Shown piece by piece: positions 1 through 64,000 of a DNA stretch of 64,000 bases (positions within the stretch are counted from its first letter, which is position 1; every line of letters begins with the position of its first letter). The notes under the pieces are model-generated. The model saw only the letters and a program-made list of their open reading frames with translations. It was not told where the DNA came from and made no database searches. A program made the translations under genes and the position numbers. The stretch comes from an uncultured Thermoleophilaceae bacterium (GTDB lineage Bacteria > Actinomycetota > Thermoleophilia > Solirubrobacterales > Thermoleophilaceae), in the NCBI GenBank assembly GCA_963729205.1, contig CAVSNA010000003.1, forward strand, positions 1 through 64,000. Reading direction: 5' to 3'.

Positions 1-98
1 CAGGTCGCGGGTCGCAGGGGGCAGGCCGATGACCCACAGGTTGCTGTCTCTCGAGAGGTCGGCGCAGGACACCCTACGGAGATGAGGCCAGGCCGCGC

Positions 99-905
99 AT
101 GGGCTTCTTCACCGACAGTCGGTCTGCATCGGCTGCAAGGCGTGCGAGGTGGCCTGCAAGCAGTGGAACCACCTGCCCGCCGAGGCATGGGTGGAGCGGC
201 CAGCCTATGACAACACCCGCGCTTTCGCGCCACCACCTGGCGGCACGTGGCGTTCGCCGAGAGCGCAGCGACGAGGACGACGCGAGTCCGTCGCTCGGCG
301 ACTGCGAACGCGACGAGCGGGCTCCCACCCCAGGACCGCGACGGTGCGCTGGCTGATTCATCGCGACGTCTGCAAGCATTGCACCGGGCCGCCTGCCACA
401 GGTCTGCCCGACGGGGCGCTATCCGCACCGAGTTCGACACCGTCGTCTGCAGCAGGACGTCTGCAACGGCTGCGGCTACTGCGTGCCGGCCTGCCCGTTC
501 GGCGTGATCGACCAGCGCAAGGAGGACGGCCGCGTCTGGAAGTGCACGCTCTGCTACGACCGGCTCAAGGAGGACATGGAGCCGGCCTGCGCGCAGGCCT
601 GTCCCACCGACTCGATCCAGTTCGGCGAGCTGTCGGACCTGCGCGAGCGGGCCGAGGCGCGCCTCGCCAAGATGATCGCGGCGGGCGCCACGGAGGCTCG
701 GCTGTACGGCGCCGACGAGGACGACGGCGTGGGCGGGTTCGGCGCCTTCTTCCTGCTGCTCGACGAGCCGGAGACCTATGGGCTGCCCCCCGATCCGGTG
801 GTTACGACGCGCGACCTTCCACAAGTGTGGGCCGGTGCGCTCACGGCGGCGACGGTCCTCGGCGCCGGCATCGCCGCCGCGGTGTTCGCGGGGAGGCGAG
901 GATGA
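99..905 (+). pseudogene. 4Fe-4S ferredoxin-type beta subunit of a formate dehydrogenase-N / DMSO-reductase-family complex (FdnH/HybA-like). Its reading frame is broken at three or more places.
   Basis: Fe-S motifs are spread over three frames: VCIGCKACEVACKQWN and RWLIHRDVCKHCTGP in frame 2, GAIRTEFDTVV in frame 1, and CVPACPFGVIDQRKEDGRVWKCTLCYDRLKEDMEPACAQACPTDSIQFG plus a C-terminal hydrophobic anchor in frame 0 (483-905). The catalytic molybdopterin subunit would lie upstream of the window. Confidence 0.6.
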
Positions 906-1888
906 GCCCGCCCATGGAGCGGCGCATGGTCGACCCCGGGAAGCCGCGGTCCTACTACGGGCAGCCGGTGATCAAGCAGCCGGTATGGCACCCCGTGATC
1001 CCCGTGTACTTCTTCACCGGTGGGATGGGCGGCGCGTCAGCGGCGCTCGCCCTGGCCGCCGAGGCGCAGGGCAACCCGGAGCTGGCCCGCCGAGCGTGGG
1101 TGAACGCGTTTGCGGCGATCGGAGTCAGTCCGCTGCTCTTGATCGCCGACCTCGGGCGCCCCGCCCGCTTCCTGAACATGTTCCGCGTGTTCAAGGTCAC
1201 CTCGCCGCTGAGCGTGGGCTCCTGGTTGCTCGGCGCCTGCGGGGGCGCCACCACGCTCGCCGCCGTGAACGCCACGACCGGCGCGTTCCCCGCTGGCGGG
1301 CGCGTGGCGAAGGTCGCCGCCGGAGTGCTCGGGCTGCCGCTCTGCACCTATACGGCCGCGCTCGTGGCCAACACCTCCGTTCCCGTCTGGCACGAGGCGC
1401 GTTGGACGCTGCCGCTTGTATTCGCCGCCGGGGCTGCCGCGTCGGCCGGGGGCGCCGGGACGGTCACCACTCCCACCGGGCTCGCCTCGCCCGCACGGCG
1501 CCTGGCTGTCGGCGGAGCGGTGGCGGAGGCGGTGTCTGCCGAGCTGATGCGCAGGCGCCTGGGGGAGCTGGGCGAGCCCTACACCGAGGGCGGCGCCGGG
1601 CGCTTCAGGCGCGCCGGCGGACTCGCACTCGCCGCCGGGGCGGCCCTGCTCGCCGTCGCAGGCGAGCGCTCACGGCGCGCTGCCATTGGCGGCGGCTCGC
1701 TCGTGATGGTCGGCGCGCTGCTCGCACGCGCGAGCGTGTTCAAGGCCGGCCTTCAGTCCGCTGCGGACCCCAAATACACGGTGGGACCACAACGAGCCCG
1801 GATCGAAAGCGGCGCTGCTCGCGGCGCGGTGCGCCGGGAGCGCGCTCGAGCGGATGCACCTGTAGATCGACCCCGGCCCAGCGGCTGA
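902..1888 (+). CDS. NrfD/PsrC-family integral membrane quinone-interacting subunit
   Basis: The ATG overlaps the upstream stop (ATGA at 902-905). The N-terminal QPVIKQPVWHPVIPVYFFTGGMGGAS motif is typical of the NrfD family. The rest is a long, continuously hydrophobic ORF. Confidence 0.75.
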   Translation: MSPPMERRMVDPGKPRSYYGQPVIKQPVWHPVIPVYFFTGGMGGASAALALAAEAQGNPELARRAWVNAFAAIGVSPLLLIADLGRPARFLNMFRVFKVTSPLSVGSWLLGACGGATTLAAVNATTGAFPAGGRVAKVAAGVLGLPLCTYTAALVANTSVPVWHEARWTLPLVFAAGAAASAGGAGTVTTPTGLASPARRLAVGGAVAEAVSAELMRRRLGELGEPYTEGGAGRFRRAGGLALAAGAALLAVAGERSRRAAIGGGSLVMVGALLARASVFKAGLQSAADPKYTVGPQRARIESGAARGAVRRERARADAPVDRPRPSG

Positions 1889-2055
1889 GGCCGCTTGATA
1901 GCCGGTCGGTGGAACCTCCGACGAGATTCGGCGACTAAGCGTTCGCGGCCTTTCGAGCGTCGTGACAGTTGGCGAGCTGTTGTTGGCCAGCGCGCGCCGC
2001 AGCGTGGGCAGTGCGACGGGTCTAGGTTGGACCCGGAGGGCACGGGCAGGCCCGG

Positions 2056-3237
2056 GTGGTGATTCCAGACGCAAGGCGGAGTGCGCCGCCATGGCTGCCC
2101 AGCAACGTTGGCCGGGCGATCTTCTTGGCATTCGTGCTCGTTGCGGTGCTGTTCGTCTTTCCGCAGCTTGTGGGGTTATTGCTGCTGGTTCTACTGGTCG
2201 TGGTCGTGGCGGTCCCGTTGTCCCGTGCCGCGACGGTCCTCGAGCGCTATCGCATCCCGCGCCCGGTCGGCGCGCCGCTTGCGCTGATCGCGGCGCTCGC
2301 TGTGCTGGGAGGGATCATTGCTCTGCTGGTGCCGACATTGGTCCACGAGGCCCGCCAGCTCGGCGATGCGCTCCCGGACACGGTCCGATCGCTGCAGAGC
2401 AAGCTGCCCCATTCAAAGGGCGCACGGCACGGCTCGGGGGACTCGCTCAAGACTTGGATCGACGGCTACACAGGCCATCCGCGCAGGCTGCTGGGACCGG
2501 CAGCGACTGTCGGCACGACGCTCGCGAGCGTCTTGGCGGGGGCGGTCGCGGTGCTGCTCACCGCGGTCTTCTCCGCGGTCCGCCCTGGGCCGCTCCGGGA
2601 AGGGGTCACGAGGCTCGTGCCCCCGCCGAGGCGTCCCGATCTCGTGCGGCTGCTCGACCGTCTGGCTGCGGCCTACCTGGGCTGGCTGCGGGGGCTGCTG
2701 CTCGGAATGGTCGTCCTCTGGATCGTGACCTACGCGGGTCTCACGCTCGTTGGCCTCGACTACGCAGTCGTCTTTGCGACCCTAACGGCGCTGGCGATGG
2801 TCGTGCCGTACTTCGGCGCGCTGCTGAGCGCGGTGCCTCCGGTGCTGTACGCGTTGACCATCTCCCCAACCAAGGCGATCCTTGTGGCGCTCGTCTACAT
2901 CGTCGCCCACTTCGTGGAGGGCGACCTGATCTCCCCACTCGTAATGGCGCGGGCCGTCAAGCTCCCGCCGGCGCTCGTCGCGGTGGGGGTGCTCGCGGTC
3001 GAGCGGCTGCTCGGGATCGCCGGTCTGTTCGTGGCCGTGCCGGTGATCGTGACCGTCAAGCTCGCGGTCGAGGAGTTATGGGTCCGTCCGATGGAAGCGG
3101 CGTACGAGACCGCTCGCGCGGACCGACTCGTCTCGCCCACTCAGACCCCAGCCGACCGCTCCCCGTCGGCGAAGTCGGAGCAGACCCCAACGACCCCCAC
3201 CGCGGATCGTCGCGGCGTGGGAACAACTGCCCACTGA
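2056..3237 (+). CDS. AI-2E family (PerM/YhhT, UPF0118) transporter
   Basis: Predicted polytopic membrane protein with eight or more hydrophobic segments. Conserved blocks MVVPYFGALLSAVPPVLYAL and LISPLVMARAVKLPPALV, plus a hydrophilic C-terminal tail. The exact start is uncertain. Confidence 0.6.
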   Translation: MVIPDARRSAPPWLPSNVGRAIFLAFVLVAVLFVFPQLVGLLLLVLLVVVVAVPLSRAATVLERYRIPRPVGAPLALIAALAVLGGIIALLVPTLVHEARQLGDALPDTVRSLQSKLPHSKGARHGSGDSLKTWIDGYTGHPRRLLGPAATVGTTLASVLAGAVAVLLTAVFSAVRPGPLREGVTRLVPPPRRPDLVRLLDRLAAAYLGWLRGLLLGMVVLWIVTYAGLTLVGLDYAVVFATLTALAMVVPYFGALLSAVPPVLYALTISPTKAILVALVYIVAHFVEGDLISPLVMARAVKLPPALVAVGVLAVERLLGIAGLFVAVPVIVTVKLAVEELWVRPMEAAYETARADRLVSPTQTPADRSPSAKSEQTPTTPTADRRGVGTTAH

Positions 3238-3274
3238 CCGGCTACCGGCCCAGCTCCGATTGCCCCTCGGTCGC

Positions 3275-4949
3275 CTAGGGCACCTTGGAGCGCGTGGGCT
3301 CGGCGTCGAAGAGGCTGTGGACGAGCTGCACCGCGACGGAGCCCTCTCCAACGGCTGACGCCACCCGTTTCACGGAGCCATGTCGAACGTCGCCCGCCGC
3401 GAGCACGCCGGGCATGCTCGTCTCCAGCGCAAACGGCGGACGCTCGAGCGGCCAGCGGAGGTCGTCCGGAAGATCCTCGCCGGTGCAGAGGAACCCATGG
3501 CTGTCGCGCACTATGTCGTGAGGCAGCCAGTCGGTGTGCGGGTGTGCCCCGATCAGCACGAAGAGCGCATCGGCGGCGACGGTCTCCTCGTCGGCGGTGG
3601 AGGCCTCGCGGAGCACGAGCTCCCGCAGGTGGCCGTCACCTCCTCCGCCGACGATCGTGGTGCCGGTGCGCACGTCGATGCTCGGCGTGGCGCCGACCTC
3701 CTGGATGAGGTAGTGCGACATCCCAGCCTCGAGGCTTGCACCGCGCACGACGAGGGTGACGCGGCGCGCATAGCGCGCAAGGTGCAAGGCGGCCTGCCCC
3801 GCCGAGTTTCCGCCACCTGCGACGAAAACGTCCCGTCCGCTGAGCGCGTGGGCCTCCGAGGTCGAGCCACCGTAGAAGACGCCGGCGCCGGTCAACGCCT
3901 CGAGCGACGGAACGCCCAGGCGGCGATAGTTTGCGCCGGTGGCGAGGATCACCACCGCGGCGCTGACGCGGCGGCCGTCGGCGAGCGAGATCGTGAGCCG
4001 CTGGCCCTCTCGCTCGAGCGTGGCCGCTCGATGCATGAACACGAAGCTCGCCCCGAAGACGGAGGCCTGCTCGTACGCCTGCTCAGCCAGCCGACTCCCA
4101 CTCACCCCGCGTGGGAAGCCGAGGTAGTTGCGGATCAGCGAGCTGGACCGGGCCTGTCCCCCGATCCCGCCCTCGTCGATCACGAGCGTTCGCAGGCCTT
4201 CCGAGGCGCCGTAGACCGCCGCGGACAGGCCCGCGGGCCCAGCACCCACGATCACGAGGTCGTAGTCGCGTGCGTCGAAGTCGGTCGGGGCGCCGGCAGC
4301 CTCCGCGATCTCGGCGTTCGACGGGTCGCTGAGCGCGCGCCCGTCCGGAAGGATCATGACCGGGAGCTTCACGTCGGGACCCGTCCTCGCGAGCAGCGCG
4401 CGCCCCTCTTCGGAGTCGGCCAGGGAGAAGGTATGTGGAGCCGCACAGCTCTCGAAGGTCTCGCGCAGCTCGTGGGCCCTGCCCGACCACTGCCTCGCCG
4501 ACGATGTGGACGGTGTGCGGAACCTTGCGCCGCTCCGTCGCCCACTCGAGCAGGAAGGTCGAGATCGTGTGGTGGAACACCTCGTCCGGCCAACGCGCCG
4601 GCATCGGGACGTAGTAGTTGATGCGGCCCAGCGCGATCGCGTCGAGCATCGCCTCGGCGGTCTGCGGGTCTGCCAGGGCGTCCCACGCAACCATCAGCCC
4701 ACGCTTGGCGTGCGGATGGAGCTGGCGCGCTCGGTCGAGCACTCCACCGTCGTTCACGCACTCGGCCGCCAGCACCAGTGCCAGCTCGGCGCCCGCATCG
4801 GCAAGCTCAGCCAGCTCTCGTAGCGCGTCCTCCTGATCGCTCGCGCTCTCGACCCGATAGTCGTGGGCATAGCGCTGGTCGAGCTGGGCCTTGACCTCTC
4901 CGAGGGCGGCCAGATCTCGGTCGATTACGAGGAGGACGGGTAGCGACAT
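3275..4949 (-). CDS. Thioredoxin-reductase-like FAD/NAD(P)-binding disulfide oxidoreductase with an extra N-terminal domain of about 190 aa. One frameshift lies near 4450-4500.
   Basis: DYDLVIVGAGPAGLSAAVYGA (FAD GxGxxG), VFVAGGGNSAGQAAL (NAD(P) site), and a C-terminal GVLAAGDVRHGSVKRVASAVGEGSVA block. The N-terminal domain (MSLPVLLVIDRD...) is in another frame that overlaps by about 20 codons. Confidence 0.6.
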
Positions 4950-5030
4950 CGCGAGTCATCACGACACTACTGCCCCGCTGAGGGACGTGGACCTCGACGG
5001 ACAAGAGGGCCCGCCTCGTGCGGGCCCCGG

Positions 5031-5966
5031 CTAGTTGCCGCGAGTGACGGGAAGCGAGAGCTCGGACACCAGCCGCTCCGCGACATCGGCGTCCGGCGGC
5101 GCCAGAGGCGGGCGCAGGTACTGCCAGTCGTCGCGACCGTCGAGCTCGCGCATCATGCCCTTGAGCGTGGGTATGAGCGGGTGCTGGTCGAATGCGGCGC
5201 GAGCTTGCGTGAGCTGGCGCTGCCTTTGCTCGGCCCGCGCTTCGTCGCCGGCCGCATGCAGGTCGTAGACGTCTCGCGCGAGCGGAGCCGTGACGTTGCA
5301 GGTCGCCGAGATACACCCGGCGCCGCCCCATCTCAGCGTGTCGAGGAGCAAGTCCTCAGCCCCGGTGAAGACGGCGAGCTGGGGGAACTCGCGACAGATC
5401 CGCTCGATGCGGGCCGGGTCACCGTCGCTGTCCTTGGTCCCGGCGACGGCGGAGGGGAAGGCGCCGACCAGCTTCTCGATCAGCGCGAAGCTGAAGCCGA
5501 CGCCGGCCATCTTCACGAAGTTGTAGAGGAACAGCCGAAGGCGGTCGTCTCCGACTCGCTCGAGCAGCTCTGCGAAGAAGCGGAACAGCCCGTCATCGCT
5601 CACGTCCTTGTAATAGAAGGGCGGAAGCACCAGCACGTCGCGCACGCCGAGCTCGAGCGCCCCGCGGGTGAGGCGGACGGCGTCTGGAAGCGCGCAGGCG
5701 CCGGTGCCGGGGAGGAGCGCGTGAGGGGGGATGCCGTCGGCCACAACGGCCTCGAGGCCCTCGAGTCGCTCGTCGACCGAGAGCGAGTTGGCCTCACCGG
5801 TGGTCCCGAACAGCCCGAGCGCGTGACAGCCGGCCTCGAGGAGGCGATGGCAGTGAGTCGAGAGAGCGGACCGGTCCACGTCGAGGTTCCGCGTCATCGG
5901 CGTGAGCACAGCGGCCAGAACGCCGCGCAGCGGCTCGGTACGACGGTCGTCTACGGGGGAGTCCAT
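5031..5966 (-). CDS. Dihydrodipicolinate synthase / N-acetylneuraminate lyase family (DapA-like) aldolase
   Basis: GVLAAVLTPM, LFGTTGEANSLSVDERLE, a TIM-barrel pattern and the conserved LPPFYY block. Confidence 0.7.
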   Translation of the reverse strand: MDSPVDDRRTEPLRGVLAAVLTPMTRNLDVDRSALSTHCHRLLEAGCHALGLFGTTGEANSLSVDERLEGLEAVVADGIPPHALLPGTGACALPDAVRLTRGALELGVRDVLVLPPFYYKDVSDDGLFRFFAELLERVGDDRLRLFLYNFVKMAGVGFSFALIEKLVGAFPSAVAGTKDSDGDPARIERICREFPQLAVFTGAEDLLLDTLRWGGAGCISATCNVTAPLARDVYDLHAAGDEARAEQRQRQLTQARAAFDQHPLIPTLKGMMRELDGRDDWQYLRPPLAPPDADVAERLVSELSLPVTRGN

Positions 5967-6057
5967 TCCGCGTCTCCTTCGGTTTCACGTGCCCGGCGCC
6001 GGCGCTTTCGAATGTAATCAGAGAGGCGCCCGCACCACCGCCCGCTACGGAGCGGGC

Positions 6058-7093
6058 TCAGCGTGGCTGATCGAAGATCTCGCTGAGAAAGTGAGTCACG
6101 ATCCAGGCGGCCACTCGCGACGTCGCTCCGGACGGATCGCGCGCCGGATTCAACTCCACGACGTCGAAGCCGATCACCCGCGCACGCCGCGCCAGCTCGA
6201 CCAAGATCGCGCGCAACTGGCGGTAGCTCAGCCCGCCCGGCTCCTGAAGTGAGTGCCCGGGCGCGACCGAGGAGTCGAGCACGTCGAGGTCGATCGAGAC
6301 GTACAGCGCCTCCGCGTCCGGGACGGTGTCACGCACCACATCGCTCGCGCCGCGCTCGAGCACGTCGAGGGTGGTCGCCCAGCGGGCCCCAAGCTCTCGC
6401 ATCCCGTCGACCTCGGCGCGCTCCACATTCCGCACTCCAAGCGCGGTGACGGTCCGTACGAACGGCAGCTCCGCCAGGCGGCGGAGCTGGCTTGCGCCGG
6501 TGAGGCGTGAGCCATTCAGCTCGTCGAGGAAGTCGGTGTGCGCGTCCACGTGAACGACGTCGAACTCGCCCAGCGGCTCCATTCCTCGCCCCAGCGGGTA
6601 GCTGATCGAGTGGTCGCCGCCGATTGCGACCATCAGCGCTCCGCGCTCGGCGATCCTGCGCGCGGCGCCGCTGATGCGCCCGTAGTTCGCCTCGGTGTCA
6701 GAGCCTTGGATCGCCACGTCGCCGACGTCCGCCATCGTCACTCCGGCCAGGTAGTCGCGATCGGCCTCGACGTCGTACCAGCCCGTCGCGCCCCGGTCGA
6801 CTCCCGTCGCCGGGCGGTCGCGGATAGTCGAACTGCGCGACGCTCGCCTCGCGGGCTGCCGCGGGCCCCGCGCGCTGGCCGGTCGGAATCCCCGGCTCCG
6901 GCGTGCCGCCGTCGTAGGGGACGCCCAGGAATGCCACCTGCGCATCGAGCCGATCGAGATCGCGCAGACTCGGGACCCCGAAGAACGTCCTGGGCGCGGG
7001 GTCGATCAGCGGTTCCGGGGTATCCACACGCCAAGTCTTGCGGAGAGAGGGATACTCGGCACGCAAAGTGGGCTCTCCTAGGCTCTGACCCAT
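6058..7093 (-). CDS. Arginase/agmatinase-family ureohydrolase, with one frameshift near 6830
   Basis: Mn-binding motifs GGDHSISYP, DVVHVDAHTDF and SIDLDVLDSSVAPG. The N-terminal 90 aa (MGQSLGEP...FLGVPYDGGT) lie in a second frame. Confidence 0.65.
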
Positions 7094-7496
7094 GTCGCGC
7101 GCGACCGAGGACCGCAACCGGCGCATGCTGCGGACGCGCGACGCGATGGATCGGGAGTTCGCGCAGCCGCTCGACGTGCCGGCCCTCGCGCGCCTGGCCC
7201 ACGTCTCCCCGGCGCACTTCAGCCGTCAGTTCCGCGCGACGTTCGGCGAGACCCCGCACCGCTATCTGCAGCGCCGCAGGGTGGAGCGCGCGATGGAGCT
7301 GCTGCGCGAGACGGAGCGTCCGGTCACCGAGATCTGCCTGGACGTGGGCTTCAACAGCCTGGGCACGTTCAGCCGCACCTTTCGCGAGATCGTGGGCGAG
7401 TCACCGTCGGCCTACCGCGCGCGCTTCGCCGGCGCCGGCGCCGCGCTGCGGGTGCCCGCCTGCTGGGCGATGGCGTGGACCCGGCCCGCGGGATAG
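7092..7496 (+). CDS. AraC-family HTH transcriptional regulator (HTH domain only, about 134 aa)
   Basis: LARLAHVSPAHFSRQFRATFGETPHRYLQRRRVERAMELL...GFNSLGTFSRTFRE is the double-HTH AraC signature. Its start codon shares 2 nt with the divergent ureohydrolase start (CATG at 7091-7094). Confidence 0.7.
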   Translation: MSRATEDRNRRMLRTRDAMDREFAQPLDVPALARLAHVSPAHFSRQFRATFGETPHRYLQRRRVERAMELLRETERPVTEICLDVGFNSLGTFSRTFREIVGESPSAYRARFAGAGAALRVPACWAMAWTRPAG

Positions 7497-7545
7497 AGCA
7501 GATTCGGAGAAGCGGATGCCGCCGCCGGGCCCTAACGTGGCGTCC

Positions 7546-8001
7546 ATGCTCAAGCGAATAAGCCACACCTTCATCCATGTTCTGGACCAGGACGAGGCGC
7601 TCGACTTCTACGTCGGCAAGCTCGGAATGGTCGTCCACACCGACGCCGACATGGGCGTGATGCGCTTCCTGACGGTGACCTTCCCCGACCAGCCCGACGT
7701 GGAGCTGGTGCTGATGGTCCCGGGGCCGCCCGCCTACGACGACACGACCGCCGCGGAGATCCGCGAGCTCGTGGCGAAGGGAGCCGCGGGCGGCGGCCTG
7801 ATCTTCGAGACCGACGACTGCCGCGGCACCTACGAGAGCCTGAAGGCGGCGGGGGTCGAGTTCACGCAGGAGCCCACCGAGCGCTTCTATGGAATCGACT
7901 GCGCGCTGCGGGATCCCTTTGGGAACCCGATCCGCTTCACCCAGCCACCGGACGGGCCGATCGTCGTGCCGTCGCCCGAGGAGGTCCAGGCGCAGTCGTG
8001 A
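7546..8001 (+). CDS. VOC/glyoxalase-bleomycin resistance family protein
   Basis: ISHTFIHVLDQDEALDFYVGKLGMVV...DCALRDPFGNPIRF shows the paired beta-alpha-beta-beta-beta glyoxalase fold signature. Confidence 0.7.
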   Translation: MLKRISHTFIHVLDQDEALDFYVGKLGMVVHTDADMGVMRFLTVTFPDQPDVELVLMVPGPPAYDDTTAAEIRELVAKGAAGGGLIFETDDCRGTYESLKAAGVEFTQEPTERFYGIDCALRDPFGNPIRFTQPPDGPIVVPSPEEVQAQS

Positions 8002-8022
8002 GCGGATAATCTGCTCCGGCTC

Positions 8023-8682
8023 GTGGCCTCGCAGAACCCCGACCCGGAGCAGTCCGACGCTGCCCAGCTCTACGCCGAGCGAAGCATCGGCGATCGCACC
8101 GGCATGGGCAGCCGGCCGGCGGTGGTCGTCGTCGACATGTCGAAGGCGTTCTGCGACACGCAGTACAAGGCCGGCGACGAGGTGGGGCCGACGCTCGACG
8201 CGATCGCTCAGCTGCTGGCGGAGGCGCGGCGCCGAGGCGTTCCCATCTACTACCTCGTGATGGCCTTCGACGCCGCCGATCCGGTGGCCGACGCCGGGGT
8301 GTGGGGCCAGAAGGTTCCGGCGCTGCTCGAGCTCGTGGACTCGGACCCCAACGTGACGACGGTCCATCCCCGCATCGCTCCCGAGCCCGGGGAGACGGTG
8401 ATGATCAAGAAGCGCTCGTCGGCGTTCTTCGGCACCCCGCTGAACGACCTTCTGGGCGAGCGAGGCGTCGACACGCTGATCGTCACCGGCTGCTCCACGT
8501 CCGGCTGCATCCGCGCGACCGCGCTGGATGCCGTGTCGTACGACTACCGGGTGGTGGTGCCCGCGGAGTGCGTCGCCGACCGCGCGCAGGGGCCGCACCG
8601 GGCGAACCTGTTCGACATGAACGCGAAGTACGGGGACGTGGATCCGCTGGCGTCGGTCATCGAGCAGCTGGAGCGGCTCTGA
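8023..8682 (+). CDS. Isochorismatase-family cysteine hydrolase
   Basis: AVVVVDMSKAFC, KKRSSAFFGTPLNDLLGERGVDTLIVTGCSTSGCIRATALDA, with a catalytic Cys in the VTGCST block. Confidence 0.75.
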   Translation: MASQNPDPEQSDAAQLYAERSIGDRTGMGSRPAVVVVDMSKAFCDTQYKAGDEVGPTLDAIAQLLAEARRRGVPIYYLVMAFDAADPVADAGVWGQKVPALLELVDSDPNVTTVHPRIAPEPGETVMIKKRSSAFFGTPLNDLLGERGVDTLIVTGCSTSGCIRATALDAVSYDYRVVVPAECVADRAQGPHRANLFDMNAKYGDVDPLASVIEQLERL

Positions 8683-9597
8683 CGGCTCCCGACGCGCGGA
8701 TCGTCGCCGAGGGCCTGATCTGGCCCGAGGGTCCCGCGCTGCTCGACGACGGGAGGATCGCCTTCGTCGAGACCTACGCGAGCAAGGTGTCGGTGTGGTC
8801 GCCCGAGGAGGGCGTGCAGCTGCTGGCCGACACGGGCGGGGGACCCAACGCCGCCTGTCTCGGCGACGGCGGCTACCTGTACGTGACCCAGAACAGCGGC
8901 CTGGTCGGCGCATGGCGCGCCGAGCGGATGCAGCCGGGCTGCATCCAGCGCGTGTCGATCGCCGACGGCAGCGTGGAGGTCTTCGCCACCGAGGTCGACT
9001 CGCTGACGCTGCGGATGCCGAACGATCTGGCGCTTCGGGCCCGATGGGCGGCTGTACTTCAGCGATCCCGGACTGTGGGACCCGGACGGAGAGCGGCCCG
9101 ATCCTGGGTACATCGTCGCCCTGGACGTGAACACCGGGCTGGGAGAGGTCCTGGTCGAGCTCGAGCCGGTCTATCCGAACGGAGTCGTGGTGGAGCGCGA
9201 CGGCTCGGTCGTCTGGGTCGAGTCCTATACGCGGCGCGTTCGTCGCCTGCTCGCCGGGGGCGAGATCGAGGACCTGGCCACCTTCGAGGATCCGCTGGCG
9301 GTGCCCGATGGCCTGGCGATCGCCGCCGACGGCGACCTCTACGTGACGGCTCTCACCGCCGGAGGCCTGCGCATCGTGGGAGCCGACGGCAGCGACCGGG
9401 GCACGGTCGACGTGGGGGCGGTGCCGAGCAACTGCTGCTTCGCCGGAGACCGGCTCTTCATCACCGATGGGGGCGACGTCAGCGGCACGGCGGGGAGCAC
9501 CGCGCCCAACGGCCGCCTATGGTGCGTGGAGCTTGGCGTGGAAGGGCAGGAGTTGTTTCGCGGGGCCCCGGCAGGTCCCGAAAACCGCAGCGTCTAG
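8683..9597 (+). CDS. SMP-30/gluconolactonase/LRE-family beta-propeller hydrolase, with one frameshift near 9040
   Basis: EGPALLDDGRIAFVE, DGGYLYVT, PNDLA...GRLYFSDPG, PNGVVVERDGSVVWVESY, PDGLAIAADGDLYVT. Confidence 0.6.
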
Positions 9598-9607
9598 GAG
9601 GGATCCG

Positions 9608-10432
9608 ATGGCCGCAGACGGAGCGATTGACGTGTCGGTGTTCCCGTTCACTCCGGAGACCAAGGTTGGCTCGTTCGGACAGACGAAGGTGCTGAGGGAG
9701 AGCCTCCAGCATCTGGGCATATGGGACGACGAATGGTCAGCCGCCGGGCTGGTGGAACGGATGGACGCGGCGGGCGTCGAGGCGGCGATGGTGTGCGCGA
9801 ACGTGGGCACCGGCTGGGAGGTGACGTACGAGTACATCGCCCAGATGCGCGACGAGGTGCCGGGACGGATCCTGCCCAACGCCGGGATCGATCCGCGCGA
9901 CGTCGCGGGCGGGGTGCGCAGGCTCGAGCACGCGATCACCGAGCTCGGCTTCGTGGGCGCCCACAGCTACCCGCACTGGTTCGGCATCTCGCCGGCGGAT
10001 CGTCGTTACTACCCGTTCTATTGGAAGTGCATCGAGCTGGACGTGCCGGTGCAGATCCAGGTCGGGCAGGCGTTTCAGGCCGGCCTCTACAACGTCGGGC
10101 GCCCTGGCGCGATCGACGAGATCGCCGTGGAGCTGCCGGATTTGAAGATCGTCTGCATCCACACGGCCTATCCCTGGGATCGCGAGATGGTGTCCGTGTC
10201 CTGGAAGCACCCGAACGTGTACATCGGCGCCGACTGCTGGCTGCCGCGCGACTGGGCCCCGGAGCTGATCGAGTTCATTCGCGAGCTGGGTCGCGAGAAG
10301 GTCATGTGGGGCACCAACCACCCGGTGATCGACCACGCGGAGTCGCTGGCGGAAGTGGCCGGGCTGGGTCTGGACGACGACACGCAAGCGCTGCTGCTGC
10401 GGGAGAACCTGCGGCGCGTCTACCGGCTCTGA
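9608..10432 (+). CDS. Amidohydrolase-2 (PF04909-type TIM-barrel metal-dependent hydrolase/decarboxylase)
   Basis: VCANVGTGWE, GFVGAHSYPHWFG, VQIQVGQA, IVCIHTAYPW and MWGTNHPVIDH metal-ligand blocks. Confidence 0.7.
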   Translation: MAADGAIDVSVFPFTPETKVGSFGQTKVLRESLQHLGIWDDEWSAAGLVERMDAAGVEAAMVCANVGTGWEVTYEYIAQMRDEVPGRILPNAGIDPRDVAGGVRRLEHAITELGFVGAHSYPHWFGISPADRRYYPFYWKCIELDVPVQIQVGQAFQAGLYNVGRPGAIDEIAVELPDLKIVCIHTAYPWDREMVSVSWKHPNVYIGADCWLPRDWAPELIEFIRELGREKVMWGTNHPVIDHAESLAEVAGLGLDDDTQALLLRENLRRVYRL

Positions 10433-10436
10433 GGGC

Positions 10437-11214
10437 CTACTCCACCAGCGGCGGTTCGCGCAGCGACGAGTTGATGTGCTCGGACAGCGCCGCGGCGGCG
10501 GCCCGCTGGGCGGCCAGCCGTTCGTCGTCGTCGCGAGCGCTGAGCGCCGCCGCGTCGTAGGAGCTCGACGCCGCCTCCCAGAACTCACGGAGGCGGTCGG
10601 TCTCCAGGCGAGCGTCGCGCCGCATCGTCTCGACGCTGTCGGCGATGACGGCGGCAGACGTGCTGGCGTCGTAGGTCCGCTCGGCGATCGTCTCCCGCGC
10701 GAACGTGAACGTGCCGCGGTCCGTGAGCACCGGCCGGTGGAGCACCCGATCGATGCGCGTCGAGGCGTCGGCCAGCACGCTGGTGTTGACGCTGAAGCGC
10801 GGGTACGGCTGGATGCCGTCAAGCCACTCCTGCCTGAGCTGGTCGGCCGCGCGCGTATGGCGCTGGTCGATGGTCACGCCGACGTACTCGGCCACGTGGA
10901 CCCAACCCCAATGCGTCGCCGCCAGCACCAGCCCGAGCAGGAGCAGGACCACGTCGAACGCACCGCCCGAGTGGAACAGCAGCCGCCACGCGGCGTACAG
11001 CGCGAGCGCGCTGCCCCCCGACCAGGGTCGCACCGGTAAGGACCGAGCCCGCCGCCACCAGCCGGTTATGCGTGCTGCTGGAGAAGACAGCGGGCTCCCG
11101 CCGCTGTTCGGCCTCAGGCAGGTTGATCAGGTCATCGCCCAGCAGCCGGGGGTCGGGGGCGACCCCCAGGAACGCGACCAACTCCTCGCCGGACCGTCCA
11201 GCGTCCTGAGGCAT
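10437..11214 (-). CDS. Hypothetical membrane protein encoded immediately downstream of the SPFH gene, with one frameshift near 11040
   Basis: Two or three hydrophobic helices (LALYAAWRLLF, FDVVLLLLGLVLAATHWGWV) followed by a soluble C-terminal region. No recognisable catalytic motif. Confidence 0.35.
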
Positions 11215-11224
11215 TGCCGTGGCC

Positions 11225-12170
11225 TACGCCTGGCCGGCCGGGGGCACCGCCGGTCGCGCCTGGTGCTGGCGCTGGCGATCTGCGCCGTTCCCCACGCCTG
11301 CCGCGGCGTCGGCGGCGAGGTTGCCGGTGAGCATGCCCTCGCGGACCTGCTCCATCAGGGAGCCGACCGACGCCGGCGAGTGCGGGAGCAGGAGCGTGGT
11401 CATGTTGCCGTTCTCGCCGACGGCGCGCGGATCGTGTCCATGTACTGGGTCAGCGCGACGAGGGCCATCGCCTCCTTCGCGTTCGAGCCCGTGCTGTCGG
11501 CGATGAGCTCGAGCGAGTCCTTCAGCCCCTCGGCGATCGCCTTGCGCTCTGCCGCCACGCCCTCGCCGTGCAGGCGCATGGTCTCCTTCTCGCGCCTCGG
11601 CCTTCTTGATCCGCCAGGGTCTTCTGCGCCTCGCCCTGCGCTGGTCGCGGCCTCCTGGTTGCGGCTGGCGACGCGTTGATGTTGTTCATCGCGTCCTTGA
11701 CCCGCTGGTCGGGCTCGATGTTCGTCACCAGCGCCTTGATGATCTCGTAGCCGTAGTCGGCCATCTGCCGGCTGCAGCGTGTCCTGGATGTGCATGGCGA
11801 TCGTGTCCGCGTCGGCGTACGCCTCGTCGAGGTCCATGCTCGGGATGTGCGAGCGCACCACGTCGAGCGCGTACGACTGTCATCTGCGCCTCGGGGTTGT
11901 CGAGCTTGTAGAAGGCGTCCTTGACCTTTGATCCTCGGCGCCGACCTTGTACTGGATGGCGAGCTTGACGACCGGACGAACACGTTGTCCTTGGTCTTGG
12001 TCTCGATCTCGGTGTTCAGCTGCTCGACCTGCAGGCTCATCCGGCCCGCGACGCGCTCGACGAACGGCGACTTCGTCTGAAGCCCGGGACCGGCGACCCG
12101 CACGAACTTGCCGAAGCGCTCGACGATGGCGCGCTCCTGCTGGTCCACCGTGAAAAAGAAGAGAGGCATG
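11225..12170 (-). pseudogene. SPFH/Band-7 (stomatin/prohibitin-like) protein, with three or more frameshifts
   Basis: N-terminus MPLFFFTVDQQERAIVERFGKFVRVAGPGLQTKSPFVERVAGRMSLQVEQLNTEIETKTKDNVFV. Later blocks QMADYGYEIIKALVTNIEPDQRVKDAMNNINAS and RLHGEGVAAERKAIAEGLKDSLELIADSTGSNAKEAMALVALTQYMDTI are found in other frames. Confidence 0.6.
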
Positions 12171-12399
12171 GCGGTCCTTTCAAGTGTGGTCGGTCGGCCG
12201 AGAGCCAACCGCGCCAACGAGGAATGCGGGACGATCGGACGACCGTGAGGACCCCTCTGCGAGCCAACAAGCTCGCTTGATTGGCATGGATTGAGCTTAG
12301 CTTCAGATTGGGGTGTCGAGGGTCGTTTGGCGCGAGGGGCGAGGCCGGCGTGGCCCGGTAGGTTTCGCCGGGACCTGACTCCAAGGAAGGACAAAGAAA

Positions 12400-13292
12400 T
12401 TGAGACTCGCCCATCTGCGTCGTAACGGAAGCTCCGCCTCGCCCTGAAAAGCGACGAGGGCTGGGTCGACCTGGCCGACGCCACCGGGGACGACCAGCTC
12501 GCCACCTCTCCGGCCTGCTCGCCCAAGGCGACGCCGGCATCGAAAAGGTCGCTTCCGCCGCCGGCGGCCGCGGCCAGGCCGACGACGTCGAGCTCGGCCC
12601 CGTCGTCGACGACCCCCGCCGCATCATCTGCGTCGGCCGCGACTACAAGGACCACGCCGAGGAGATGGGTGGGGACCTGCCCGACCTGGCCGGAGACCTT
12701 CCTGCGCATGCCCAGCACGGTCATCGGGCCCACCGACGACGTCCAGGCGCCGGCCGTGTCCGAGTGCGTGGACTTCGAGGCCGAGCTCGCCATCGTGATC
12801 GGGCGGGGTGGGCGGAACATCGCCGCCAAGGACGCCGGGCAGGCGATCCTCGGCTACACGGTCGTGAACGACGTGAGCATCCGCGACTGGCAGAAGCGGG
12901 GGCAGCAGTGGACGCCCGGCAAGAACTTCGACGGCACGCTGCCGGTCGGTCCGGAGCTGGTGACCGCGGACGAGCTCGACGTGGGCAACCTGCATCTCGA
13001 AAGCCGCCTCAACGGCGAGGTGATGCAGTCGGCGAGCACGTCGCAGCTGATCTTCAGCGTGCCGGAGCTGATCGAGTACATCTCGACCTGGACCACGCTC
13101 GAGCCGGGCGATCTGATCGCCACGGGGACGCCGGGTGGGGTGGGGGCCGCCCGCAAGCCTCCGCTGTGGATGAAGGCCGGGGACCTGATCGAGGTGGAGA
13201 TCGAGGGAATCGGGACGCTGCGCAACACGGTCGTGGACGACGGCATCACCCCAGTGACCGACCGCTGGAGCAAGCTCGCGAGCGAGGGCTGA
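12400..13292 (+). pseudogene. Fumarylacetoacetate hydrolase (FAH)-family protein, with three or more frameshifts in the N-terminal third
   Basis: RIICVGRDYKDHAEEMGG, PSTVIGPTDDVQAP, DFEAELAIVIG, VVNDVSIRDWQ and GDLIATGTPGGVG. Confidence 0.6.
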
Positions 13293-13302
13293 AGCCGCCG
13301 CT

Positions 13303-14209
13303 CAGTGCGGGATGACGTTCAGCAAGCGGCTCGCCGCGAACGTGGCGGCGGAGCTGGTCGCCCACGAACGCGAACGCCCTCTCCTGGGTCTGCGGGATGG
13401 CGCCGGCCACGTGCGGCGTATAGAGCAGCCCGGGCGCCGCGAGCAGCGGATGGTCGGGGGTCAGCGGATCGGGATCTGACACGTCGAGCGCGGCGCGCAG
13501 CCGCCCCGAGCGCAGCTCGGCGAGCAGCGCGTCCTGGTCCACCAGGGCGCCGCGCGACGCGTTCACCACCAGCGCGCCGTCCGGCAGCGCCGCGAGGAAG
13601 GCGGCGTCGATCAGGCCCACGGTGGCGTCGCTGCGAGGCACGAGGCAGATCACGATGTCCGCCCGAGGCAACAGCTGCGGCAGCTCGGACGGGCCGTGCA
13701 GCGCCCTCGCGCGCCCGGCTGGCCACGCGCACGATCGTCACCTCGAACGGCACCAGGCGCTGCTCCACCGCCTGCCCGATCGAGCCGTAGCCGAGGATCA
13801 GCGCCGTCTTGCCCGCGAGCGAGTCCGACTCGGTGTGCTCCACGCGCCGCTCGGCCTGGCGGCGGACGAACTCGGGCAGGTCGCGCACCATCGCCAGGAT
13901 CACCGCCAGTATCCACTCGGCGACCGAGACATCGTGCACGCCGCGCGCGTTGCAGAACGTCACGCCCGGCGGCACCTGCGGCAGCACGTGGTCGTACCCG
14001 GCCGACATGGACTGCAGCACCTCGAGCGCCGGCAGCTTGGCGATCACATCCGAGTAGCTGTCGAGCGTCTCCCATGGCGGCACCCAGAAGGTGGCCTCGG
14101 CCGCGCCCTCCGGCGGCTCCGAGTGGGCGTCCCACACGCCGACGGACACGCCGTCCGGCAGCTCGCCGAGCAGATCGAGCCCGTAGTCGTAGGGGATGAG
14201 CGCTCGCAT
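13303..14209 (-). CDS. D-isomer-specific 2-hydroxyacid dehydrogenase, with frameshift(s) near 13680 and possibly near the stop
   Basis: GKTALILGYGSIGQAV (NAD Rossmann), then PRADIVICLVP, VVNASRGALVD and YTPHVAG in a second frame. Confidence 0.65.
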
Positions 14210-14212
14210 CGC

Positions 14213-14514
14213 TCAGCTCGGACGACGGGGCGAAGTGCTCGACGGCCGCCGGCTCGGCGAAGAACGGGTGGAGCAGGGAGCGCCAGCGCTCGTACAGCTC
14301 CGAGCCGCGGAACCCCTCGGTGTGGTCCTCCACGCGCTCCCACTCCACGAGCAGGAGGTACGCGCTCGGCCGCTCGACCCCGCGCGCGAGCCGTACGGAG
14401 ATGAAGCCGCCGGCCTGCGCGATCACCTCCCGCGCCTCTCGCTGGTACGACGGCCTCGAACTCCTCCTCGCGCCCCGGCTCGATGTTGAACTCCGCTCGC
14501 TCGACGATCATCGA
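14213..14514 (-). CDS. Antibiotic-biosynthesis-monooxygenase (ABM)-domain protein of about 100 aa, with a frameshift
   Basis: MIVERAEFNIEPGREEEFEAVV followed, in another frame, by MIAQAGGFISVRLARGVERPSAYLLLVEWERVEDHTEGFRGSELYERWRSLL. Its stop appears to overlap the downstream ATG (TGAGCGATG). Confidence 0.45.
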
Positions 14515-14558
14515 CGTCCCTTTCTCAAGATCACCCAGGCCACCGCTCGGCGACGATA

Positions 14559-15498
14559 ATGCCGCGCGGTGGAGAAACGCGCTGCTCGGCAGCTCCCGAC
14601 TGGACGTGTCGCGCCTCGCGCTCGGCTCGTGGCGCACGTTCGAGCGCATCCCGCGCGAGGACGGGCTCGGCCGTGATGACGGCGGCGCGCGAGCACGGGC
14701 ATCAACTTCCTCGACGACGCCCGCTACAACGACGAGACCGGCAACGCGCCGATCCCCACCGGCTACTCCGAGGTGCTCTTCGGCGAGCTGTTCCGCGAGG
14801 CCGGCTGGGACGCGCGACGAGACCGTGGTCTCGAACAAGCTCTGGTGGGAGTTCTGGCCGGGCGAGAGCGCCGCCGCAGGAGCTCGACGGCTCGCTGGGC
14901 CGCATGGGGCTCGACCAGATCGACCTGATCTACGCCAACCCGCCGCCCGACGGCCTGCCGGTGCCGGAGCTGGTGGCTGCCGTGGCGGGGCTGCTCGAGT
15001 CCGGCAAGGCGCGCGCCTGGGGGATCGTGAACTGGGAGGCCGGGCCGTTCCTGGAGGCGACGCGCGCGGCAGAGCGAGCAGGGCGTGCCAGCGCCGTGCG
15101 CGGCCCAGCTGCCGTACAGCCTGGTGAGCAGGGACTGGGTGGAGAGCCCGGAGATGGCCGAGGCGCTGGAGGCGTCGGGCGCCGGCGTGGTGGCGTCCTA
15201 CTCGCTGGCGGGCGGCGTGCTGACCGGCAAGTACGACGGCGGCGGGAGCGGCCGCGCATCGGCCGAGTTCGACTCCCCGCGCTTCGCCGAGGCCCGCGAG
15301 GCCGGCCGCGCACTGCGCGCGCTTGCCGACGAGGTGGGGGGAGCCCGGCCACGCTGGCGCTCGGCTTCGCGCTCGCGCAACCCAGCGGTGGCGAGCGTGC
15401 TGTTCGGAGCCACCTCGCCCGCGCAGATCGCCGAGAACGTGCGAGCGCTCGACCTCGACCGAGAGCTCATCGAACGCGTCCGCGCGCTCGCCGTGTAG
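14559..15498 (+). pseudogene. Aldo/keto reductase (Kv-beta-like subfamily), with four or more frameshifts
   Basis: RLDVSRLALGSWRTFE, GINFLDDARYNDETGNAPIPTGYSEVLFGE, LDGSLGRMGLDQIDLIYANPP, GKARAWGIVNWE and AQIAENVRALDL are distributed over three frames. Confidence 0.6.
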
Positions 15499-15499
15499 G

Positions 15500-16940
15500 T
15501 TGCGCGACATCAGCGACCCGGCTGATCTGACCCTCCTCCAGGCCGCGGCCGAGCTGCGCGCCCGGCGCCTCTCTGCCGTGGAGCTGCTCGAGGCCTGCCA
15601 GCGGCGGATCGAGGAGCGCAACGGTGGCGAGCCGAGCTTCGACGGCGCTCCGGACGCGATCAACGCCTGGGTGCGGCTGTACCCGGAGCTGGCCGCGGAG
15701 CAGGCGCGGGCCGCCGATGAGCGCCTGGCGGACAGTCCGGACGACGCGCCGCTGGTCTGCGGCATCCCGATGGGCCTGAAGGACCTCTACGCGGTGGCGG
15801 GCCTGCCGCTCACGGCCTCGAGCAGGGTGCTCGAGGGCAACGTGGCCGGCGAGGACTGCGAGGCCTGGCGCCGCCTGCGCGAGCGCGGCATGGTCCTGCT
15901 CGGCCACACGCACACGCACGAGTTCGCGTGCGGGGGCACCACGGACCAGGTGGGCAACCCGTGGGCGCTCGATCGCGTGGCGGGGGGCTCGAGCGGGGGC
16001 TCCGGCGCGGCGCTCGCGGCCTGCATGACGCCAGCGACGCTGGGCAGCGACACCTGTGGCTCGCTGCGCATCCCGGCCACCTTCTGCGGCATCAGCACGA
16101 TCAAGCCCACGCACGGCCGCATCCCGATCGCCGGCGTGTTCCCGCTGGCGCCGACGCTCGACCACGTCGGGCCGATGGCGCGGACGGTGGCCGACTGCGC
16201 CGCGCTGCTCACGGCCCTGGCCGAGGACGGGGCCGAGCCCAGCGCCCACATGCCGCCCCCGCAGCCGCTCGGCACGCTTCCCACGAGCGCCCGGCCTGGC
16301 CCGAAGCCGCTCGCCGGGCTGACGATCGCCTTAACCGACCGCCCGGCCGAAGGCGGACTCCGAGGCCCGCGTGATGGCGGGCCTCGACAGCGCGCGGCAG
16401 GCGTGCGAGTCGCTCGGCGCGCGCGTGGTCCAGCTCGATGCCCCGCAGCTGCTCGACTGGGACGACCTGAGCGCGATCTTCCTCACCGAGATCTGGGCCG
16501 GCCACGCCCAGTACGCCGACAGCCTGCCGCTCTACCGTCCGTCGGTGCGCCAGGTGGTGGAGGCCAGCCGGCGCTTCACCGACGCCCAGGGGTACATGGC
16601 CGTGCAGGCCCGCCGCGCATGGGCCGCCGCACAGTGGGAGGCGTGGTTCGCGGAGCACGGGGTCGATGTCGTGCTGGAGGCCACCCTGCCGATCGGCGCC
16701 CCCGTGCGAGGCCCCGGTTACGACGAGGACCACACCGCCGGCGCCGGCGACCCGCTGATCGCGCTGACCGTGCTGTGGGACATGGTCGGCTTCCCGGTGG
16801 CGGCGCTACCGGTGGCGGACACGGGCCCGATGCCCGTGGGCGTGTCGGTGGTGGCGCCGAGGGGAGGCGAGGCGATCGTGACGCAGGTCGCGATCGACCT
16901 GCAGGAGCACGCGCTGGGCCTGCCGGACTGGCCCGCCTAG
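15500..16940 (+). CDS. Amidase-signature (GatA-like) amidase, with a frameshift near 16330-16380
   Basis: GIPMGLKDLY and GGSSGGSGAALAACMTPATLGSDTCGSLRIPATFCG (Ser-cisSer-Lys catalytic region). A TTG start lies directly after the upstream stop. Confidence 0.65.
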
Positions 16941-17902
16941 CAGTGCCAGGCCGCTGAGCCGGGCAGCGGCGGCAGGCTGTCCGGCCGCGTGAGGGCCCAG
17001 CTGGGTGCCGAGATGGCGAGGAAGATCGTGAGCGCGAGCATCACCGTGGCGAGAGCGCGAACGGTGCGCTCGAGCTGGCGGCTGCCGCGCTGGTGCCCGC
17101 CGGCCATGAGGTACTCGAGCCGCAGGCCCACGCGGCTCTGTCCCCTCAGCCCCATCAGCGGCACCGCCGCAGCCTGGCCGGCGGCGGCCTTGCAGATCGC
17201 GCTCGCGAGGGCGAGCGGGTCCCGCGTCTGGCTGAGGGCGTACTCGTCGGCGTCGCGCTCGAGGTTGAAGGCGAGCTCGCGGTGGGCGGCGTTCGTGCCG
17301 GGGAGCCAACGGGCGACCGCCCGCAGCAGCGAGGAGGCCAGCAGGATCGGGCGGTGGGCATGGTGCAGGTGCCCGAGCTCGTGCTGAAGGCCGGCCGCCA
17401 GCTCCGCGCGATCGAAAGCGGCGAGGGCCGCTCCCGACACGAGCAGTCGCGCGGGGCCGGTGCGCGTGACCGCCACCAGGATGCCGTCGCTGGCGAGCAC
17501 GGTGCTGCCGAGCGGGCCGTCGCCGATCGCGAGTCCGCGCAGCAGCCGGCGCGTTAGGAGCCGCGCCCGCACGAGCGTGACCGCGGCCCAGACCAGCGAT
17601 CCGCCGAGCACGAGCGCGGGGGTCAGCGACAGCGCGTCGGCAAACGGAAGCCCGGGGATGTGGACCGAGCCGCCCAGCAGGATCGCCTGCCAGCACCAGT
17701 CGGCCACCTTGGCGAACAGCGGCGTGCCGGGCAGGTAGAGCAGCATGTAGATGGCCGCCGCCGTGGCGACCAGCGCGCGGAGGCAGAGCGCGAGCAGCCA
17801 CACGGTCGCGGCGCTGGTGGGGCGCACCCGCTGCAGCGGAAGCAGGTGGGGCAGCGCGATGAGCGCGGCGACAGACGCACCCAGCGCGAGCCCGAATGCC
17901 AT
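16937..17902 (-). CDS. BlaR1/MecR1-type M56 peptidase transmembrane signal transducer (short form without a penicillin-binding sensor domain)
   Basis: HELGHLHHAHRP matches HExxH, with four N-terminal TM helices. Its start overlaps the blaI stop (TGATG). Confidence 0.7.
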   Translation of the reverse strand: MAFGLALGASVAALIALPHLLPLQRVRPTSAATVWLLALCLRALVATAAAIYMLLYLPGTPLFAKVADWCWQAILLGGSVHIPGLPFADALSLTPALVLGGSLVWAAVTLVRARLLTRRLLRGLAIGDGPLGSTVLASDGILVAVTRTGPARLLVSGAALAAFDRAELAAGLQHELGHLHHAHRPILLASSLLRAVARWLPGTNAAHRELAFNLERDADEYALSQTRDPLALASAICKAAAGQAAAVPLMGLRGQSRVGLRLEYLMAGGHQRGSRQLERTVRALATVMLALTIFLAISAPSWALTRPDSLPPLPGSAAWHC

Positions 17903-18303
17903 CAGCCCGTCCCGTTCTCCCGCTCGCGGTGGATGCGGTTCGTGTAGCGGGCGAGGTCCTCGAGCTCGCCGGCCTCGAGCCGGTCGACCAGGTTCACCAG
18001 CGCCTCCTTGCGGACCTTGGGCGAGGTGGCCGTGAGCCGGTCGCTGAAGGTGGTGGCGAGATACTCGGCCTCTTCGAGCCGGGGTCGGTAAACGATCCCG
18101 CGCTCGTCGGTGCTGCGATCCACGAGCCCGCGATCCATCAGGCGCTTGAGCACCGTGTGAACGGTCGTGTAGGCCAGATCGGGGCGCGACAGCTGCGCCC
18201 GCACGTCCTCGACCTTGGCCTCTCCCAGGCGCCAAACGGCCGCCATCACCTCGGCCTGAAGGTCGCCTTTCTGGGCCGAGGGCCTCCCGCGTCGCTTCGG
18301 CAT
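17902..18303 (-). CDS. BlaI/MecI/CopY-family winged-helix transcriptional repressor
   Basis: LQAEVMAAVWRLGEAKVEDVRAQL...YTTVHTVLKRLMDRGLVDR is the penicillinase-repressor family signature. Confidence 0.75.
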   Translation of the reverse strand: MPKRRGRPSAQKGDLQAEVMAAVWRLGEAKVEDVRAQLSRPDLAYTTVHTVLKRLMDRGLVDRSTDERGIVYRPRLEEAEYLATTFSDRLTATSPKVRKEALVNLVDRLEAGELEDLARYTNRIHRERENGTG

Positions 18304-18383
18304 GCGCTCCAGTCTAAGTCAGATGTCGGACTTCGGGAATTGGCGAAACCGGCCAACCTCTGGTATCTCTACATCGTGTGGAG

Positions 18384-18398
18384 TCTACGTTTCGTAGA
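18384..18398. promoter_or_regulatory. Perfect 15-bp palindrome TCTACGTTTCGTAGA in the blaI upstream region, a candidate BlaI operator
   Basis: The palindrome is read directly from the sequence. A second TCTACA half-site lies at 18368-18373. BlaI/CopY operators are TACA-N-TGTA-type palindromes. Confidence 0.45.
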
Positions 18399-18430
18399 TC
18401 GCCTGTAATCCGACGTCGGAGACGACCCTG

Positions 18431-19267
18431 ATGCCCAACCTGCCAACTGTCATCCGGCGTGGCCGCGCCCATATCGCCCAGCGGCGGCGGGCCGCAGGCT
18501 TCGCCGCCGCCCTGGACAGCCGGCCACGTGAGGATTTGATCTGCCTCGGCGATCTCAACTACGGCGGCTACATGCTGCCCGAGTCCCTGCTCGGGGAGGA
18601 CAGCGTCTGCTACCTCGCCGGCACGGGCGAGGACATCTCTTTCGACCTTGGCGTGATCGCTCGCTTCGGCTGCAGGGTCTACGCGCTCGATCCGGTGCCG
18701 CGGGCGGCACAGCACGTCGCGGTCGCGGCGGCGCACGAGCCGCGCCTGGTATTCCAGCCCGTGGCCCTCTGGTCGCGTGACGAGACGCTGACCTTCCACG
18801 CCCCGCGCGAGGACGGCTACGTGTCGCAGTCCGCGGTGAACCTGCACGACACGCCGGTGGACTTCAGCGCCCCGGCGCGCTCGGTGGAGTCGCTGATGGC
18901 CGAGCACGGTCACGACCACGTCGATCTGCTGAAGATCAGCGCCGAGGGATCGGAGTACGAGATCGTCGACCACGTGGTCAAGAGCGGGGTCGACGTCAGG
19001 GTCCTGTGTGTCGAGTACGCCCAGCCGGCGCCGACCGAGCGGGTCGAGGCATCGGTGGCGTCGCTCCAGCACGCGGGGTACGTGCTGGTGGCCGCGAGCG
19101 TGCGCACCTGGAACTGGAAGTTGACCTTCGTGGGCCCTGGTGTGGCGCGGGCTGAGGACGCTCGGAAGCAGTCCGGGAGCTCTCATTTGGCCGGCCGTGG
19201 AGCGCGCCGCCCCGACCTCGTCCGCAACCCGCGCCCGAACTCACCGGTCACCAAACGACCTATATGA
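18431..19267 (+). CDS. FkbM-family SAM-dependent methyltransferase
   Basis: LGDLNYGGY, YLAGTGEDISFD and DLLKISAEGSEYEIV (the FkbM-domain DLLKIDxEGxE block). Confidence 0.55.
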   Translation: MPNLPTVIRRGRAHIAQRRRAAGFAAALDSRPREDLICLGDLNYGGYMLPESLLGEDSVCYLAGTGEDISFDLGVIARFGCRVYALDPVPRAAQHVAVAAAHEPRLVFQPVALWSRDETLTFHAPREDGYVSQSAVNLHDTPVDFSAPARSVESLMAEHGHDHVDLLKISAEGSEYEIVDHVVKSGVDVRVLCVEYAQPAPTERVEASVASLQHAGYVLVAASVRTWNWKLTFVGPGVARAEDARKQSGSSHLAGRGARRPDLVRNPRPNSPVTKRPI

Positions 19268-19329
19268 TTTGACACCCCCGGCTTCCGCTGGGCCCGACGG
19301 AAGAGAGGGTCGACGAAGTCACCGGTGTC

Positions 19330-20371
19330 ATGCGTGCTGCCGTAACGCAAGCGGTCGGCACGATGGAGGTTGTGGACCTGCCGGAACCCGCTGAGCCGGG
19401 GCCGGGAGAGGTCGTCGTCGGCTCGATGTCGGTTGGCATCTGCGGCTCCGACTACCACTTCTTCTCAGGTCACCTGACCGACGCGGCGGGGGGCGGGGAC
19501 TCCGCCTTCCCCAAGATCCAGGGGCACGAGGTGGGGGGCACGATCGCGGCCGTGGGCCCCGGTTGCCGCGAGGAGCTGGAGGTGGGCGGCACGGTCGCGC
19601 TGTGGCCGCTCAAGGCATGCGGCGAGTGCTACCCGTGCAGCGTGGGGCGGCCCAACGTCTGCCCGAACTTCAACCTGATCGGGATCCACGTGGACGGCGG
19701 CCTGCAGGAGCTGCTGCGCATGCCGCAGGACCAGGTGTTCGCCACCAGCGAGTCGGATTCCGCGCTGGCCGCGATGGCCGAGCCGGTGTCGATCGCCGTC
19801 CGGGCCGTGCACAGGGCGCGGCTCGCGGAGGGCGAGCCCACCGTGATCCTCGGCGCCGGCCCCATCGGCCAGTCGATCTGCCTGCTCGCGCGCGAGCGCG
19901 GGGCGGAGGTGCTGGTGGTGGACCCGCAGGAGAGCCGGCTGGGGCTGAGCGCCGAGATGGGGGCGGAGACGCTGCGTCTGGACCACGCGCGACGAGGTGG
20001 TGAAGGCCGCGCGCGAATGGTCGGGCGGCCTGGGGCCGGTGGTGGTGTTCGACGCGACCGGCGTGCCGGACGCGGTGCGCGCGATGGTGGACATGGCGGC
20101 GTCGGCGGGCCGGGTGGCGCAGGTGGGGATGTCGGGCTCGGAGGTGTCGCTGCGGGTGGGCAGCTTCACCGAGAAGGAGCTCGACATGCTCGGCGTCTGC
20201 TGCTGCGGGGGCGGCGAGTTCGGCGAGGCCGTGGCCGCCGTCGAGCGCAACGGCGACGTGCTGCGGCGGCTGATCAGCCACGAGTTCTCCCTCGAGGAGG
20301 CGCCGGGCGCGATGGCCTTCGCGATGGAGAATCCCTCGGACGTGATGAAGGTGGTGATCCGCGGCGCCTGA
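19330..20371 (+). CDS. Zn-dependent medium-chain alcohol/polyol dehydrogenase, with a frameshift near 19990
   Basis: GICGSDYHFF, GHEVGG, CGECYPCSVGRPNVC and GAGPIGQSICLLA. The C-terminal 120 aa are in a second frame. Confidence 0.65.
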
Positions 20372-20384
20372 CCGCGCCTGGCTT

Positions 20385-21971
<1,587 letters not shown>

Positions 21972-21975
21972 CCCC

Positions 21976-22473
21976 GTGGAGATCACCACCGGCTCGGCCC
22001 GCGACCTCGATGAGCTCGAGCCGCTGTGGCTGGCGCTGCACCACGCGCACGCCGACGCGATGCCCGAGCTGGCCCCGTACTACGGCGACTCCGACAGCTG
22101 GGCGGCACGCCGCGAGCTCTACGCCGAGCTGCTGTCCAAGCCCGACGCGCTGCTGCTCCTGGCGCGGGTCGACGGCGAGCTGGTGGGCTACGCGCTCGCC
22201 CACGAGCTGAAGAGGGGGGAGGGCTGGATCGCGGACACCTGGGTGACCGGTCCGCGCCTCGCGGAGCTCGACTCGCTGTCGGTGCTTCCCACCCACCGCA
22301 ACCGCGGCATCGGCTCGGCGCTGCTCGACGCCGCTCACGAGGAGCTCACCGCGCGCGGTATCGAGGACGTGATCGTGGGCGTGCTGCCCGGGAACGAGGG
22401 CGCGGTGGAGCTCTACCGCCGTCGCGGGTTCGCGCCCACGTGGCTGTACATGTCGCGCTTCGCGGCGCGCTAG
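21976..22473 (+). CDS. GNAT-family N-acetyltransferase
   Basis: LSVLPTHRNRGIGSALLDAAHEE, matching the Q/RxxGxG/A motif A. Confidence 0.7.
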   Translation: MEITTGSARDLDELEPLWLALHHAHADAMPELAPYYGDSDSWAARRELYAELLSKPDALLLLARVDGELVGYALAHELKRGEGWIADTWVTGPRLAELDSLSVLPTHRNRGIGSALLDAAHEELTARGIEDVIVGVLPGNEGAVELYRRRGFAPTWLYMSRFAAR

Positions 22474-22878
22474 CGCGGCATCACGTTGATCTCGAGCCGG
22501 ACGCCGTTCGGGTCGCTGAAGAACAGCTGGCGCATTCCGATCCCCGGAACCGTGTTCGTCACCGGCTCGACGCCGTGACGGTCGAGCCTCGCCACCATCT
22601 CGTCGTAGTCGTCGGCGTTGAACGCCACGTGGTCCACCACGCCGCTGCCGTGAAGGACGTCCGAGGTGGCGAGGCCCATCGTCGGCCGCGTGCGCCCTGA
22701 AGATCGCGCGGTCGGCCACGTGCAGGCAGGGCGTGTCCCCGGCGTAGAGCCAGTAGCCCGGGAACTCGAGCGGCGGCCGCGGGCCCTGCTCGAGGCCCAC
22801 AACGTCGCGGTAGAAGTCGCGCGTCGCGTCGATGTCGTCGGTCAGGACCAGCAGGTGCTGGATCGCCGTGAGCGCCAC
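22470..22878 (-). CDS. VOC/glyoxalase-family protein, with a frameshift near 22690
   Basis: IQHLLVLTDDIDATRDFYRDVVGL and DHVAFNADDYDEMVARLDRHGVEP...RQLFFSDPNGVRLEI. Confidence 0.55.
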
Positions 22879-22885
22879 GCGCTCG

Positions 22886-23639
<754 letters not shown>

Positions 23640-23663
<24 letters not shown>

Positions 23664-24404
23664 GCGCGACCTCCTCGGTGCCGAGGTAGGCGCGCACGAC
23701 CTGCTCGTCGCGCAGCACCTCGGCGGTGGGGCCGGCGGCGATCAGCTTGCCGAAGTCGAGCACGCCCGTGACCTCGCAGCAGGCGGACACGAGGCTCATG
23801 TCGTGGTCGACGAGGATCACCAGCGCGCCCATGTGCTCGGGGATCGGCTTGATCACGCGGCCCAGGTGCTCGGTCTCCTCGTCGGGAAGGCCGGCCGCCG
23901 GCTCGTCGAGCAGCACCACGCGGGGCTTGCCCACCACGGCGCGGGCGACCTCGACGAGGCGCCGCTCGCGCGCGCCCGAGCGTGCCGACCTTCGTGTCGG
24001 GTCCATCTCGAGCCCGACGAAGTCGAGCGCGCCGAGCACGTCGTCGCGGCGGCTGCGCGCGGCCGAGCTTCGAGTGCTCGTGGACCATCGCGACGTTGTC
24101 GTAGATCGAGAGCTCCTCGATCGCCTGCTCGGTCTGGAAGGTGCGCCGCAGGCCCCAGCGCGCGCGCTTGTAGTGCGGCCATCGCGAGCAGGTCCTCGCC
24201 GAAGGCCTGCACGCGTGCCGGCCGCCGGGTTGACGAAGCCGCTGAGCACGTTGAAGAAGGTGGTCTTGCCGGCGCCGTTCGGGCCGATCAGCCCGCAGGT
24301 GCCGGCCTCGAACTTGACCGTCATCGTCGTCGATGCGGCGTGACCCCGCCGAAGCGCACGGTGAGGTTGTCGATCTCGATCAGTTGCCTCCCCCCGTGCC
24401 GGCG
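23640..24404 (-). pseudogene. ABC transporter ATP-binding protein, LivG-like, with multiple frameshifts
   Basis: IEIDNLTVRFGGV, GLIGPNGAGKTTFFNVLSGF, LLDEPAAGL. Boundaries are approximate. Confidence 0.55.
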
Positions 24405-25477
24405 TGGCCTTCGGTACCAGGCCGGCCAGATCAGCCGCCCCAGCTTCGCCATGTCCCTCGGGAACTGGTAGACGATCCCCTGCGGAGCGGTGAGCAGCAC
24501 CTGGAGCACGCCGATCCCGAACAGGATCGTCAGCCAGTCGTCGTTCAGGCCCCAGTTGTTGAGCAAGGCCGGGAAGCAGCTTGATCAGGACGCCCGCGAT
24601 CACCGCGCCCCAGAGGCTGTAGATGCCGCCCATCAGCACGACCGCCAGCAGGATGATCGAGTCCTGGATGGGGAAGGTGAGCGTGAACAGCTGCCCCGAG
24701 TCGGCCGCCAGCAACCCGCCCGCGACGCCGGTCATGAAGGACGCCAGGGCGAACGCCCAGAGCTTGTAGAGCGTGATGTTCACCCCGGCGGCGAGCGCGG
24801 CGGGCTCGCTCTGGCGAATCGCGGCCCAGGCACGGCCGGGCTTCGCGCGCACGTGTATGAGTGCGAGCAGGAACATCAGGGCCGCGACGATGATCGCGTA
24901 GCGGTAGAAGGCCGCGTCGCTGTGCGCGATGTGCGGGCGGCGGATGTCGGACGCCGCCGCGGTCCGACTCGGTGTGGCCGAGGAAGCCGTGGCCGCCGTT
25001 CGGGAAGTTGGTGGTCCTGAGCGCGACGGTGATGGCGCCGGCGAGCATCAGCGTGATCAGCGCGAGGTAGAGGCCGCTCAGACGCAGCGCCGGCAGGCCG
25101 ACCAGCGTGCCCAGCACCATCGTGATCAGGCCCGAGCCCAGGAGCACCATCGGGAACGGGAGCCCGGTGGCGAAGAACAGCCGCGCCGCCGACCCAGCTG
25201 CCGAGCGCCAGGATCGCGACCTGGCCGAGCGAGACGAGCCCGGTGCGTCCCATCAGGATGCCGAGGCCGAGCGCGACGATCGAGTAGATCGCCGACGCGG
25301 TGACGACGTTGGTCCAGTAGCCGCTGAGCAGCGGCTGCGAGGCCGAAGCAGCACGAACAGGAGCAGCACCGTGATCACGAGCGCCCGGACGCGGTCGCCC
25401 GAGCTCGAGGCGGATCGGCACCCAGGTCGGCCGCCCGTCTCGCGCGTAGCCTTCTGGTGGTCGGTGGCCCCCTCCAT
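24404..25477 (-). pseudogene. ABC transporter permease, LivM-like, with multiple frameshifts
   Basis: Polytopic hydrophobic ORF fragments (YSIVALGLGILMGRTGLVSLGQ, LALITLMLAGAITVAL) in the LivHM permease arrangement. Confidence 0.5.
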
Positions 25478-25509
25478 CGGCTAGCCGGCCCGTCCGGTGA
25501 GCGGCGCTT

Positions 25510-26372
25510 CCGCGCCTACCCGAGAGGACCAGCAGGGCGATGGTGGCGAGCACGAACGGAGTCACGTCGCGGTACTGCGAGATCGACAGGATCGGCGTGA
25601 CCAGGGCGTTGATGAGCCCGACGACCATGCGCGGCGACGAAGGTCACGACGAGCGACCGCAGGCGCGCGATCAGCGTGGCCGCCAGCGACGAGATCACCA
25701 GGAAGGTGAGCGTGACGGCGTCGAGCGCCACGAGGTTGGAGAGCAGCAGGCCGGCCGCGCCGGAGAGCAGGCCCGAGCCGAGCCAGGCGGCCGCCTCGAC
25801 GCGCCGCACGGGCACGCCCAGCGTGGCGGTGATCTCGCGGTCGTTGGCGAGCGCCCGCATCGCGGTGCCGAGGTTGGAGAAGCGCAGGAAGGCGGCGGTG
25901 ACGACCGTCACCAGGATGCCGAACCCGACGCAGATCACCTGGGTGTAGTTGACCAGCACGTTGCTGACCTCGAAGCCGTGATTCGACGTGGGCAGGACCA
26001 TCGACCTGGCCTTGTCGCTCCAGATCAAGTCCATCACGCCGAGCAGGATCAGCGCCAACCCGAGCGTGGCGGTGGCTTTGACGAGCGGGTCACGGCCCGA
26101 CAGCGGCGGACCGAAGAGGACGCCGTAGAGCAGCGTCAGCACGCCCTCCGAAGAGGACGCATACGACATAGGCGGGGCCCGACGGCCCAGCCGTTGTGGT
26201 TGATGAGCTGCCAGGCGATGAGGGCGCCCATGGCTCCCACGGCGCCGAACGCGAGGTTCAGTACGCCGGTTGCCCTGTAGAGGACCACCATGCCGACCCC
26301 GGACAGCGAGTACACGCCACCCAGGGCCAGCCCGGTGATGATGAACGGCTTGAAGTCCTCCCAGCTTGGCAT
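25510..26372 (-). pseudogene. ABC transporter permease, LivH-like, with frameshifts
   Basis: N-terminus MPSWEDFKPFIITGLALGGVYSLSGVGMVVLYRATGVLNLAFGAV and C-terminal block VGLINALVTPILSISQYRDV. Confidence 0.55.
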
Positions 26373-26439
26373 TTGGAACCTTGGACGCCCTCTTCTCCTG
26401 AACTACCTGACTTTGTCTCTACCTACCTATCACTAACCA

Positions 26440-27849
26440 GTCGGCGGTAGGTCCGTGCTGGCCTGCTGGAGGCTCGGATCCGGCTGCTCGATCTCGCGCA
26501 CCTGCGCGATCGTCGGGATCCGCGGCCGAGATCTGGAAGCACTCGCTCCTTGATCGACCATCTTGCCGTTATTCGGCGTCGTGGTCCAGTCCACGTTGTT
26601 CGGGATGTGGAGCGGTGCGTCGCCGTAGTACCAGGGCTTGCAAAGGATGTCGGTCTTGACTGCCCTTCAGGTCCTTGATGGCGCGTGTTCACGCTCTTGA
26701 TCGTAGTAGTGTCGCCCTGTGATCGTCTCCAGCGCCTTGACCATGAACTGGCCCATGCTGAATCCCATCTGGCTGAAGCTGCCGAGCCCGCCGCTGACAG
26801 CTCTTGCCGTACTTGGCGAAGACCGCCCGGTAGAGCGTGCTCTGCGGACCCGGAGCGTCCGTCACGTTCAGCTCCGCGTTCACGAGCAGCTTGCCGTCCC
26901 ACTGCGTCCCCAGCGCCTTGGCGACGAAGTCGGTGTTGCACGGCGTCGAGCAACCCCACGCCTTGACCCGGTCCTGCAGGCCCTGCTGCTGCGCGGCCTG
27001 GAGGATCTTCAGCGCCTCGGGCGGCGTGAAGTTCAGGACGACGCCGCCGTCGGGGCCCGCGGCCTGCACGAGCTTGAGGGCGACGGAGTTCGCGTCCTGA
27101 ATCGGCACGTTGTCCTTGAACTGCTGGATCGGCACGTTGAGGCTCTTCGCGACGGCCGTCGGGCCTGCCGCGATGTAGCCGGTGCCGGGGACGTTCGACT
27201 GGTCGAACGCGATCTTCTTCGCGCCCGCGCGGACCACGCCCTGCACGGCGCCGTCCGAGCTGTAGCGCGGACCCATGTTCGGGGCGGCGCTGTTCGGCGT
27301 GCCGTAGCACTCCGGGGCGATACCGGCGTCGATCTCGTTGATGCCGAGCGACTCCCAGTACTTGTGATCGACCGCGCACTCGATGATGCTGAAGCCGCCG
27401 ACGATCCCGACGACCTTGTCGGTCTGGATCAGCTTGTTGGCCAGGCCGGCGATCTGAGCCGGGTCGGTCTGCTCGGTCTCGATCGTGTAGCTGATCGGGT
27501 GACCGTTGATGCCGCCGTTGTCGTTGACGCAGTTGAAGTACGCCTGCGCCATCGTTGGCGCCGTCGGTGAAGTCCGTACCCGGCTGCTTCGTCACGATCG
27601 CGCCGAGCTTGATCGGGGTACCGGTGGCCTTCACACCGGGCTTGGTCCCGCACTTGGTGACGTCGCCGGCCGCGGGAGCCGCTGTGGTGCTGGCTCCGCC
27701 GCCCGTCGTCGCCGCCGGCGCGGTCGCCGCGGTGGTGCTGCTCTTGTTACTGCTGCCGCACGCGGAAAGCGTCACGGCGAGGCCGGCTGCGAGTACGACG
27801 ACCAACGCAACCGTCCAGGTCTTTCCGAGCCCAAACTTTCTACGCACTG
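26440..27849 (-). pseudogene. ABC transporter substrate-binding lipoprotein (periplasmic-binding-protein type-1 / LivK-like), frameshifted at both ends
   Basis: Lipoprotein signal (LAVTLSACGSS), a Thr/Ala-rich linker, and the binding-protein core IKLGAIV...KVVGIVGGFSIIE... Confidence 0.6.
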
Positions 27850-28162
27850 GTGCCCCTCCTCCTCTATTTGACCTAACGCCCGCTGCGCGAAGAACCTGCG
27901 CCGCGGACCCCTGAGTGGCCGTACGAGCTTCTCGACGACGCATCAAGCTTGTGCTTCGTGGCCTCGTCGCGCGCGCGTGCGCAGCGCGCAGGCGAGACCT
28001 CCCTCACCGCACCCTCCTTGGCCCGCTGTCCTTGCTGCCGCAAAACCTCGCGCGCGATCCCCAGCTGAGGTGGGAAGAGCGCAGAAAAGGCTGGAGGTCG
28101 AGTGGTAGCGACTCTGCTTTGGCCTCGGTCACCGTCGGTTGGCGCCGGTTGCGGTCCGGGTG

Positions 28163-28203
28163 GAGGCGCGAAGCTATCACAGCTATATCTGGGTATGCAA
28201 CTG
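28163..28203. promoter_or_regulatory. Conserved roughly 40-bp motif GCGCGAAGCTATCACAGC-N6-TCTGGGTATGCAAC, first of two direct copies
   Basis: Repeated almost identically at 29372-29413. It sits in a locally AT-rich intergenic stretch that also carries a tandem CTGACAATTT x2 (28201-28238), which is -35-like. Confidence 0.35.
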
Positions 28204-28421
28204 ACAATTTCAAATGCCCCTGACAATTTATTCGCGCCCCCGGATGCGACCGTTCGCGGGCCGGTCCGACGCCCACGGCCGCCCGTCGCGGGGACGGTGA
28301 AACAGCGTGTTCAAGCGGCCTCCGGACCCTTCGCTCGTCTTGACGCAGACGAGGCGGGCGCGTGCGGGATCCACGTCAGAGGTGGGCGGGCGGCACACGT
28401 TTTCCACTCCCTCGGGGCCGC

Positions 28422-29300
28422 TCAAGGCTTCTCCGCTCCGTCGCCCAGGCCAAGCAGCCGCACGGCGTTCTCCTTGAGGATCAGCGGCCGCACGTCGGGG
28501 TTGATCTCGAGCCGCTCGAAGTCGCGCAGCCAGCGGTCGGGCGTGATCATCGGGTAGTCGGATCCGAACAGCACCTGGTGCTTGAGCAGCGTGTTCGCAT
28601 AGTGCACAAGCTGCGGCGGGAAGTACTTCGGCGACCAGCCGGAGAGGTCGATGTAGACCTCCGGCTTGTGCATCGCGATCGAGATCGCCTCGTCCTGCCA
28701 GGGGAACGACGGGTGGGCCAGCACGATCGGCATCTCGGGGAAGTCGACGGCCACGTCGTCCACGTGCATCGGGTTCGAGTACTTGAGCCGTATCCCGCCG
28801 CCGCCGGGGAGGCCGGAGCCGATGCCGCTGTGCCCGGTATGGAAGAGGGCCGGCAGGCCGGCCTCGGCGATCACCTCGTAGAGCGGGTAGGCCATCCGGT
28901 CGTCCGGGAAGAACTCCTGGATGTTGGGGTGGAACTTGAACCCCTTCACGTTGTGGTCGCGAATCAGCCGGCGGGCCTCCTCGGCGGCGCCCGGGCGCGC
29001 GGGGTGAACGCTCGCGAACGGGATCAGCACGTCCGGGTTGGCCGCGGCCGCCGCGGCGATCTCCTCGTTCGGCACCGGGTCCCGGTGGCCGGGACCCCAG
29101 TCCACGGTGAACACCACGCAGGCCATCTTCAGCTCGCGGTAGCGGGCCACCACGTCGTCGACGGTCGGCTCGCCGCCGCCGTCGCGGAAGTACTTCTTGG
29201 CCGCAGCGCGCAGCTCCGGCGGCATGGGGTCGTGCCCCTCCCGCGAGACCTCGGTGTGCACGTGCACGTCGATGGCCTCCACGGCGGCGAGGTCGATCAC
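28422..29300 (-). CDS. Amidohydrolase-2 (PF04909) metal-dependent hydrolase
   Basis: DVHVHT, FKFHPNIQEF, LFHTGH, VLAHPSFPW, FGSDYP. Intact ORF. Confidence 0.75.
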   Translation of the reverse strand: MIDLAAVEAIDVHVHTEVSREGHDPMPPELRAAAKKYFRDGGGEPTVDDVVARYRELKMACVVFTVDWGPGHRDPVPNEEIAAAAAANPDVLIPFASVHPARPGAAEEARRLIRDHNVKGFKFHPNIQEFFPDDRMAYPLYEVIAEAGLPALFHTGHSGIGSGLPGGGGIRLKYSNPMHVDDVAVDFPEMPIVLAHPSFPWQDEAISIAMHKPEVYIDLSGWSPKYFPPQLVHYANTLLKHQVLFGSDYPMITPDRWLRDFERLEINPDVRPLILKENAVRLLGLGDGAEKP

Positions 29301-29371
29301 TGCCGTCTCCGTGGAGACTCTCCTGTGGCCTCAATCACCAATTGGGGTGCTGCTTGGTGGTGCAGGGGTGG

Positions 29372-29413
29372 GGCGCGGCGAAGCTATCACAGCGCATCAT
29401 CTGTATGCAACCG
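29372..29413. promoter_or_regulatory. Second copy of the GCGAAGCTATCACAGC...CTGTATGCAAC motif. The inverted partner TTGCATACAG lies at 29487-29497.
   Basis: Read directly from the sequence, in the divergent amidohydrolase/GntR intergenic region. Confidence 0.4.
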
Positions 29414-29499
29414 CTCCGCGTTAGGGTGCGGCCAAGGGGGTGTTGCCCCTTGTTTAGCGCAGATTAAGCGCCCGTTGCGAGGGCTCTTGCATACAGCGA

Positions 29500-30334
29500 T
29501 TGCGGGCTGTACGCTGGCCCGGCGGCGCCCCCGAGAATGAGCTCTTGAGCAGCAAAAGCGAAGGAACCTCGCAGTCGACCCGGGCACTCCTGCGGCTGCG
29601 CGAGCTGCTCCTGAGCGGAGAGCTCGAGCCGGGCACGCGCATGTCTGAGCTGCCGCTGGTCGAACGGCTCGGCGTCTCCCGCACGCCGTTGCGGCTCGCG
29701 CTCGCCACCCTCGAGCACGAGGGGCTGCTCGAGCTGCTGCCGGGGGGCGGCTACGCCACGCGGCAGTTCAGCCAGGCCGACGTGAGCGACGCGATCGAGC
29801 TGCGCGGCGTGCTGGAGGGCACCGCCGCGAGGTGGGCGGCCGAGCGCGGCGTCACGCGCCGCGAGCTGGCCAGGATGTCGGGGCTGATCGACCGCATGGA
29901 CGTGGAGGTGCACAAGGCCGACTACGGCTCCTTCGTCAGCTACATGGGACTGAACGAGAGCTTCCACGTGCTACTGGTGGAGGCCGCGCGCAGCCCCATG
30001 CTGGAGCGCGCGATCGCGGACATCGTCGCGCTTGCCGTTCGCCTCCTCGAGCGCGTTCGTGCTCGCCGAGGCCGAGCTGCCCGAGTCGAGGCGGATCCTC
30101 CTGGTCGCGCAGGACCATCACCGGGCCATCGTCGAGGCGATCCAGGCTCGTGAGGGCGCACGGGCGGAGGGTCTCGCGCGCGAGCACGCGCGACTGGCCC
30201 GCCGCAACCTCGAGATCGCGATGAAGAATCACGACGTGCTCGAGCGCATGCCCGAGGCCTCGCTGATCAGGCTGCCCGGCAGGTCGCAGCCGGAGACCGA
30301 GACGGAGACGGCGGCCAGCCCGCCCGTGAGTTGA
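29500..30334 (+). CDS. GntR-family transcriptional regulator (FadR-like C-terminal FCD domain), with a frameshift near 30035
   Basis: The winged HTH GTRMSELPLVERLGVSRTPLRLALATLEHEGLL is the GntR signature. The C-terminal helical domain is in a second frame. Confidence 0.65.
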
Positions 30335-30335
30335 G

Positions 30336-31013
30336 ATGAGCTCCGGCCTCAGCCTCCCGCTCGCGCTCAGCCCGCTCGATCAGGTGCTGAAGCGCGCCGG
30401 GGCGCACATGGCCGAGCGCCAGGGCTGGCTGGTGGCCGCCGACTTCGGCTCGCTGGCCGCCGAGCTCGCCGTCAGCCGGGCCGCCGCGGGGCTCGCGGAC
30501 GTGTCGAGCATCGCCAAGTTCGAACTGCGAGGCAGCGAGCACGAGCTCGCCGAGATCCATCCGTCGGAGCGCTCGTTCGCCTCCCGTCGCGGCGTGCGGG
30601 CACGCGACGCCTGGTGGTGCCCGCTGTCACCCGAGCTGCTGCTGGTGCTGGCCATGCCGGGAGCCAAGGCCAGGGTCAGGCAGGAGGTGGAGGAGCTCGC
30701 CGCGGGAAGCGACGTGCGGATGGTCGACGTCACCTCCGAGCGCGTGGCCGTCTGCCTCCTCGGACCCGCGGCGCGCGAGGTGCTCTCGCGCGCGGGGGCG
30801 CAGGCCCTGCTGCCGGGCACGGTCCGCGCCGAGTCGGTGGAGGGGATACCCACGCTCGTGCTGCACGAGGACGAGCAACGCTGGCTGCTGGTGGCGCCGG
30901 CCGCGGACGCCGCCGAGCTCTGGCAAGCGCTGTCGGACGCGGGCGCGCCGTTCGGCCTGGCGTACGTGGGCTCGGACGCGCTGCAGCATCTCCTGGCCGC
31001 GCGCGACAGGTAG
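30336..31013 (+). CDS. GcvT-fold / sarcosine-oxidase-gamma-like small protein (225 aa)
   Basis: ADVSSIAKFELRG resembles the aminomethyltransferase-fold signature strand. The size and layout resemble SoxG-family proteins. Assignment is by weak motif similarity only. Confidence 0.45.
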   Translation: MSSGLSLPLALSPLDQVLKRAGAHMAERQGWLVAADFGSLAAELAVSRAAAGLADVSSIAKFELRGSEHELAEIHPSERSFASRRGVRARDAWWCPLSPELLLVLAMPGAKARVRQEVEELAAGSDVRMVDVTSERVAVCLLGPAAREVLSRAGAQALLPGTVRAESVEGIPTLVLHEDEQRWLLVAPAADAAELWQALSDAGAPFGLAYVGSDALQHLLAARDR

Positions 31014-31060
31014 CGCGGCGGCGCTCAGCCGGGTCGTCGGTTGCGAAGCGTCGCGGCCCG

Positions 31061-31190
31061 GATCGCAATAAGGGCGGCCCGGTTGGGAGCGGCGATCCGA
31101 GATTGAAGGATTTGGTGGGCTATAGCACCCACAATCCTTCAATCGTTGATCCTCGCGGCCTCGGGTCGTCCTCATTGCTGGTCGGGCTCC
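31061..31190. repeat. Palindromic element of about 120 bp, copy A (AT-rich core GATTGAAGGATTTGGTGGGCTATAGCACCCACAATCCTTCAATC)
   Basis: A second copy lies at 60815-60935. The outer arms GCAATAAGGGCGGCCCG / CGGGTCGTCCTCATTGC are also inverted. It lies between convergent gene ends. Confidence 0.6.
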
Positions 31191-31219
31191 GCCACGGCGA
31201 CCGCCCCGGCCGAGCCGAC

Positions 31220-32197
31220 CTAAGCCCTGGCGGTCTGCCCCAGCGCCGCCCGCACTCCGGCGATCTGCTGCGCGGTGACGCCACAGCAGCCGCCGACGAT
31301 CTGGGCTCCGGCGTCGATCCAGGTGGAGGCGAGGCCGGCGTAGTCCTGCGGGCCCACCGTGGTGTCGAACTCCCAGTGCGCGCCGGCGCCGTGGCCGAGG
31401 TTGGGGTAGCAGCCGATCGGCAGCGACGTCTGACCGCGCAACCAGGCGACGGTCTCCTCGAGCTCGTCAGCGGGCACGCAGTTCACGAGGATCGCCTTCA
31501 CGCCGAGGGCCTCGAGCCGCTCGGCTCCGTGGCGGAAGTCGGCCGGATCGGTGTCCGGGGTCACGTTGCCGTCCGCGTCGGACATGCCCTCGGGGCGGCG
31601 GCGGAAGCTCGTCCAGACCGGCAGGCCCGTGTCGCAGACCATCTCGATCGCCTGGAGCGCCAGGCCGTCGGGGATCGCCTCGAGCGTCTCGAGGATCACG
31701 AGGTCGGGCGGCTCGTCGTGCCACAGCCACGAGAGCAGCTCGAGCCGCCCGGTGGCGCGCTCGTCGAGCAGGCTCGAGTTGATGCAGAAGGCCGTGGCGC
31801 AGTCGCCAACGCGCCCTGCCTCGTCGATCGCCTGCCGCGCCAGCCGCACGCCGAGCCGAGCGGCGTCGAGCCAGAGCGAGCTGCGGCTCGGCCCGGCGGG
31901 CTCGGTGCCGGCCACCTCCGCCGCCTCGAGCACCGACCACGTGTTGGTGGAGATCACGTCGCAGCCCGCGGCCACGTAGCGGCGGTGCACCTCGAGGACC
32001 TCCACCGGGCCCTGGAACAGGGTCCAGGTGCCCCACGGCTCGCGCCTGCGGGCGCGGTCCTCCGATTGCACCTGCTGGAGCTCGGTGGCCACGCCGCCGT
32101 CGAGCAGCACGGGGCCGCCCGCGGCGAGCGCGCCCTCGATCCGCTCGTACGCGCGCGAGAGCGGCAGTTGCCCCAGGTAGTGGCCGCCGCCCGCCAT
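31220..32197 (-). CDS. Homocysteine S-methyltransferase-domain protein (PF02574; MmuM/BHMT-like)
   Basis: VLLDGGVATEL, AGCDVISTNTW, ILVNCVP and the zinc-binding GGCCGVT motif. Its ATG overlaps the upstream stop (ATGA at 32195-32199). Confidence 0.75.
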   Translation of the reverse strand: MAGGGHYLGQLPLSRAYERIEGALAAGGPVLLDGGVATELQQVQSEDRARRREPWGTWTLFQGPVEVLEVHRRYVAAGCDVISTNTWSVLEAAEVAGTEPAGPSRSSLWLDAARLGVRLARQAIDEAGRVGDCATAFCINSSLLDERATGRLELLSWLWHDEPPDLVILETLEAIPDGLALQAIEMVCDTGLPVWTSFRRRPEGMSDADGNVTPDTDPADFRHGAERLEALGVKAILVNCVPADELEETVAWLRGQTSLPIGCYPNLGHGAGAHWEFDTTVGPQDYAGLASTWIDAGAQIVGGCCGVTAQQIAGVRAALGQTARA

Positions 32198-34020
32198 CAG
32201 CTGGCCACCCGCCGCTCGCGCGGCGTCGAGCCGTTCTCCCGGGTGATCTCGATCAGGTAGGCGATCATCATGTTCACGTCTCCAAAACGAAGGTGGTAGG
32301 CGTCGGAGAGCTCCTCGACGCGGCGGATCTGTTCAGCGTATTCACCGAACAGCGGGCTGAACTCGAAGAAGCTGAAGTCGACCACTCGCCCCGACAGGCC
32401 CTTCGCCTGCAGCTGCTTCAGCGTCTCGCGCTGGCTGAGGATCGAGAGCTGCATCAGGTAGGCGCGGCCGTCCGGCTCGAGCAGGCTCGGCAGCAGGCTG
32501 AGCAGGTGGTCGAACAGGCCGCGGCCCCAGTAGTCGAGCGGGCGGTGGCTCGTGAGCTGCTGGAACGGGTCGTTGGGCATCTGGTAGAGGCTCGCGACGA
32601 CCACGTCGTAGCGGTGCTCCGGGTCCCACGGGTAGAGGTCGACCTGCTCGCCCGACACGCGGTCGGCCACGCCGTTGCGGAAGGCGTTGCTGAGCGTGTT
32701 GGCCACCGCGCGCTTGTCGATGTCGATCGCGTGCACCTGGGAGGCGCCGTTCAGCGCGAGCTGCGTGGCGAGCAGGCCCGTCCCGCAGCCGACGTCCAGG
32801 CAGCGCGCGCCCTCGCCGACGCCGTGGGTGTAGAGGTGCTTCCAGATCAGGAAGCTGCCGGCGGTCGGCACGAACACGTCGGGCTCGACGATCAGCTCGG
32901 GCATTGGCAGCGGATAGAGGCGCCGGCCACGCTCGTCGAGCCACGGCTCGAGCTGGACGCGCTCGCCCAGCGCGGAGGCGCCGGCCTCATCGGTCCAGCC
33001 GTCGTCGGCGCTGGCGTGCCTGCGCCCGGGGCGGGTGCCGGCGAGGCGCGTCTTGGCCGCGCCGATGTGGTGGGGCCGGACGCCGCAGCAGCCGCCGATG
33101 ATGTCGGCGCCGTCGTCGCGCCAGGCCGCCGCCAGCTCGGCGAACTCCTCGCCGCCGATGCGGTGGTCGAAGGCCCAGCCCGACTCGGTGTAGTAGCCGA
33201 GGTTGGGGTAGACGCCCAGCGGCAGGTCGGTGAAGTCGCGCAGCCAGGGCAGCATTCCCGCGACGTGATCGGGCGGGATGCAGTTGATCAGCAGCGCCGC
33301 CACGCCCATCTCCTCGAAGCGGCGGGCGGCGCGGCCGAAGAGGTCGCCCTCGGGACCGCCCCAGTGCTCGCCGAACACGCCGCAGAGACCATGCCGGCAG
33401 CGGCGGAAGCTGAGCCAGACGGGGTAGCCGCTGTCCACCAGCGTCTGCACCGCCTGGAAGGTGAGCTCGTGGATGAGCGACATCGTCTCGAGCAGGACGA
33501 AGTCGGGCGGCTCGTCCTCGAATACGCGCGCGAGGAGCTCGAAGCGCTCCAGGCCCTGCTCGTCCGAGACCTCGCCGTGAAGGCTGAAGGCCACCGCCGT
33601 GTCTCCCGACCTACCGACGTCGGCGGTGGCCTTCCGGGCCAGGCCGATCGCCCGGCGCGCCAGCTGCATCCAATCGGCCGGCGGGGTGCCCGTCGAGCCG
33701 TGCTCGCCGTTCATGGCGTTCTGGATGCCCCAGGTGTTGGTCGAGATCACGTCGCAGCCCACCTCGGCGTAGCTGCGGTGCACGCGCGTGACCACGTCGG
33801 GCGCGTTGAGCAGCGCCCAGGTGCCCCACATCGCGTCGTCGCGCAGCTCGTAGCCGGGCGTCTCGATCTCCTCGAGCTCGGTGGCCATGCCGCCGTCGAG
33901 AACCACGCACTGCTCGCGGGAGAGAAGCTGCTCGATGCGGCTGTAGGCGGGAGAGTGATGCCGCGGCACGCCGCCGCTGCGGGCGATCGTCTCGGCGCGG
34001 CTGCGCGACGGCACGGCCAT
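32197..34020 (-). CDS. Fusion protein: N-terminal homocysteine S-methyltransferase domain plus C-terminal class-I SAM-dependent (PrmA-like) methyltransferase domain
   Basis: N-terminal half: VVLDGGMATELE, VGCDVISTNTWGI, LINCIPP, IIGGCCGVRPHHI. C-terminal half: LDVGCGTGLLATQLALNGASQVHAIDIDKRAVANTLSNAFRNGVADRV (SAM motif I / post-I). Continuous 607-aa ORF with no frameshift. Confidence 0.75.
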   Translation of the reverse strand: MAVPSRSRAETIARSGGVPRHHSPAYSRIEQLLSREQCVVLDGGMATELEEIETPGYELRDDAMWGTWALLNAPDVVTRVHRSYAEVGCDVISTNTWGIQNAMNGEHGSTGTPPADWMQLARRAIGLARKATADVGRSGDTAVAFSLHGEVSDEQGLERFELLARVFEDEPPDFVLLETMSLIHELTFQAVQTLVDSGYPVWLSFRRCRHGLCGVFGEHWGGPEGDLFGRAARRFEEMGVAALLINCIPPDHVAGMLPWLRDFTDLPLGVYPNLGYYTESGWAFDHRIGGEEFAELAAAWRDDGADIIGGCCGVRPHHIGAAKTRLAGTRPGRRHASADDGWTDEAGASALGERVQLEPWLDERGRRLYPLPMPELIVEPDVFVPTAGSFLIWKHLYTHGVGEGARCLDVGCGTGLLATQLALNGASQVHAIDIDKRAVANTLSNAFRNGVADRVSGEQVDLYPWDPEHRYDVVVASLYQMPNDPFQQLTSHRPLDYWGRGLFDHLLSLLPSLLEPDGRAYLMQLSILSQRETLKQLQAKGLSGRVVDFSFFEFSPLFGEYAEQIRRVEELSDAYHLRFGDVNMMIAYLIEITRENGSTPRERRVAS

Positions 34021-34049
34021 CAGCTACGCGCTCGCTGCCTGGAAAACGA

Positions 34050-34123
34050 CTGTATACAGAGCACCCTCACACGACCTCTCCTCAGGGTCGGAATATAGAG
34101 GTTGAGCGCTTATTTGTATACAG
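34050..34123. promoter_or_regulatory. Two copies of the GntR-type palindrome CTGTATACAG / TGTATACAG (34050-34059 and 34115-34123) in the divergent promoter region
   Basis: A perfect 10-bp palindrome of GT-N-AC type, in the AT-rich stretch between the methyltransferase operon start and the alcohol dehydrogenase start. Confidence 0.45.
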
Positions 34124-34161
34124 GCCTTTAAGGTGCGGTCTCAGCCTGTACTCTGTCGCGC

Positions 34162-35187
34162 GTGAGGGCCGCGCAGATGACCGAATACGGGCGCCCGCTC
34201 GAGTTCGTCGAGCTTCCGACGCCCGAGCTCACCGACCCCGATCACGTGCTCGTGAGGATCGGCGGCGCGGGCGTGTGCGCCACGGACCTGCACGCGATGG
34301 ACGGCCACATGGAGCCGGCCGGGGTGTCGCTGCCGCGCGTGCTCGGTCACGAGAACGCCGGCTGGGTGGAGGCGGTGGGCGACTTCGTCTCCACCGTCGA
34401 GGTGGGCGACGCGGTGGTCCTCTACCCGCCCTACAGCTGCGGGCTGTGCGTGCCGTGCAGGCGCGGGCGGGACATGCACTGCGAGCGGCACGAGTTCACC
34501 GGCCTGTCCGTGGACGGCGGCTTCGCCGAGTACGTGCGGGTCAGCGAGCGCTCGATCATCAAGCTGCCGCCGGGCCTCGAGCCCGCGGACGTCGCCCCCC
34601 ACGCGGACGCCGGGATCACCGCCTACCACGCGGTTCGGCGCATGGCGCACCTGATGCAGCCCGGCACCACCACCGCCGTGATCGGCATCGGCGGCGTGGG
34701 ACACATCGCCGTGCAGCTTCTGCACGAGCTTGGCTCGAGCAGGGTCGTGGCCATCGAGACCGACGAGCGCCGGCGGGCCCTCGCGCGCGAGGTAGGGGCA
34801 GACGAGGTGGTGGAGGGCGGAGACGGCGCGGAGGCCGCGCTGCGTGAGCTCACCGACGGTCGCGGGCCGGACGTGGTGATCGACTTTGTGGGCACGGACG
34901 CAACGCACGCCGCCGGGCTGGCCATGCTCGCGAGCGCCGGCACGTACTCCGTGGTGGGTTACGGGGGCACGATCACGCTGCCCTCGCTGATGCTGATCGC
35001 GAACGAGCAGAGCGTGGTGGGCAACCTCGTGGGCAGCTGGACCGACCTCTGGGAGCTCGTGCAGCTGCACGCCGCCGGGAAGCTCGTGCTGCGCACGGAG
35101 ACCCATCCGCTGAGCGCCGTGAACGACGTGCTGGCCAAGCTCCGCGAGGGCGAGGTCACCGGGCGCGCCGTGCTCGTGCCGGGCTGA
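34162..35187 (+). CDS. Zn-dependent medium-chain alcohol dehydrogenase
   Basis: GVCATDLH, GHENAG, CGLCVPCRRGRDMHC, GIGGVGHIAVQL. Intact ORF. Confidence 0.75.
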   Translation: MRAAQMTEYGRPLEFVELPTPELTDPDHVLVRIGGAGVCATDLHAMDGHMEPAGVSLPRVLGHENAGWVEAVGDFVSTVEVGDAVVLYPPYSCGLCVPCRRGRDMHCERHEFTGLSVDGGFAEYVRVSERSIIKLPPGLEPADVAPHADAGITAYHAVRRMAHLMQPGTTTAVIGIGGVGHIAVQLLHELGSSRVVAIETDERRRALAREVGADEVVEGGDGAEAALRELTDGRGPDVVIDFVGTDATHAAGLAMLASAGTYSVVGYGGTITLPSLMLIANEQSVVGNLVGSWTDLWELVQLHAAGKLVLRTETHPLSAVNDVLAKLREGEVTGRAVLVPG

Positions 35188-35246
35188 TTCGCCGGGCGCG
35201 CCTTCCGCGCGCGAGCGCGGCCGGATAGCCTTGCCTCGACCCGCCG

Positions 35247-36537
35247 ATGAGCGCACAGCACAACGACACGAGGCTCTGGCACCCGTTCAGCGACATGAGC
35301 GCGGTGCGGCATGCCGAGCTCGTGATCGATCGGGGCGAGGGGGTCTGGGTGTTCGACGAGGACGGCAACCGCTACCTCGACGCGACGGCCAGCCTCTGGT
35401 ACGCCAACGTCGGCCATGGGCGGCGCGAGATCGCGGACGCCGTGGCGGCGCAGCTCGCGAAGCTCGAGGCCTACTCGATCTTCGGCGACCTGGCCAACCG
35501 CCCGGCGCTCGAGCTGGCGGAGCGCCTGACGTCGCTGGCGCCGATGTCCTCGCGCGTCTTCCTCACGTCCGGCGGCGGCGACTCGATCGACACGGCCGCG
35601 AAGCTGGCCCGCCGCTACTGGTACGAGCTCGGGCAGGGCGACCGCACCGTGATCCTCAGCCGCACGGCCGGCTATCACGGCACGCACGGCTTCGGCACCT
35701 CGATCGGCGGCATCGACGCCAACCGGGTCGGCTTCGGGCCGCAGCTCGAGTCGGCGCAGGTCGCGCACGACTCGGTCGACGCGCTGCGTGCCGCGATCGA
35801 CACGCTCGGCGCGGAGCGCGTGGCGGCCTTCTTCGTGGAGCCGGTGATCGGCGCCGGGCGGAGTCCACCCGCCCGTCGAGGGCTACATCGAGGGCGTGGC
35901 GGAGGTCTGCCGCGAGAACGGTGTCCTGCTCGTGGTGGACGCGGTGATCTGCGGCTTCGGCCGGCTCGGCACCTGGTACGCCATCGAGCGCTGGGACGTG
36001 GTGCCGGACATGATCGTCTTCGCCAAGGGCGTGACCAGCGGCTATCTGCCGCTTGGCGGCGTGATCGTCTCCGACACCGTGGCGGAGCCGTTCTGGGAAG
36101 CGCCCGGCGCGCCGATGCTGCGCCACGGGCCGACGTACTCCGGCCATCCGGTCTGCTGCGCCGCGGCGCTGGCGAACATCGACCTGCTGGAGAGCGAGGG
36201 CCTGCTCGAACGAGCCCGTGAGCTCGAGCGGCCGCTGATGGACGCGCTCGAGCCACTGCTCGCCCACCCGGGCGTGAGCGAGGTGCGGGGCGGCACGGGC
36301 CTGATGGCCGCCGTGGAGCTCGACGAGGAGGTCTTCCCCGATCGCGTGCAGGCCGCCGCGGAGGTGGCCAGGCTGGCGCGCGCCGAGGGAGTGCTCGCCA
36401 GGCCGTTTGCGGCCGGGCTCGCCCTGTCGCCGCCGCTCGTGGTGGACGTCGAGCAGCTCCAGATGATCGCCGACGCGATCTCCGCGGCGCTCGACAACTG
36501 CGCCACGGGTGTAGCCGCTTCGCAGCAGAGTCGTTAG
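35247..36537 (+). CDS. Class-III (omega) aminotransferase, with a frameshift near 35860-35890
   Basis: SLWYANVGHG, LTSGGGDSIDTAAKLAR, LLVVDAVICGFGRLG, FAKGVTSGYLPLGGV (PLP lysine region). Confidence 0.65.
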
Positions 36538-36561
36538 CCTTTTCGCTGCACCTAGCAGGGT

Positions 36562-38000
36562 TTGGTCGCTCTAGGAAGGAGCGTCTACCCCGCCTGGTGT
36601 AGGCAAGGGGTGCAGTTCGTGGGTCGACCAAGAGCATCGTTCGTGGCAGTCGAGGTCGCGCTTTTATCGGCGTCCGCGATCGTGGCCGCCCTGAGCGCCG
36701 GGACCGCCAACTGGAACCTGGGCCTGCTCGCGGTGCTGCTGGCGCTCTCGGTGACGAGCGACGTGCTCGCGCTGGCGGTGCGCGGCAGGATTCGGATCTC
36801 CGGCAGCTTCCTCGCTCTGGTGCTGGCGATGGTCTTCCTCGGCGGCACCCCGGCGGCGCTGATCGCCGTGGCCACGATCCTGATCGGCCGGCTGCGCTGG
36901 CACGAGCCGCGGCAGGCCTTTCTCAACAACCTCGCCACCTACGCCTCGTTCCCGCTCGCGGTGGGCCTCGGCTTCCACGCGCTCAGCGACAGCGCGCATC
37001 TGACCCCCGCGGACGGCGCCTTCTACTTCGCGGTGTTCGGGGTCTTCGTGGTCTCGCTGATCCTCAACTTCACGATGATCGCGATCTACAACTGCGCGCT
37101 CGACGGCAGCTCGTTCCTGTCGAAGGTGCGCTCGGTGCTCGTGCCGGTGCTGCCCACCGAGGTGGCCGCGGCGGGCCTGGCGGTGGGCGTCGCCTACCTC
37201 TACTACAGGCTCGGGATCCGGGCGATCGCGCTGTTCGCGCTGATGCTCTTCTACGTGCAGTACCTGCTCGGCAAGCTGCTCGTGTCCGAGGAGCGCGCGG
37301 CGGAGCTCGAGCGGCGGACCAGCCAGCTGGCGAGCTTCCAGCTGGGCCTGATCAGCGCGCTGCTCCACACGCTCGACCTGCGCGATCGAATGACCGCCAG
37401 GCACAGCGCGGCGGTGAGCCGCTACTCGCGCGAGATCGCGCGTGCCGCCGGCTACTCGGAGCGCGAGCAGGAGCTGGTGCACACGGCCGCGCTGCTCCAC
37501 GACGTGGGCAAGTTCGCCTTCCCCGACCGGATCCTGAAGGGCGGTGCCCAGCTGACCGAGGAGGACTGGGACATCATCCGCGCCCATCCCGCCGAGGGGG
37601 CGAAGATCGTCGAGAAGGTGGAGGGCTACGGCCCGGTGAGCGAGCTGATCCTGGCCCACCACGAGCGCGTGGACGGCCTCGGGTACCCGCGCGGCCTCAG
37701 GGGAGACGAGATCCCCGCGCTGGCCCGCATCATCGCCGTGGCCGACACGTACGACGTGATGACCGCGCGCGACTCCTACCGCACGCCCGGCTCGTCGCCC
37801 GAGGCCATCAGCGAGCTGCGCCGCGTGGCGGGCACCCAGCTGGACAGCCCGCTTCGTGGAGCTGCTGGTGGAGGTGCTGGCCGGCAAGAACCTGCGCTAC
37901 CAGCACGGCGAGGACGCGGACTTCGACGCCGAGCTGGCGTTCGAGCGTCGCGTGCACGAGTACGTGTCGCGCCCCGGGCCGCCTCCGGTTCGCTCCAGCT
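36562..38000 (+). CDS. Membrane-anchored HD-GYP c-di-GMP phosphodiesterase, with a frameshift near 37850
   Basis: An N-terminal region of about 230 aa with six or seven TM helices, followed by HTAALLHDVGKFAFPD...AHHERVDGLGYPRGL (HD and GYP motifs). Confidence 0.6.
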
Positions 38001-38218
38001 GACCCGGGCCATCCCAAGTCAGGGTCCCCGCTCCCACGACTCGGGATGGCCGGCTCGGTTCAGCGAAAAAGCCGATTTGCCTAGGTGTTCCGGAAGCCCA
38101 TGAAACACCTCCTTGCACTTCGGGCTCGAACCGGCGGGCTGTCTGCCCCGCGGGCTCGCGAATTGGGGTACTGCGCCCCCTATACCCGTCTGCAGCGGTC
38201 GCCAAGCGCCAAACGCAC

Positions 38219-39541
38219 TCAACGAACGTTGAGGAAGTCCTCCACGGCGAGCCCCAACAGGTCGCCGATCGCGTCCACCGCGATGTCCGCGGGCGGGTAC
38301 TTCGCGAGCGCCTCGGGGTCGAACGCGTAGTGCCCCTGGCGTGGGAAGACCGTGGTCACGCGGTCGCCCCAGCTCTCCTTCACGGCGGCGAGGATCCGCA
38401 GCTTGTCGTCGACCAGCACGTAGTGCTCCGCGGGCTGGCGCCTCTCCACCTCGGCGAGCTCCTGCTCCTTGTGCACGTACAGCAGCACCTCGCCCGACAC
38501 CGCGTCGAGGATCCCCGAGCGCTGGATCTTGCGCGGCTGGAACACCACGTCGCCGTCGGTGAGGATCACGGCCCGCCCGAACCCGCGCAGGTGCGCGATC
38601 ACGTCGAGCGCGTGCGGGAAGAGGCGCTCGGCGAACGGATAGTCGATCAGGTAGCTCGACATCTGCAGCAGGCCGGTCTCGTGCGGGTAGGCGAGCCGGA
38701 AGCGCTGGAGCGCGCCCAGGTAGTCCGCGTAGCCGAGCTCCGAGCGCAGCTCCTCGAAGTAGGTCCAGTAGCGCTCCTCGCGCTCCTCGCCGAAGGCCTC
38801 CAGCAGGTGACGGCGCAGGTCGGCCGAGACGGAATCGTTGTCGAGCAGCGTGTTGTCCACGTCCAGCAGGAAGACGACGTCGCTCATACCGCGGCTCCGT
38901 GCGCCGACCCGCTCGACGGCAGCGGGCGTGAGCTCGCGCAGGGACCCCAGCACGAGGTCGGCCGCCGCCAGCGCCTCGGGCGCCGGCGGGTAGTCGCGGT
39001 TCGGGATCGCGATCACGGCCATGCCAGCCGCCCGCGCCGAGAGCAGCCCGTTCGTGGAGTCCTCGACCGCGGCGGCGGCGCCCGGGCGCACGCCGAGCCG
39101 CGAGGCGGCCTCGAGGTAGACGTCCGGCGCCGGCTTGCCCGCGGCCACCTCCTCGGACGACACGCTCGCCGCGAACAGCGCCGCGAGCCCGCTCAGCTCG
39201 AGCGCGAGGTCGATGATCTCGCGGTTGGCCGAGGACGCCAGCCCGAGCGGCCAGCGCGCCGACAGCGCCCGCACGGCCTCCACGGCGCCGTCGATCAGAG
39301 GCAGCCCGGCGCCGTAGCGCTCGCGCACCCTGGCGACCACGTCCCGCGAGATCTCGTCGGGTGCGAGCGGCACCCCCAGCTCGTCGTGCATGTAGCGCGA
39401 CCACTCCGGCGAGCTCATGCCCATCATGTCGCGCACGGCCGCTGGGGACCAGCGTCCGCCGCTGTCGCGCGTGAGCGACTCGCGCGCCTCGTTCCACACC
39501 GGCTCCGAGTCGAGCAGCACCCCGTCGAGGTCGAAGATCAC
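38219..39541 (-). CDS. Tandem HAD-superfamily hydrolase ORF. The N-terminal half is a beta-phosphoglucomutase-like HAD, and a second HAD domain starts at MSDVVFLLDVDNTLL.
   Basis: IFDLDGVLLDS (DxDxV motif I) and a second VVFLLDVDNTLLDN in the same frame with no intervening stop. This may be two adjacent genes whose stop was lost. Confidence 0.55.
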   Translation of the reverse strand: MIFDLDGVLLDSEPVWNEARESLTRDSGGRWSPAAVRDMMGMSSPEWSRYMHDELGVPLAPDEISRDVVARVRERYGAGLPLIDGAVEAVRALSARWPLGLASSANREIIDLALELSGLAALFAASVSSEEVAAGKPAPDVYLEAASRLGVRPGAAAAVEDSTNGLLSARAAGMAVIAIPNRDYPPAPEALAAADLVLGSLRELTPAAVERVGARSRGMSDVVFLLDVDNTLLDNDSVSADLRRHLLEAFGEEREERYWTYFEELRSELGYADYLGALQRFRLAYPHETGLLQMSSYLIDYPFAERLFPHALDVIAHLRGFGRAVILTDGDVVFQPRKIQRSGILDAVSGEVLLYVHKEQELAEVERRQPAEHYVLVDDKLRILAAVKESWGDRVTTVFPRQGHYAFDPEALAKYPPADIAVDAIGDLLGLAVEDFLNVR

Positions 39542-39599
39542 CGCCGCCGACCCTCATCGCTCCGCACACTAGCCCGTCTACCGCGAGTACGATGCGCCG

Positions 39600-39932
39600 A
39601 TGGAGGAGGGATACGCACGGGAGTTGCTGTCGCGCGAGCGTGCCCGGATCGAGCAGGCGCTGGCCGACGCCACGCCCGAGAAGCCGGACGACGGGCCACG
39701 CGATGCCTCGGACGACGCGGCCGACCTGTTCGACGAGGAGCTGGGCGAGGGCATCGCCGATCGGCTGCGCGCGGAGCTCGCGGCCATCGAGCGCGCCGAG
39801 AAGCGGCTGGATGACGGCACCTACGGGTTGTCGGTGGAGAGCGGGGAGCCGATCCCCGACGGACGACTGGAGGCGATTCCATGGGCGGAGAGGACGGCGG
39901 CGGAGCAGGAGCGCTACGAGGGGGCCGGATGA
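39600..39932 (+). CDS. DksA/TraR-family protein lacking the C4 zinc-finger cysteines (DksA2-like)
   Basis: An acidic coiled-coil N-terminus, then YGLSVESGEPIPDGRLEAIPWAERT aligned to the YGxCExCGxxI...RLxAxPxAxxC pattern with Cys replaced by Ser/Thr. Confidence 0.5.
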   Translation: MEEGYARELLSRERARIEQALADATPEKPDDGPRDASDDAADLFDEELGEGIADRLRAELAAIERAEKRLDDGTYGLSVESGEPIPDGRLEAIPWAERTAAEQERYEGAG

Positions 39933-41068
39933 GCTCGCCCGGGAACGGATCGTCCTCTCGCTCCTCGCGCAAGGCGCGGGAGCGCTTCGAGTACAGGGTC
40001 GCCCGCGCGATGTCCGCGCTGCCCCCGAAGGCCCAGGTCAAGCTGTCCCGCAAGCCGCCCGTCCGGCTTGACGGCCTCACGCTCGACCCCGAGGTGCAGC
40101 TCAGCCTGGCGATGATGGAGCGCCAGGGCCTCGTTGCGCTCGAGACGCTGCCGGTCGACCAGGTGCGCGAGATCACCCGCGCTCAGGGCCTCCTCTACGG
40201 AGGCCCCGGGGTGGAGGTGGGCAGCGTGCGCGACATCACGATCGACGGCGCCGAGGGACCCCTCGCCGCTCGCCACTACGTCCCCGACGAGGACGGCGGG
40301 CCGCACCCGCTGCTCGTCTACTACCACGGCGGCGGCTGGGTGATCTGCGATCTCGACACCCACGACGCCCTCTGCCGGCTGATCTGCAAGCACGCGGGAG
40401 TGCAGGTGCTGGCGGTGGACTACCGGCTCGCTCCCGAGCACCCGTTCCCGGCCGCCATCGACGACGCTCGCGCCTCGCTGCGCTGGGCGTACGAGAACGC
40501 GGAGTCGCTGGGTGCCGACCCGGAGCGGATCGCCGTGGGCGGCGACAGCGCCGGCGGCAACCTCGCCACGGTGGTCTGCCAGCTTGCCGCTCACGACGGC
40601 GGGCCCGCACCGGCGTTCCAGCTCTTGATCTACCCGGCCACCGACTCGGTGGAGGTGAGCCGCTCGCGCGAGCTGTTCGCGGAGGGGTTCTTCCTCACGA
40701 AGTCGCTTGATGGACTGGTTCGCCGCGCAGTACGTCGGGTCGCAGGAGCGTGGATCCCGCCGATCCGCGCATCTCCCCGCTGCGGGCCGACGACCTGTCT
40801 GGGCTCGCGCCCGCGTTCGTGGTCACGGCCGGCTTCGACCCGCTGCGCGACGAGGGCGAGGCCTACGCCGAGGCGCTGCGCGCGGCCGGCACGCCCGGTG
40901 GTCCTGCGACGGTTCGCCGGCGAGATCCACGGCTTCGTGAACGCGGTGGGCGTGAGCAGGATCGGGCGCGATGCGGTGATCGAGCTTGCGGGCGCCACGC
41001 GGGCGATGCTGTCCACCGCCAGCGCGGCGGTGGCCAGGAGCGCCACGGCCGGCGAAGCCGTCCACTAG
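39929..41068 (+). pseudogene. Alpha/beta-hydrolase fold-3 esterase/lipase (hormone-sensitive-lipase family), with three or more frameshifts
   Basis: LLVYYHGGGWVICDLDTHD (HGGG oxyanion motif), IAVGGDSAGGNLA (GDSAG nucleophile). C-terminal blocks are in other frames. Its ATG overlaps the upstream stop. Confidence 0.6.
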
Positions 41069-41951
41069 CTACCCAGCCAGCGCGGACCAGAGGTACTGCA
41101 GGGCGTAGGCGCGGTACGGGCGCCAGCGCTCGGCGATGCGTGTGGCGGAGGCCGGGCTGCCGTCCTGGCCCAGGCGCTCGAGCGCCCGGCGTACGCCCAG
41201 GTCGGTGGGGATGAACGCGTCCGGGTCGCGCAGCACGCGCATCGAGATGTACGAGACGGTCCAGGGGCCGATGCCCGGCAGCGCGAGCAGGGCGTCCTCG
41301 GCCGCCGCGCGGCCCGCCCTCCGGATCGAGGATGACCTCGCCGCTCGCCAGCGCCGCCGCCAGGCCCAGCAGTGCACGCCGGCGAGAGCCCGGCATCGCA
41401 AGGCGCTCCGGGTCTGCGCCCGCCAGCGCGGCGGCGGTCGGGAACAGGTGGGTGACCGCGCCGACCGGTCGAGCCAGCGGCTCGCCGTGGTCCGCCACCA
41501 GCCGGCCCGCGAGCGTCGCCGCGCCGGCGAGCGACACCTGCTGGCCGAGCACGGCCCTGATCGCCAGCTCCGAGCCGTCCACGTGACCGGGCACGCGCCG
41601 CCCCGGCGACGCGCGCACGAGCGCCCCGATCAGGGGATCCGATCCGAGCTGCCGGGCGATCGGGGCGGGGTCGGTGTCGAGGTCGAGCAGGTCGCGGCAG
41701 AGCTGGGCCGCGGCATCGGCGTCGCGCTCGTCGTCGAGCCAGAGCGTGAGCGGGAGCTCTCCCTCCGCGGGCCGGAGCTCCGCGACCCCCGCTCCGTGCG
41801 GAAGGCGCAGGCTGCGGCGATAGACGCCGCCGTCCAGCTCCTCCACGCCGGGCACGGCGCGCCGGCCGAAGAACGCGAGCAGCGACTCGGCGTCCAGCGG
41901 CTCCCGGTAGCTGAGCCGCAGCGAGAGCGCGCCGTCCGCGCCCGGCCTCAC
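41069..41951 (-). CDS. DNA-3-methyladenine glycosylase II (AlkA-like, HhH-GPD), with a frameshift near 41350-41400
   Basis: N-terminal AlkA-type domain, then [34 protein letters not shown] (HhH-GPD motif) in a second frame. Confidence 0.6.
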
Positions 41952-42175
41952 GCGGCCGCGGCGTCCGGCTTGCAGCGCTTGCAGGCGCGGAACCCGGCGG
42001 CCCTGGCGGCGGCGGCCGTGGGATGGATCGTCACGTTCTCGCGCTTCGGCAGCCGCGACGGGCAGCTCGGGCGGCAGTAGATGCCGGTCGAGGTCACGCC
42101 GACGTAGAAGCGGCCGTCGAAGCTCGCGTCGCGAGTCTCCATCGCCTGGTAGCAGTCGTCGAATTCAATTTCCAT
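41948..42175 (-). CDS. Stand-alone Ada N-terminal zinc-binding (methylphosphotriester acceptor) domain protein, 75 aa
   Basis: DGRFYVGVTSTGIYCRPSCPSRLPKRENV...FRACKRCKP has the four-Cys Ada Zn-site pattern. Its stop overlaps the alkA start by 4 nt. Confidence 0.6.
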   Translation of the reverse strand: MEIEFDDCYQAMETRDASFDGRFYVGVTSTGIYCRPSCPSRLPKRENVTIHPTAAAARAAGFRACKRCKPDAAAA

Positions 42176-42217
42176 GCCCTATCAACGCCGCGCCGCCCCA
42201 GGACGTGAGATCCGGCC

Positions 42218-43723
42218 TCAGGTGACCGCGCGACAGCCGCTCGCGGAGCCGGGCGCGCTCGTGTGCCCATGGCCGGTCGGCGTGACCGTGACGGTGAACC
42301 GGGTCGCTCCGGCCAGCGAGTCCAGCTCGAGCAGGCCGGCCGAGGGCGCGGAGGCCACGCGCGCGCCGCGCACCGACACGCGGTAGCCCTTCGGGTAGAC
42401 GGCCGCCGGCAGGAACAGCGACGTGCACGACCCCGCCCGGTAGCTGCCGTGCCCGGCGGCGCGGCCGCTGGACCAGGAGAAGGTGAGCTTCCTCGTGGAG
42501 GCGTCGAAGCGCAGGCGCAGCGGCGTGCCCGCCACCGCCGCCGGATGCGGCCGCGCCAGCACCGCGAGCTTCGCCGACTTCACGTTCGCGCCGGCTCGGC
42601 GCCGAGCGCGGGTCGAGCACCAGCCCCTCGGTCGCGGGCGGGATGGTGCCGGTGGGGTCGGCGCAGCCGCAGTAGGCCCACTCCGTCCACGGCATCAGCT
42701 GGGCGTCGGCCTCGTTCTCCACGCGCGTGAGCGTGGCGAGGTTGTCGGTCGAGCCGAACTCGGTGAGGAGCAGGGCGTCGCCGGTCTGACGCGAATGGGC
42801 CACCGCGTTCGACATGCCCTTGCGCTCGAGCGGCGGGCAGGTGGGGGAGGTCTCGGCCGCGCAGTAGTCGTGGAAGGAGAGGCCCGCGCGAGCGTCGCCG
42901 AGGTCCGGCAGGTGCGTGGGGCCGCCGAAGTCGAACAGCACGTTCGGCTCGTACCAGACGAGATGGCGCCGGTCCGCCCGGCGTATGGCCGCGATCGAGC
43001 GCCGCTCGAAGGCCGCCAGCTTCTTGTCGAACGCCGGGCAGCCGGCCGGCGGTGGCGCAGGGAGCGAAGTCGGTGCCGGGCCAGGGCTCGTTCAGCAGGT
43101 CGTAGCCCAGCACGTAGGGGTTGTCCGCGAAGCGGCCGGCCACGTGCCGCCATGCCGCCGCGTAGCGCGTGGCCAGGCCCACGCCGCCCGGCCCCGGCGA
43201 GTTCGCCCAGAGGTGGTCGAAGGCGTGCTGGAGCGCCGGCATCGACACGTAGTTGCCGGGAAAGCCGATGCTGGGCGCGTTCGGCAGGCCGTCGTCCTGA
43301 ACCGCCCAGTCCGGGAAGCCCTCGCCCGCGAAGCGCTCGTTGTACTGGTCCTGGTGGAAGTCGAGCAGCGAGTAGACGCCGCGGCGGCCGAGCGCAGCGA
43401 CCGTGCGCGCGATTCCCGCGAGGTAGGCGTCGTCGTAGCTGCCCGGCTGGGGCTCCACGGCGGCGTAGATCACGCCGAGGCGGACCACGTTGAGGCCGTT
43501 GCGCGCGAGGAAGCGGGCGTCGTCGGCGCCGAAGCCGGTGGTCGCGGGGGAGTAGGGCCGGACCTTGTTGACCATGTTCACGCCGTGGGGGATCAGGACG
43601 CGGCCCTGGGCGTCGGTGATCCAGCGGCCGGCATGGCCGAGCGGGGCGGCCGCTGCGGCAGCGGGGGCGAGCGGTCAGCGCGAGGACTGTGGCCAGCAGC
43701 GGCAGGAGCCACCGGCGTGGCAT
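42218..43723 (-). pseudogene. Secreted glycoside hydrolase family 5 protein (endoglycoceramidase/cellulase-like) with a C-terminal beta-sandwich domain, with three or more frameshifts
   Basis: Signal peptide MPRRWLLPLLATVLALTA. GLNVVRLGV, LLDFHQDQYNE, LLNEPW (catalytic acid NEP), LLTEFGS (nucleophile E). Confidence 0.55.
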
Positions 43724-43843
43724 TCGTCGTCCAGGCCGACGGCTGGCGCCGTCGGGAGCTCCTGGACGAGGAAGCCACGCCGGTGGCTCATGAGCGTTAC
43801 CCGCTCACGCCGCTTGCCTGGCTTCAGCCTCGCGGTCAGCCGT

Positions 43844-44600
43844 TTATTCTGCCATCGCCGCGGCGTCGGCGACTTCGACCAGGATCGTGGCGCTCGTCGC
43901 GTCCTCGGGGAAGATCGCCAGGCCCACGCTCGCGCTGAGCGACTCGACTCCGGTGGTCACGCTCGCGATCGCCTGGCGCACGCGCAGCTCCAGGCGTTCG
44001 CCGCCCACGCGGTCGGTCTCCGGGGCGAGCACGTAGAACTCGTCGCCGCCCACCCGGGCGACCGTGTCCTGCTCGCGCACGGCCAGCGCCAGCGCCTCGG
44101 CGACCTGGCGCAGGAGGTCGTCGCCGGCCTGGTGGCCGAAGCGGTCGTTCACCGCCTTGAAGCCGTCCAGGTCGAGCGCCACCACGGCGAACTCGTGCTC
44201 CTGGCGCGCGTGGCGCGCGACCTCGTAGCGGATGCGCTCGGCGAACGCCCGCCGGTTGGCGGCGCCCGTGAGGGCGTCCTTCATGGCGGAGGACTGCAGG
44301 CTGCGCCGCTCGCGCTCGAAGCGCTCGTGCTGGACCCTGACCACCGCCACGCAGCCGCCGCTCACGAGCAGGATCAGGAGCAGCGGGGGCGCCGAGGAGC
44401 CGGCGACCGCGATCCCGGCGATGGTGACCGCCGACGCCGCCAGCGAGGCCTGGGCGAGCGTCCGGGCGGAGGCCGCGAGCAGCAGCACGATCGGGACCGA
44501 GAGCCAGAAGCCGGAGCCGCCGCCGCAGAGGGCGACGAGGAGCCGCCGAGAGGGCGCTCGCGGCGAGCGAGCGGAGGAGGAAGCTGTGACGAGCCGCCAT
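43844..44600 (-). CDS. GGDEF-domain diguanylate cyclase with an N-terminal membrane anchor, with a frameshift near 44480
   Basis: DALTGAANRRAF, ALDLDGFKAVNDRFGHQAGD, RVGGDEFYVL (GGDEF motif). Confidence 0.6.
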
Positions 44601-44651
44601 TGGGTCAGTGTGGGCGCCTATGAGGACGGAAAGCCGAAAGCGGAAAGCAGG

Positions 44652-45556
44652 TCAGTCGCTCTCTGCTTTCTGCTCTCCGCTCTCGCGCGCGCCGTGCGGC
44701 ATCGCGCTGAGGAGCGCTGGAGTGGCGCGCTCGAGCGCCTCCCAGCCGATGTCGCGCTCGCGCTCCTCCCGCTCGGCGGCGGCGCCGCCGCGGAAGCCGA
44801 ACAGGCGCTTGGCCCGCAGCAGGTAGAGGACGACGGCGACGTTGATGATCAGCGTGAGGACCTTCAGCACGCGATCCCTTGGTCACGATCTCGTAGATCT
44901 CGAAGGGGATGAACGCGGTGGTGGCGATGAAGGTCAGGTATTCGGCCCAGCGCTTCTGGAACCAGAGCCCGACGGCCTCGACTCCCTCGATCGCCGCGTA
45001 GATCCGCGACCACGATGCCGATCTTGGTCAGCGTGCCGCGCTCGATCGAGAACACGTGGCGCAGCTCGTCGATCACGCCGTGGTGGCGATGGGCGGGGCC
45101 GCCGAGCCCGCTCTCGAGGTCCGACAGCGCGCGGAACACCGGCTCGCGAAGGTGAGCCGCGTTCGCGGCGAACAGCAGGATCACCACCGCGAGGGCGGCG
45201 AGCACCACGAAGTGGAAGGCGCGGTCGATCGCGATCAGCCGCAGCACGACCTTGTCGCGCAGCGCCTTCCCGCGCAGCGGCAGCTCGATCTCGTCGCGGT
45301 CGGGCGGGTGGCGCCGGGTGGGGTCGGACGGCCGCTCCAGCAGCAGCCAGCTGTCGCAGCGCACGCAGCGGTGCCAGCGCAGCCCGTCCGGGCCCTCGCG
45401 CGCGACAAGCGCGTCCTCCGGCCGCAGCTCGGCGGCTCCGATTCCGATCAGCTCGTGCCCCGAGGACCCGCAGACGATCAGCTCCCAGTGCAGCTTGGGG
45501 CGGAAGCGGCGTGGCTTCTCGGTGCCGGGCGGCTTCGAGGGCGCGCTCGCCATGGC
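44652..45556 (-). CDS. Hypothetical membrane protein (zinc-ribbon-like N-terminus CGSSGHE...RCVRCDSW, two or three TM helices), with a frameshift near 44900
   Basis: An ORF fragment pair sharing conserved hydrophobic segments (FVVLAALAVVILLFA, VLTLIINVAVVLYLL). No catalytic motif. Confidence 0.4.
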
Positions 45557-45630
45557 GCGCACCGTATCCGCCGTCACCCTCGAGCGGACGCCAGGCCCGT
45601 CCCGTCCTGACCCCAAATAGGATCTGACCC

Positions 45631-46329
45631 GTGCTAGAGGCCGAAGCCCAGGTCGTCGCGCAGCGAGCCAGTGGCGGAGCGGAGGTGGTGGTCGACCACG
45701 TGTCGAAGAGGTTCGGCCGCGTGGTGGCCGTCAGCGAGGCGTCGCTGCGCCTCGAGCCCGGCGAGTTCGTGGCGCTGAACGGCCCCTCCGGCTGCGGCAA
45801 GAGCACGCTGCTCAACATGATCGGCAGCCTGGCGCTGCCGGACTCGGGCACGATCGCTGTGGACGGCCAGTCAATCGCGACCGTGGACTCCACCGCGGCC
45901 TATCGCCGAGCCACCGTCGGCTTCGTCTTCCAGCTCCACCACCTGCTCCCGATGCTCACCGCCGGTGGCAACGTGGAGGTGCCGCTGATCGGCGCGCGCG
46001 TCGGCCGCAAGGAGCGCCGGGAACGCGCGCGGGAGCTGCTCGCGGAGGTGGGCCTCGCCGAGCGCGTGGACCACCTGCCCTCGCAGCTGTCGGGCGGCGA
46101 GCGCCAGCGCGTGGCCGTGGCGCGCGCCCTGGCGAACCGGCCGCGCCTGTTGCTCGCCGACGAGCCCACCGGCGCGCTCGACTCCACCAGCAGCCTGCGC
46201 GTGCTCGACCTGCTCGCCGGGCTCCGGCAGCGCTACGGGATGACGATGCTCGTGGTGAGCTACGACCCCGAGGTCGGCCGCCACGCGGACCGCACCGTGC
46301 GGATGCGCGACGGTCAGATCCTCGGCTAG
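45631..46329 (+). CDS. ABC transporter ATP-binding protein (MacB/LolD-type)
   Basis: GPSGCGKST (Walker A), [15 protein letters not shown] (signature), [12 protein letters not shown] (Walker B). Intact. Confidence 0.8.
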
Positions 46330-47444
46330 GCCCTGGCGAGCGACTCGGCCGGCATCAGGCGCGTGACGCGCCAGGCGGGGTAGAGGCCGCCCAGCACCCC
46401 GATCGCGACTCCGACGAGCACGCCGCGGCCGAGGCCCCAGGCGGTGATCTCGGGCGACACGAACGCCTGCGCGCCCAGGGCGCTGACCGCGATCTGCGCG
46501 GCGGCCAGGCCCAGCGCAAGGCCGATGCCGGCGCCCAGCAGGCTGACCGCCACGCCCTCGCCGAGGATCAGCGAGGCCACCCGTCCCTGGCTCCAGCCCA
46601 CGGCGGACATGAGGGCGAGCTCGCGCTCGCGCTCCAGCACGGCCATGGCCATCGTGTTCGTCACGCCGATGCCGCCGAGGGCCAGCGCGAGCACGACGAT
46701 CACGAGCACGGCCTTGCTGATGAGCAGGCTGTTGGCATCCGCGCGCGCGGCCTCGCCGGGGTCGTTGATCGCCAGCGTGCCGGGGAAGCGGCGCTCGATC
46801 ATCTTCGTGGTCGGCCCGGCGCGGGCGTTGCGCTTGAGGGCGATCGCGATCGTGGTGGCGCCGCCCACATGCCCTGCGATCGCCTGCGCCTGGCGCAACC
46901 CCATCACCACGCCCGAGTCCTCGAACGTCACGCCCGAGTGGAAGATGCCGGACACCGTGTAGGGCTTCCCCTTGATCTTCAGCGGGGAGCCGGGCTGCAG
47001 GTGGGCCTGCTTGGCGAACTGGTCGCCGACGATCACGGTCCGGGGCCCGGTCGCGCGCGTGCCCGCGGTGATCACGAGGCGCTGCCCGGCGAAGCTGGTC
47101 GGGTCGATGCCGAACACGATCGCCGACGGCTGATGCAGGATCGACTCGATCACGAGCTGGATCGGGGTGGCCTCGGCGATGCCGGGCTGCTGCTCGAGCT
47201 CAGCGACCATCGAGGTGGGCAGCACCGACGCGGTCGGGTCGGACACGCCCTTCTGGAACAGGCCGATGTCCGCCCGGCCGAGGTGGATGAAGCCGCTGGC
47301 GCTGTGCTTCAGCCCGTCGCCCAGGGCGATGAGCGCGACGATCGCGGCCACGCCCACGCCGATTCCCGTCGCGGTCAGGATCGTCCGCGCCAGCCGTCTG
47401 CGCAGGCTGGTGACGATCAGGCCGGTCAAGCGGTCGTTCTCGAC
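46326..47444 (-). CDS. FtsX-family ABC transporter permease (MacB-type, with a periplasmic domain)
   Basis: An N-terminal TM helix, a periplasmic domain of about 200 aa, then three C-terminal TM helices ending LYPAWRVTRLMPAESL. It converges on, and overlaps by 4 bp, the ATPase gene on the opposite strand. Confidence 0.7.
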   Translation of the reverse strand, partial: VENDRLTGLIVTSLRRRLARTILTATGIGVGVAAIVALIALGDGLKHSASGFIHLGRADIGLFQKGVSDPTASVLPTSMVAELEQQPGIAEATPIQLVIESILHQPSAIVFGIDPTSFAGQRLVITAGTRATGPRTVIVGDQFAKQAHLQPGSPLKIKGKPYTVSGIFHSGVTFEDSGVVMGLRQAQAIAGHVGGATTIAIALKRNARAGPTTKMIERRFPGTLAINDPGEAARADANSLLISKAVLVIVVLALALGGIGVTNTMAMAVLERERELALMSAVGWSQGRVASLILGEGVAVSLLGAGIGLALGLAAAQIAVSALGAQAFVSPEITAWGLGRGVLVGVAIGVLGGLYPAWRVTRLMPAESLARA

Positions 47445-47494
47445 TGGCGCGGATCCGGCATCGCCGGCGGATCCTACGGCCGCGGGGCAGCCGG

Positions 47495-48011
47495 TCAGCG
47501 GGCGGGTTCGCGCGGGGACTGGGCCGGCGGGTGCGCCTCGATGGCGAGCGCGCCCACGGGCCGCCCGACCTCGATCATCGCGTCGACCAGCCCCAGCACG
47601 CTCTTGTGCGACTCCGAGCTCGTGCGCGCCGCCCTGGCGGCGGCCCGGCCGACGGAGCCGAGCGACCAGCCGGCCATGAGGAGCGACAGCCGGGACGGGC
47701 CGGCCACGCTCGGGCGTCTGCTCGGCGAGCCATTCGAGGCACATGCGCGCCCGCGCGCGCCGGACCCGGCGGCAGCTGCTCGTGCCGACCACCTTCGCCG
47801 CGTATTCGTAGAGGTCCTGGCGACGGTCGTCGGGCAGGCCGTCGTTATACGCGCGCAGGAACGCGCCGATGACTGGACAGGTCGAGCTCGGGTGGTCGCT
47901 GAACGGTTCACCCGCGAGCATCGAGGCGAGCTCCATCACGCAGGCTCCCTGGTCAGGCCCCTGGTGACGGCCCCGCGTCAGGCGGACGGTCTGGTGGCTG
48001 ATGGAGGACAT
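47495..48011 (-). CDS. Hypothetical protein encoded upstream of the FtsX permease, with a frameshift near 47700
   Basis: The ORF starts MSSISHQTVRLTRG...CPVIGAFLRAYNDGLPDDRRQDLYEYAAKVVG. The tail is in a second frame. No recognisable family. Confidence 0.3.
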
Positions 48012-48143
48012 CGCTGCTCCTTCGACGAGCGGTTTGCGTGCCGAGCCTCCCTTCCAGAAAGTGTGACGCAGCGTGCAAGCCCAGTCGAGTACGGACGCGC
48101 CTAGTTTCCCTCGGGCGGGCCTCGGGTAGCCGGACTGCAGGAG

Positions 48144-48446
48144 GTGGCGAGAGTGCTCCAGATCACTCCGGCGGCCGCACAGGCGATCACCGCCATCACA
48201 TTGTCGGTCCCCGGCAGCGCCGGGGTGCGAATAACCACGATGCCCCAGGCATCCACCAACGGCAACGGCCCGGTGGCGGTCTTCGACTTCTATCCCGCGC
48301 CCGAGCCGGAAGAGGCGGACGAGGTGGTCGAGGAGCGTGGGGTCCAGGTCTTCCTCGAGCCGGACGTCGTGCCTCTGCTCGACGACAAGCTCCTCGACGC
48401 CGACCTGGACGGCGACGAGGTCCGCTTCACGGTCGAGCCGGGCTGA
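48144..48446 (+). CDS. Small HesB/IscA-like-fold protein lacking the Fe-S-ligating cysteines
   Basis: ITPAAAQAI...GVRI...FDFYP...EERGVQVFLEPDVVPLLDDKLLD follows the IscA-type pattern but has no Cys. Weak. Confidence 0.35.
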   Translation: MARVLQITPAAAQAITAITLSVPGSAGVRITTMPQASTNGNGPVAVFDFYPAPEPEEADEVVEERGVQVFLEPDVVPLLDDKLLDADLDGDEVRFTVEPG

Positions 48447-48636
48447 TCGCCCGCCTCGCGAGCGCGCTCGATACCTGGCGCGGAATCCCTCACTGGCCTC
48501 GGGGTAGCCACGCGCGGTAAGGTGGAAAACACGCTGGACCGGCATGGAAGCCGTCGGCTCTCCTGGTTCCGGACCGGCGGAGGAGGGCGGAGTGGGGAGA
48601 GATCGCGATCTCGAGCCCGGCCACCGGTACGCGTCT

Positions 48637-49033
48637 ATGGCACCGGACGAACTGGTCCGCTGTCTCTTCGACGCCTTCGGACGGCACGACCTCGACGCCT
48701 TCTTCGCCCTGCTGGATCCCGGACGTGGAGTTCAGGCCGGTGGATGCCCTCGGCCTGATCGGCGGCACCGGCTACGGGCTGGACGCGCTGCACGCGCTCT
48801 TGGAGGAGCTGGAGCGAGGGGGCAGCGCCCCGATGGCGGTGCCGCGCACGATCGAGGTCATCGACGACGAGCTGGTGCTGGCCGTCGGGGTCATCTCGGA
48901 GCGCGGACAGGTGGGCGGACGCTTCGCGTCTGCGGTCGCGTGGCTGTTCAGGGTCAGGGAGGGCCGGATCCTCGCCGTCTTCGGCTACCCCACCGAGGCC
49001 GCGGCCAGGCGCGCTCTCAAGGACTGGAGCTAG
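48637..49033 (+). CDS. SnoaL/NTF2-like small protein, with a frameshift near 48720
   Basis: LVRCLFDAFGRHDLDAFFALLDPD then VEFRPVDALG... in a second frame. About 130 aa in total. Confidence 0.45.
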
Positions 49034-49076
49034 GTCTCGACCAAACGTCCCTCGGGCGGCTAGGCTGCACGCCGCC

Positions 49077-49761
49077 ATGGCGGACTCGCCCACGATCGTC
49101 CTCGTGCACGGCGCCTGGCACGGCTCCTGGGGCTGGGAGCGCGTGGCCGGGGCGCTGCGCGAGCGCGGGTTCGACGTCACTGCCGTAGACCTGGCGAGCC
49201 ACGGGGCGGACACCGGGCGACCTCTACGACGACGTCGAGGTGGTGCGGGGCGCCATCGCGGCGGTGGACGGGCCGGTCGTGGTGGTGGCGCACTCCTACG
49301 GCGGGGTTCCCACCACGGAGGCCACCGCCGGCGCGTCCAACGTCGCCCACATCGTCTACCTCACGGCCTTCATGCTCGACGAGGGCGAGTCGCTGTTCGC
49401 AACCGTCGGGAGCGTGGTGCCGGACTGGTGGATCGTGGCCGACGACCGCCGCACGGTCACGGTCGATCACCCCGAGGCGATCTTCTACAACGCCTGCCCG
49501 CCCGAGCTCGCGGCCGAGGCCGCCGCGCGGCTCGAGCCGCAGTCGATCCCGTCCTTCGAGCAGCCGGTCCGGGCGGTGGGGTGGAGGGACGTCCCCACCA
49601 CCTACGTGATCTGCGATCAGGATGCGGCGATCCCGGTGTTCGCCCAGGAGCAGATGTCTCAGCGGGCGGGCGACGTGCGCCGCCTGGACGCCGACCACTC
49701 ACCGTTCCTGATGGTGCCGGACGAGGTGATCGCGCTGATCGCCGAGATCGCCAGCGCCTGA
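49077..49761 (+). CDS. Alpha/beta hydrolase (methylesterase / SABP2-like), with a frameshift near 49215
   Basis: IVLVHGAWHGSWGWERV, VVVAHSYGG (GxSxG nucleophile), a catalytic-His region and DADHSPFL. Confidence 0.6.
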
Positions 49762-49795
49762 CCCTGGTCGGGCGGTCCCTTACACTGCCGCGCCC

Positions 49796-50876
49796 ATGGC
49801 GGACCGAGTCGTCTTCTTCACCGGCTTCCCGGGCTTCATCGGGCGGCGCCTGGTGGCGCGCCTGCTCGAGGACGGGCGCAAGGTCCGCATAGCGGCGCTG
49901 GTCGAGCCGCGCTTCGCCGAGCAGGCTCGCGCGGTGGCCGCGGAACTCGACTCGGACCGGATCGAGATCCTTCCGGGCGACATCGGGGACCGCCGCCTGG
50001 GGCTTGACGAGGCGACCTACGCGCGCCTGACCTCGGAGGTCACGAGCGCGCACCACCTCGCCGCCATCTACGACCTGGCGGTGCCGCTCGAGCTGGCACA
50101 GCGCGTGAACGTGGAGGGCACCGGCAACGTGCTCGACCTGTGCGCGCGTTGCACTCGCTTCGAGCGGCTCAACTACGTGAGCACCGCGTACGTGGCGGGC
50201 GACCGCACCGGCGTGGTCTACGAGCACGAGCTGGCGCTCGGCCAGGGCTTCAAGAACCACTACGAGTCCACCAAGTTCCAGGCGGAGCTGTGGGTGCGCC
50301 AGGCGATGCAGCGCGTGCCCACCACCATCTACCGGCCGGCGATCGTGGTGGGCGACTCGCGCACCGGGGAGACCCAGAAGTTCGACGGCCCCTATTACAT
50401 GCTGCGCACGATCGCGCGCGCGACGCACGACGGCACCCCGATCGTCCAGTTCGGGCGCTCCGAGGCGCCCTTCAACTGCGTGCCGGTGGACTTCATCGTC
50501 GACGCGATCGCCGCCGCGGCCGGCGACCCCGACGCCGTGGGGGAGACGCTGCATCTGGTGGACCCGGCGCCGATCACCGCCGCCGAGCTGGGCGAGCTGT
50601 TCAGCCAGGAGTACGCCGGCCGCAAGCCGCGCTACCGCGTGCCGCCGGGCCTGATCGAGAACGCGCTACGCGTGAAGAGGGTGCGTGACGCCTTCGGCGG
50701 CGCCCCTCACGAGGCGATCCGCTACCTGAACCACCCGGTCCGCTTCGACACCCGCCGCGCGGACGACGCTGCTCGCGCGCCACGGCCTTCGCTGCCCGCG
50801 GCTCGAGGAGTACGTGGGACCGATCGTGAAGTTCTTCCGCGAGCACGAGAGCGATCCCGCGCTCGTGCCCGGCGCA

Positions 50877-50880
<4 letters not shown>
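49796..50880 (+). CDS. NAD(P)-dependent epimerase/dehydratase or thioester-reductase-like SDR (NAD_binding_4 type), with a frameshift near 50770
   Basis: VFFTGFPGFIGRRL (Rossmann), YVSTAYV, NHYESTKFQAE (YxxxK). Confidence 0.55.
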
Positions 50881-51545
<665 letters not shown>

Positions 51546-51557
51546 AGTGTACTTCAG

Positions 51558-51597
51558 TGATCCTGATTACGACTCATCTAGTCCTAAATCAGGACCA
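51558..51597. promoter_or_regulatory. Inverted repeat TCCTGATT-N18-AATCAGGA in the HxlR/MFS divergent region, a candidate HxlR operator
   Basis: Read directly from the sequence in an AT-richer stretch. Confidence 0.35.
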
Positions 51598-51643
51598 TGT
51601 GTTACCCTGCCAAAATCCCAGATCGTGAGGAGGCCGCCGACCG

Positions 51644-53123
51644 ATGACTGACCGAAACCGCTGGATCGCCCTCTACGTGCTCTGCACGGGCATGCTGATG
51701 ATCGTCCTCGACGTGACCGTCGTGAACGTCGCGCTGCCCTCGATCCAGAGGGACCTCGGCTTCTCTCAGTCGACCCTCGCCTGGGTGGTCAACGCCTACC
51801 TGATCTCCTTCGGCGGGCTGCTGCTCCTGGCGGGGCGCTTCGGCGACATCCTCGGCCGCAAGGACGTGTTCCTGGCGGGGCTGGCCGTGTTCACGCTGGC
51901 GTCGGTGCTCTGTGGCCTGTCGCAGAGCCAGGGCCTGCTCGTCGGCGGCCCGCTTCATCCAGGGCATCGGCGGGGCGATGACCTCGGCGGTGATCCTGGG
52001 GATGATCGTGACGATGTTCCCGGAGCCGCGGGACCAGGCGAAGGCGATCGGCGCCTACGGCTTCGTGGCGTCGGCCGGCGGCTCGGTCGGCCTGCTCGCC
52101 GGCGGCGTGCTCACGCAGTCGATCAACTGGCACTGGATCTTCTTCATCAACATCCCGATCGGAATCGTCACGGCGGTGCTGGCCACGCGGCTGATCGAGC
52201 GCGACAAGGGCATCGGCATGGGCGACGGGGCCGACATTCCCGGCGCCGTGCTGATCACCAGCGCGCTGATGCTGGGCGTCTACACGATCGTCAAGCCCGC
52301 CGCGGAGGACGGCTGGGGCTCGGGCCGGACGCTGCTCTTCGCCGCGGTCTCGCTGCTGCTGCTTGCCGGGTTCATCGCCCGCGAGGCCACGGCGCGCAAC
52401 CCGCTGGTGCCGCTGGGCATCTTCCGGTCGCGCAACATATCGGGGGCGAACCTGGTGCAGGCGCTCACGGTCGCCGGCATGTTCGGCCTGTTCTTCCTCG
52501 GATCGCTCTACATGCAGCGGGTGCTCGGCTACGACCCGCTCCAGATCGGCTTCGCCTTCCTGCCCTGCACACTGGTGATGGGCACGATTTCCCTGCGCTA
52601 CTCCGAGAGGCTCGTGATGCGCTTCGGCGCGAAGAACGTCCTGATCCCCGGCATGGTGTTCGTGATAGTCGGCCTGCTGCTGTTCGCCCGCGCGCCCGTG
52701 GACGGCACGTACGTGCGCGACGTGCTGCCCACGATGCTGGTCCTCGCGGCCGGCATCGGGGTCGCGTTCCCGGCGCTGATGGCCCTCGCGATGTCCGGCG
52801 CGACGCCGGAGAACGCCGGTCTGGCGTCCGGCCTCGTGAACACGTCCGCCCAGGTGGGCGGCGCGCTGGGCCTGGCGGTCCTTGCCACCGTCTCGGCCAC
52901 CCGCACCAACCACCTCCTTGGCATCGGAGAGTCCCAGGCCTCTGCGTTGACGAGCGGCTATCACCTGGCGTTCCTGATCGGCGCGGCGCTCGTGGTGGTC
53001 GGCATCGTCGTCGCGGCCCTGGTCATCGAGCCGGTGAAGCACCCCCAGGCCGCGCACGGCGGCGGAGCCCGAGGCCGAGGCCGAGCACGCCCACCGCGAG
53101 CCGGTCTACTCGGACGCCCGCTA
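51644..53123 (+). CDS. MFS transporter, DHA2 (EmrB/QacA) drug-efflux family, with frameshifts near 51945 and 53060
   Basis: LDVTVVNVALPSIQRDLGF, and 14-TM-type hydrophobic periodicity. Confidence 0.65.
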
Positions 53124-53140
53124 GGTCCGCACCGCCGCGG

Positions 53141-53704
53141 TCAGGCGGCGGTGCGCTGGAACAGCACGTGATCGCTCCACACCCCGGCGATCTGCAGGTA
53201 CCTGGGCGCGACTCCGATCCTCACGAAGCCGTTCTTCTCGATCACTCGCTGAGAGCCGTAGTTGTCGAGCAGGGTGCCCGCCTCGATGCGGTGTAGACCG
53301 AGTTCGCCGAAGGCGTGATCGCAGACCAGCCCGAGCGCGCGCGTGGCGATCCCGCGGCCGTTGTGCTGCTCGGCCACCCAGTAGCCGACGTTGGCGCTCT
53401 GGAACGCGCCCCGCACCACGTTCGAGATGTTGATCAACCCCACCGGCTGCCCGTTCAGCACGATCACGAACGGATAGGCGGTGCCCGCGGTGCGGCGGTC
53501 GGTGAGCTGGGCGATGTGCCGGCGCTGCCCCTCGTAGGTGAAGAAGACCTCCGGGCGCAGGGGCTCGAGCGGCGCCAGGAACTCGCGATTCTCGGTGTAG
53601 ATCTCGGCCATGGCCCGCGCGTCGGTGAGAGCGAGCGGGCGGATGCCCGAGCGCTCGGCCAGCGAGCTCAGCGTCTGACGATCTTCTGTGTCGGCCACAT
53701 CCAC
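53141..53704 (-). CDS. GNAT-family N-acetyltransferase (RimJ/RimL-like)
   Basis: VGYWVAEQHNGRGIATRAL, HRIEAGTLLDNYGSQRVIEKNGF. Confidence 0.7.
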   Translation of the reverse strand: MDVADTEDRQTLSSLAERSGIRPLALTDARAMAEIYTENREFLAPLEPLRPEVFFTYEGQRRHIAQLTDRRTAGTAYPFVIVLNGQPVGLINISNVVRGAFQSANVGYWVAEQHNGRGIATRALGLVCDHAFGELGLHRIEAGTLLDNYGSQRVIEKNGFVRIGVAPRYLQIAGVWSDHVLFQRTAA

Positions 53705-53739
53705 TCCCCGTGGCGGCCGCAGAAGCTGGGGGCTGGTCG

Positions 53740-55870
53740 TGCGATCCTCTGCGTCTTCTGAAGCGGCTGCGCCATTCCCTGCCCGGGCAGATTAGCGTCG
53801 GCCTCGCGCTGACGTGCTCTCTGCTCGCACCCTCGCCGGCACGCGCCCTCAGCCCGACCGGGGTGAACGTGTTCGTCGGCTCGCTCGGCGGAGGGAACAC
53901 CACGCCGGCGGCTGCCGTGCCGTTCGGGTTCGCCCAGGCGGGACCGGACACGATCAAGGCTCCCAGCTCCGGTTACGCGCCGGGCCAGCCGCTGCTCGGC
54001 TTCAGCCAGACGCACCTCTCCGGCACCGGTGGCGCCGGCAAGTACGGGAACTTCCGGGTCACGCCGTCGCTGGGCGCCATGCCCACCACGCTCGACTCCG
54101 AGGCCGGTCTTCCAGGCAGCTACGGGGCGCGTCTGGATGGCGGCCGGATCACGGCCCGGCTCACCGCCACTCGGATGGGCGCCGTGCACCGCTACGTGTT
54201 TCCGGCGACCCGCCAGGCCAGGGTCACGATCGACCCCGGCTCGGTGATCGACACGGGACGGCTCGCTCAGCGGGTGTTGCGCTCGTCGCTGCGCGTCACG
54301 GGGCCGCGGACGGTCGAGGGCGGCGGCACCTTCTCAGGCGGCTGGAACCCCGGCAGCTACACGCTCTGGTTCGCAGCCCGCTTCGACCGCGCGCCGCGGG
54401 CGCGGCTCGCGCACGGCGACACCTGGGTGTTCGACACGCGCGGCCGGCGCGCCGTGGAGCTGTCGATCGGCCTCTCGTTCCGCTCGCCGGCCGCCGCGCG
54501 GCGGAACATCCCGCACGGGGGCTTCGCGCGCACGCGGCGGGCGGCGCAGGCGACCTGGGGGCGTGCGCTCGGTCGCATCGCGATCACGGGCGGCAGCCCC
54601 GAGCAGCGCGGCGTCTTCGCGACGCGCGCTCTACCACTCGCTGCTGATGCCCCACGACCTCACGGGCGACAACGCCTGGTGGCGCTCCAGCGAGCCGCAC
54701 TATGAGGACCTGCTGGCGCTCTGGGACACGTTCCGCACGCAGAACCCGCTGCTCGGGCTGGTGTATCCGGAGCGCGAGACCGCCATCGTGCGGTCGCTGC
54801 TCGACACCTACCGCCACACCGGCTGGCTTCCCGATGCGCGCGTGGCGGGCGCCCCCGGCGTGACGCAGGTCGGCTCCGACGCGGACATCGTGGTTGCCGA
54901 TGCCATCGTGAAAGACCTGCCCGGCATCGATCGCCGGCTGGCGTACCGGGCGCTCGTGAAGGACGCCTCCGTCCAGCCGCCACACCCGGCCATCGAGGGT
55001 CGCGACCTGCGCGACTACACACGGCTCGGCTACGTGAGCCTGTCGGAGCCGCGCTCGGCGTCGCGCACGATGGAGTACTCCTACGACGACTTCGCGGTGG
55101 GGGAGGTGGCGCAGCGCCTCGGGCGCGAGCGCGACGCCGCGCGCTGGTTCGCCCGCTCGCGCAGCTGGAGGAGGTTGTGGGATCCCTCCACCCGCTCGAT
55201 CCGGCCGCGCGCGGCCGATGGCAGCTTTCTCACGCCGTTCGAGCCGGCGCAGAGGCTGTTCGGCTTCGGGCAACCGCTCTACGAGGGCTCGGCGCTCGAG
55301 TACTCGACCTTCGTGCCGCACGACGCGCAGGGGCTGATCGACCTCCTCGGCGGCGACTCGGCGGCGGTTGGCTGGCTCGACTCTCTGTTCGCGAGCGGCG
55401 CCTACGACCCCGCCAACGAGCCGGACCTGCTCGCTCCCTATCTCTATATCCACGCGGGGCGACCGGACCGCACCGACGACGTGGTACGCGAACTGATGGC
55501 GAACTTCTATTCCGGCGGCCGCGCGAGCCTGCCCGGCAACGACGACTCCGGCGCACTGTCTTGCTGGTACGTGTGGAACGCGATCGGGTTGTATCCGAAC
55601 GCCGGCCAGCCCTACTACTACATAGGCTCGCCGCTCTTCACGCGCACGCGCATCGCGCTTCCGGGACGGCGCACCTTCACGATCTCGGCCCCGGCCAGCT
55701 CGGACGCCAATCGTTACGTGGTGGGCGCCACGCTCGACGGCCACCCGCTCGAGCGCGCCTGGCTGAGCCACGCCGAGGTGGCGCGCGGAGGGCTGCTGCG
55801 GCTCGACATGGGGCCGTCGCCCTCCGGCTGGGCCGGCTCAGCCCGACCGTTCTCGCTCCCCGCTGGATAG
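53740..55870 (+). CDS. Secreted glycoside hydrolase family 92 (alpha-1,2-mannosidase-like), with a frameshift near 54610
   Basis: Signal peptide. VFVGSLGGGNTTPAAAVPFGFAQAGPDT, GFSQTHLSGTGG, GNDDSGALSCWYVWNAIGLYP. Confidence 0.65.
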
Positions 55871-55880
55871 GGTCACGTGG

Positions 55881-56666
55881 GTGTCGACCGACCAGCAGCC
55901 GCTCGCGGGCCGCCGAGCGCTTGTCACGGGCGGGGCCACCGGCATCGGTCGCGCCACCGCGGCGCGGCTGGCCGCCGACGGCGCCGCCGTGGTCGTCAAC
56001 TACGTGGGGGACACGGAGCCGGCCGCAAGCGCGGTGAGCGAGATCGACGCGGCCGGCGGCCGGGCACTCGCCATCGCCGCCGACGTGTCGAACGAGGAGC
56101 AGGTCGTGGCGATGTTCGAGCGAGCGGGAGCCGAGCTCGGCGGGCCCGTGGACCTGCTGGTGAACAACGCCGGGATCGAGTCGCCGTTCGCGCTCGTCGA
56201 CATGCCGCTCGAGGAGTGGAACAAGGTGATCGCTGTGAACCTCACGGGCGGGTTCCTCTGCTCCCGTGAGGCCGCGCGGGGAATGCTGGGGGCGGGCGCC
56301 AAGGGCGCGATCGTGAACGTATCAAGCGTCCACGAGGTGATCCCGTGGCCGGGCTTCGGGCACTACTGCGCGTCGAAGGGCGGGCTGAAGCTGTTCGCGC
56401 AGACGATCGCCCGCGAGCTGGCGCCGAGCGGCATCCGCGTGGTGAACGTGGCGCCCGGAGCCATCCTCACGCCGATCAACCAGGCGCTCATAGACGACCC
56501 AGCGATGCTCGCCGCCGTGGAGGAGGAGATCCCCCTCGGCCGCACCGGCCTTCCCGAGGAGGTCGCAGCAGCGATCGCGTGGGTGGCTGGGCCCGAAGCC
56601 GAGTATGTGGTCGGGTCCACGCTGTTCGTTGATGGGGGCATGACGCTGTATCCGAAGTTCATCTGA
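55881..56666 (+). CDS. Short-chain dehydrogenase/reductase (classical SDR)
   Basis: VTGGATGIGRA (TGxxxGxG), NNAG, YCASKGG (YxxxK). Intact. Confidence 0.8.
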   Translation: MSTDQQPLAGRRALVTGGATGIGRATAARLAADGAAVVVNYVGDTEPAASAVSEIDAAGGRALAIAADVSNEEQVVAMFERAGAELGGPVDLLVNNAGIESPFALVDMPLEEWNKVIAVNLTGGFLCSREAARGMLGAGAKGAIVNVSSVHEVIPWPGFGHYCASKGGLKLFAQTIARELAPSGIRVVNVAPGAILTPINQALIDDPAMLAAVEEEIPLGRTGLPEEVAAAIAWVAGPEAEYVVGSTLFVDGGMTLYPKFI

Positions 56667-56675
56667 GGGGACTCG

Positions 56676-56795
56676 GGTGTCGGGTCTCGGGTGTCGGGAC
56701 CGCCCGCGTCCTTTCTTACGTTGACGTAGCCGGTCTTCTCGGGACATGGTCGGGTTGAAAGCCCCGACACCCCAGACCCGAGACCCGACACCCGG
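56676..56795. repeat. Long imperfect inverted repeat (arms of about 28 nt built from tandem GGGTGTCGGG units, about 55-nt spacer) between the SDR gene and the RpiR gene
   Basis: CTCGGGTGTCGGGTCTCGGGTGTCGGG at 56678-56704 pairs with CCCGACACCCCAGACCCGAGACCCGACACCCGG at 56763-56795. Confidence 0.55.
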
Positions 56796-56824
56796 AAGGA
56801 AGTTCCCTGCGGCGCACGAATCAA

Positions 56825-57689
56825 TTGCCCGTGAGCCGTGCAGGCACAAGCGCGCTGACCCTGTCCGCCGAGATCCGTCAGCGCTTCGACGAGTTCTCGC
56901 GCTCGCAGAAGGACGTCGGCCAGTACATCGTCGACCACCTCGACGAGGCCGCCTTCCAGACTGCCGAGGAGCTGGCGCGCCGGGCGATCCACCTCGAGCT
57001 CGACCGTCGTGCGCTTCGCCCAGGCGCTCGGATTCGAGGGCTTCCCCGAGCTCCAGGCCGCCGCGCGCGACGAGTACCGGCGCGTGCGCGAGTCGGCGCC
57101 GTCGAACGGCGGCTCGGACATGCTCGCGCCGCCGCTGTTCCCGATCGACCAGACCGAGTTCGAGGCGTCGCTCGCCGCCGACCACACGAACCTCGAGGAC
57201 ACCGCGCGCAAGATCGACCGCGACGAGGTGGCCGCCGCGGTCGAGCTGATCTCGCGCGCGGAGCGGATCGTGCTCTGCGGCACCGACCAGATGGCCTTCT
57301 TCGCCAGCTACCTGCGCCACCTGCTGATGCTGCTCGACCTCCGCTGCGAGGTCGTCGCCAGCCCCAGCCAGGAGGGCCTGGCGCGGCTCGGCCGCATCGA
57401 CGAGAGCACGCTGGTGATCGGCTTCTCGGCCGGGCGCCCGCACCCGCTCGTCGTGCGCGCGATGAAGCTCGCCCGCCACCGCAAGGCCGTCGACGATCGC
57501 GATCGCGGACGCCACGCTCTCCGAGGTCGCAAAGCTGGCCGGCCAGCGCTCTACTACTCGTCGAACGGCCCGGCCTACGTGCGCTCGCACACGGCGCTCC
57601 TCAGCCTGATCCAGGCGCTGGCGTACGGCGTGTACGCCCTGGACGAGTCGGCCTACGCCGACCGCATCAAAGCCTTCCGGCTCAAGTAG
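56825..57689 (+). pseudogene. RpiR/MurR-family transcriptional regulator (HTH_6 + SIS domain), with three or more frameshifts
   Basis: VGQYIVDHLDEAAFQTAEELA, VVRFAQALGFEGFPEL (HTH), SIS-domain blocks IVLCGTDQMAFFASYL. Confidence 0.55.
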
Positions 57690-58186
57690 CCGGACGAGGT
57701 CGGGCGCGAGGCCGTCGGAAAGGAAGGGCCGACGGCCACTGGCCCGACCCTCCGCGCTCAGCTTTCGCTGGCGTGAGGCGCGGCTCGCCGTCGTGTCGGC
57801 GGTCGCCTACGGGGCGCTGATGGTCGGCGGTGCTGCCCGGCACCTGGCCGCTGATGCCGTTCCCGCAGACGCGGCCCGGTGGTCCTGGCCCCGTGCTCAG
57901 CCTCCCGTTCGGGCTGCTGCTGCGCCGCCGCTGGGCGGCGCTCCTGCCGCTGACGCTGCTCGTCGCACTCGACCCGCCGCAGAGCCGGCTTCGCGGGCTC
58001 GGTGGTGGCGCTCGTGATCATCGGGCCCTTCGCGGCGGCGAGCATCTGCGTCGGCGTGGCGTGCTCGCGCTGGCTCCAGCGCCGGGCGCTGCGCCGGATG
58101 CTGTCGCGCGCTGCTCCACCGCGGCGCACGGCCCAGGCCGCTCGTTAGCCAGGCGGGCCCTTCCCCGCCGCAGCCGGGTGGATAAT

Positions 58187-59087
58187 ATGGGCCCCGTGAC
58201 CGATCAAGCGACATTCCGCGTCAAGTCCGGCCTCGCCGAGATGCTCAAGGGCGGCGTGATCATGGACGTGGTCACCGCCCGAGCACGCGGCCATCGCCGA
58301 GGCGGCGGGCGCCGCCGCCGTGATGGCGCTCGAGCGCGTGCCGGCCGACATCCGCGCGCACGGCGGCGTGGCGCGCATGTCCGATCCCTCGATGATCGAG
58401 GGCATCCAGGCCGCGGTCAGCGATCCCGGTGATGGCGAAGGCGCGCATCGGCCACTTCGTCGAGGCGCAGGTGCTCGAGGCGCTCGAGATCGACTACATC
58501 GACGAGTCCGAGGTCCTGACGCCCGCCGACGAGGCCAACCACATCGACAAGTGGAAGTTCAAGGCGCCCGTTCGTCTGCGGCGCCACGAACCTGGGCGAG
58601 GCGCTGCGGCGGATCGCCGAGGGCGCCGCGATGATCCGCACCAAGGGCGAGGCCGGCACCGGCAACGTCGTCGAGGCGGTGCGCCACATGCGCGCGATCC
58701 AGGGCGAGATCCGCCGGCTCAGCTCGCTCGACGAGGCCGAGCTGCCCACCGCCGCCAAGGAGCTTCAGGCGCCGATCGAGCTCGTCCGCGATGGTCGCCG
58801 AGAAGGGCAGCCTGCCGGTCGTGAACTTCTCGGCCGGCGGCATCGCCACCCCGGCGGACGCCGCGCTGATGATGCAGCTCGGCGCCGAGGGCGTGTTCGT
58901 CGGCTCGGGCATCTTCAAGTCCGAGGACCCGGAGCGCACGGCCGCGGCGATCGTCGAGGCGACCACGCACTTCGACGACCCCGAGCGCCTGGCCGCCGCC
59001 TCGCGCGACCTCGGGGCAGCCGATGGCCGGGCATCGAGATCTCGCGAGCTCGGCGAGTCGGGCCTGCTCCAGCACCGCGGCTGGTAG
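58187..59087 (+). pseudogene. pdxS: Pyridoxal 5'-phosphate synthase lyase subunit PdxS, with five or more frameshifts
   Basis: [117 protein letters not shown]. Confidence 0.7.
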
Positions 59088-59091
59088 CTCG

Positions 59092-59667
59092 GTGGTCGTA
59101 GGCGTGCTCGCCCTTCAGGGCGACTTCGAGGCCCACGCGGGCATGCTCGATCGGCTCGGCGCCGAGGCGCGCGAAGTGCGCGCGCCGGCCGACCTCGACG
59201 GGCTCGACGGGCTCGTGCATCCCCGGCGGCGAGTCGACCACGATGACGCTCGGCATCGAGCGCGAGGGCCTCGCCGAGCCGCTGCGCGAGCTCGTGCGCG
59301 CGCGGCACGCCCGATCCTCGGCACCTGCGCCGGGCTGATCATGCTCGACCGCGACCACCTCGACCTGCTCGACGTGCTCGCCCGCCGCAACGCCTTCGGC
59401 CGCCAGGTGCACAGCTTCGAGGCCGACGTCGACGTGGACGGCCTCGAGGGCGGCCCGCTGCGCGCGGTCTTCATCCGCGCGCCGTGGGTCGAGGAGCACG
59501 GAGCGGACGTCGAGGTGCTGGCCGAGATCGACGGCCACCCGGTGGCGGTCCGCCAGGGCAACATCCTCGCGGTGGCGTTCCATCCCGAGCTCACCGACGA
59601 CGGCCGCATCCACGCCTGGCTGGTGGAGCGGATCCGGGAGACCTCGACCGAGAGGCAGCACGCATGA
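59092..59667 (+). pseudogene. pdxT: Pyridoxal 5'-phosphate synthase glutaminase subunit PdxT, with two or more frameshifts
   Basis: [24 protein letters not shown] (catalytic Cys), LAVAFHPELTDD. Its stop overlaps the next ATG (ATGA). Confidence 0.6.
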
Positions 59668-60776
59668 AGGACCAGCGCGCCGACAGCGCTCGCCCAGATC
59701 CTCGTCCACTACTCCACGAAGGTGCAGAAGGGCGAGATCTGCGTGATCCAGTCCACGACCACCGCCGAGCCGCTGGTGCAGGCGGTCTACGAGGAGGTGC
59801 TGAAGGCCGGCGGCCTGCCGATCGTGCAGCTCACCCCCGAGGGCGCCGCCGCGGCGTTCTACGAGCTGGCCAGCGACGAGCAGCTCGAGTGGGTCGCGCC
59901 CACCGCCGCACTGGGCGGTCGAGGAGGCCGACGTCCGCATCGCCGATCCTGGCCGACGCGAACACGCGCGGCGCTCTCGCAGGTCGACCCGGCGAAGCAG
60001 GCGCAGACGCCAGCAGGCGCGCAAGCCGCTGATGGAGACCTCGATGCGCCGCAGCGCCGAGGGCGACTACCGCTGGGCGCTGACCCTCTTCCCGACCCAC
60101 GCCTACGCCAGCGAGGCGGGCATGTCGCTGTCCGCCTACGAGGACTTCTACTACGACGCCTGCCTGGCGACCGACCCCGAGCCGCTCACCGCCTGGCAGC
60201 GCCAGTCCGACCTGGTGCGCAAGCTCGCCGACTGGATCGAGGGCAAGGAGGAGGTCCACATCCAGGCGCCCGGCACCGACATCAAGCTGGGCGTCGCCGG
60301 CCGCACCTGGATCCCCTGCGTCGGCGACCGCAACATGCCCGACGGCGAGTTCTTCACCGGTCCGGTCGAGGACTCGGTGGAGGGCGAGGTCAGCTTCTCG
60401 TTCCCGGCCGTCTACGGCGGCCGCGAGGTGTCGGGCGTGCAGCTGCGCTTCGAGGACGGCAAGGTCGTGGACGCCTCGGCGGAGCGCGGCGAGGACTACC
60501 TGATCGAGATGCTCGACTCCGACGACGGCGCCCGCCGCCTCGGCGAGCTCGGCATCGGCACCAACTACGGGATCACCACCGCCACCAAGGAGATCCTGCT
60601 CGACGAGAAGATCGGCGGCAGCGTGCACATGGCGATCGGCATGAGCTACCCGGAGACGGGCGGCCAGAACAGCTCCGCGGTCCACTGGGACATGGTGTGC
60701 GACCTGCGCGCAGGGCGGGACGATCACGGTCGACGGGGAGGTGCTGCAGGAGAACGGGCAGTTCGTCGTCAGGTAG
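59664..60776 (+). pseudogene. M29-family (AmpS/PepS-like) aminopeptidase, with three or more frameshifts
   Basis: GEICVIQSTTTAEPLVQAVYEE, AIGMSYPETGGQNSSAVHWDMVCDLR. Confidence 0.55.
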
Positions 60777-60814
60777 GCGCTCAGCGCCGCCGCTGGTGCG
60801 CCGACGCGGTTCGG

Positions 60815-60935
60815 CGGCAATAACGGCAGCCCGAGGCCGTCTCGGCGATCGATTGAACGATTTGGGGTGCTATAGCACCCCAAACCGTTCAATCATCGAC
60901 CGACCCCGCTTCGGGCCGCCCTCATTGCCAGCGGT
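60815..60935. repeat. Palindromic element of about 120 bp, copy B (core GATTGAACGATTTGGGGTGCTATAGCACCCCAAACCGTTCAATC)
   Basis: About 80% identical to copy A at 31061-31190, including the outer inverted arms GCAATAACGGCAGCCCG / CGGGCCGCCCTCATTGC. It lies between convergent gene ends. Confidence 0.6.
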
Positions 60936-60971
60936 AGACGCAGATGCCTGATCGGCGCCCGGGGCCAACCG

Positions 60972-63933
60972 CTACCGCAGGCTGAAGCTCGTGACGTTCC
61001 GCCCGCTCCGGAAGGCCTCCGCCAGCCCCGTGTCGTCAATCGCCTGCGACCGCACCGTGTAGGTGCCCCGCGGCAGCAGGTGGGGGATTCGCAGCGTCCA
61101 GCGCAGGCCGTCGGTCACCCGGGCGTTCAGGTACTGCGGCTGGGAGCAGCGCTTCTTCACGAGGTGGGCTCCGCGCGTGAGCCAGACGCACCTGCCGTGG
61201 CCGACGCTGCGCGAGACCGCCACGCGCACCTGCACCACCCTGCCGTTGTCCTCGCTCGTCCCGGCCACGAGGTGCACCTTGCGGCGCAGGTTCGTGCCGA
61301 ACGGCTCGCCGATCAGCGACGTGGGGGGTAGGTCGAGGCCCGCGCTGACCTCGGCGAGCGCGCCCGTGGCCAGGTCGCGGCGGTAGATCCGGCCCTGGGA
61401 GGTCGGCGTCTCGCCCGCGACCACGTTCGCGGCGCGCGAGGAGAAGGCCACGAAGTGGCCGTCGGCGCTCACCGCCCCCTGGGTGCTCGGGCCGGCCAGG
61501 CCCGTGCCGTCGGGGTGGGCGGAGACCATGACCGTCGCCGCGGTGGCGACCGTGCGGGCGAAGACGTCGGCCGTGCCGTTCGAGTCGCCCAGCACCAGGT
61601 TCGAGGCGTTCGACGTGAACACCGCCAGCGAGCCGTCGGCGGAGATCGAGTCCGCGGTCGAGTCGCCGTTCGCGCCCGAGCCGTCCTTGCCCTGGCTGAC
61701 GAGCGTGACCTCGCCGGTGGCCATGTCCTTGCGGAAGACGTCGATCGTGCGGCCGTTCAGGTTGCCGCCGGGGAGGTCGGTGGCGTCCGAGTCGAACAGC
61801 ACGTAGCGGCCGTCCGCCGAGATCTTCGGGTTCTGGCCGTTGCCGTCCGAGCTGGTGGCGCCCGCGGGCACGTCGACGAGCGCGATCTCGCCACTGATCA
61901 TGTCCTTGCGGTAGATGCCGGCGCGGTCGCCGTCGCCCGGCACCAGCCCGCCGGCGTCGCTCGTGAACGCCACGTAGCGGCCGTCGGCGCTGATCGAGGG
62001 CTGGCCGGAGCTGCCCACGGTGTTCACCGAGTCGCTGATAGGGGTGGACACGCGCTGGAGCGTGCCGCTCGGGATGTCGCACCAGTAGACGTCGGGCTGC
62101 AGGTCCCGGTCGCGCCCGGCGAGCGTGTCGGCCCGCGACTCGAAGGCCACGTGCTGCCCGTCCGCGCTGATCACCGGGTTGCCGGCGTCGCCGTCGCCCG
62201 CCCGGCAGGCGCGCTGGTTCTGGCCGCTGAAGAGGTCGCGGCGGAAGATCGTGTAGGCCGGCACGCCGCCGGTGAGGTCGCGGAGTGTTGCTGGTGAAGA
62301 CGGCGTAGCGACCATCCGCGCTGAGATCGCCCGCCGGCCCGCGGCGGAAGCGGCCACCGCGACTGGCCGAGGCCCCTGAGCGCTTCGCGTCGGCCAGCAT
62401 GTTCTTCCCGGTGGCCATGTCGCGCACGAACGGATCGGTACGGGCGCCGTTCGAGTCGGCAGCCACGAGGTTGTCGGCGTCCGAGGAGTAGCCCGACGAA
62501 GCGCCCATCGCCGCTGATCGACGGCGCGCTGGCGCCCCCGTCCGGAGGAGACGGGGAGAGCCGGTTCGGCAACGGATCCCCCGCCCGGCGTGGCTCGGGC
62601 CTGTGGACTGTGGACCGTGGACTGTGGACTGCGGCCGCCTTGGCGGCCGCAGCCCGGCACCACATTCGGCACCCCAGGCGGCCAGACCTCGGACGACGGG
62701 TGGTAGAAGTGGCCGAAGTCGGCCTCGTGGAACTGCGAGGTGAAGACCTCGCAGTTGCGGTAGACGCCGCGCCGCGCCGGGTTGATCGCGACCACGTCGA
62801 AGCCGCGGCCGCAGTCCACGTAGGCGCGGCCGTTCGGGTCGGTGGTGTCCCCGCCCAGCAGGTTGATCACGTCGTTGCCGGTGCCGGCCAGGATGCGATC
62901 GCCGTCGTAGGCGCCCTGGATCAGGTCGTCGCCCGGGCCCGCCCACCAGCAGGTCCGCGCCCGAGCCCCCGGCCAGCTCGTCGTTCCCGGGCGGCCCGGC
63001 GCTGGGCGAGCGGGCATCGCCGTAGAGCTTGTCGTTGCCGGAGCGGCCCGCCAGGCGGTCGTTGCCCGAGCCGCCCATCAGCAGGTCGTTGCCCGGTGTG
63101 GCGCCGTCGCCCTCGAGCTCGTCCTGGCCGCCGCCGCCGAACAGGCGGTCGTTGCCGCCCTTGCCCTCGATGAAGTCGTTGCCCGAGCCGCCCGCCAGCG
63201 TGTCGTTCCCGTTGTGGCCGAGGATCTGGCGCATCGGGAAGGCCGCCGTGGGGTCCACGTTCACGATGTGCTCGCAGCCCGCCGACTCGGGTATCGAGGC
63301 GTCCGCCCGGCCGGTGGAGAGGCCGTCGCTCGAGGAGTGGCGGACGCGGTAGACCGTGTCGTTGCCGGGCCCGCAGTCGAAGGTGTCGCGATTCGGGCCG
63401 CCGTAGAGCGTGTCGTCGCCCGGGCCGCCGTAGAGGTGGTCGCTGCCCGAGCCTCCGATCAGCACGTCGTTGCCGGTGCCGCCGAAGATGTAGTCGCCGC
63501 CGCGGCCGCCGGCCACGATGTCGTTGCCGGGGCCGCCGTAGAGGTGCTCGTTCACGCCGAAGCGGCGCTCGCGGATCGTGTCGTCGCCAAGCCCACCGAG
63601 GATCGTGTCGTTGTCGTCGCCGCCGTCCAGGTAGTCGGCGCCGCGCTCGCCGTAGATCTCGTCGTTGCCCGGTCCGCCCTGGATCACGTCGCCGTAGGCG
63701 GAGCCCTCCACCGTGTCGTGGCCGTTCTCGCCGAAGAACGTGACCGCGAGCGGCTCGCCGGAGAAGACCGCGTCGTCGCCCTCGTCGGTGCCGCAGGTGG
63801 GCCCTCCGGGCGTGCTCGGGACGTCGACGGAGAACTCGACTCCGCACGCCGAGTGGTAGCTCGTCGCAGCCGCCGAAAAGGCGGGAAAGGCCGCCACGAG
63901 GGCGGCGACGATTATCGCCGGCAGAAGCCGCAT
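60972..63933 (-). pseudogene. Large secreted protein: Sec signal peptide, N-terminal RTX-type calcium-binding nonapeptide repeats, central PD40/TolB-like beta-propeller repeats, C-terminal beta-sandwich domain. Several frameshifts.
   Basis: MRLLPAIIVAALVAAFPAFSAAATS is the signal peptide. GGPGNDEIYGERGADYLDGGDDNDTILGGLGDDTI... are GGxGxDxL repeats. ISADGRYVAFTSDA, ISADGRYVLFDSDA and VSADGHFVAFSS are PD40 repeats. Confidence 0.6.
62601..62634. repeat. Tandem heptanucleotide repeat (TGTGGAC x4-5, imperfect) inside the RTX/PD40 gene
   Basis: CTGTGGACTGTGGACCGTGGACTGTGGACTGCGG. The unit length is not a multiple of 3, so copy-number change would shift the frame. Confidence 0.55.
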
Positions 63934-64000
63934 CGGTCCCGAAACCCACTACTCGGCCCGTTGCTGCGCTCCTCCCCTCGTAAGATGGAATTGCATGGCT

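Follow-up and report, generated by a model that had tools for sequence, protein, structure and literature searches.

The 64,000-nt stretch of DNA analysed here (the window), from an uncultured Thermoleophilaceae bacterium, contains two copies of a nested palindrome of about 114 bp, each lying between the 3′ ends of converging genes, and homologues of this palindrome are present in other genomes of the actinobacterial class Thermoleophilia. With moderate confidence we read it, from its sequence, distribution and position, as a lineage-restricted REP/TRIT/MITE-like palindromic repeat that would serve as the 3′-end hairpin of both converging transcripts. It is a new, previously uncatalogued family within a known class of elements (REP/REPIN, ERIC, Correia-type MITEs, TRIT), and there is no sign of an unusual mechanism in it.

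Results

Two copies of a palindrome at converging gene ends

An earlier note on this DNA had described two copies of a long imperfect palindrome with about 80% identity over about 120 bp. Both copies lie where it had placed them (Table 1), and an inverted-repeat search agrees on the palindrome in each case. The identity that we measured is 75-79% over 112-114 nt, with a mean column identity of 79% (190 nt aligned), 78% over 78 ungapped nt in the comparison that groups the copies as repeat family D6, and 89 matches in 118 positions from terminus to terminus. Judged by this alignment, the copies are homologous over their full length, including the unpaired spacers. In copy B the two arms meet with a spacer of 0 nt, and copy A consists of a 34-nt inner pair of arms (74% complementary) together with outer arms. 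One detail of the earlier description was mistaken, as the right arm of copy A, reported as GCCCTCATTGC, reads GTCCTCATTGC.

The core of each copy was rightly said to be AT-rich for a genome of 71% GC: the values in Table 1 compare with 0.712 for the window, and just 10 stretches in the 64 kb are as AT-rich over 44 nt. The 30-nt core pattern GATTGAANGATTTGGNGNGCTATAGCACCC matches copies A and B only, with 0 matches expected from 100 shuffles, and the 17-nt terminal motif GCAATRAGGGCGGCCCG matches the four arms and one further site with three mismatches, where 0.94 matches were expected. Chance or a local duplication as the source of the two copies was rejected on the basis of the shuffles and of the unrelated flanks.

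Table 1. Positions of the two elements, their parts and the adjoining genes in the window
Feature	Position	Strand	Evidence and remarks
Copy A, full element	31065..31178		114 bp palindrome; alignment, fold, inverted-repeat search
Copy A, left terminal repeat GCAATAAGGGCGGCCCG	31065..31081	+	0 mismatches to motif; start 58 nt from centre
Copy A, AT-rich core hairpin GATTGAAGGATTTGGTGGGCTATAGCACCCACAATCCTTCAATC	31101..31144		core pattern; covariance model 60.6/59.2 bits (+/-); GC 0.455
Copy A, right terminal repeat (reverse strand GCAATGAGGACGACCCG)	31162..31178	-	2 mismatches to motif
Copy B, full element	60817..60928		112 bp palindrome; 57-nt arms, 77% complementary
Copy B, left terminal repeat GCAATAACGGCAGCCCG	60817..60833	+	2 mismatches to motif
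Copy B, AT-rich core hairpin GATTGAACGATTTGGGGTGCTATAGCACCCCAAACCGTTCAATC	60851..60894		core pattern; covariance model 66.7/66.3 bits; GC 0.477
Copy B, right terminal repeat (reverse strand GCAATGAGGGCGGCCCG)	60912..60928	-	0 mismatches; 31-nt right end matches the site-A element of relative L027 at 30/31
GCV_T folate-binding (SoxG-like) gene, 225 aa, before copy A	30336..31013	+	frame analysis, Pfam
Homocysteine S-methyltransferase gene, 325 aa, after copy A	31220..32197	-	stop at 31220
M29 aminopeptidase gene, before copy B	60032..60823	+	apparently frameshifted; homologous C-terminus ends with TAG at 60774-60776
PD40/RTX-repeat gene, after copy B	60972..63017	-	stop at 60972; open frame runs further upstream

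Genes in the window were called by frame analysis, using the GC content of the third codon position, and by Pfam matches, and both kinds of evidence agree with the earlier placing of the two copies between convergent gene ends, here those of housekeeping genes. For copy B the convergent arrangement holds, and the M29 stop is either the TAG at 60774-60776 or a TAA inside the element (60821-60823). In this gene (59804-60823) the Pfam match ends at 385 of the 406 profile positions, the C-terminus homologous to that of relatives (TITVDGEVLQENGQFVVR*) continues in another frame up to 60774-60776, and the database gene call is 259 aa long in this genome, compared with 367-370 aa in relatives. The apparent frameshift is likely caused by indels in the long-read MAG assembly, and the element sequences themselves could be off by a base or two from the same type of error.

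The intergenic gaps that bear the element measure 206 bp (site A) and 148 bp (site B). The other converging pairs in the window, as given by a rough gene caller, have gaps of 37, 4, -47, -4, -4 and -31 bp; as most of them abut or overlap, the blocks of about 114 bp look like additions. In agreement with the earlier note, no transposase domain was found in the genes called within about 10 kb of either copy, although some stretches there have no called gene, and the genes called at the syntenic loci L027 and L028 include none either. The window has no tRNA or tmRNA. Two coding-related ideas were discarded: the element does not carry stops in all three frames, one plus-strand frame being open through copy A (ORF 30614-32260), and the TAA of GCAATAA does not end a conserved C-terminal peptide, the codons upstream of it not being conserved.

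Other repeats were seen in the window. An unrelated long inverted repeat at 56668-56794 begins 2 nt past the stop (TGA 56664-56666) of a short-chain dehydrogenase gene; it has 31-nt arms built of heptad-like units (GGGTGTC GGGTCTC GGGTGTC), 87% complementary and separated by a 64-nt AT-richer spacer, with fold z-scores of -3.3 (+) and -4.6 (-), and it is absent from all the loci that we fetched. The minus-strand gene that runs from 60972 to beyond 63933 contains, between 62858 and 63723, at least 14 repeats of 27 nt (9 residues) of the RTX/hemolysin-type calcium-binding kind, as well as PD40 beta-propeller repeats.

Conserved termini around a conserved core

The element has two layers, an outer pair of terminal inverted repeats (GCAATRAGGGCGGCCCG) and an inner AT-rich hairpin of 44-50 nt (TTGAA...GCTATAGC...TTCAA), with a GC content of 0.46-0.48 in a genome of 0.71. 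The core consensus is CGR-TTGAA-NNN-TT-6nt-GC-TATA-GC-6nt-AA-NNN-TTCAA-YCG, and the conserved termini, GCAATRAGGGCGG(CCCG), stand at both ends about 57 nt either side of the centre (start at 56-59 nt). The terminal motif GCAATRAGGGCGG is found 56-64 nt from the centre in both window copies and in L007, L009, L015 and L027, and from this fixed distance in six loci we take the ancestral unit to be about 114 bp. Over all arms, 13 of 36 have at most three mismatches to the motif, compared with 3% of background segments.

Around the core, the outer stems differ by lineage in L001, L007 and L013, and in L014 and L016 the core stands nearly alone. L007 and L009, the two copies of MAG SMAG_U3956, are also alike in the flanks beyond the core. 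By this comparison the element is modular, made of conserved termini and a separately conserved core. This feature is absent from the earlier account, as are the cores that stand alone or within other outer stems and the low apparent copy number.

Folding, which the earlier note had advised, gave strong predicted hairpins on both strands, with -71.6 (+) and -63.1 (-) kcal/mol for copy A and -76.5 (+) and -91.0 (-) kcal/mol for copy B; the z-scores lie between -5.9 and -12.3, and none of 200 shuffles folds as well.

Two observations concern the sequences at the termini. The motif CGTAGACG(C), or its variant CGTAAACGC, lies just outside the terminal repeats of copy B (60934-60941), L027 (~11008-11015) and L028 (~11131-11140), and in L007 its place is between core and outer stem (~4806-4815). 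Opposite the motif stands a GCGTCTACG-like sequence with which it pairs. Within it are both GTAG and GACG, the latter complementary to CGTC; these are tags of REP superfamilies, here in a non-canonical position. A match to the terminal motif on an IMG/VR contig with a GC content of 0.63 (L045, 3762-3778) is a small terminator-like hairpin (GCAATAAGGGCGGCCCGGT...ACCGGACCGCCCATTG), and given this hairpin the termini may derive from a common terminator-stem sequence not unique to the element.

Covariation in the core stem

In an alignment of the 54-nt core from 17 sequences (A3), the 21-pair core hairpin is paired in 84% of the cells, with changes on both sides in 11 of its 21 pairs. Its covariation score is 0.269, compared with 0.107 ± 0.018 in shuffles (0/500 as high), and it falls to at most 0.118 when the partners are slid by 1-3 columns. 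As far as this alignment goes, the pairing of the stem is maintained through double changes. Eight pairs are invariant, but it is precisely these eight that the search patterns fix, and their invariance is therefore not evidence; L027, which was found through synteny, varies at these nominally invariant columns (GCTCTAGC, CTGAAG).

A covariance model built from the core (R1) gives intact copies 40-72 bits; for the copy in L008, which is truncated where the contig ends, the score on the other strand drops to 31 bits. Neither the window, nor the loci, nor some 135 kb of sequence from relatives contains anything else that scores above about 10 bits, with filters on or off, and more diverged copies were thus not found there. 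The model thus sets the members at least 20 bits apart from all other sequence searched, which marks the family as discrete.

The cells that are not Watson-Crick pairs comprise 7 GU, 8 AC and 48 others. As there is no excess of wobble pairs, an RNA hairpin acting on both strands is not separable from a palindrome acting at the DNA level. The latter would be a role between converging genes, either through extrusion of a cruciform or through binding of a nucleoid- or topoisomerase-type protein at the AT-rich centre. A role of this kind has been proposed for REP/BIME elements of E. coli (gyrase, IHF), and supercoiling stress builds up between converging transcription units, which is where the element mostly lies. 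The equal symmetry of the two strands, the wobble pairs no commoner than A-C mismatches, and a TATA centre with GC clamps in an AT-rich core, which would favour strand opening in a 71% GC genome, are all in line with it. The same symmetry is, however, what an RNA hairpin under selection on both strands would show. Four of the copies are flanked by co-directional genes, and no candidate binding protein is known; we regard a DNA-level role as quite unlikely.

Homologues in other Thermoleophilia

We scanned one genome per species from 185,579 species with a strict 18-base core pattern, which gave 12 loci. Five of these are true homologues in four Thermoleophilia MAGs, assigned to Thermoleophilaceae, Solirubrobacterales (twice) and Solirubrobacteraceae, the last with two loci in one MAG; the other seven were dismissed as chance matches in low-GC sequence or tRNA. 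A metagenome scan, in which TTGAA, TT, GCTATAGC, AA and TTCAA were fixed and the stems left free, gave 14 loci, of which 12 are distinct (L015, L020 and L025 being one locus), with a GC content of 0.66-0.72 throughout. In all, the scans add 17 distinct loci with the core to the two in the window; all of them are high-GC, and those with a name all belong to Thermoleophilia. The best named matches of the window's proteins are likewise in Thermoleophilaceae and Solirubrobacterales MAGs, which places the window in this class. Judging from these scans, the element is restricted to Thermoleophilia. The earlier note had reckoned that a pair of copies with no counterparts in relatives would speak for chance or local duplication, and these homologues are such counterparts.

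The density of the element is two copies in the 64-kb window, one or two matches to the strict pattern per MAG and, once the two orthologous sites are set aside, none in about 135 kb from relatives. This makes hundreds of copies per genome unlikely, and the copy number per genome is probably low.

A scan of 2.9 million viral contigs (IMG/VR) gave no match to the core pattern, and blastn searches of the PLSDB plasmids and INPHARED phages were likewise negative; a phage or plasmid origin was rejected on these grounds. The 13 matches of the terminal motif in viral contigs were set aside as single-arm chance matches, mostly within coding sequence. At the gathering threshold, Rfam 15 has no match in the whole window, and a permissive search at the locus returned generic hairpin (miRNA) models only, the best at 21.8 bits against a threshold of 196. 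A full-text literature search found no account of such an element in Thermoleophilia.

Gain, loss and decay at orthologous sites

The orthologous sites of relatives are variously filled, altered or empty (protein identities in brackets); on the whole, the element is found in close relatives, its interior doubled, exchanged or decayed, and in more distant ones the genes abut with nothing between them. At site A, L027 (85%) has perfect termini around two tandem core-type hairpins, which fold as a three-way structure of -83 kcal/mol, and L028 (77%) has perfect termini around an interior that is unrecognisable as the core and forms a long hairpin of -85 kcal/mol. L030 (70%) has no element and the same two genes lie 7 bp apart, and L029 (81%) has no element, a different neighbour and a gap of 2 bp. 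At site B, the copy in L033 (93%) is decayed (fold z-score -1.0), so constraint is weak in at least one lineage; no copy is present in L034 (88%), where the gap is 2 bp, or in L035 (86%), and both of these keep the ancestral PdxS-PdxT-M29-YebC-Ruv gene order.

The right end of the L027 site-A copy matches window copy B at 32 of 36 positions and its own orthologue, copy A, at 25 of 35, and it aligns with copy B from end to end save for a 40-nt extra hairpin. A stem sub-variant, GGATTT(T)CCGTG, is common to this extra hairpin and to L016, which come from different samples and contexts. Taken together, the filled and empty sites, the likeness of the L027 copy to copy B and the sub-variant shared by L016 and L027 lead us to suppose that the repeat moves or converts between sites. 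These comparisons indicate gains and losses over the time in which proteins diverge to 70-90% identity, and decay in some lineages.

Both sites coincide with breaks in gene order relative to L029, L030, L034 and L035 (31013-31220 and 60776-60972). At site A, the neighbour of the S-methyltransferase gene is variously the SoxG-like gene, a 464-aa GCV_T gene, Exo_endo_phos or a SoxD operon, and at site B the large PD40/RTX gene follows the M29 peptidase in place of YebC-RuvCAB. With two sites only, this coincidence may simply reflect where rearrangements are tolerated.

The same turnover would be expected of a purely selfish, non-autonomous palindromic transposon (MITE/REPIN-like) that survives where it is harmless, past gene ends, and has no function for the host. 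This explanation overlaps with our preferred reading and differs from it solely in denying a host function. It would account for the dispersal of copies at unrelated loci, the terminal inverted repeats at a fixed distance, the patchy and low-copy taxonomic distribution, the filled, empty and decayed orthologous sites, the closer likeness of the L027 copy to a non-orthologous copy, its two tandem core hairpins and the sub-variant shared between samples. Against it, target-site duplications are lacking, we saw neither a partner transposase nor an autonomous element that ends in these termini, and MITEs and REPs have far more copies. The compensatory changes in the stem also imply selection on the hairpin, but a transposase that acts on a folded substrate would give the same pattern. 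We consider selfish DNA with no host role possible, though doubtful.

Position relative to genes

At the 12 independent loci where both neighbours could be assigned, the element lies between convergent genes in eight cases, between tandem genes in four and between divergent genes in none (P=0.003 against 1:2:1), and 20 of the 24 flanks are gene 3′ ends (P=0.0008). The distance from the stop codon to the hairpin is 0-100 nt, and in L014 and L015 the stop codon is the TGA within TTGAA or the TCA within TTCAA.

Conserved structure with covariation, and four copies upstream of a co-directional gene, could suit a small RNA gene or a cis-regulatory RNA for the neighbour, an explanation to which we give hardly any weight. 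The element scores equally on both strands and has neither a promoter-like site (a scan found none within it, and the hexamers TTGAAG and TATAGC are only 12 nt apart) nor an Rfam match. In the tandem loci, the upstream stop is nearer (4-122 nt) than the downstream start (at least 70 nt). Lastly, the neighbouring housekeeping genes have nothing in common; they include a LuxR-type regulator, FtsK/CinA, ferritin, FakA/MFS, MetK, AhpC/Na-Ca exchanger, RpiA, MoeA, NifU, GuaA and others.

Comparison with known classes of element

The earlier note had offered two identities, a bidirectional terminator and a REP/MITE-like genomic repeat. The first is borne out by the position and by the strength of the hairpin, a stable structure 0-100 nt past stop codons as in a canonical intrinsic terminator, but not by the tail: there is no U-tract (at least 5 T in 8) after the stem, and a terminator scan found no site at either copy. 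The tails of the copies read UCAUUGC or UUAUUGC (CTCATTGC, 3 T in 8), and that of L028 reads CTTATTGC (4 T in 8). A canonical intrinsic terminator was rejected for this lack. Like a canonical bidirectional terminator, the element has a GC-rich stem between converging genes, preceded by A-rich and followed by U-rich sequence (GCAAUAA...UUAUUGC), but it differs in having 3-4 U in 8 in its tail, a stem of about 50 bp and a conserved AT-rich interior.

It is very improbable that the copies are ordinary bidirectional intrinsic terminators that evolved in place and look alike since terminators look alike. The place between converging stops, the strength and high GC content of the outer stem and a small surplus of A/U in the tail (AAUAA...UUAUU in L028) would fit, but the sequence homology between unrelated loci already contradicts it, as the identity of the window copies extends over unpaired segments and the same core and geometry recur at the 17 further loci. 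Nor would it account for the gap of at least 20 bits to other sequence or for the missing U-tract. Other hairpins at gene 3′ ends in the window are plain GC stems without the core. One at 57698-57749, directly after the stop of a plus-strand gene ending at 57689, has 21-nt arms (86% complementary), a 10-nt loop and no AT-rich core, and represents the ordinary 3′-end hairpin of this genome.

The second identity fares better, given the full-length homology, the unrelated loci in other Thermoleophilia and the variable orthologous sites. A MITE is by definition flanked by target-site duplications and has the same termini as an autonomous IS. The element has terminal inverted repeats and dispersed, polymorphic copies (two in the window, two in SMAG_U3956, and filled or empty orthologous sites). 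It has no target-site duplication, its flanks (ATC/TGG, GCG/CAG, CTT/AAG, GCA/CGC) tending instead to extend the palindrome, and with no partner IS seen, a textbook MITE was ruled out. ERIC, Correia and other MITEs resemble it in length (~110-150 bp), terminal inverted repeats, the potential of the whole element to form a hairpin, intergenic location, presence/absence polymorphism and co-transcription with neighbours, which our element would share; unlike it, they typically have tens to hundreds of copies.

The REP, BIME and REPIN elements of Proteobacteria are likewise extragenic palindromes found mainly downstream of coding regions, in composite, nested or dimeric arrangements and with no target-site duplication, and REPs are thought to act as RNA hairpins (in mRNA stabilisation or termination) or as protein-binding DNA sites. 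REPs are 20-40 bp long, usually exceed 100 copies per genome and have a GTAG or CGTC tag at one end and RAYT transposases (PMC3733652). Our element differs in its length of about 114 bp with a 44-50 bp core, in its low apparent copy number and in that no RAYT was seen. The sequence GTAGAC(G) is found beside copy B, L027, L028 and L007, 3′ of the stem on each strand, and not beside copy A. A textbook REP was rejected on account of the size, the low apparent copy number and the lack of a properly placed GTAG/CGTC tag.

The closest analogue, in the way that it would work, is TRIT, the Tuberculosis Rho-independent terminator motif. TRIT comprises 147 palindromic, sequence-conserved copies at gene termini of M. 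tuberculosis, is restricted to Mycobacterium and has a narrow position around -8 from the stop; its authors suspected that some factor recognises this conserved motif in double-stranded form (Gardner et al. 2011, PMC3152330). Both are lineage-restricted hairpins with conserved sequence and structure, located at gene termini, mostly bidirectional, in a high-GC actinobacterium without canonical terminators. Our element differs in occurring in Thermoleophilia, in having one or two copies per stretch or MAG, in lying 0-100 nt from stops, in its much greater length of about 114 nt and in its nested structure.

Discussion

In our preferred reading, that of a repeat acting as a shared 3′-end hairpin, the element would have been placed into the short space past gene ends, mostly between converging genes, and would be transcribed as the 3′ tail of one or both neighbours. 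The transcript of either strand would then form a stem of about 50 bp. This stem might stop or stall RNA polymerase weakly, owing to the poor U-tract; more probably, it would keep 3′-to-5′ exonucleases from advancing, so that the mRNA 3′ ends would be defined and stabilised and each of the converging transcription units insulated from the other. REP hairpins have been credited with such a barrier role, which was also put forward for TRIT. We favour stabilisation or processing over termination proper because the mycobacterial RNA polymerase, the nearest enzyme that has been studied, needs a U-tract to terminate (PMC3993855). The sequence conservation at the base and apex of the core would imply a protein that recognises them, either a mobilising enzyme or a hairpin-binding factor. 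As for mobility, it is the distribution of the copies that suggests it.

A bolder form of this proposal, which we think unlikely, is that the AT-rich core (TTGAA...GC-TATA-GC...TTCAA) is a self-contained mobile hairpin module, read in its folded form by a dedicated protein of Thermoleophilia and inserting into or next to terminator-type stems. The reader would be a transposase specific for single strands or hairpins, or a termination or processing factor, and insertion would yield nested or tandem arrangements such as the two hairpins within one clamp in L027. If true, the mobile core would be a portable 3′-end signal, served by a cognate factor of its own.

Thermoleophilia are abundant soil actinobacteria. 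To our knowledge, there is almost no molecular genetics of this class, and high-GC actinobacteria are generally without recognisable terminators. Even if it were merely selfish DNA, the element would be a compact modular palindrome in which termini and core differ in their pace of evolution from lineage to lineage. As a 3′-end hairpin, it would make Thermoleophilia, after TRIT, the second actinobacterial lineage with a repeated, sequence-specific hairpin in place of generic terminators. The family may thus offer annotators a marker for transcript 3′ ends in Thermoleophilia, as well as a defined substrate for finding the protein that reads it.

Follow-up and report, generated by a model that had tools for sequence, protein, structure and literature searches.

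A secreted RTX–beta-propeller protein conserved in Thermoleophilaceae, with a heptamer microsatellite in its linker and probable sequence errors in its reading frame

The window analyzed here is a 64,000-nt stretch of DNA from an uncultured Thermoleophilaceae bacterium (assembly GCA_963729205.1, contig CAVSNA010000003.1, positions 1 to 64,000). Close to its end, a gene on the minus strand reads from an ATG at 63933 to a stop codon at 60972–60974. It is a single-copy, syntenic Thermoleophilaceae gene, flanked by yebC on one side and by M29 peptidase, pdxT and pdxS genes on the other, and this gene order is kept in the related loci L001, L003, L148, L149 and L150. An intact orthologue, P0001, is 985 aa long and about 95–96% identical to the window protein, and ≈90 further near-full-length homologues occur in the family. 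Metagenomic homologues annotated automatically as [quoted passage not shown] match the window gene in family, length, architecture and synteny, the sole difference being what appear to be sequencing errors in the window copy. A preliminary description had proposed a protein of about 980 aa. The coordinates and strand were correct, and the repaired gene has 985 codons, but no single open reading frame spans it in the window, where there are at least four changes of frame. The features of the locus are as follows.

60972–63933, minus strand: whole gene for the secreted RTX–propeller protein; 985 codons with four inserted bases deleted
63865–63933, minus strand: Sec-type signal peptide (about residues 1–23), from sequence inspection and hydropathy; putative cleavage site
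62733–63774, minus strand: RTX calcium-binding region (about residues 54–400), from Pfam, PDB sequence match and model
62537–62672, minus strand: variable disordered linker (about residues 421–465), from pLDDT, alignment and dN/dS
62601–62631, minus strand: heptamer array GTCCACA GTCCACG GTCCACA GTCCACA (+GG), from TRF; encodes VHSPRSTVHR, codons 435–444
61320–62536, minus strand: seven-blade PD40-type beta-propeller (about residues 466–870), from Pfam, motifs and Foldseek
60975–61319, minus strand: C-terminal all-beta domain (about residues 871–985), from the model; two conserved Cys
62934, minus strand: inserted base 1, from alignment to L001; the frame shifts after residue 334
62651, minus strand: inserted base 2, from alignment to L001; about 20 nt upstream of the heptamer array
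62495, minus strand: inserted base 3, from alignment to L001; first propeller blade
62281, minus strand: inserted base 4, from alignment to L001; region of the second blade
62562–62595, minus strand: compensated pair of 1-nt differences in the linker (−1 near 62595, +1 near 62562)
60816–60929, no strand: imperfect palindrome between the convergent M29 peptidase and RTX–propeller genes, from a repeat search; 57-nt arms, 77% complementary

The palindrome may form a bidirectional hairpin without a T-tract. A promoter and terminator scan of positions 60700–64000 found nothing, and Rfam and tRNA scans of the window gave no matches.

The protein is built from a Sec-type signal, an N-terminal RTX region, a PD40 propeller and a C-terminal beta domain, and the predicted structure of the whole had a pLDDT of 88.4 and a pTM of 0.86. 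By inspection, the signal peptide (MRLLPAIIVAALVAAFPAFSAAAT) has one Arg, a hydrophobic core of 17 residues and a c-region of small residues, with neither a twin-arginine motif nor a lipobox, and the model places a helix at residues 4–22. A comparable hydrophobic N-terminus was present in 67 of 78 homologues by Kyte–Doolittle hydropathy; in the other 11, which are probably truncated, the called N-termini were short or non-hydrophobic. The RTX region matched HemolysinCabind (PF00353) in seven stretches (E = 5.7e-48) and the RTX domain of CyaA in the PDB (E = 5.9e-28), and residues 86–339 hold 12 nonapeptides that fit GGxGxDxUx strictly. It was modeled as two beta-roll blocks and a Cys-containing cap, with a short strand every nine residues from 54 to 398 and block-mean pLDDT values mostly above 80. 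The linker that follows has pLDDT <50 at residues 433–456 and cannot be aligned across orthologues; its dN/dS is 0.51, compared to 0.05–0.07 in the domains on either side.

The propeller matched PD40 in Pfam (E = 6.7e-15). Seven [LIV]SxDGxxxxF blade motifs were present in P0001 and six in a stitched version of the window protein, and Foldseek matched the domain to S9-peptidase propellers and TolB with E about 1e-12. The C-terminal domain had no Pfam match; in the model it is all-beta, with strands over residues 870–984 and pLDDT >90, and C914 and C928 are invariant across 78 sequences. No catalytic domain was found in the sequence or the model. The signal peptide, the RTX repeats, the propeller and the beta domain had all been proposed in the preliminary description and agree with the hydropathy, HMM and structure results.

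The placement of the RTX repeats had been called unusual, and it does depart from that of canonical RTX substrates of type-1 secretion. The protein shares with CyaA, HlyA, serralysins and family I.3 lipases the tandem Gly/Asp-rich GGxGxDxUx nonapeptides, the modeled parallel beta-rolls and homology to the RTX domain of CyaA; it differs from them in having the repeats in its N-terminal half, a cleavable-type signal, no type-1 secretion genes nearby and an actinobacterial host. This strong repeat homology, shared with CyaA, serralysins and lipases, would fit a classical RTX exoprotein with a type-1 secretion system encoded elsewhere in the genome. However, the protein has a signal peptide, where type-1 substrates have none, and its repeats (residues ≈54–400 of 985) are not carboxy-proximal to an uncleaved C-terminal signal; they lie at the N-terminus, with another 560 aa of folded domains after them, and neither RTX repeats nor a secretion signal are thus evident at the C-terminus. 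Furthermore, L001, L002 and L003 have no ABC-exporter, HlyD or TolC genes within 10 kb, no type-1 components are among the best 25 families of the window, and the ABC fragments in the window accompany an importer-type permease (BPD_transp_2, among the same best 25 families). RTX proteins in Actinobacteria without type-1 secretion have been noted before, with no components of the system found in the RTX-bearing Actinobacteria (Linhartova et al. 2010, PMC3034196). Type-1 secretion of this protein is thus extremely unlikely.

The propeller shares seven copies of the PD40 blade motif with TolB and S9-peptidase propellers, and the best structural matches were an S9 carboxypeptidase (8wt1) and TolB (4r40, 3iax). 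It differs from both at the sequence level (12–17% identity), and the window protein has neither the TolB N-terminal domain nor an alpha/beta-hydrolase domain. The score for the TolB equivalog TIGR02800 was 26.8 bits, below its cut-off of 343.15, and the alignment covered the propeller part only.

In the window, the reading frame is broken by four inserted bases. Once bases 62934, 62651, 62495 and 62281 are deleted, an ORF of 2958 nt free of internal stops results, and its product is 96.1% identical to P0001 over 985 aa. The frame following the insertion at 62651 translates into a match to P0001 that runs through the heptamer array. A change from frame 1 to frame 2 at the array itself was considered and dropped, as the DNA alignment to L001 and the corrected translation place the inserted base about 20 nt upstream, and the array is free of all four uncompensated breaks in that alignment. 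Between 62595 and 62562, 11 codons can be read in an alternative frame, giving 952 rather than 947 identities to P0001; this pair could be two more errors or a genuine compensated change. Shortly after the last insertion, at 62264, lies the start of the public gene call P0124.

The rest of the window is damaged in the same way. A frame path based on GC3 (98%) showed 49 stop-less frame switches on the same strand, 44 of them +1, and alignment to L001 required 56 gap openings across 9.2 kb. Successive pieces of pdxS match the Pfam family SOR_SNZ in different frames, and alignment to an intact PdxS gave five segments in frames 2, 3, 1, 2 and 3. We considered the possibility that the breaks are true mutations in a decaying genome, which would make the gene a pseudogene. 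The deposited record has the same break (P0124), and the gene is split in the related assembly L148 as well. However, the L148 breaks, which are single-base insertions outside the array, differ in position from those in the window. The damage is as frequent in housekeeping genes such as pdxS and that for the M29 peptidase as in the RTX–propeller gene, and the 44 +1 insertions among 49 switches run against the deletion bias that is general in bacterial mutation. Removal of the four bases leaves no nonsense codons, and the dN/dS against L001 is ≈0.10 (0.097 for the whole gene, 0.05 for the RTX part, 0.07 for the propeller). Since the spectrum consists of insertions only, housekeeping genes are damaged too and purifying selection is evident, the sequence points to error rather than true mutation, and a pseudogene is very unlikely. 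The four insertions are probably sequencing or assembly errors of the kind found throughout the window.

The heptamer array is real. It had been placed at 62601–62634; TRF put it at 62601–62631, with period 7, 4.4 copies, 91% matches and a score of 55, and none of 100 first-order Markov surrogates of the window contained a period-7 array that reached this score. Its codons fall in the part of the linker with pLDDT <50. The 28 nt of the array are identical in the window, L001 and L148 at the DNA level, and the peptide VHSPRSTVHR also occurs in the proteins P0122 and P0125. All five species-level sequences (three as DNA, two inferred from protein) thus have four units that are read through in frame. 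A scan of genome contigs with GTCCACRGTCCACRGTCCAC was unspecific, returning at least 119 stretches in unrelated phyla and no Thermoleophilaceae among the matches listed.

A period-7 array of 3.3–5.1 copies is present at the same site in the linker of many Thermoleophilaceae orthologues. The units differ between lineages (CAGTCCA, CAGGCCA, CAGGTCG, CGTTCGC, GAGCTCG, TTCCCAG) and are homogenized within each array; therefore, the tract slips on an evolutionary time scale. Seven-nucleotide units are not the only repeats there: the linker also holds tandem periods of 12, 15 and 19–20 nt and, at the protein level, a 12-aa duplication (about 36 nt). Two or three of the indels in the window, and two of the four in L148, are no more than about 70 nt away from the array, and because of this clustering the neighborhood of the linker appears to be unusually indel-prone. 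The proposal that the array marks an assembly-error hotspot was therefore partly borne out: sequence errors damage the gene, some of them near the linker, but none alters the number of heptamers.

The array had also been proposed to mark a contingency (phase-variable) locus, in which slippage by one heptamer would reversibly shift the frame after codon 444 and alternate a full-length protein with a truncated, RTX-only product. The repeat itself is of a suitable kind: the 7-nt unit lies inside an ORF, is not a multiple of three, and exceeds the lenient cut-off of three or more copies for 6–10-nt units applied in Neisseria screens (PMC5084427). There is a precedent in meningococcal pglE, where phase variation is driven by a heptanucleotide repeat (PMC7157529). 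The lineage-specific, homogenized arrays of the orthologues imply ongoing slippage, and we calculated that L001 with one unit more or fewer would stop at 465 or 533 aa. RTX-only short forms occur naturally in L140 and L144.

In other respects, the array is unlike simple-sequence contingency loci such as pglE. It shares with them a tandem 7-nt unit, not divisible by three, within a reading frame for a secreted or surface protein, but it has only four units, one of them imperfect, with no observed length polymorphism or OFF allele, and it sits mid-gene in a disordered linker of a high-GC soil organism. In so permissive a linker, which also holds tandem repeats of other periods, neutral persistence is plausible. 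A uniform repeat count in reads had been named as an argument against phase variation, and at the level of assemblies the number of units was uniform across the five species-level sequences. Similarly, no out-of-frame allele at the array was found among the retrieved sequences or the members of the species cluster, which has seven members. Truncated hits were screened as potential OFF alleles (P0095, P0096, P0084, P0078 and cluster members of 430–650 aa). P0095 ends inside the linker, P0078 and P0133 carry frameshifts of the error type at a distance from the array, and several others appear to be partial sequences cut off at contig edges. L140 and L144 were rejected as linker truncations; both genes are naturally short, with a different gene downstream.

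Since all five species-level sequences carry four units in frame, phase variation is unsupported. Nor does the window offer evidence for an on/off switch, because the frame is broken by single-base insertions that occur window-wide, also in housekeeping genes, and that lie outside the 7-base repeat. A contingency locus is therefore unlikely. Likewise improbable is a conserved Thermoleophilaceae slippage switch, in which selection for mutability would have homogenized the linker tract to allow a secreted RTX-only form like those of L140 and L144.

Instead, the locus is probably a single-copy syntenic gene for an exported protein of 985 aa, broken here by errors, in which the array is an in-frame linker microsatellite and not a demonstrated switch. 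By sequence and model, its modules are, in order, the Sec-type signal, RTX repeats over about 340 residues, a disordered linker of 30–45 residues, the propeller and the all-beta C-terminal domain. The protein would be exported via Sec with cleavage of the signal, the beta-rolls would fold outside the cell in a Ca2+-dependent manner, and disulfide bonds may form among ten conserved cysteines. The protein may act as a binding or scaffold protein, either extracellular or at the cell surface. The microsatellite, slipping over evolutionary time, would be tolerated because the linker accepts any sequence.

As it stands, the locus is chiefly a lesson in quality control: the window has a background of about one spurious single-base insertion in every kilobase, and apparent frameshifts, split genes and “phase-variable” ORFs in it need to be weighed against that background before anything else. 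The gene itself is a conserved gene of soil Actinobacteria that encodes a secreted calcium-binding (RTX) and beta-propeller protein. This well conserved, uncharacterized protein from a common soil actinobacterial family shows RTX beta-rolls employed outside the context of type-1 secretion. The heptamer microsatellite, which turns over within a coding linker across the family, is the one feature that could lead to a discovery. We know of no description of phase variation by simple sequence repeats in a high-GC soil actinobacterial lineage; if length heterogeneity in steps other than multiples of three were real, this tract would provide a cheap entry to phase variation in uncultured soil Actinobacteria.

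The gene lies on the minus strand, where the ORF listing of the window contained no single ORF of ~980 aa, the form in which the protein had originally been described. A 965-aa ORF (61036..63933) encodes the signal peptide and the RTX repeats and then continues into Arg/Pro/Gly-rich nonsense, the PD40 repeats are carried by a 681-aa ORF in a different frame (60972..63017), and the middle is spanned by an ORF in the third frame. A database search identified an intact orthologue of 985 aa (P0001), 95% identical to the frame-stitched window protein, and ~90 more near-full-length homologues (roughly 850–1035 aa); every named source was a Thermoleophilaceae MAG or a soil metagenome. Alignment with the DNA locus carrying the P0001 gene (L001; 94% nucleotide identity) placed single-base insertions in the window at about 62934, 62651, 62495 and 62281, and a compensated −1/+1 pair in the linker at about 62595 and 62562. 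When the four inserted bases were removed, one 2958-nt ORF without internal stops was obtained, its product 96.1% identical to P0001 without gaps. The public gene call P0124 (430 aa, NCBI/ENA) is an exact translation of window positions 62264 to 60972 on the minus strand, demonstrating that the errors sit in the deposited record itself, in whose annotation the gene is already divided where the fourth insertion falls. The initial observation is confirmed in part: domains and repeat alike are real, but there is no single ORF.

The frameshifts are not peculiar to this gene. Because its GC3 is 98%, a position-specific GC Viterbi path follows the coding frame sharply. Across the 64 kb, this path made 68 same-strand frame switches, 49 of them with no stop within ±75 nt in the frame left behind, and 44 of these 49 (counted from the switch table) were +1 shifts, as single-base insertions characteristically produce. 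The window-wide density of such insertions is roughly one per 1–1.5 kb. In pdxS (58196–59075), ORF fragments in different frames match consecutive parts of the Pfam family SOR_SNZ, and the intact PdxS of two better assemblies aligns piecewise, to five collinear segments of the window (frames 2, 3, 1, 2, 3). The M29 peptidase gene (59689–60770) and a SIS-domain gene (56831–57686) show the same kind of splitting, many Pfam families each match two neighboring fragments of the window, and over 9.2 kb, most of it coding, the alignment with L001 opens 56 gaps. From its dN/dS against L001 (0.097 overall, 0.05 for the RTX part, 0.07 for the propeller and C-terminal domain), the RTX-propeller gene is under strong purifying selection. 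The insertion-only spectrum, the equally affected housekeeping genes and the constraint on the gene fit sequencing or assembly error, and neither phase variation nor pseudogenization; a genuine pseudogene is very improbable. Most probably, a conserved gene has been damaged by record-wide sequence errors, and every ORF-level finding in the window needs the caveat of single-base insertions.

The frame-stitched protein matched HemolysinCabind (E = 5.7e-48, seven stretches) and PD40 (E = 6.7e-15) in Pfam; in NCBIfam, similarity to RTX toxins, serralysins and TolB was sub-threshold only. An AlphaFold2 model built from a 78-sequence alignment was confident (mean pLDDT 88.4, pTM 0.86) and has the following parts.

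Parts of the protein (AlphaFold2 model, except the propeller motif).
Residues 4–22: signal peptide, N-terminal helix
Residues 54 to 398: two RTX β-roll blocks, short strands every nine residues
About residues 196–221: insert separating the RTX blocks
After the β-rolls: short helical cap
Residues 433–456: disordered segment with the heptamer-encoded peptide, pLDDT below 50
Propeller: seven [LIV]SxDGxxxxF blades
Residues 870–984: C-terminal all-β domain

Sequence homology links the RTX part with the RTX domain of CyaA (E = 5.9e-28) as well as with serralysins, lipases and AlgE R-modules, and the closest structural matches of the propeller are S9-peptidase propellers and TolB (E about 1e-12, 12–17% identity). 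No catalytic domain was found in the protein, and no Pfam family matched the C-terminal domain. The 78 homologues share ten conserved cysteines, of which six are invariant and four occur in at least 90%. In 67 of these proteins the N-terminus is hydrophobic and of Sec type; in the other 11 the called N-terminus is short or non-hydrophobic, probably due to truncated starts. Both the cysteines and the N-termini fit an exported protein. The signal peptide, N-terminal RTX repeats, propeller and C-terminal β domain of the preliminary description were all recovered; that reading is partly supported, being right on the architecture but not supported on phase variation, the frameshifts being record-wide errors.

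RTX exoproteins are defined by carboxy-proximal repeats, an uncleaved C-terminal signal and export by type-1 secretion (T1SS) (Linhartova et al. 2010, PMC3034196). The protein described here shares the repeats, but has them in its N-terminal half, with a propeller and a β domain at the C-terminus. A T1SS substrate is extremely unlikely; the protein uses an RTX-like β-roll, yet very probably does not belong to the T1SS-substrate family. Within 10 kb of the gene in the orthologue loci L001, L002 and L003, no genes for an ABC exporter, HlyD or TolC were found, and the ABC fragments among the 25 top Pfam families listed for the window accompany an importer-type permease. The N-terminal placement of the repeats was correctly called unusual, but it is not new in principle, since putative RTX proteins have been reported in six actinobacterial genomes, none with T1SS homologues (Linhartova et al. 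2010, PMC3034196). No publication on the RTX-propeller family was found in the literature searched. We propose that the protein would be exported by Sec, that its β-rolls would then fold with Ca2+ outside the cell, and that it may finally act in binding or as a scaffold, either extracellularly or at the cell surface.

The gene lies between yebC and M29-pdxT-pdxS, an arrangement kept in orthologues down to about 75% identity. The M29 peptidase and RTX-propeller genes are convergent, and the space between them is taken up by an imperfect palindrome (60816–60929; 57-nt arms, 77% complementary, no spacer, no T-tract); this intergenic region cannot be aligned with its counterpart of about 800 nt in L001. 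Just 3' of the stop of yebC (minus strand), and just beyond the end of the window, L001 carries an 8-nt array, GTACGGAG x5.9, followed by its inverse, CCGTACCT x3.5 (9096–9182), another hairpin built from tandem arrays.

The heptamer repeat reported in the gene was found by TRF at 62601–62631 (period 7, 4.4 copies, 91% matches, score 55). Only five TRF rows in the whole window scored 50 or more, three of them in the RTX-repeat region and one an intergenic period-14 array, and none of 100 first-order Markov surrogates of the window yielded a period-7 array with a score of 55 or more, showing that the array is real and non-random. Its sequence, GTCCACA GTCCACG GTCCACA GTCCACA, is the same in L001, which reads it in frame as VHSPRSTVHR (codons 435–444).

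The repeat had been taken as the mark of a contingency locus, in which slippage switches the protein by phase variation. Adding or removing one unit in L001 would stop translation at 465 or 533 aa, and natural RTX-only short forms occur in two related loci (L140, about 564–1748; L144, 2–322), ending at a stop codon right after ...FHEADFGFLYRPSPETYP, with a multi-pass membrane protein gene downstream in place of the propeller. Four units also clear a lenient screening cut-off (PMC5084427), heptanucleotide repeats drive phase variation elsewhere, as in pglE (PMC7157529), and the arrays turn over at one linker site across orthologues. However, each of the five sequences examined at species level (three of them DNA, two inferred from protein) has four units, the retrieved loci and cluster members contained no allele put out of frame (OFF) at the array, and the frame breaks in L148, a locus with the same synteny, are single-base insertions outside the array. 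Phase variation was thus not supported; the facts in its favor keep it as a minority hypothesis, which we consider unlikely. A simpler account is a microsatellite persisting in a disordered linker, in which in-frame outcomes are tolerated and out-of-frame ones purged. The other possibility raised originally, a hotspot for assembly error, holds insofar as the frameshifts are record-wide errors, but the closest frame break to the array, a single added base some 20 nt upstream, leaves the unit number unchanged.

Single-base indels cluster within ~70 nt of the array in two independent error-prone assemblies (L148 2938 and 2963; window 62651, 62595 and 62562). The cause could be difficulty in calling a consensus across a linker that is low in complexity and varies between strains, as opposed to slippage of the repeat.

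The one unexpected result came from scanning the 260 nt that follow the conserved QFHEADFG motif in the orthologue loci by local TRF: many carry period-7 arrays at the same linker position, with differing units.

Period-7 arrays in the linker (loci, unit, copies).
Window, L001, L148: CAGTCCA, 4.4
L124, L125, L130: GTCCACA, 4.1
L126, L128: GTCCACA, 4.1
L003: CGTTCGC, 4.9
L134: GAGCTCG, 4.6
L135: TTCCCAG, 3.6
L127: CCGTCAA, 3.3
L150: CAGGCCA, 4.6 (100% matches)
L149: GTCGCAG, 5.1
L151: GGTCGCA, 4.3

At the protein level, a search of the 78 homologues for peptides of at least 8 aa equal to a translation of heptamer-periodic DNA gave nine hits, all 24–34 residues past the anchor and all within the clade sharing at least 73% identity with P0001, and none elsewhere in 74,082 residues. 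The arrays are homogeneous inside, while from lineage to lineage the unit changes at one to several bases, indicating that slippage has been turning the tract over (concerted evolution). The arrays of L149 and L151 are about one unit apart, yet both in frame. The linker is hypervariable even inside 90% clusters (P0121 vs P0001; P0019 vs P0144), and also contains tandem duplications of other periods.

Period-7 arrays are not confined to this gene, but enriched throughout these genomes. Arrays of ~4 copies were seen in the window (44658–44684, 56673–56698, 56763–56794, 62601–62631) and in related loci (L003 7732–7762, L126 1637–1661, L129 669–697). Just past the stop of a short-chain dehydrogenase-like gene, two heptamer arrays lie in inverted orientation (56668–56794), one GGGTGTC-type (x3.7) and one of the reverse-complementary unit CCCGACA (x4.6). 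Base pairing between them can give a long stem (RNA fold −75.4 kcal/mol, z = −3.4), and the pair is conserved in L001 (17748–17875), a 92–94% identical relative.

At a score of at least 40, the window holds four period-7 arrays against 0.05 expected, and 21 were found in 234 kb, more than for any other period below 27. These counts hint at a lineage-wide 7-nt slippage bias or an element family in Thermoleophilaceae. The point of note is the family-wide heptamer tract, rather than anything specific to the window copy of the gene.
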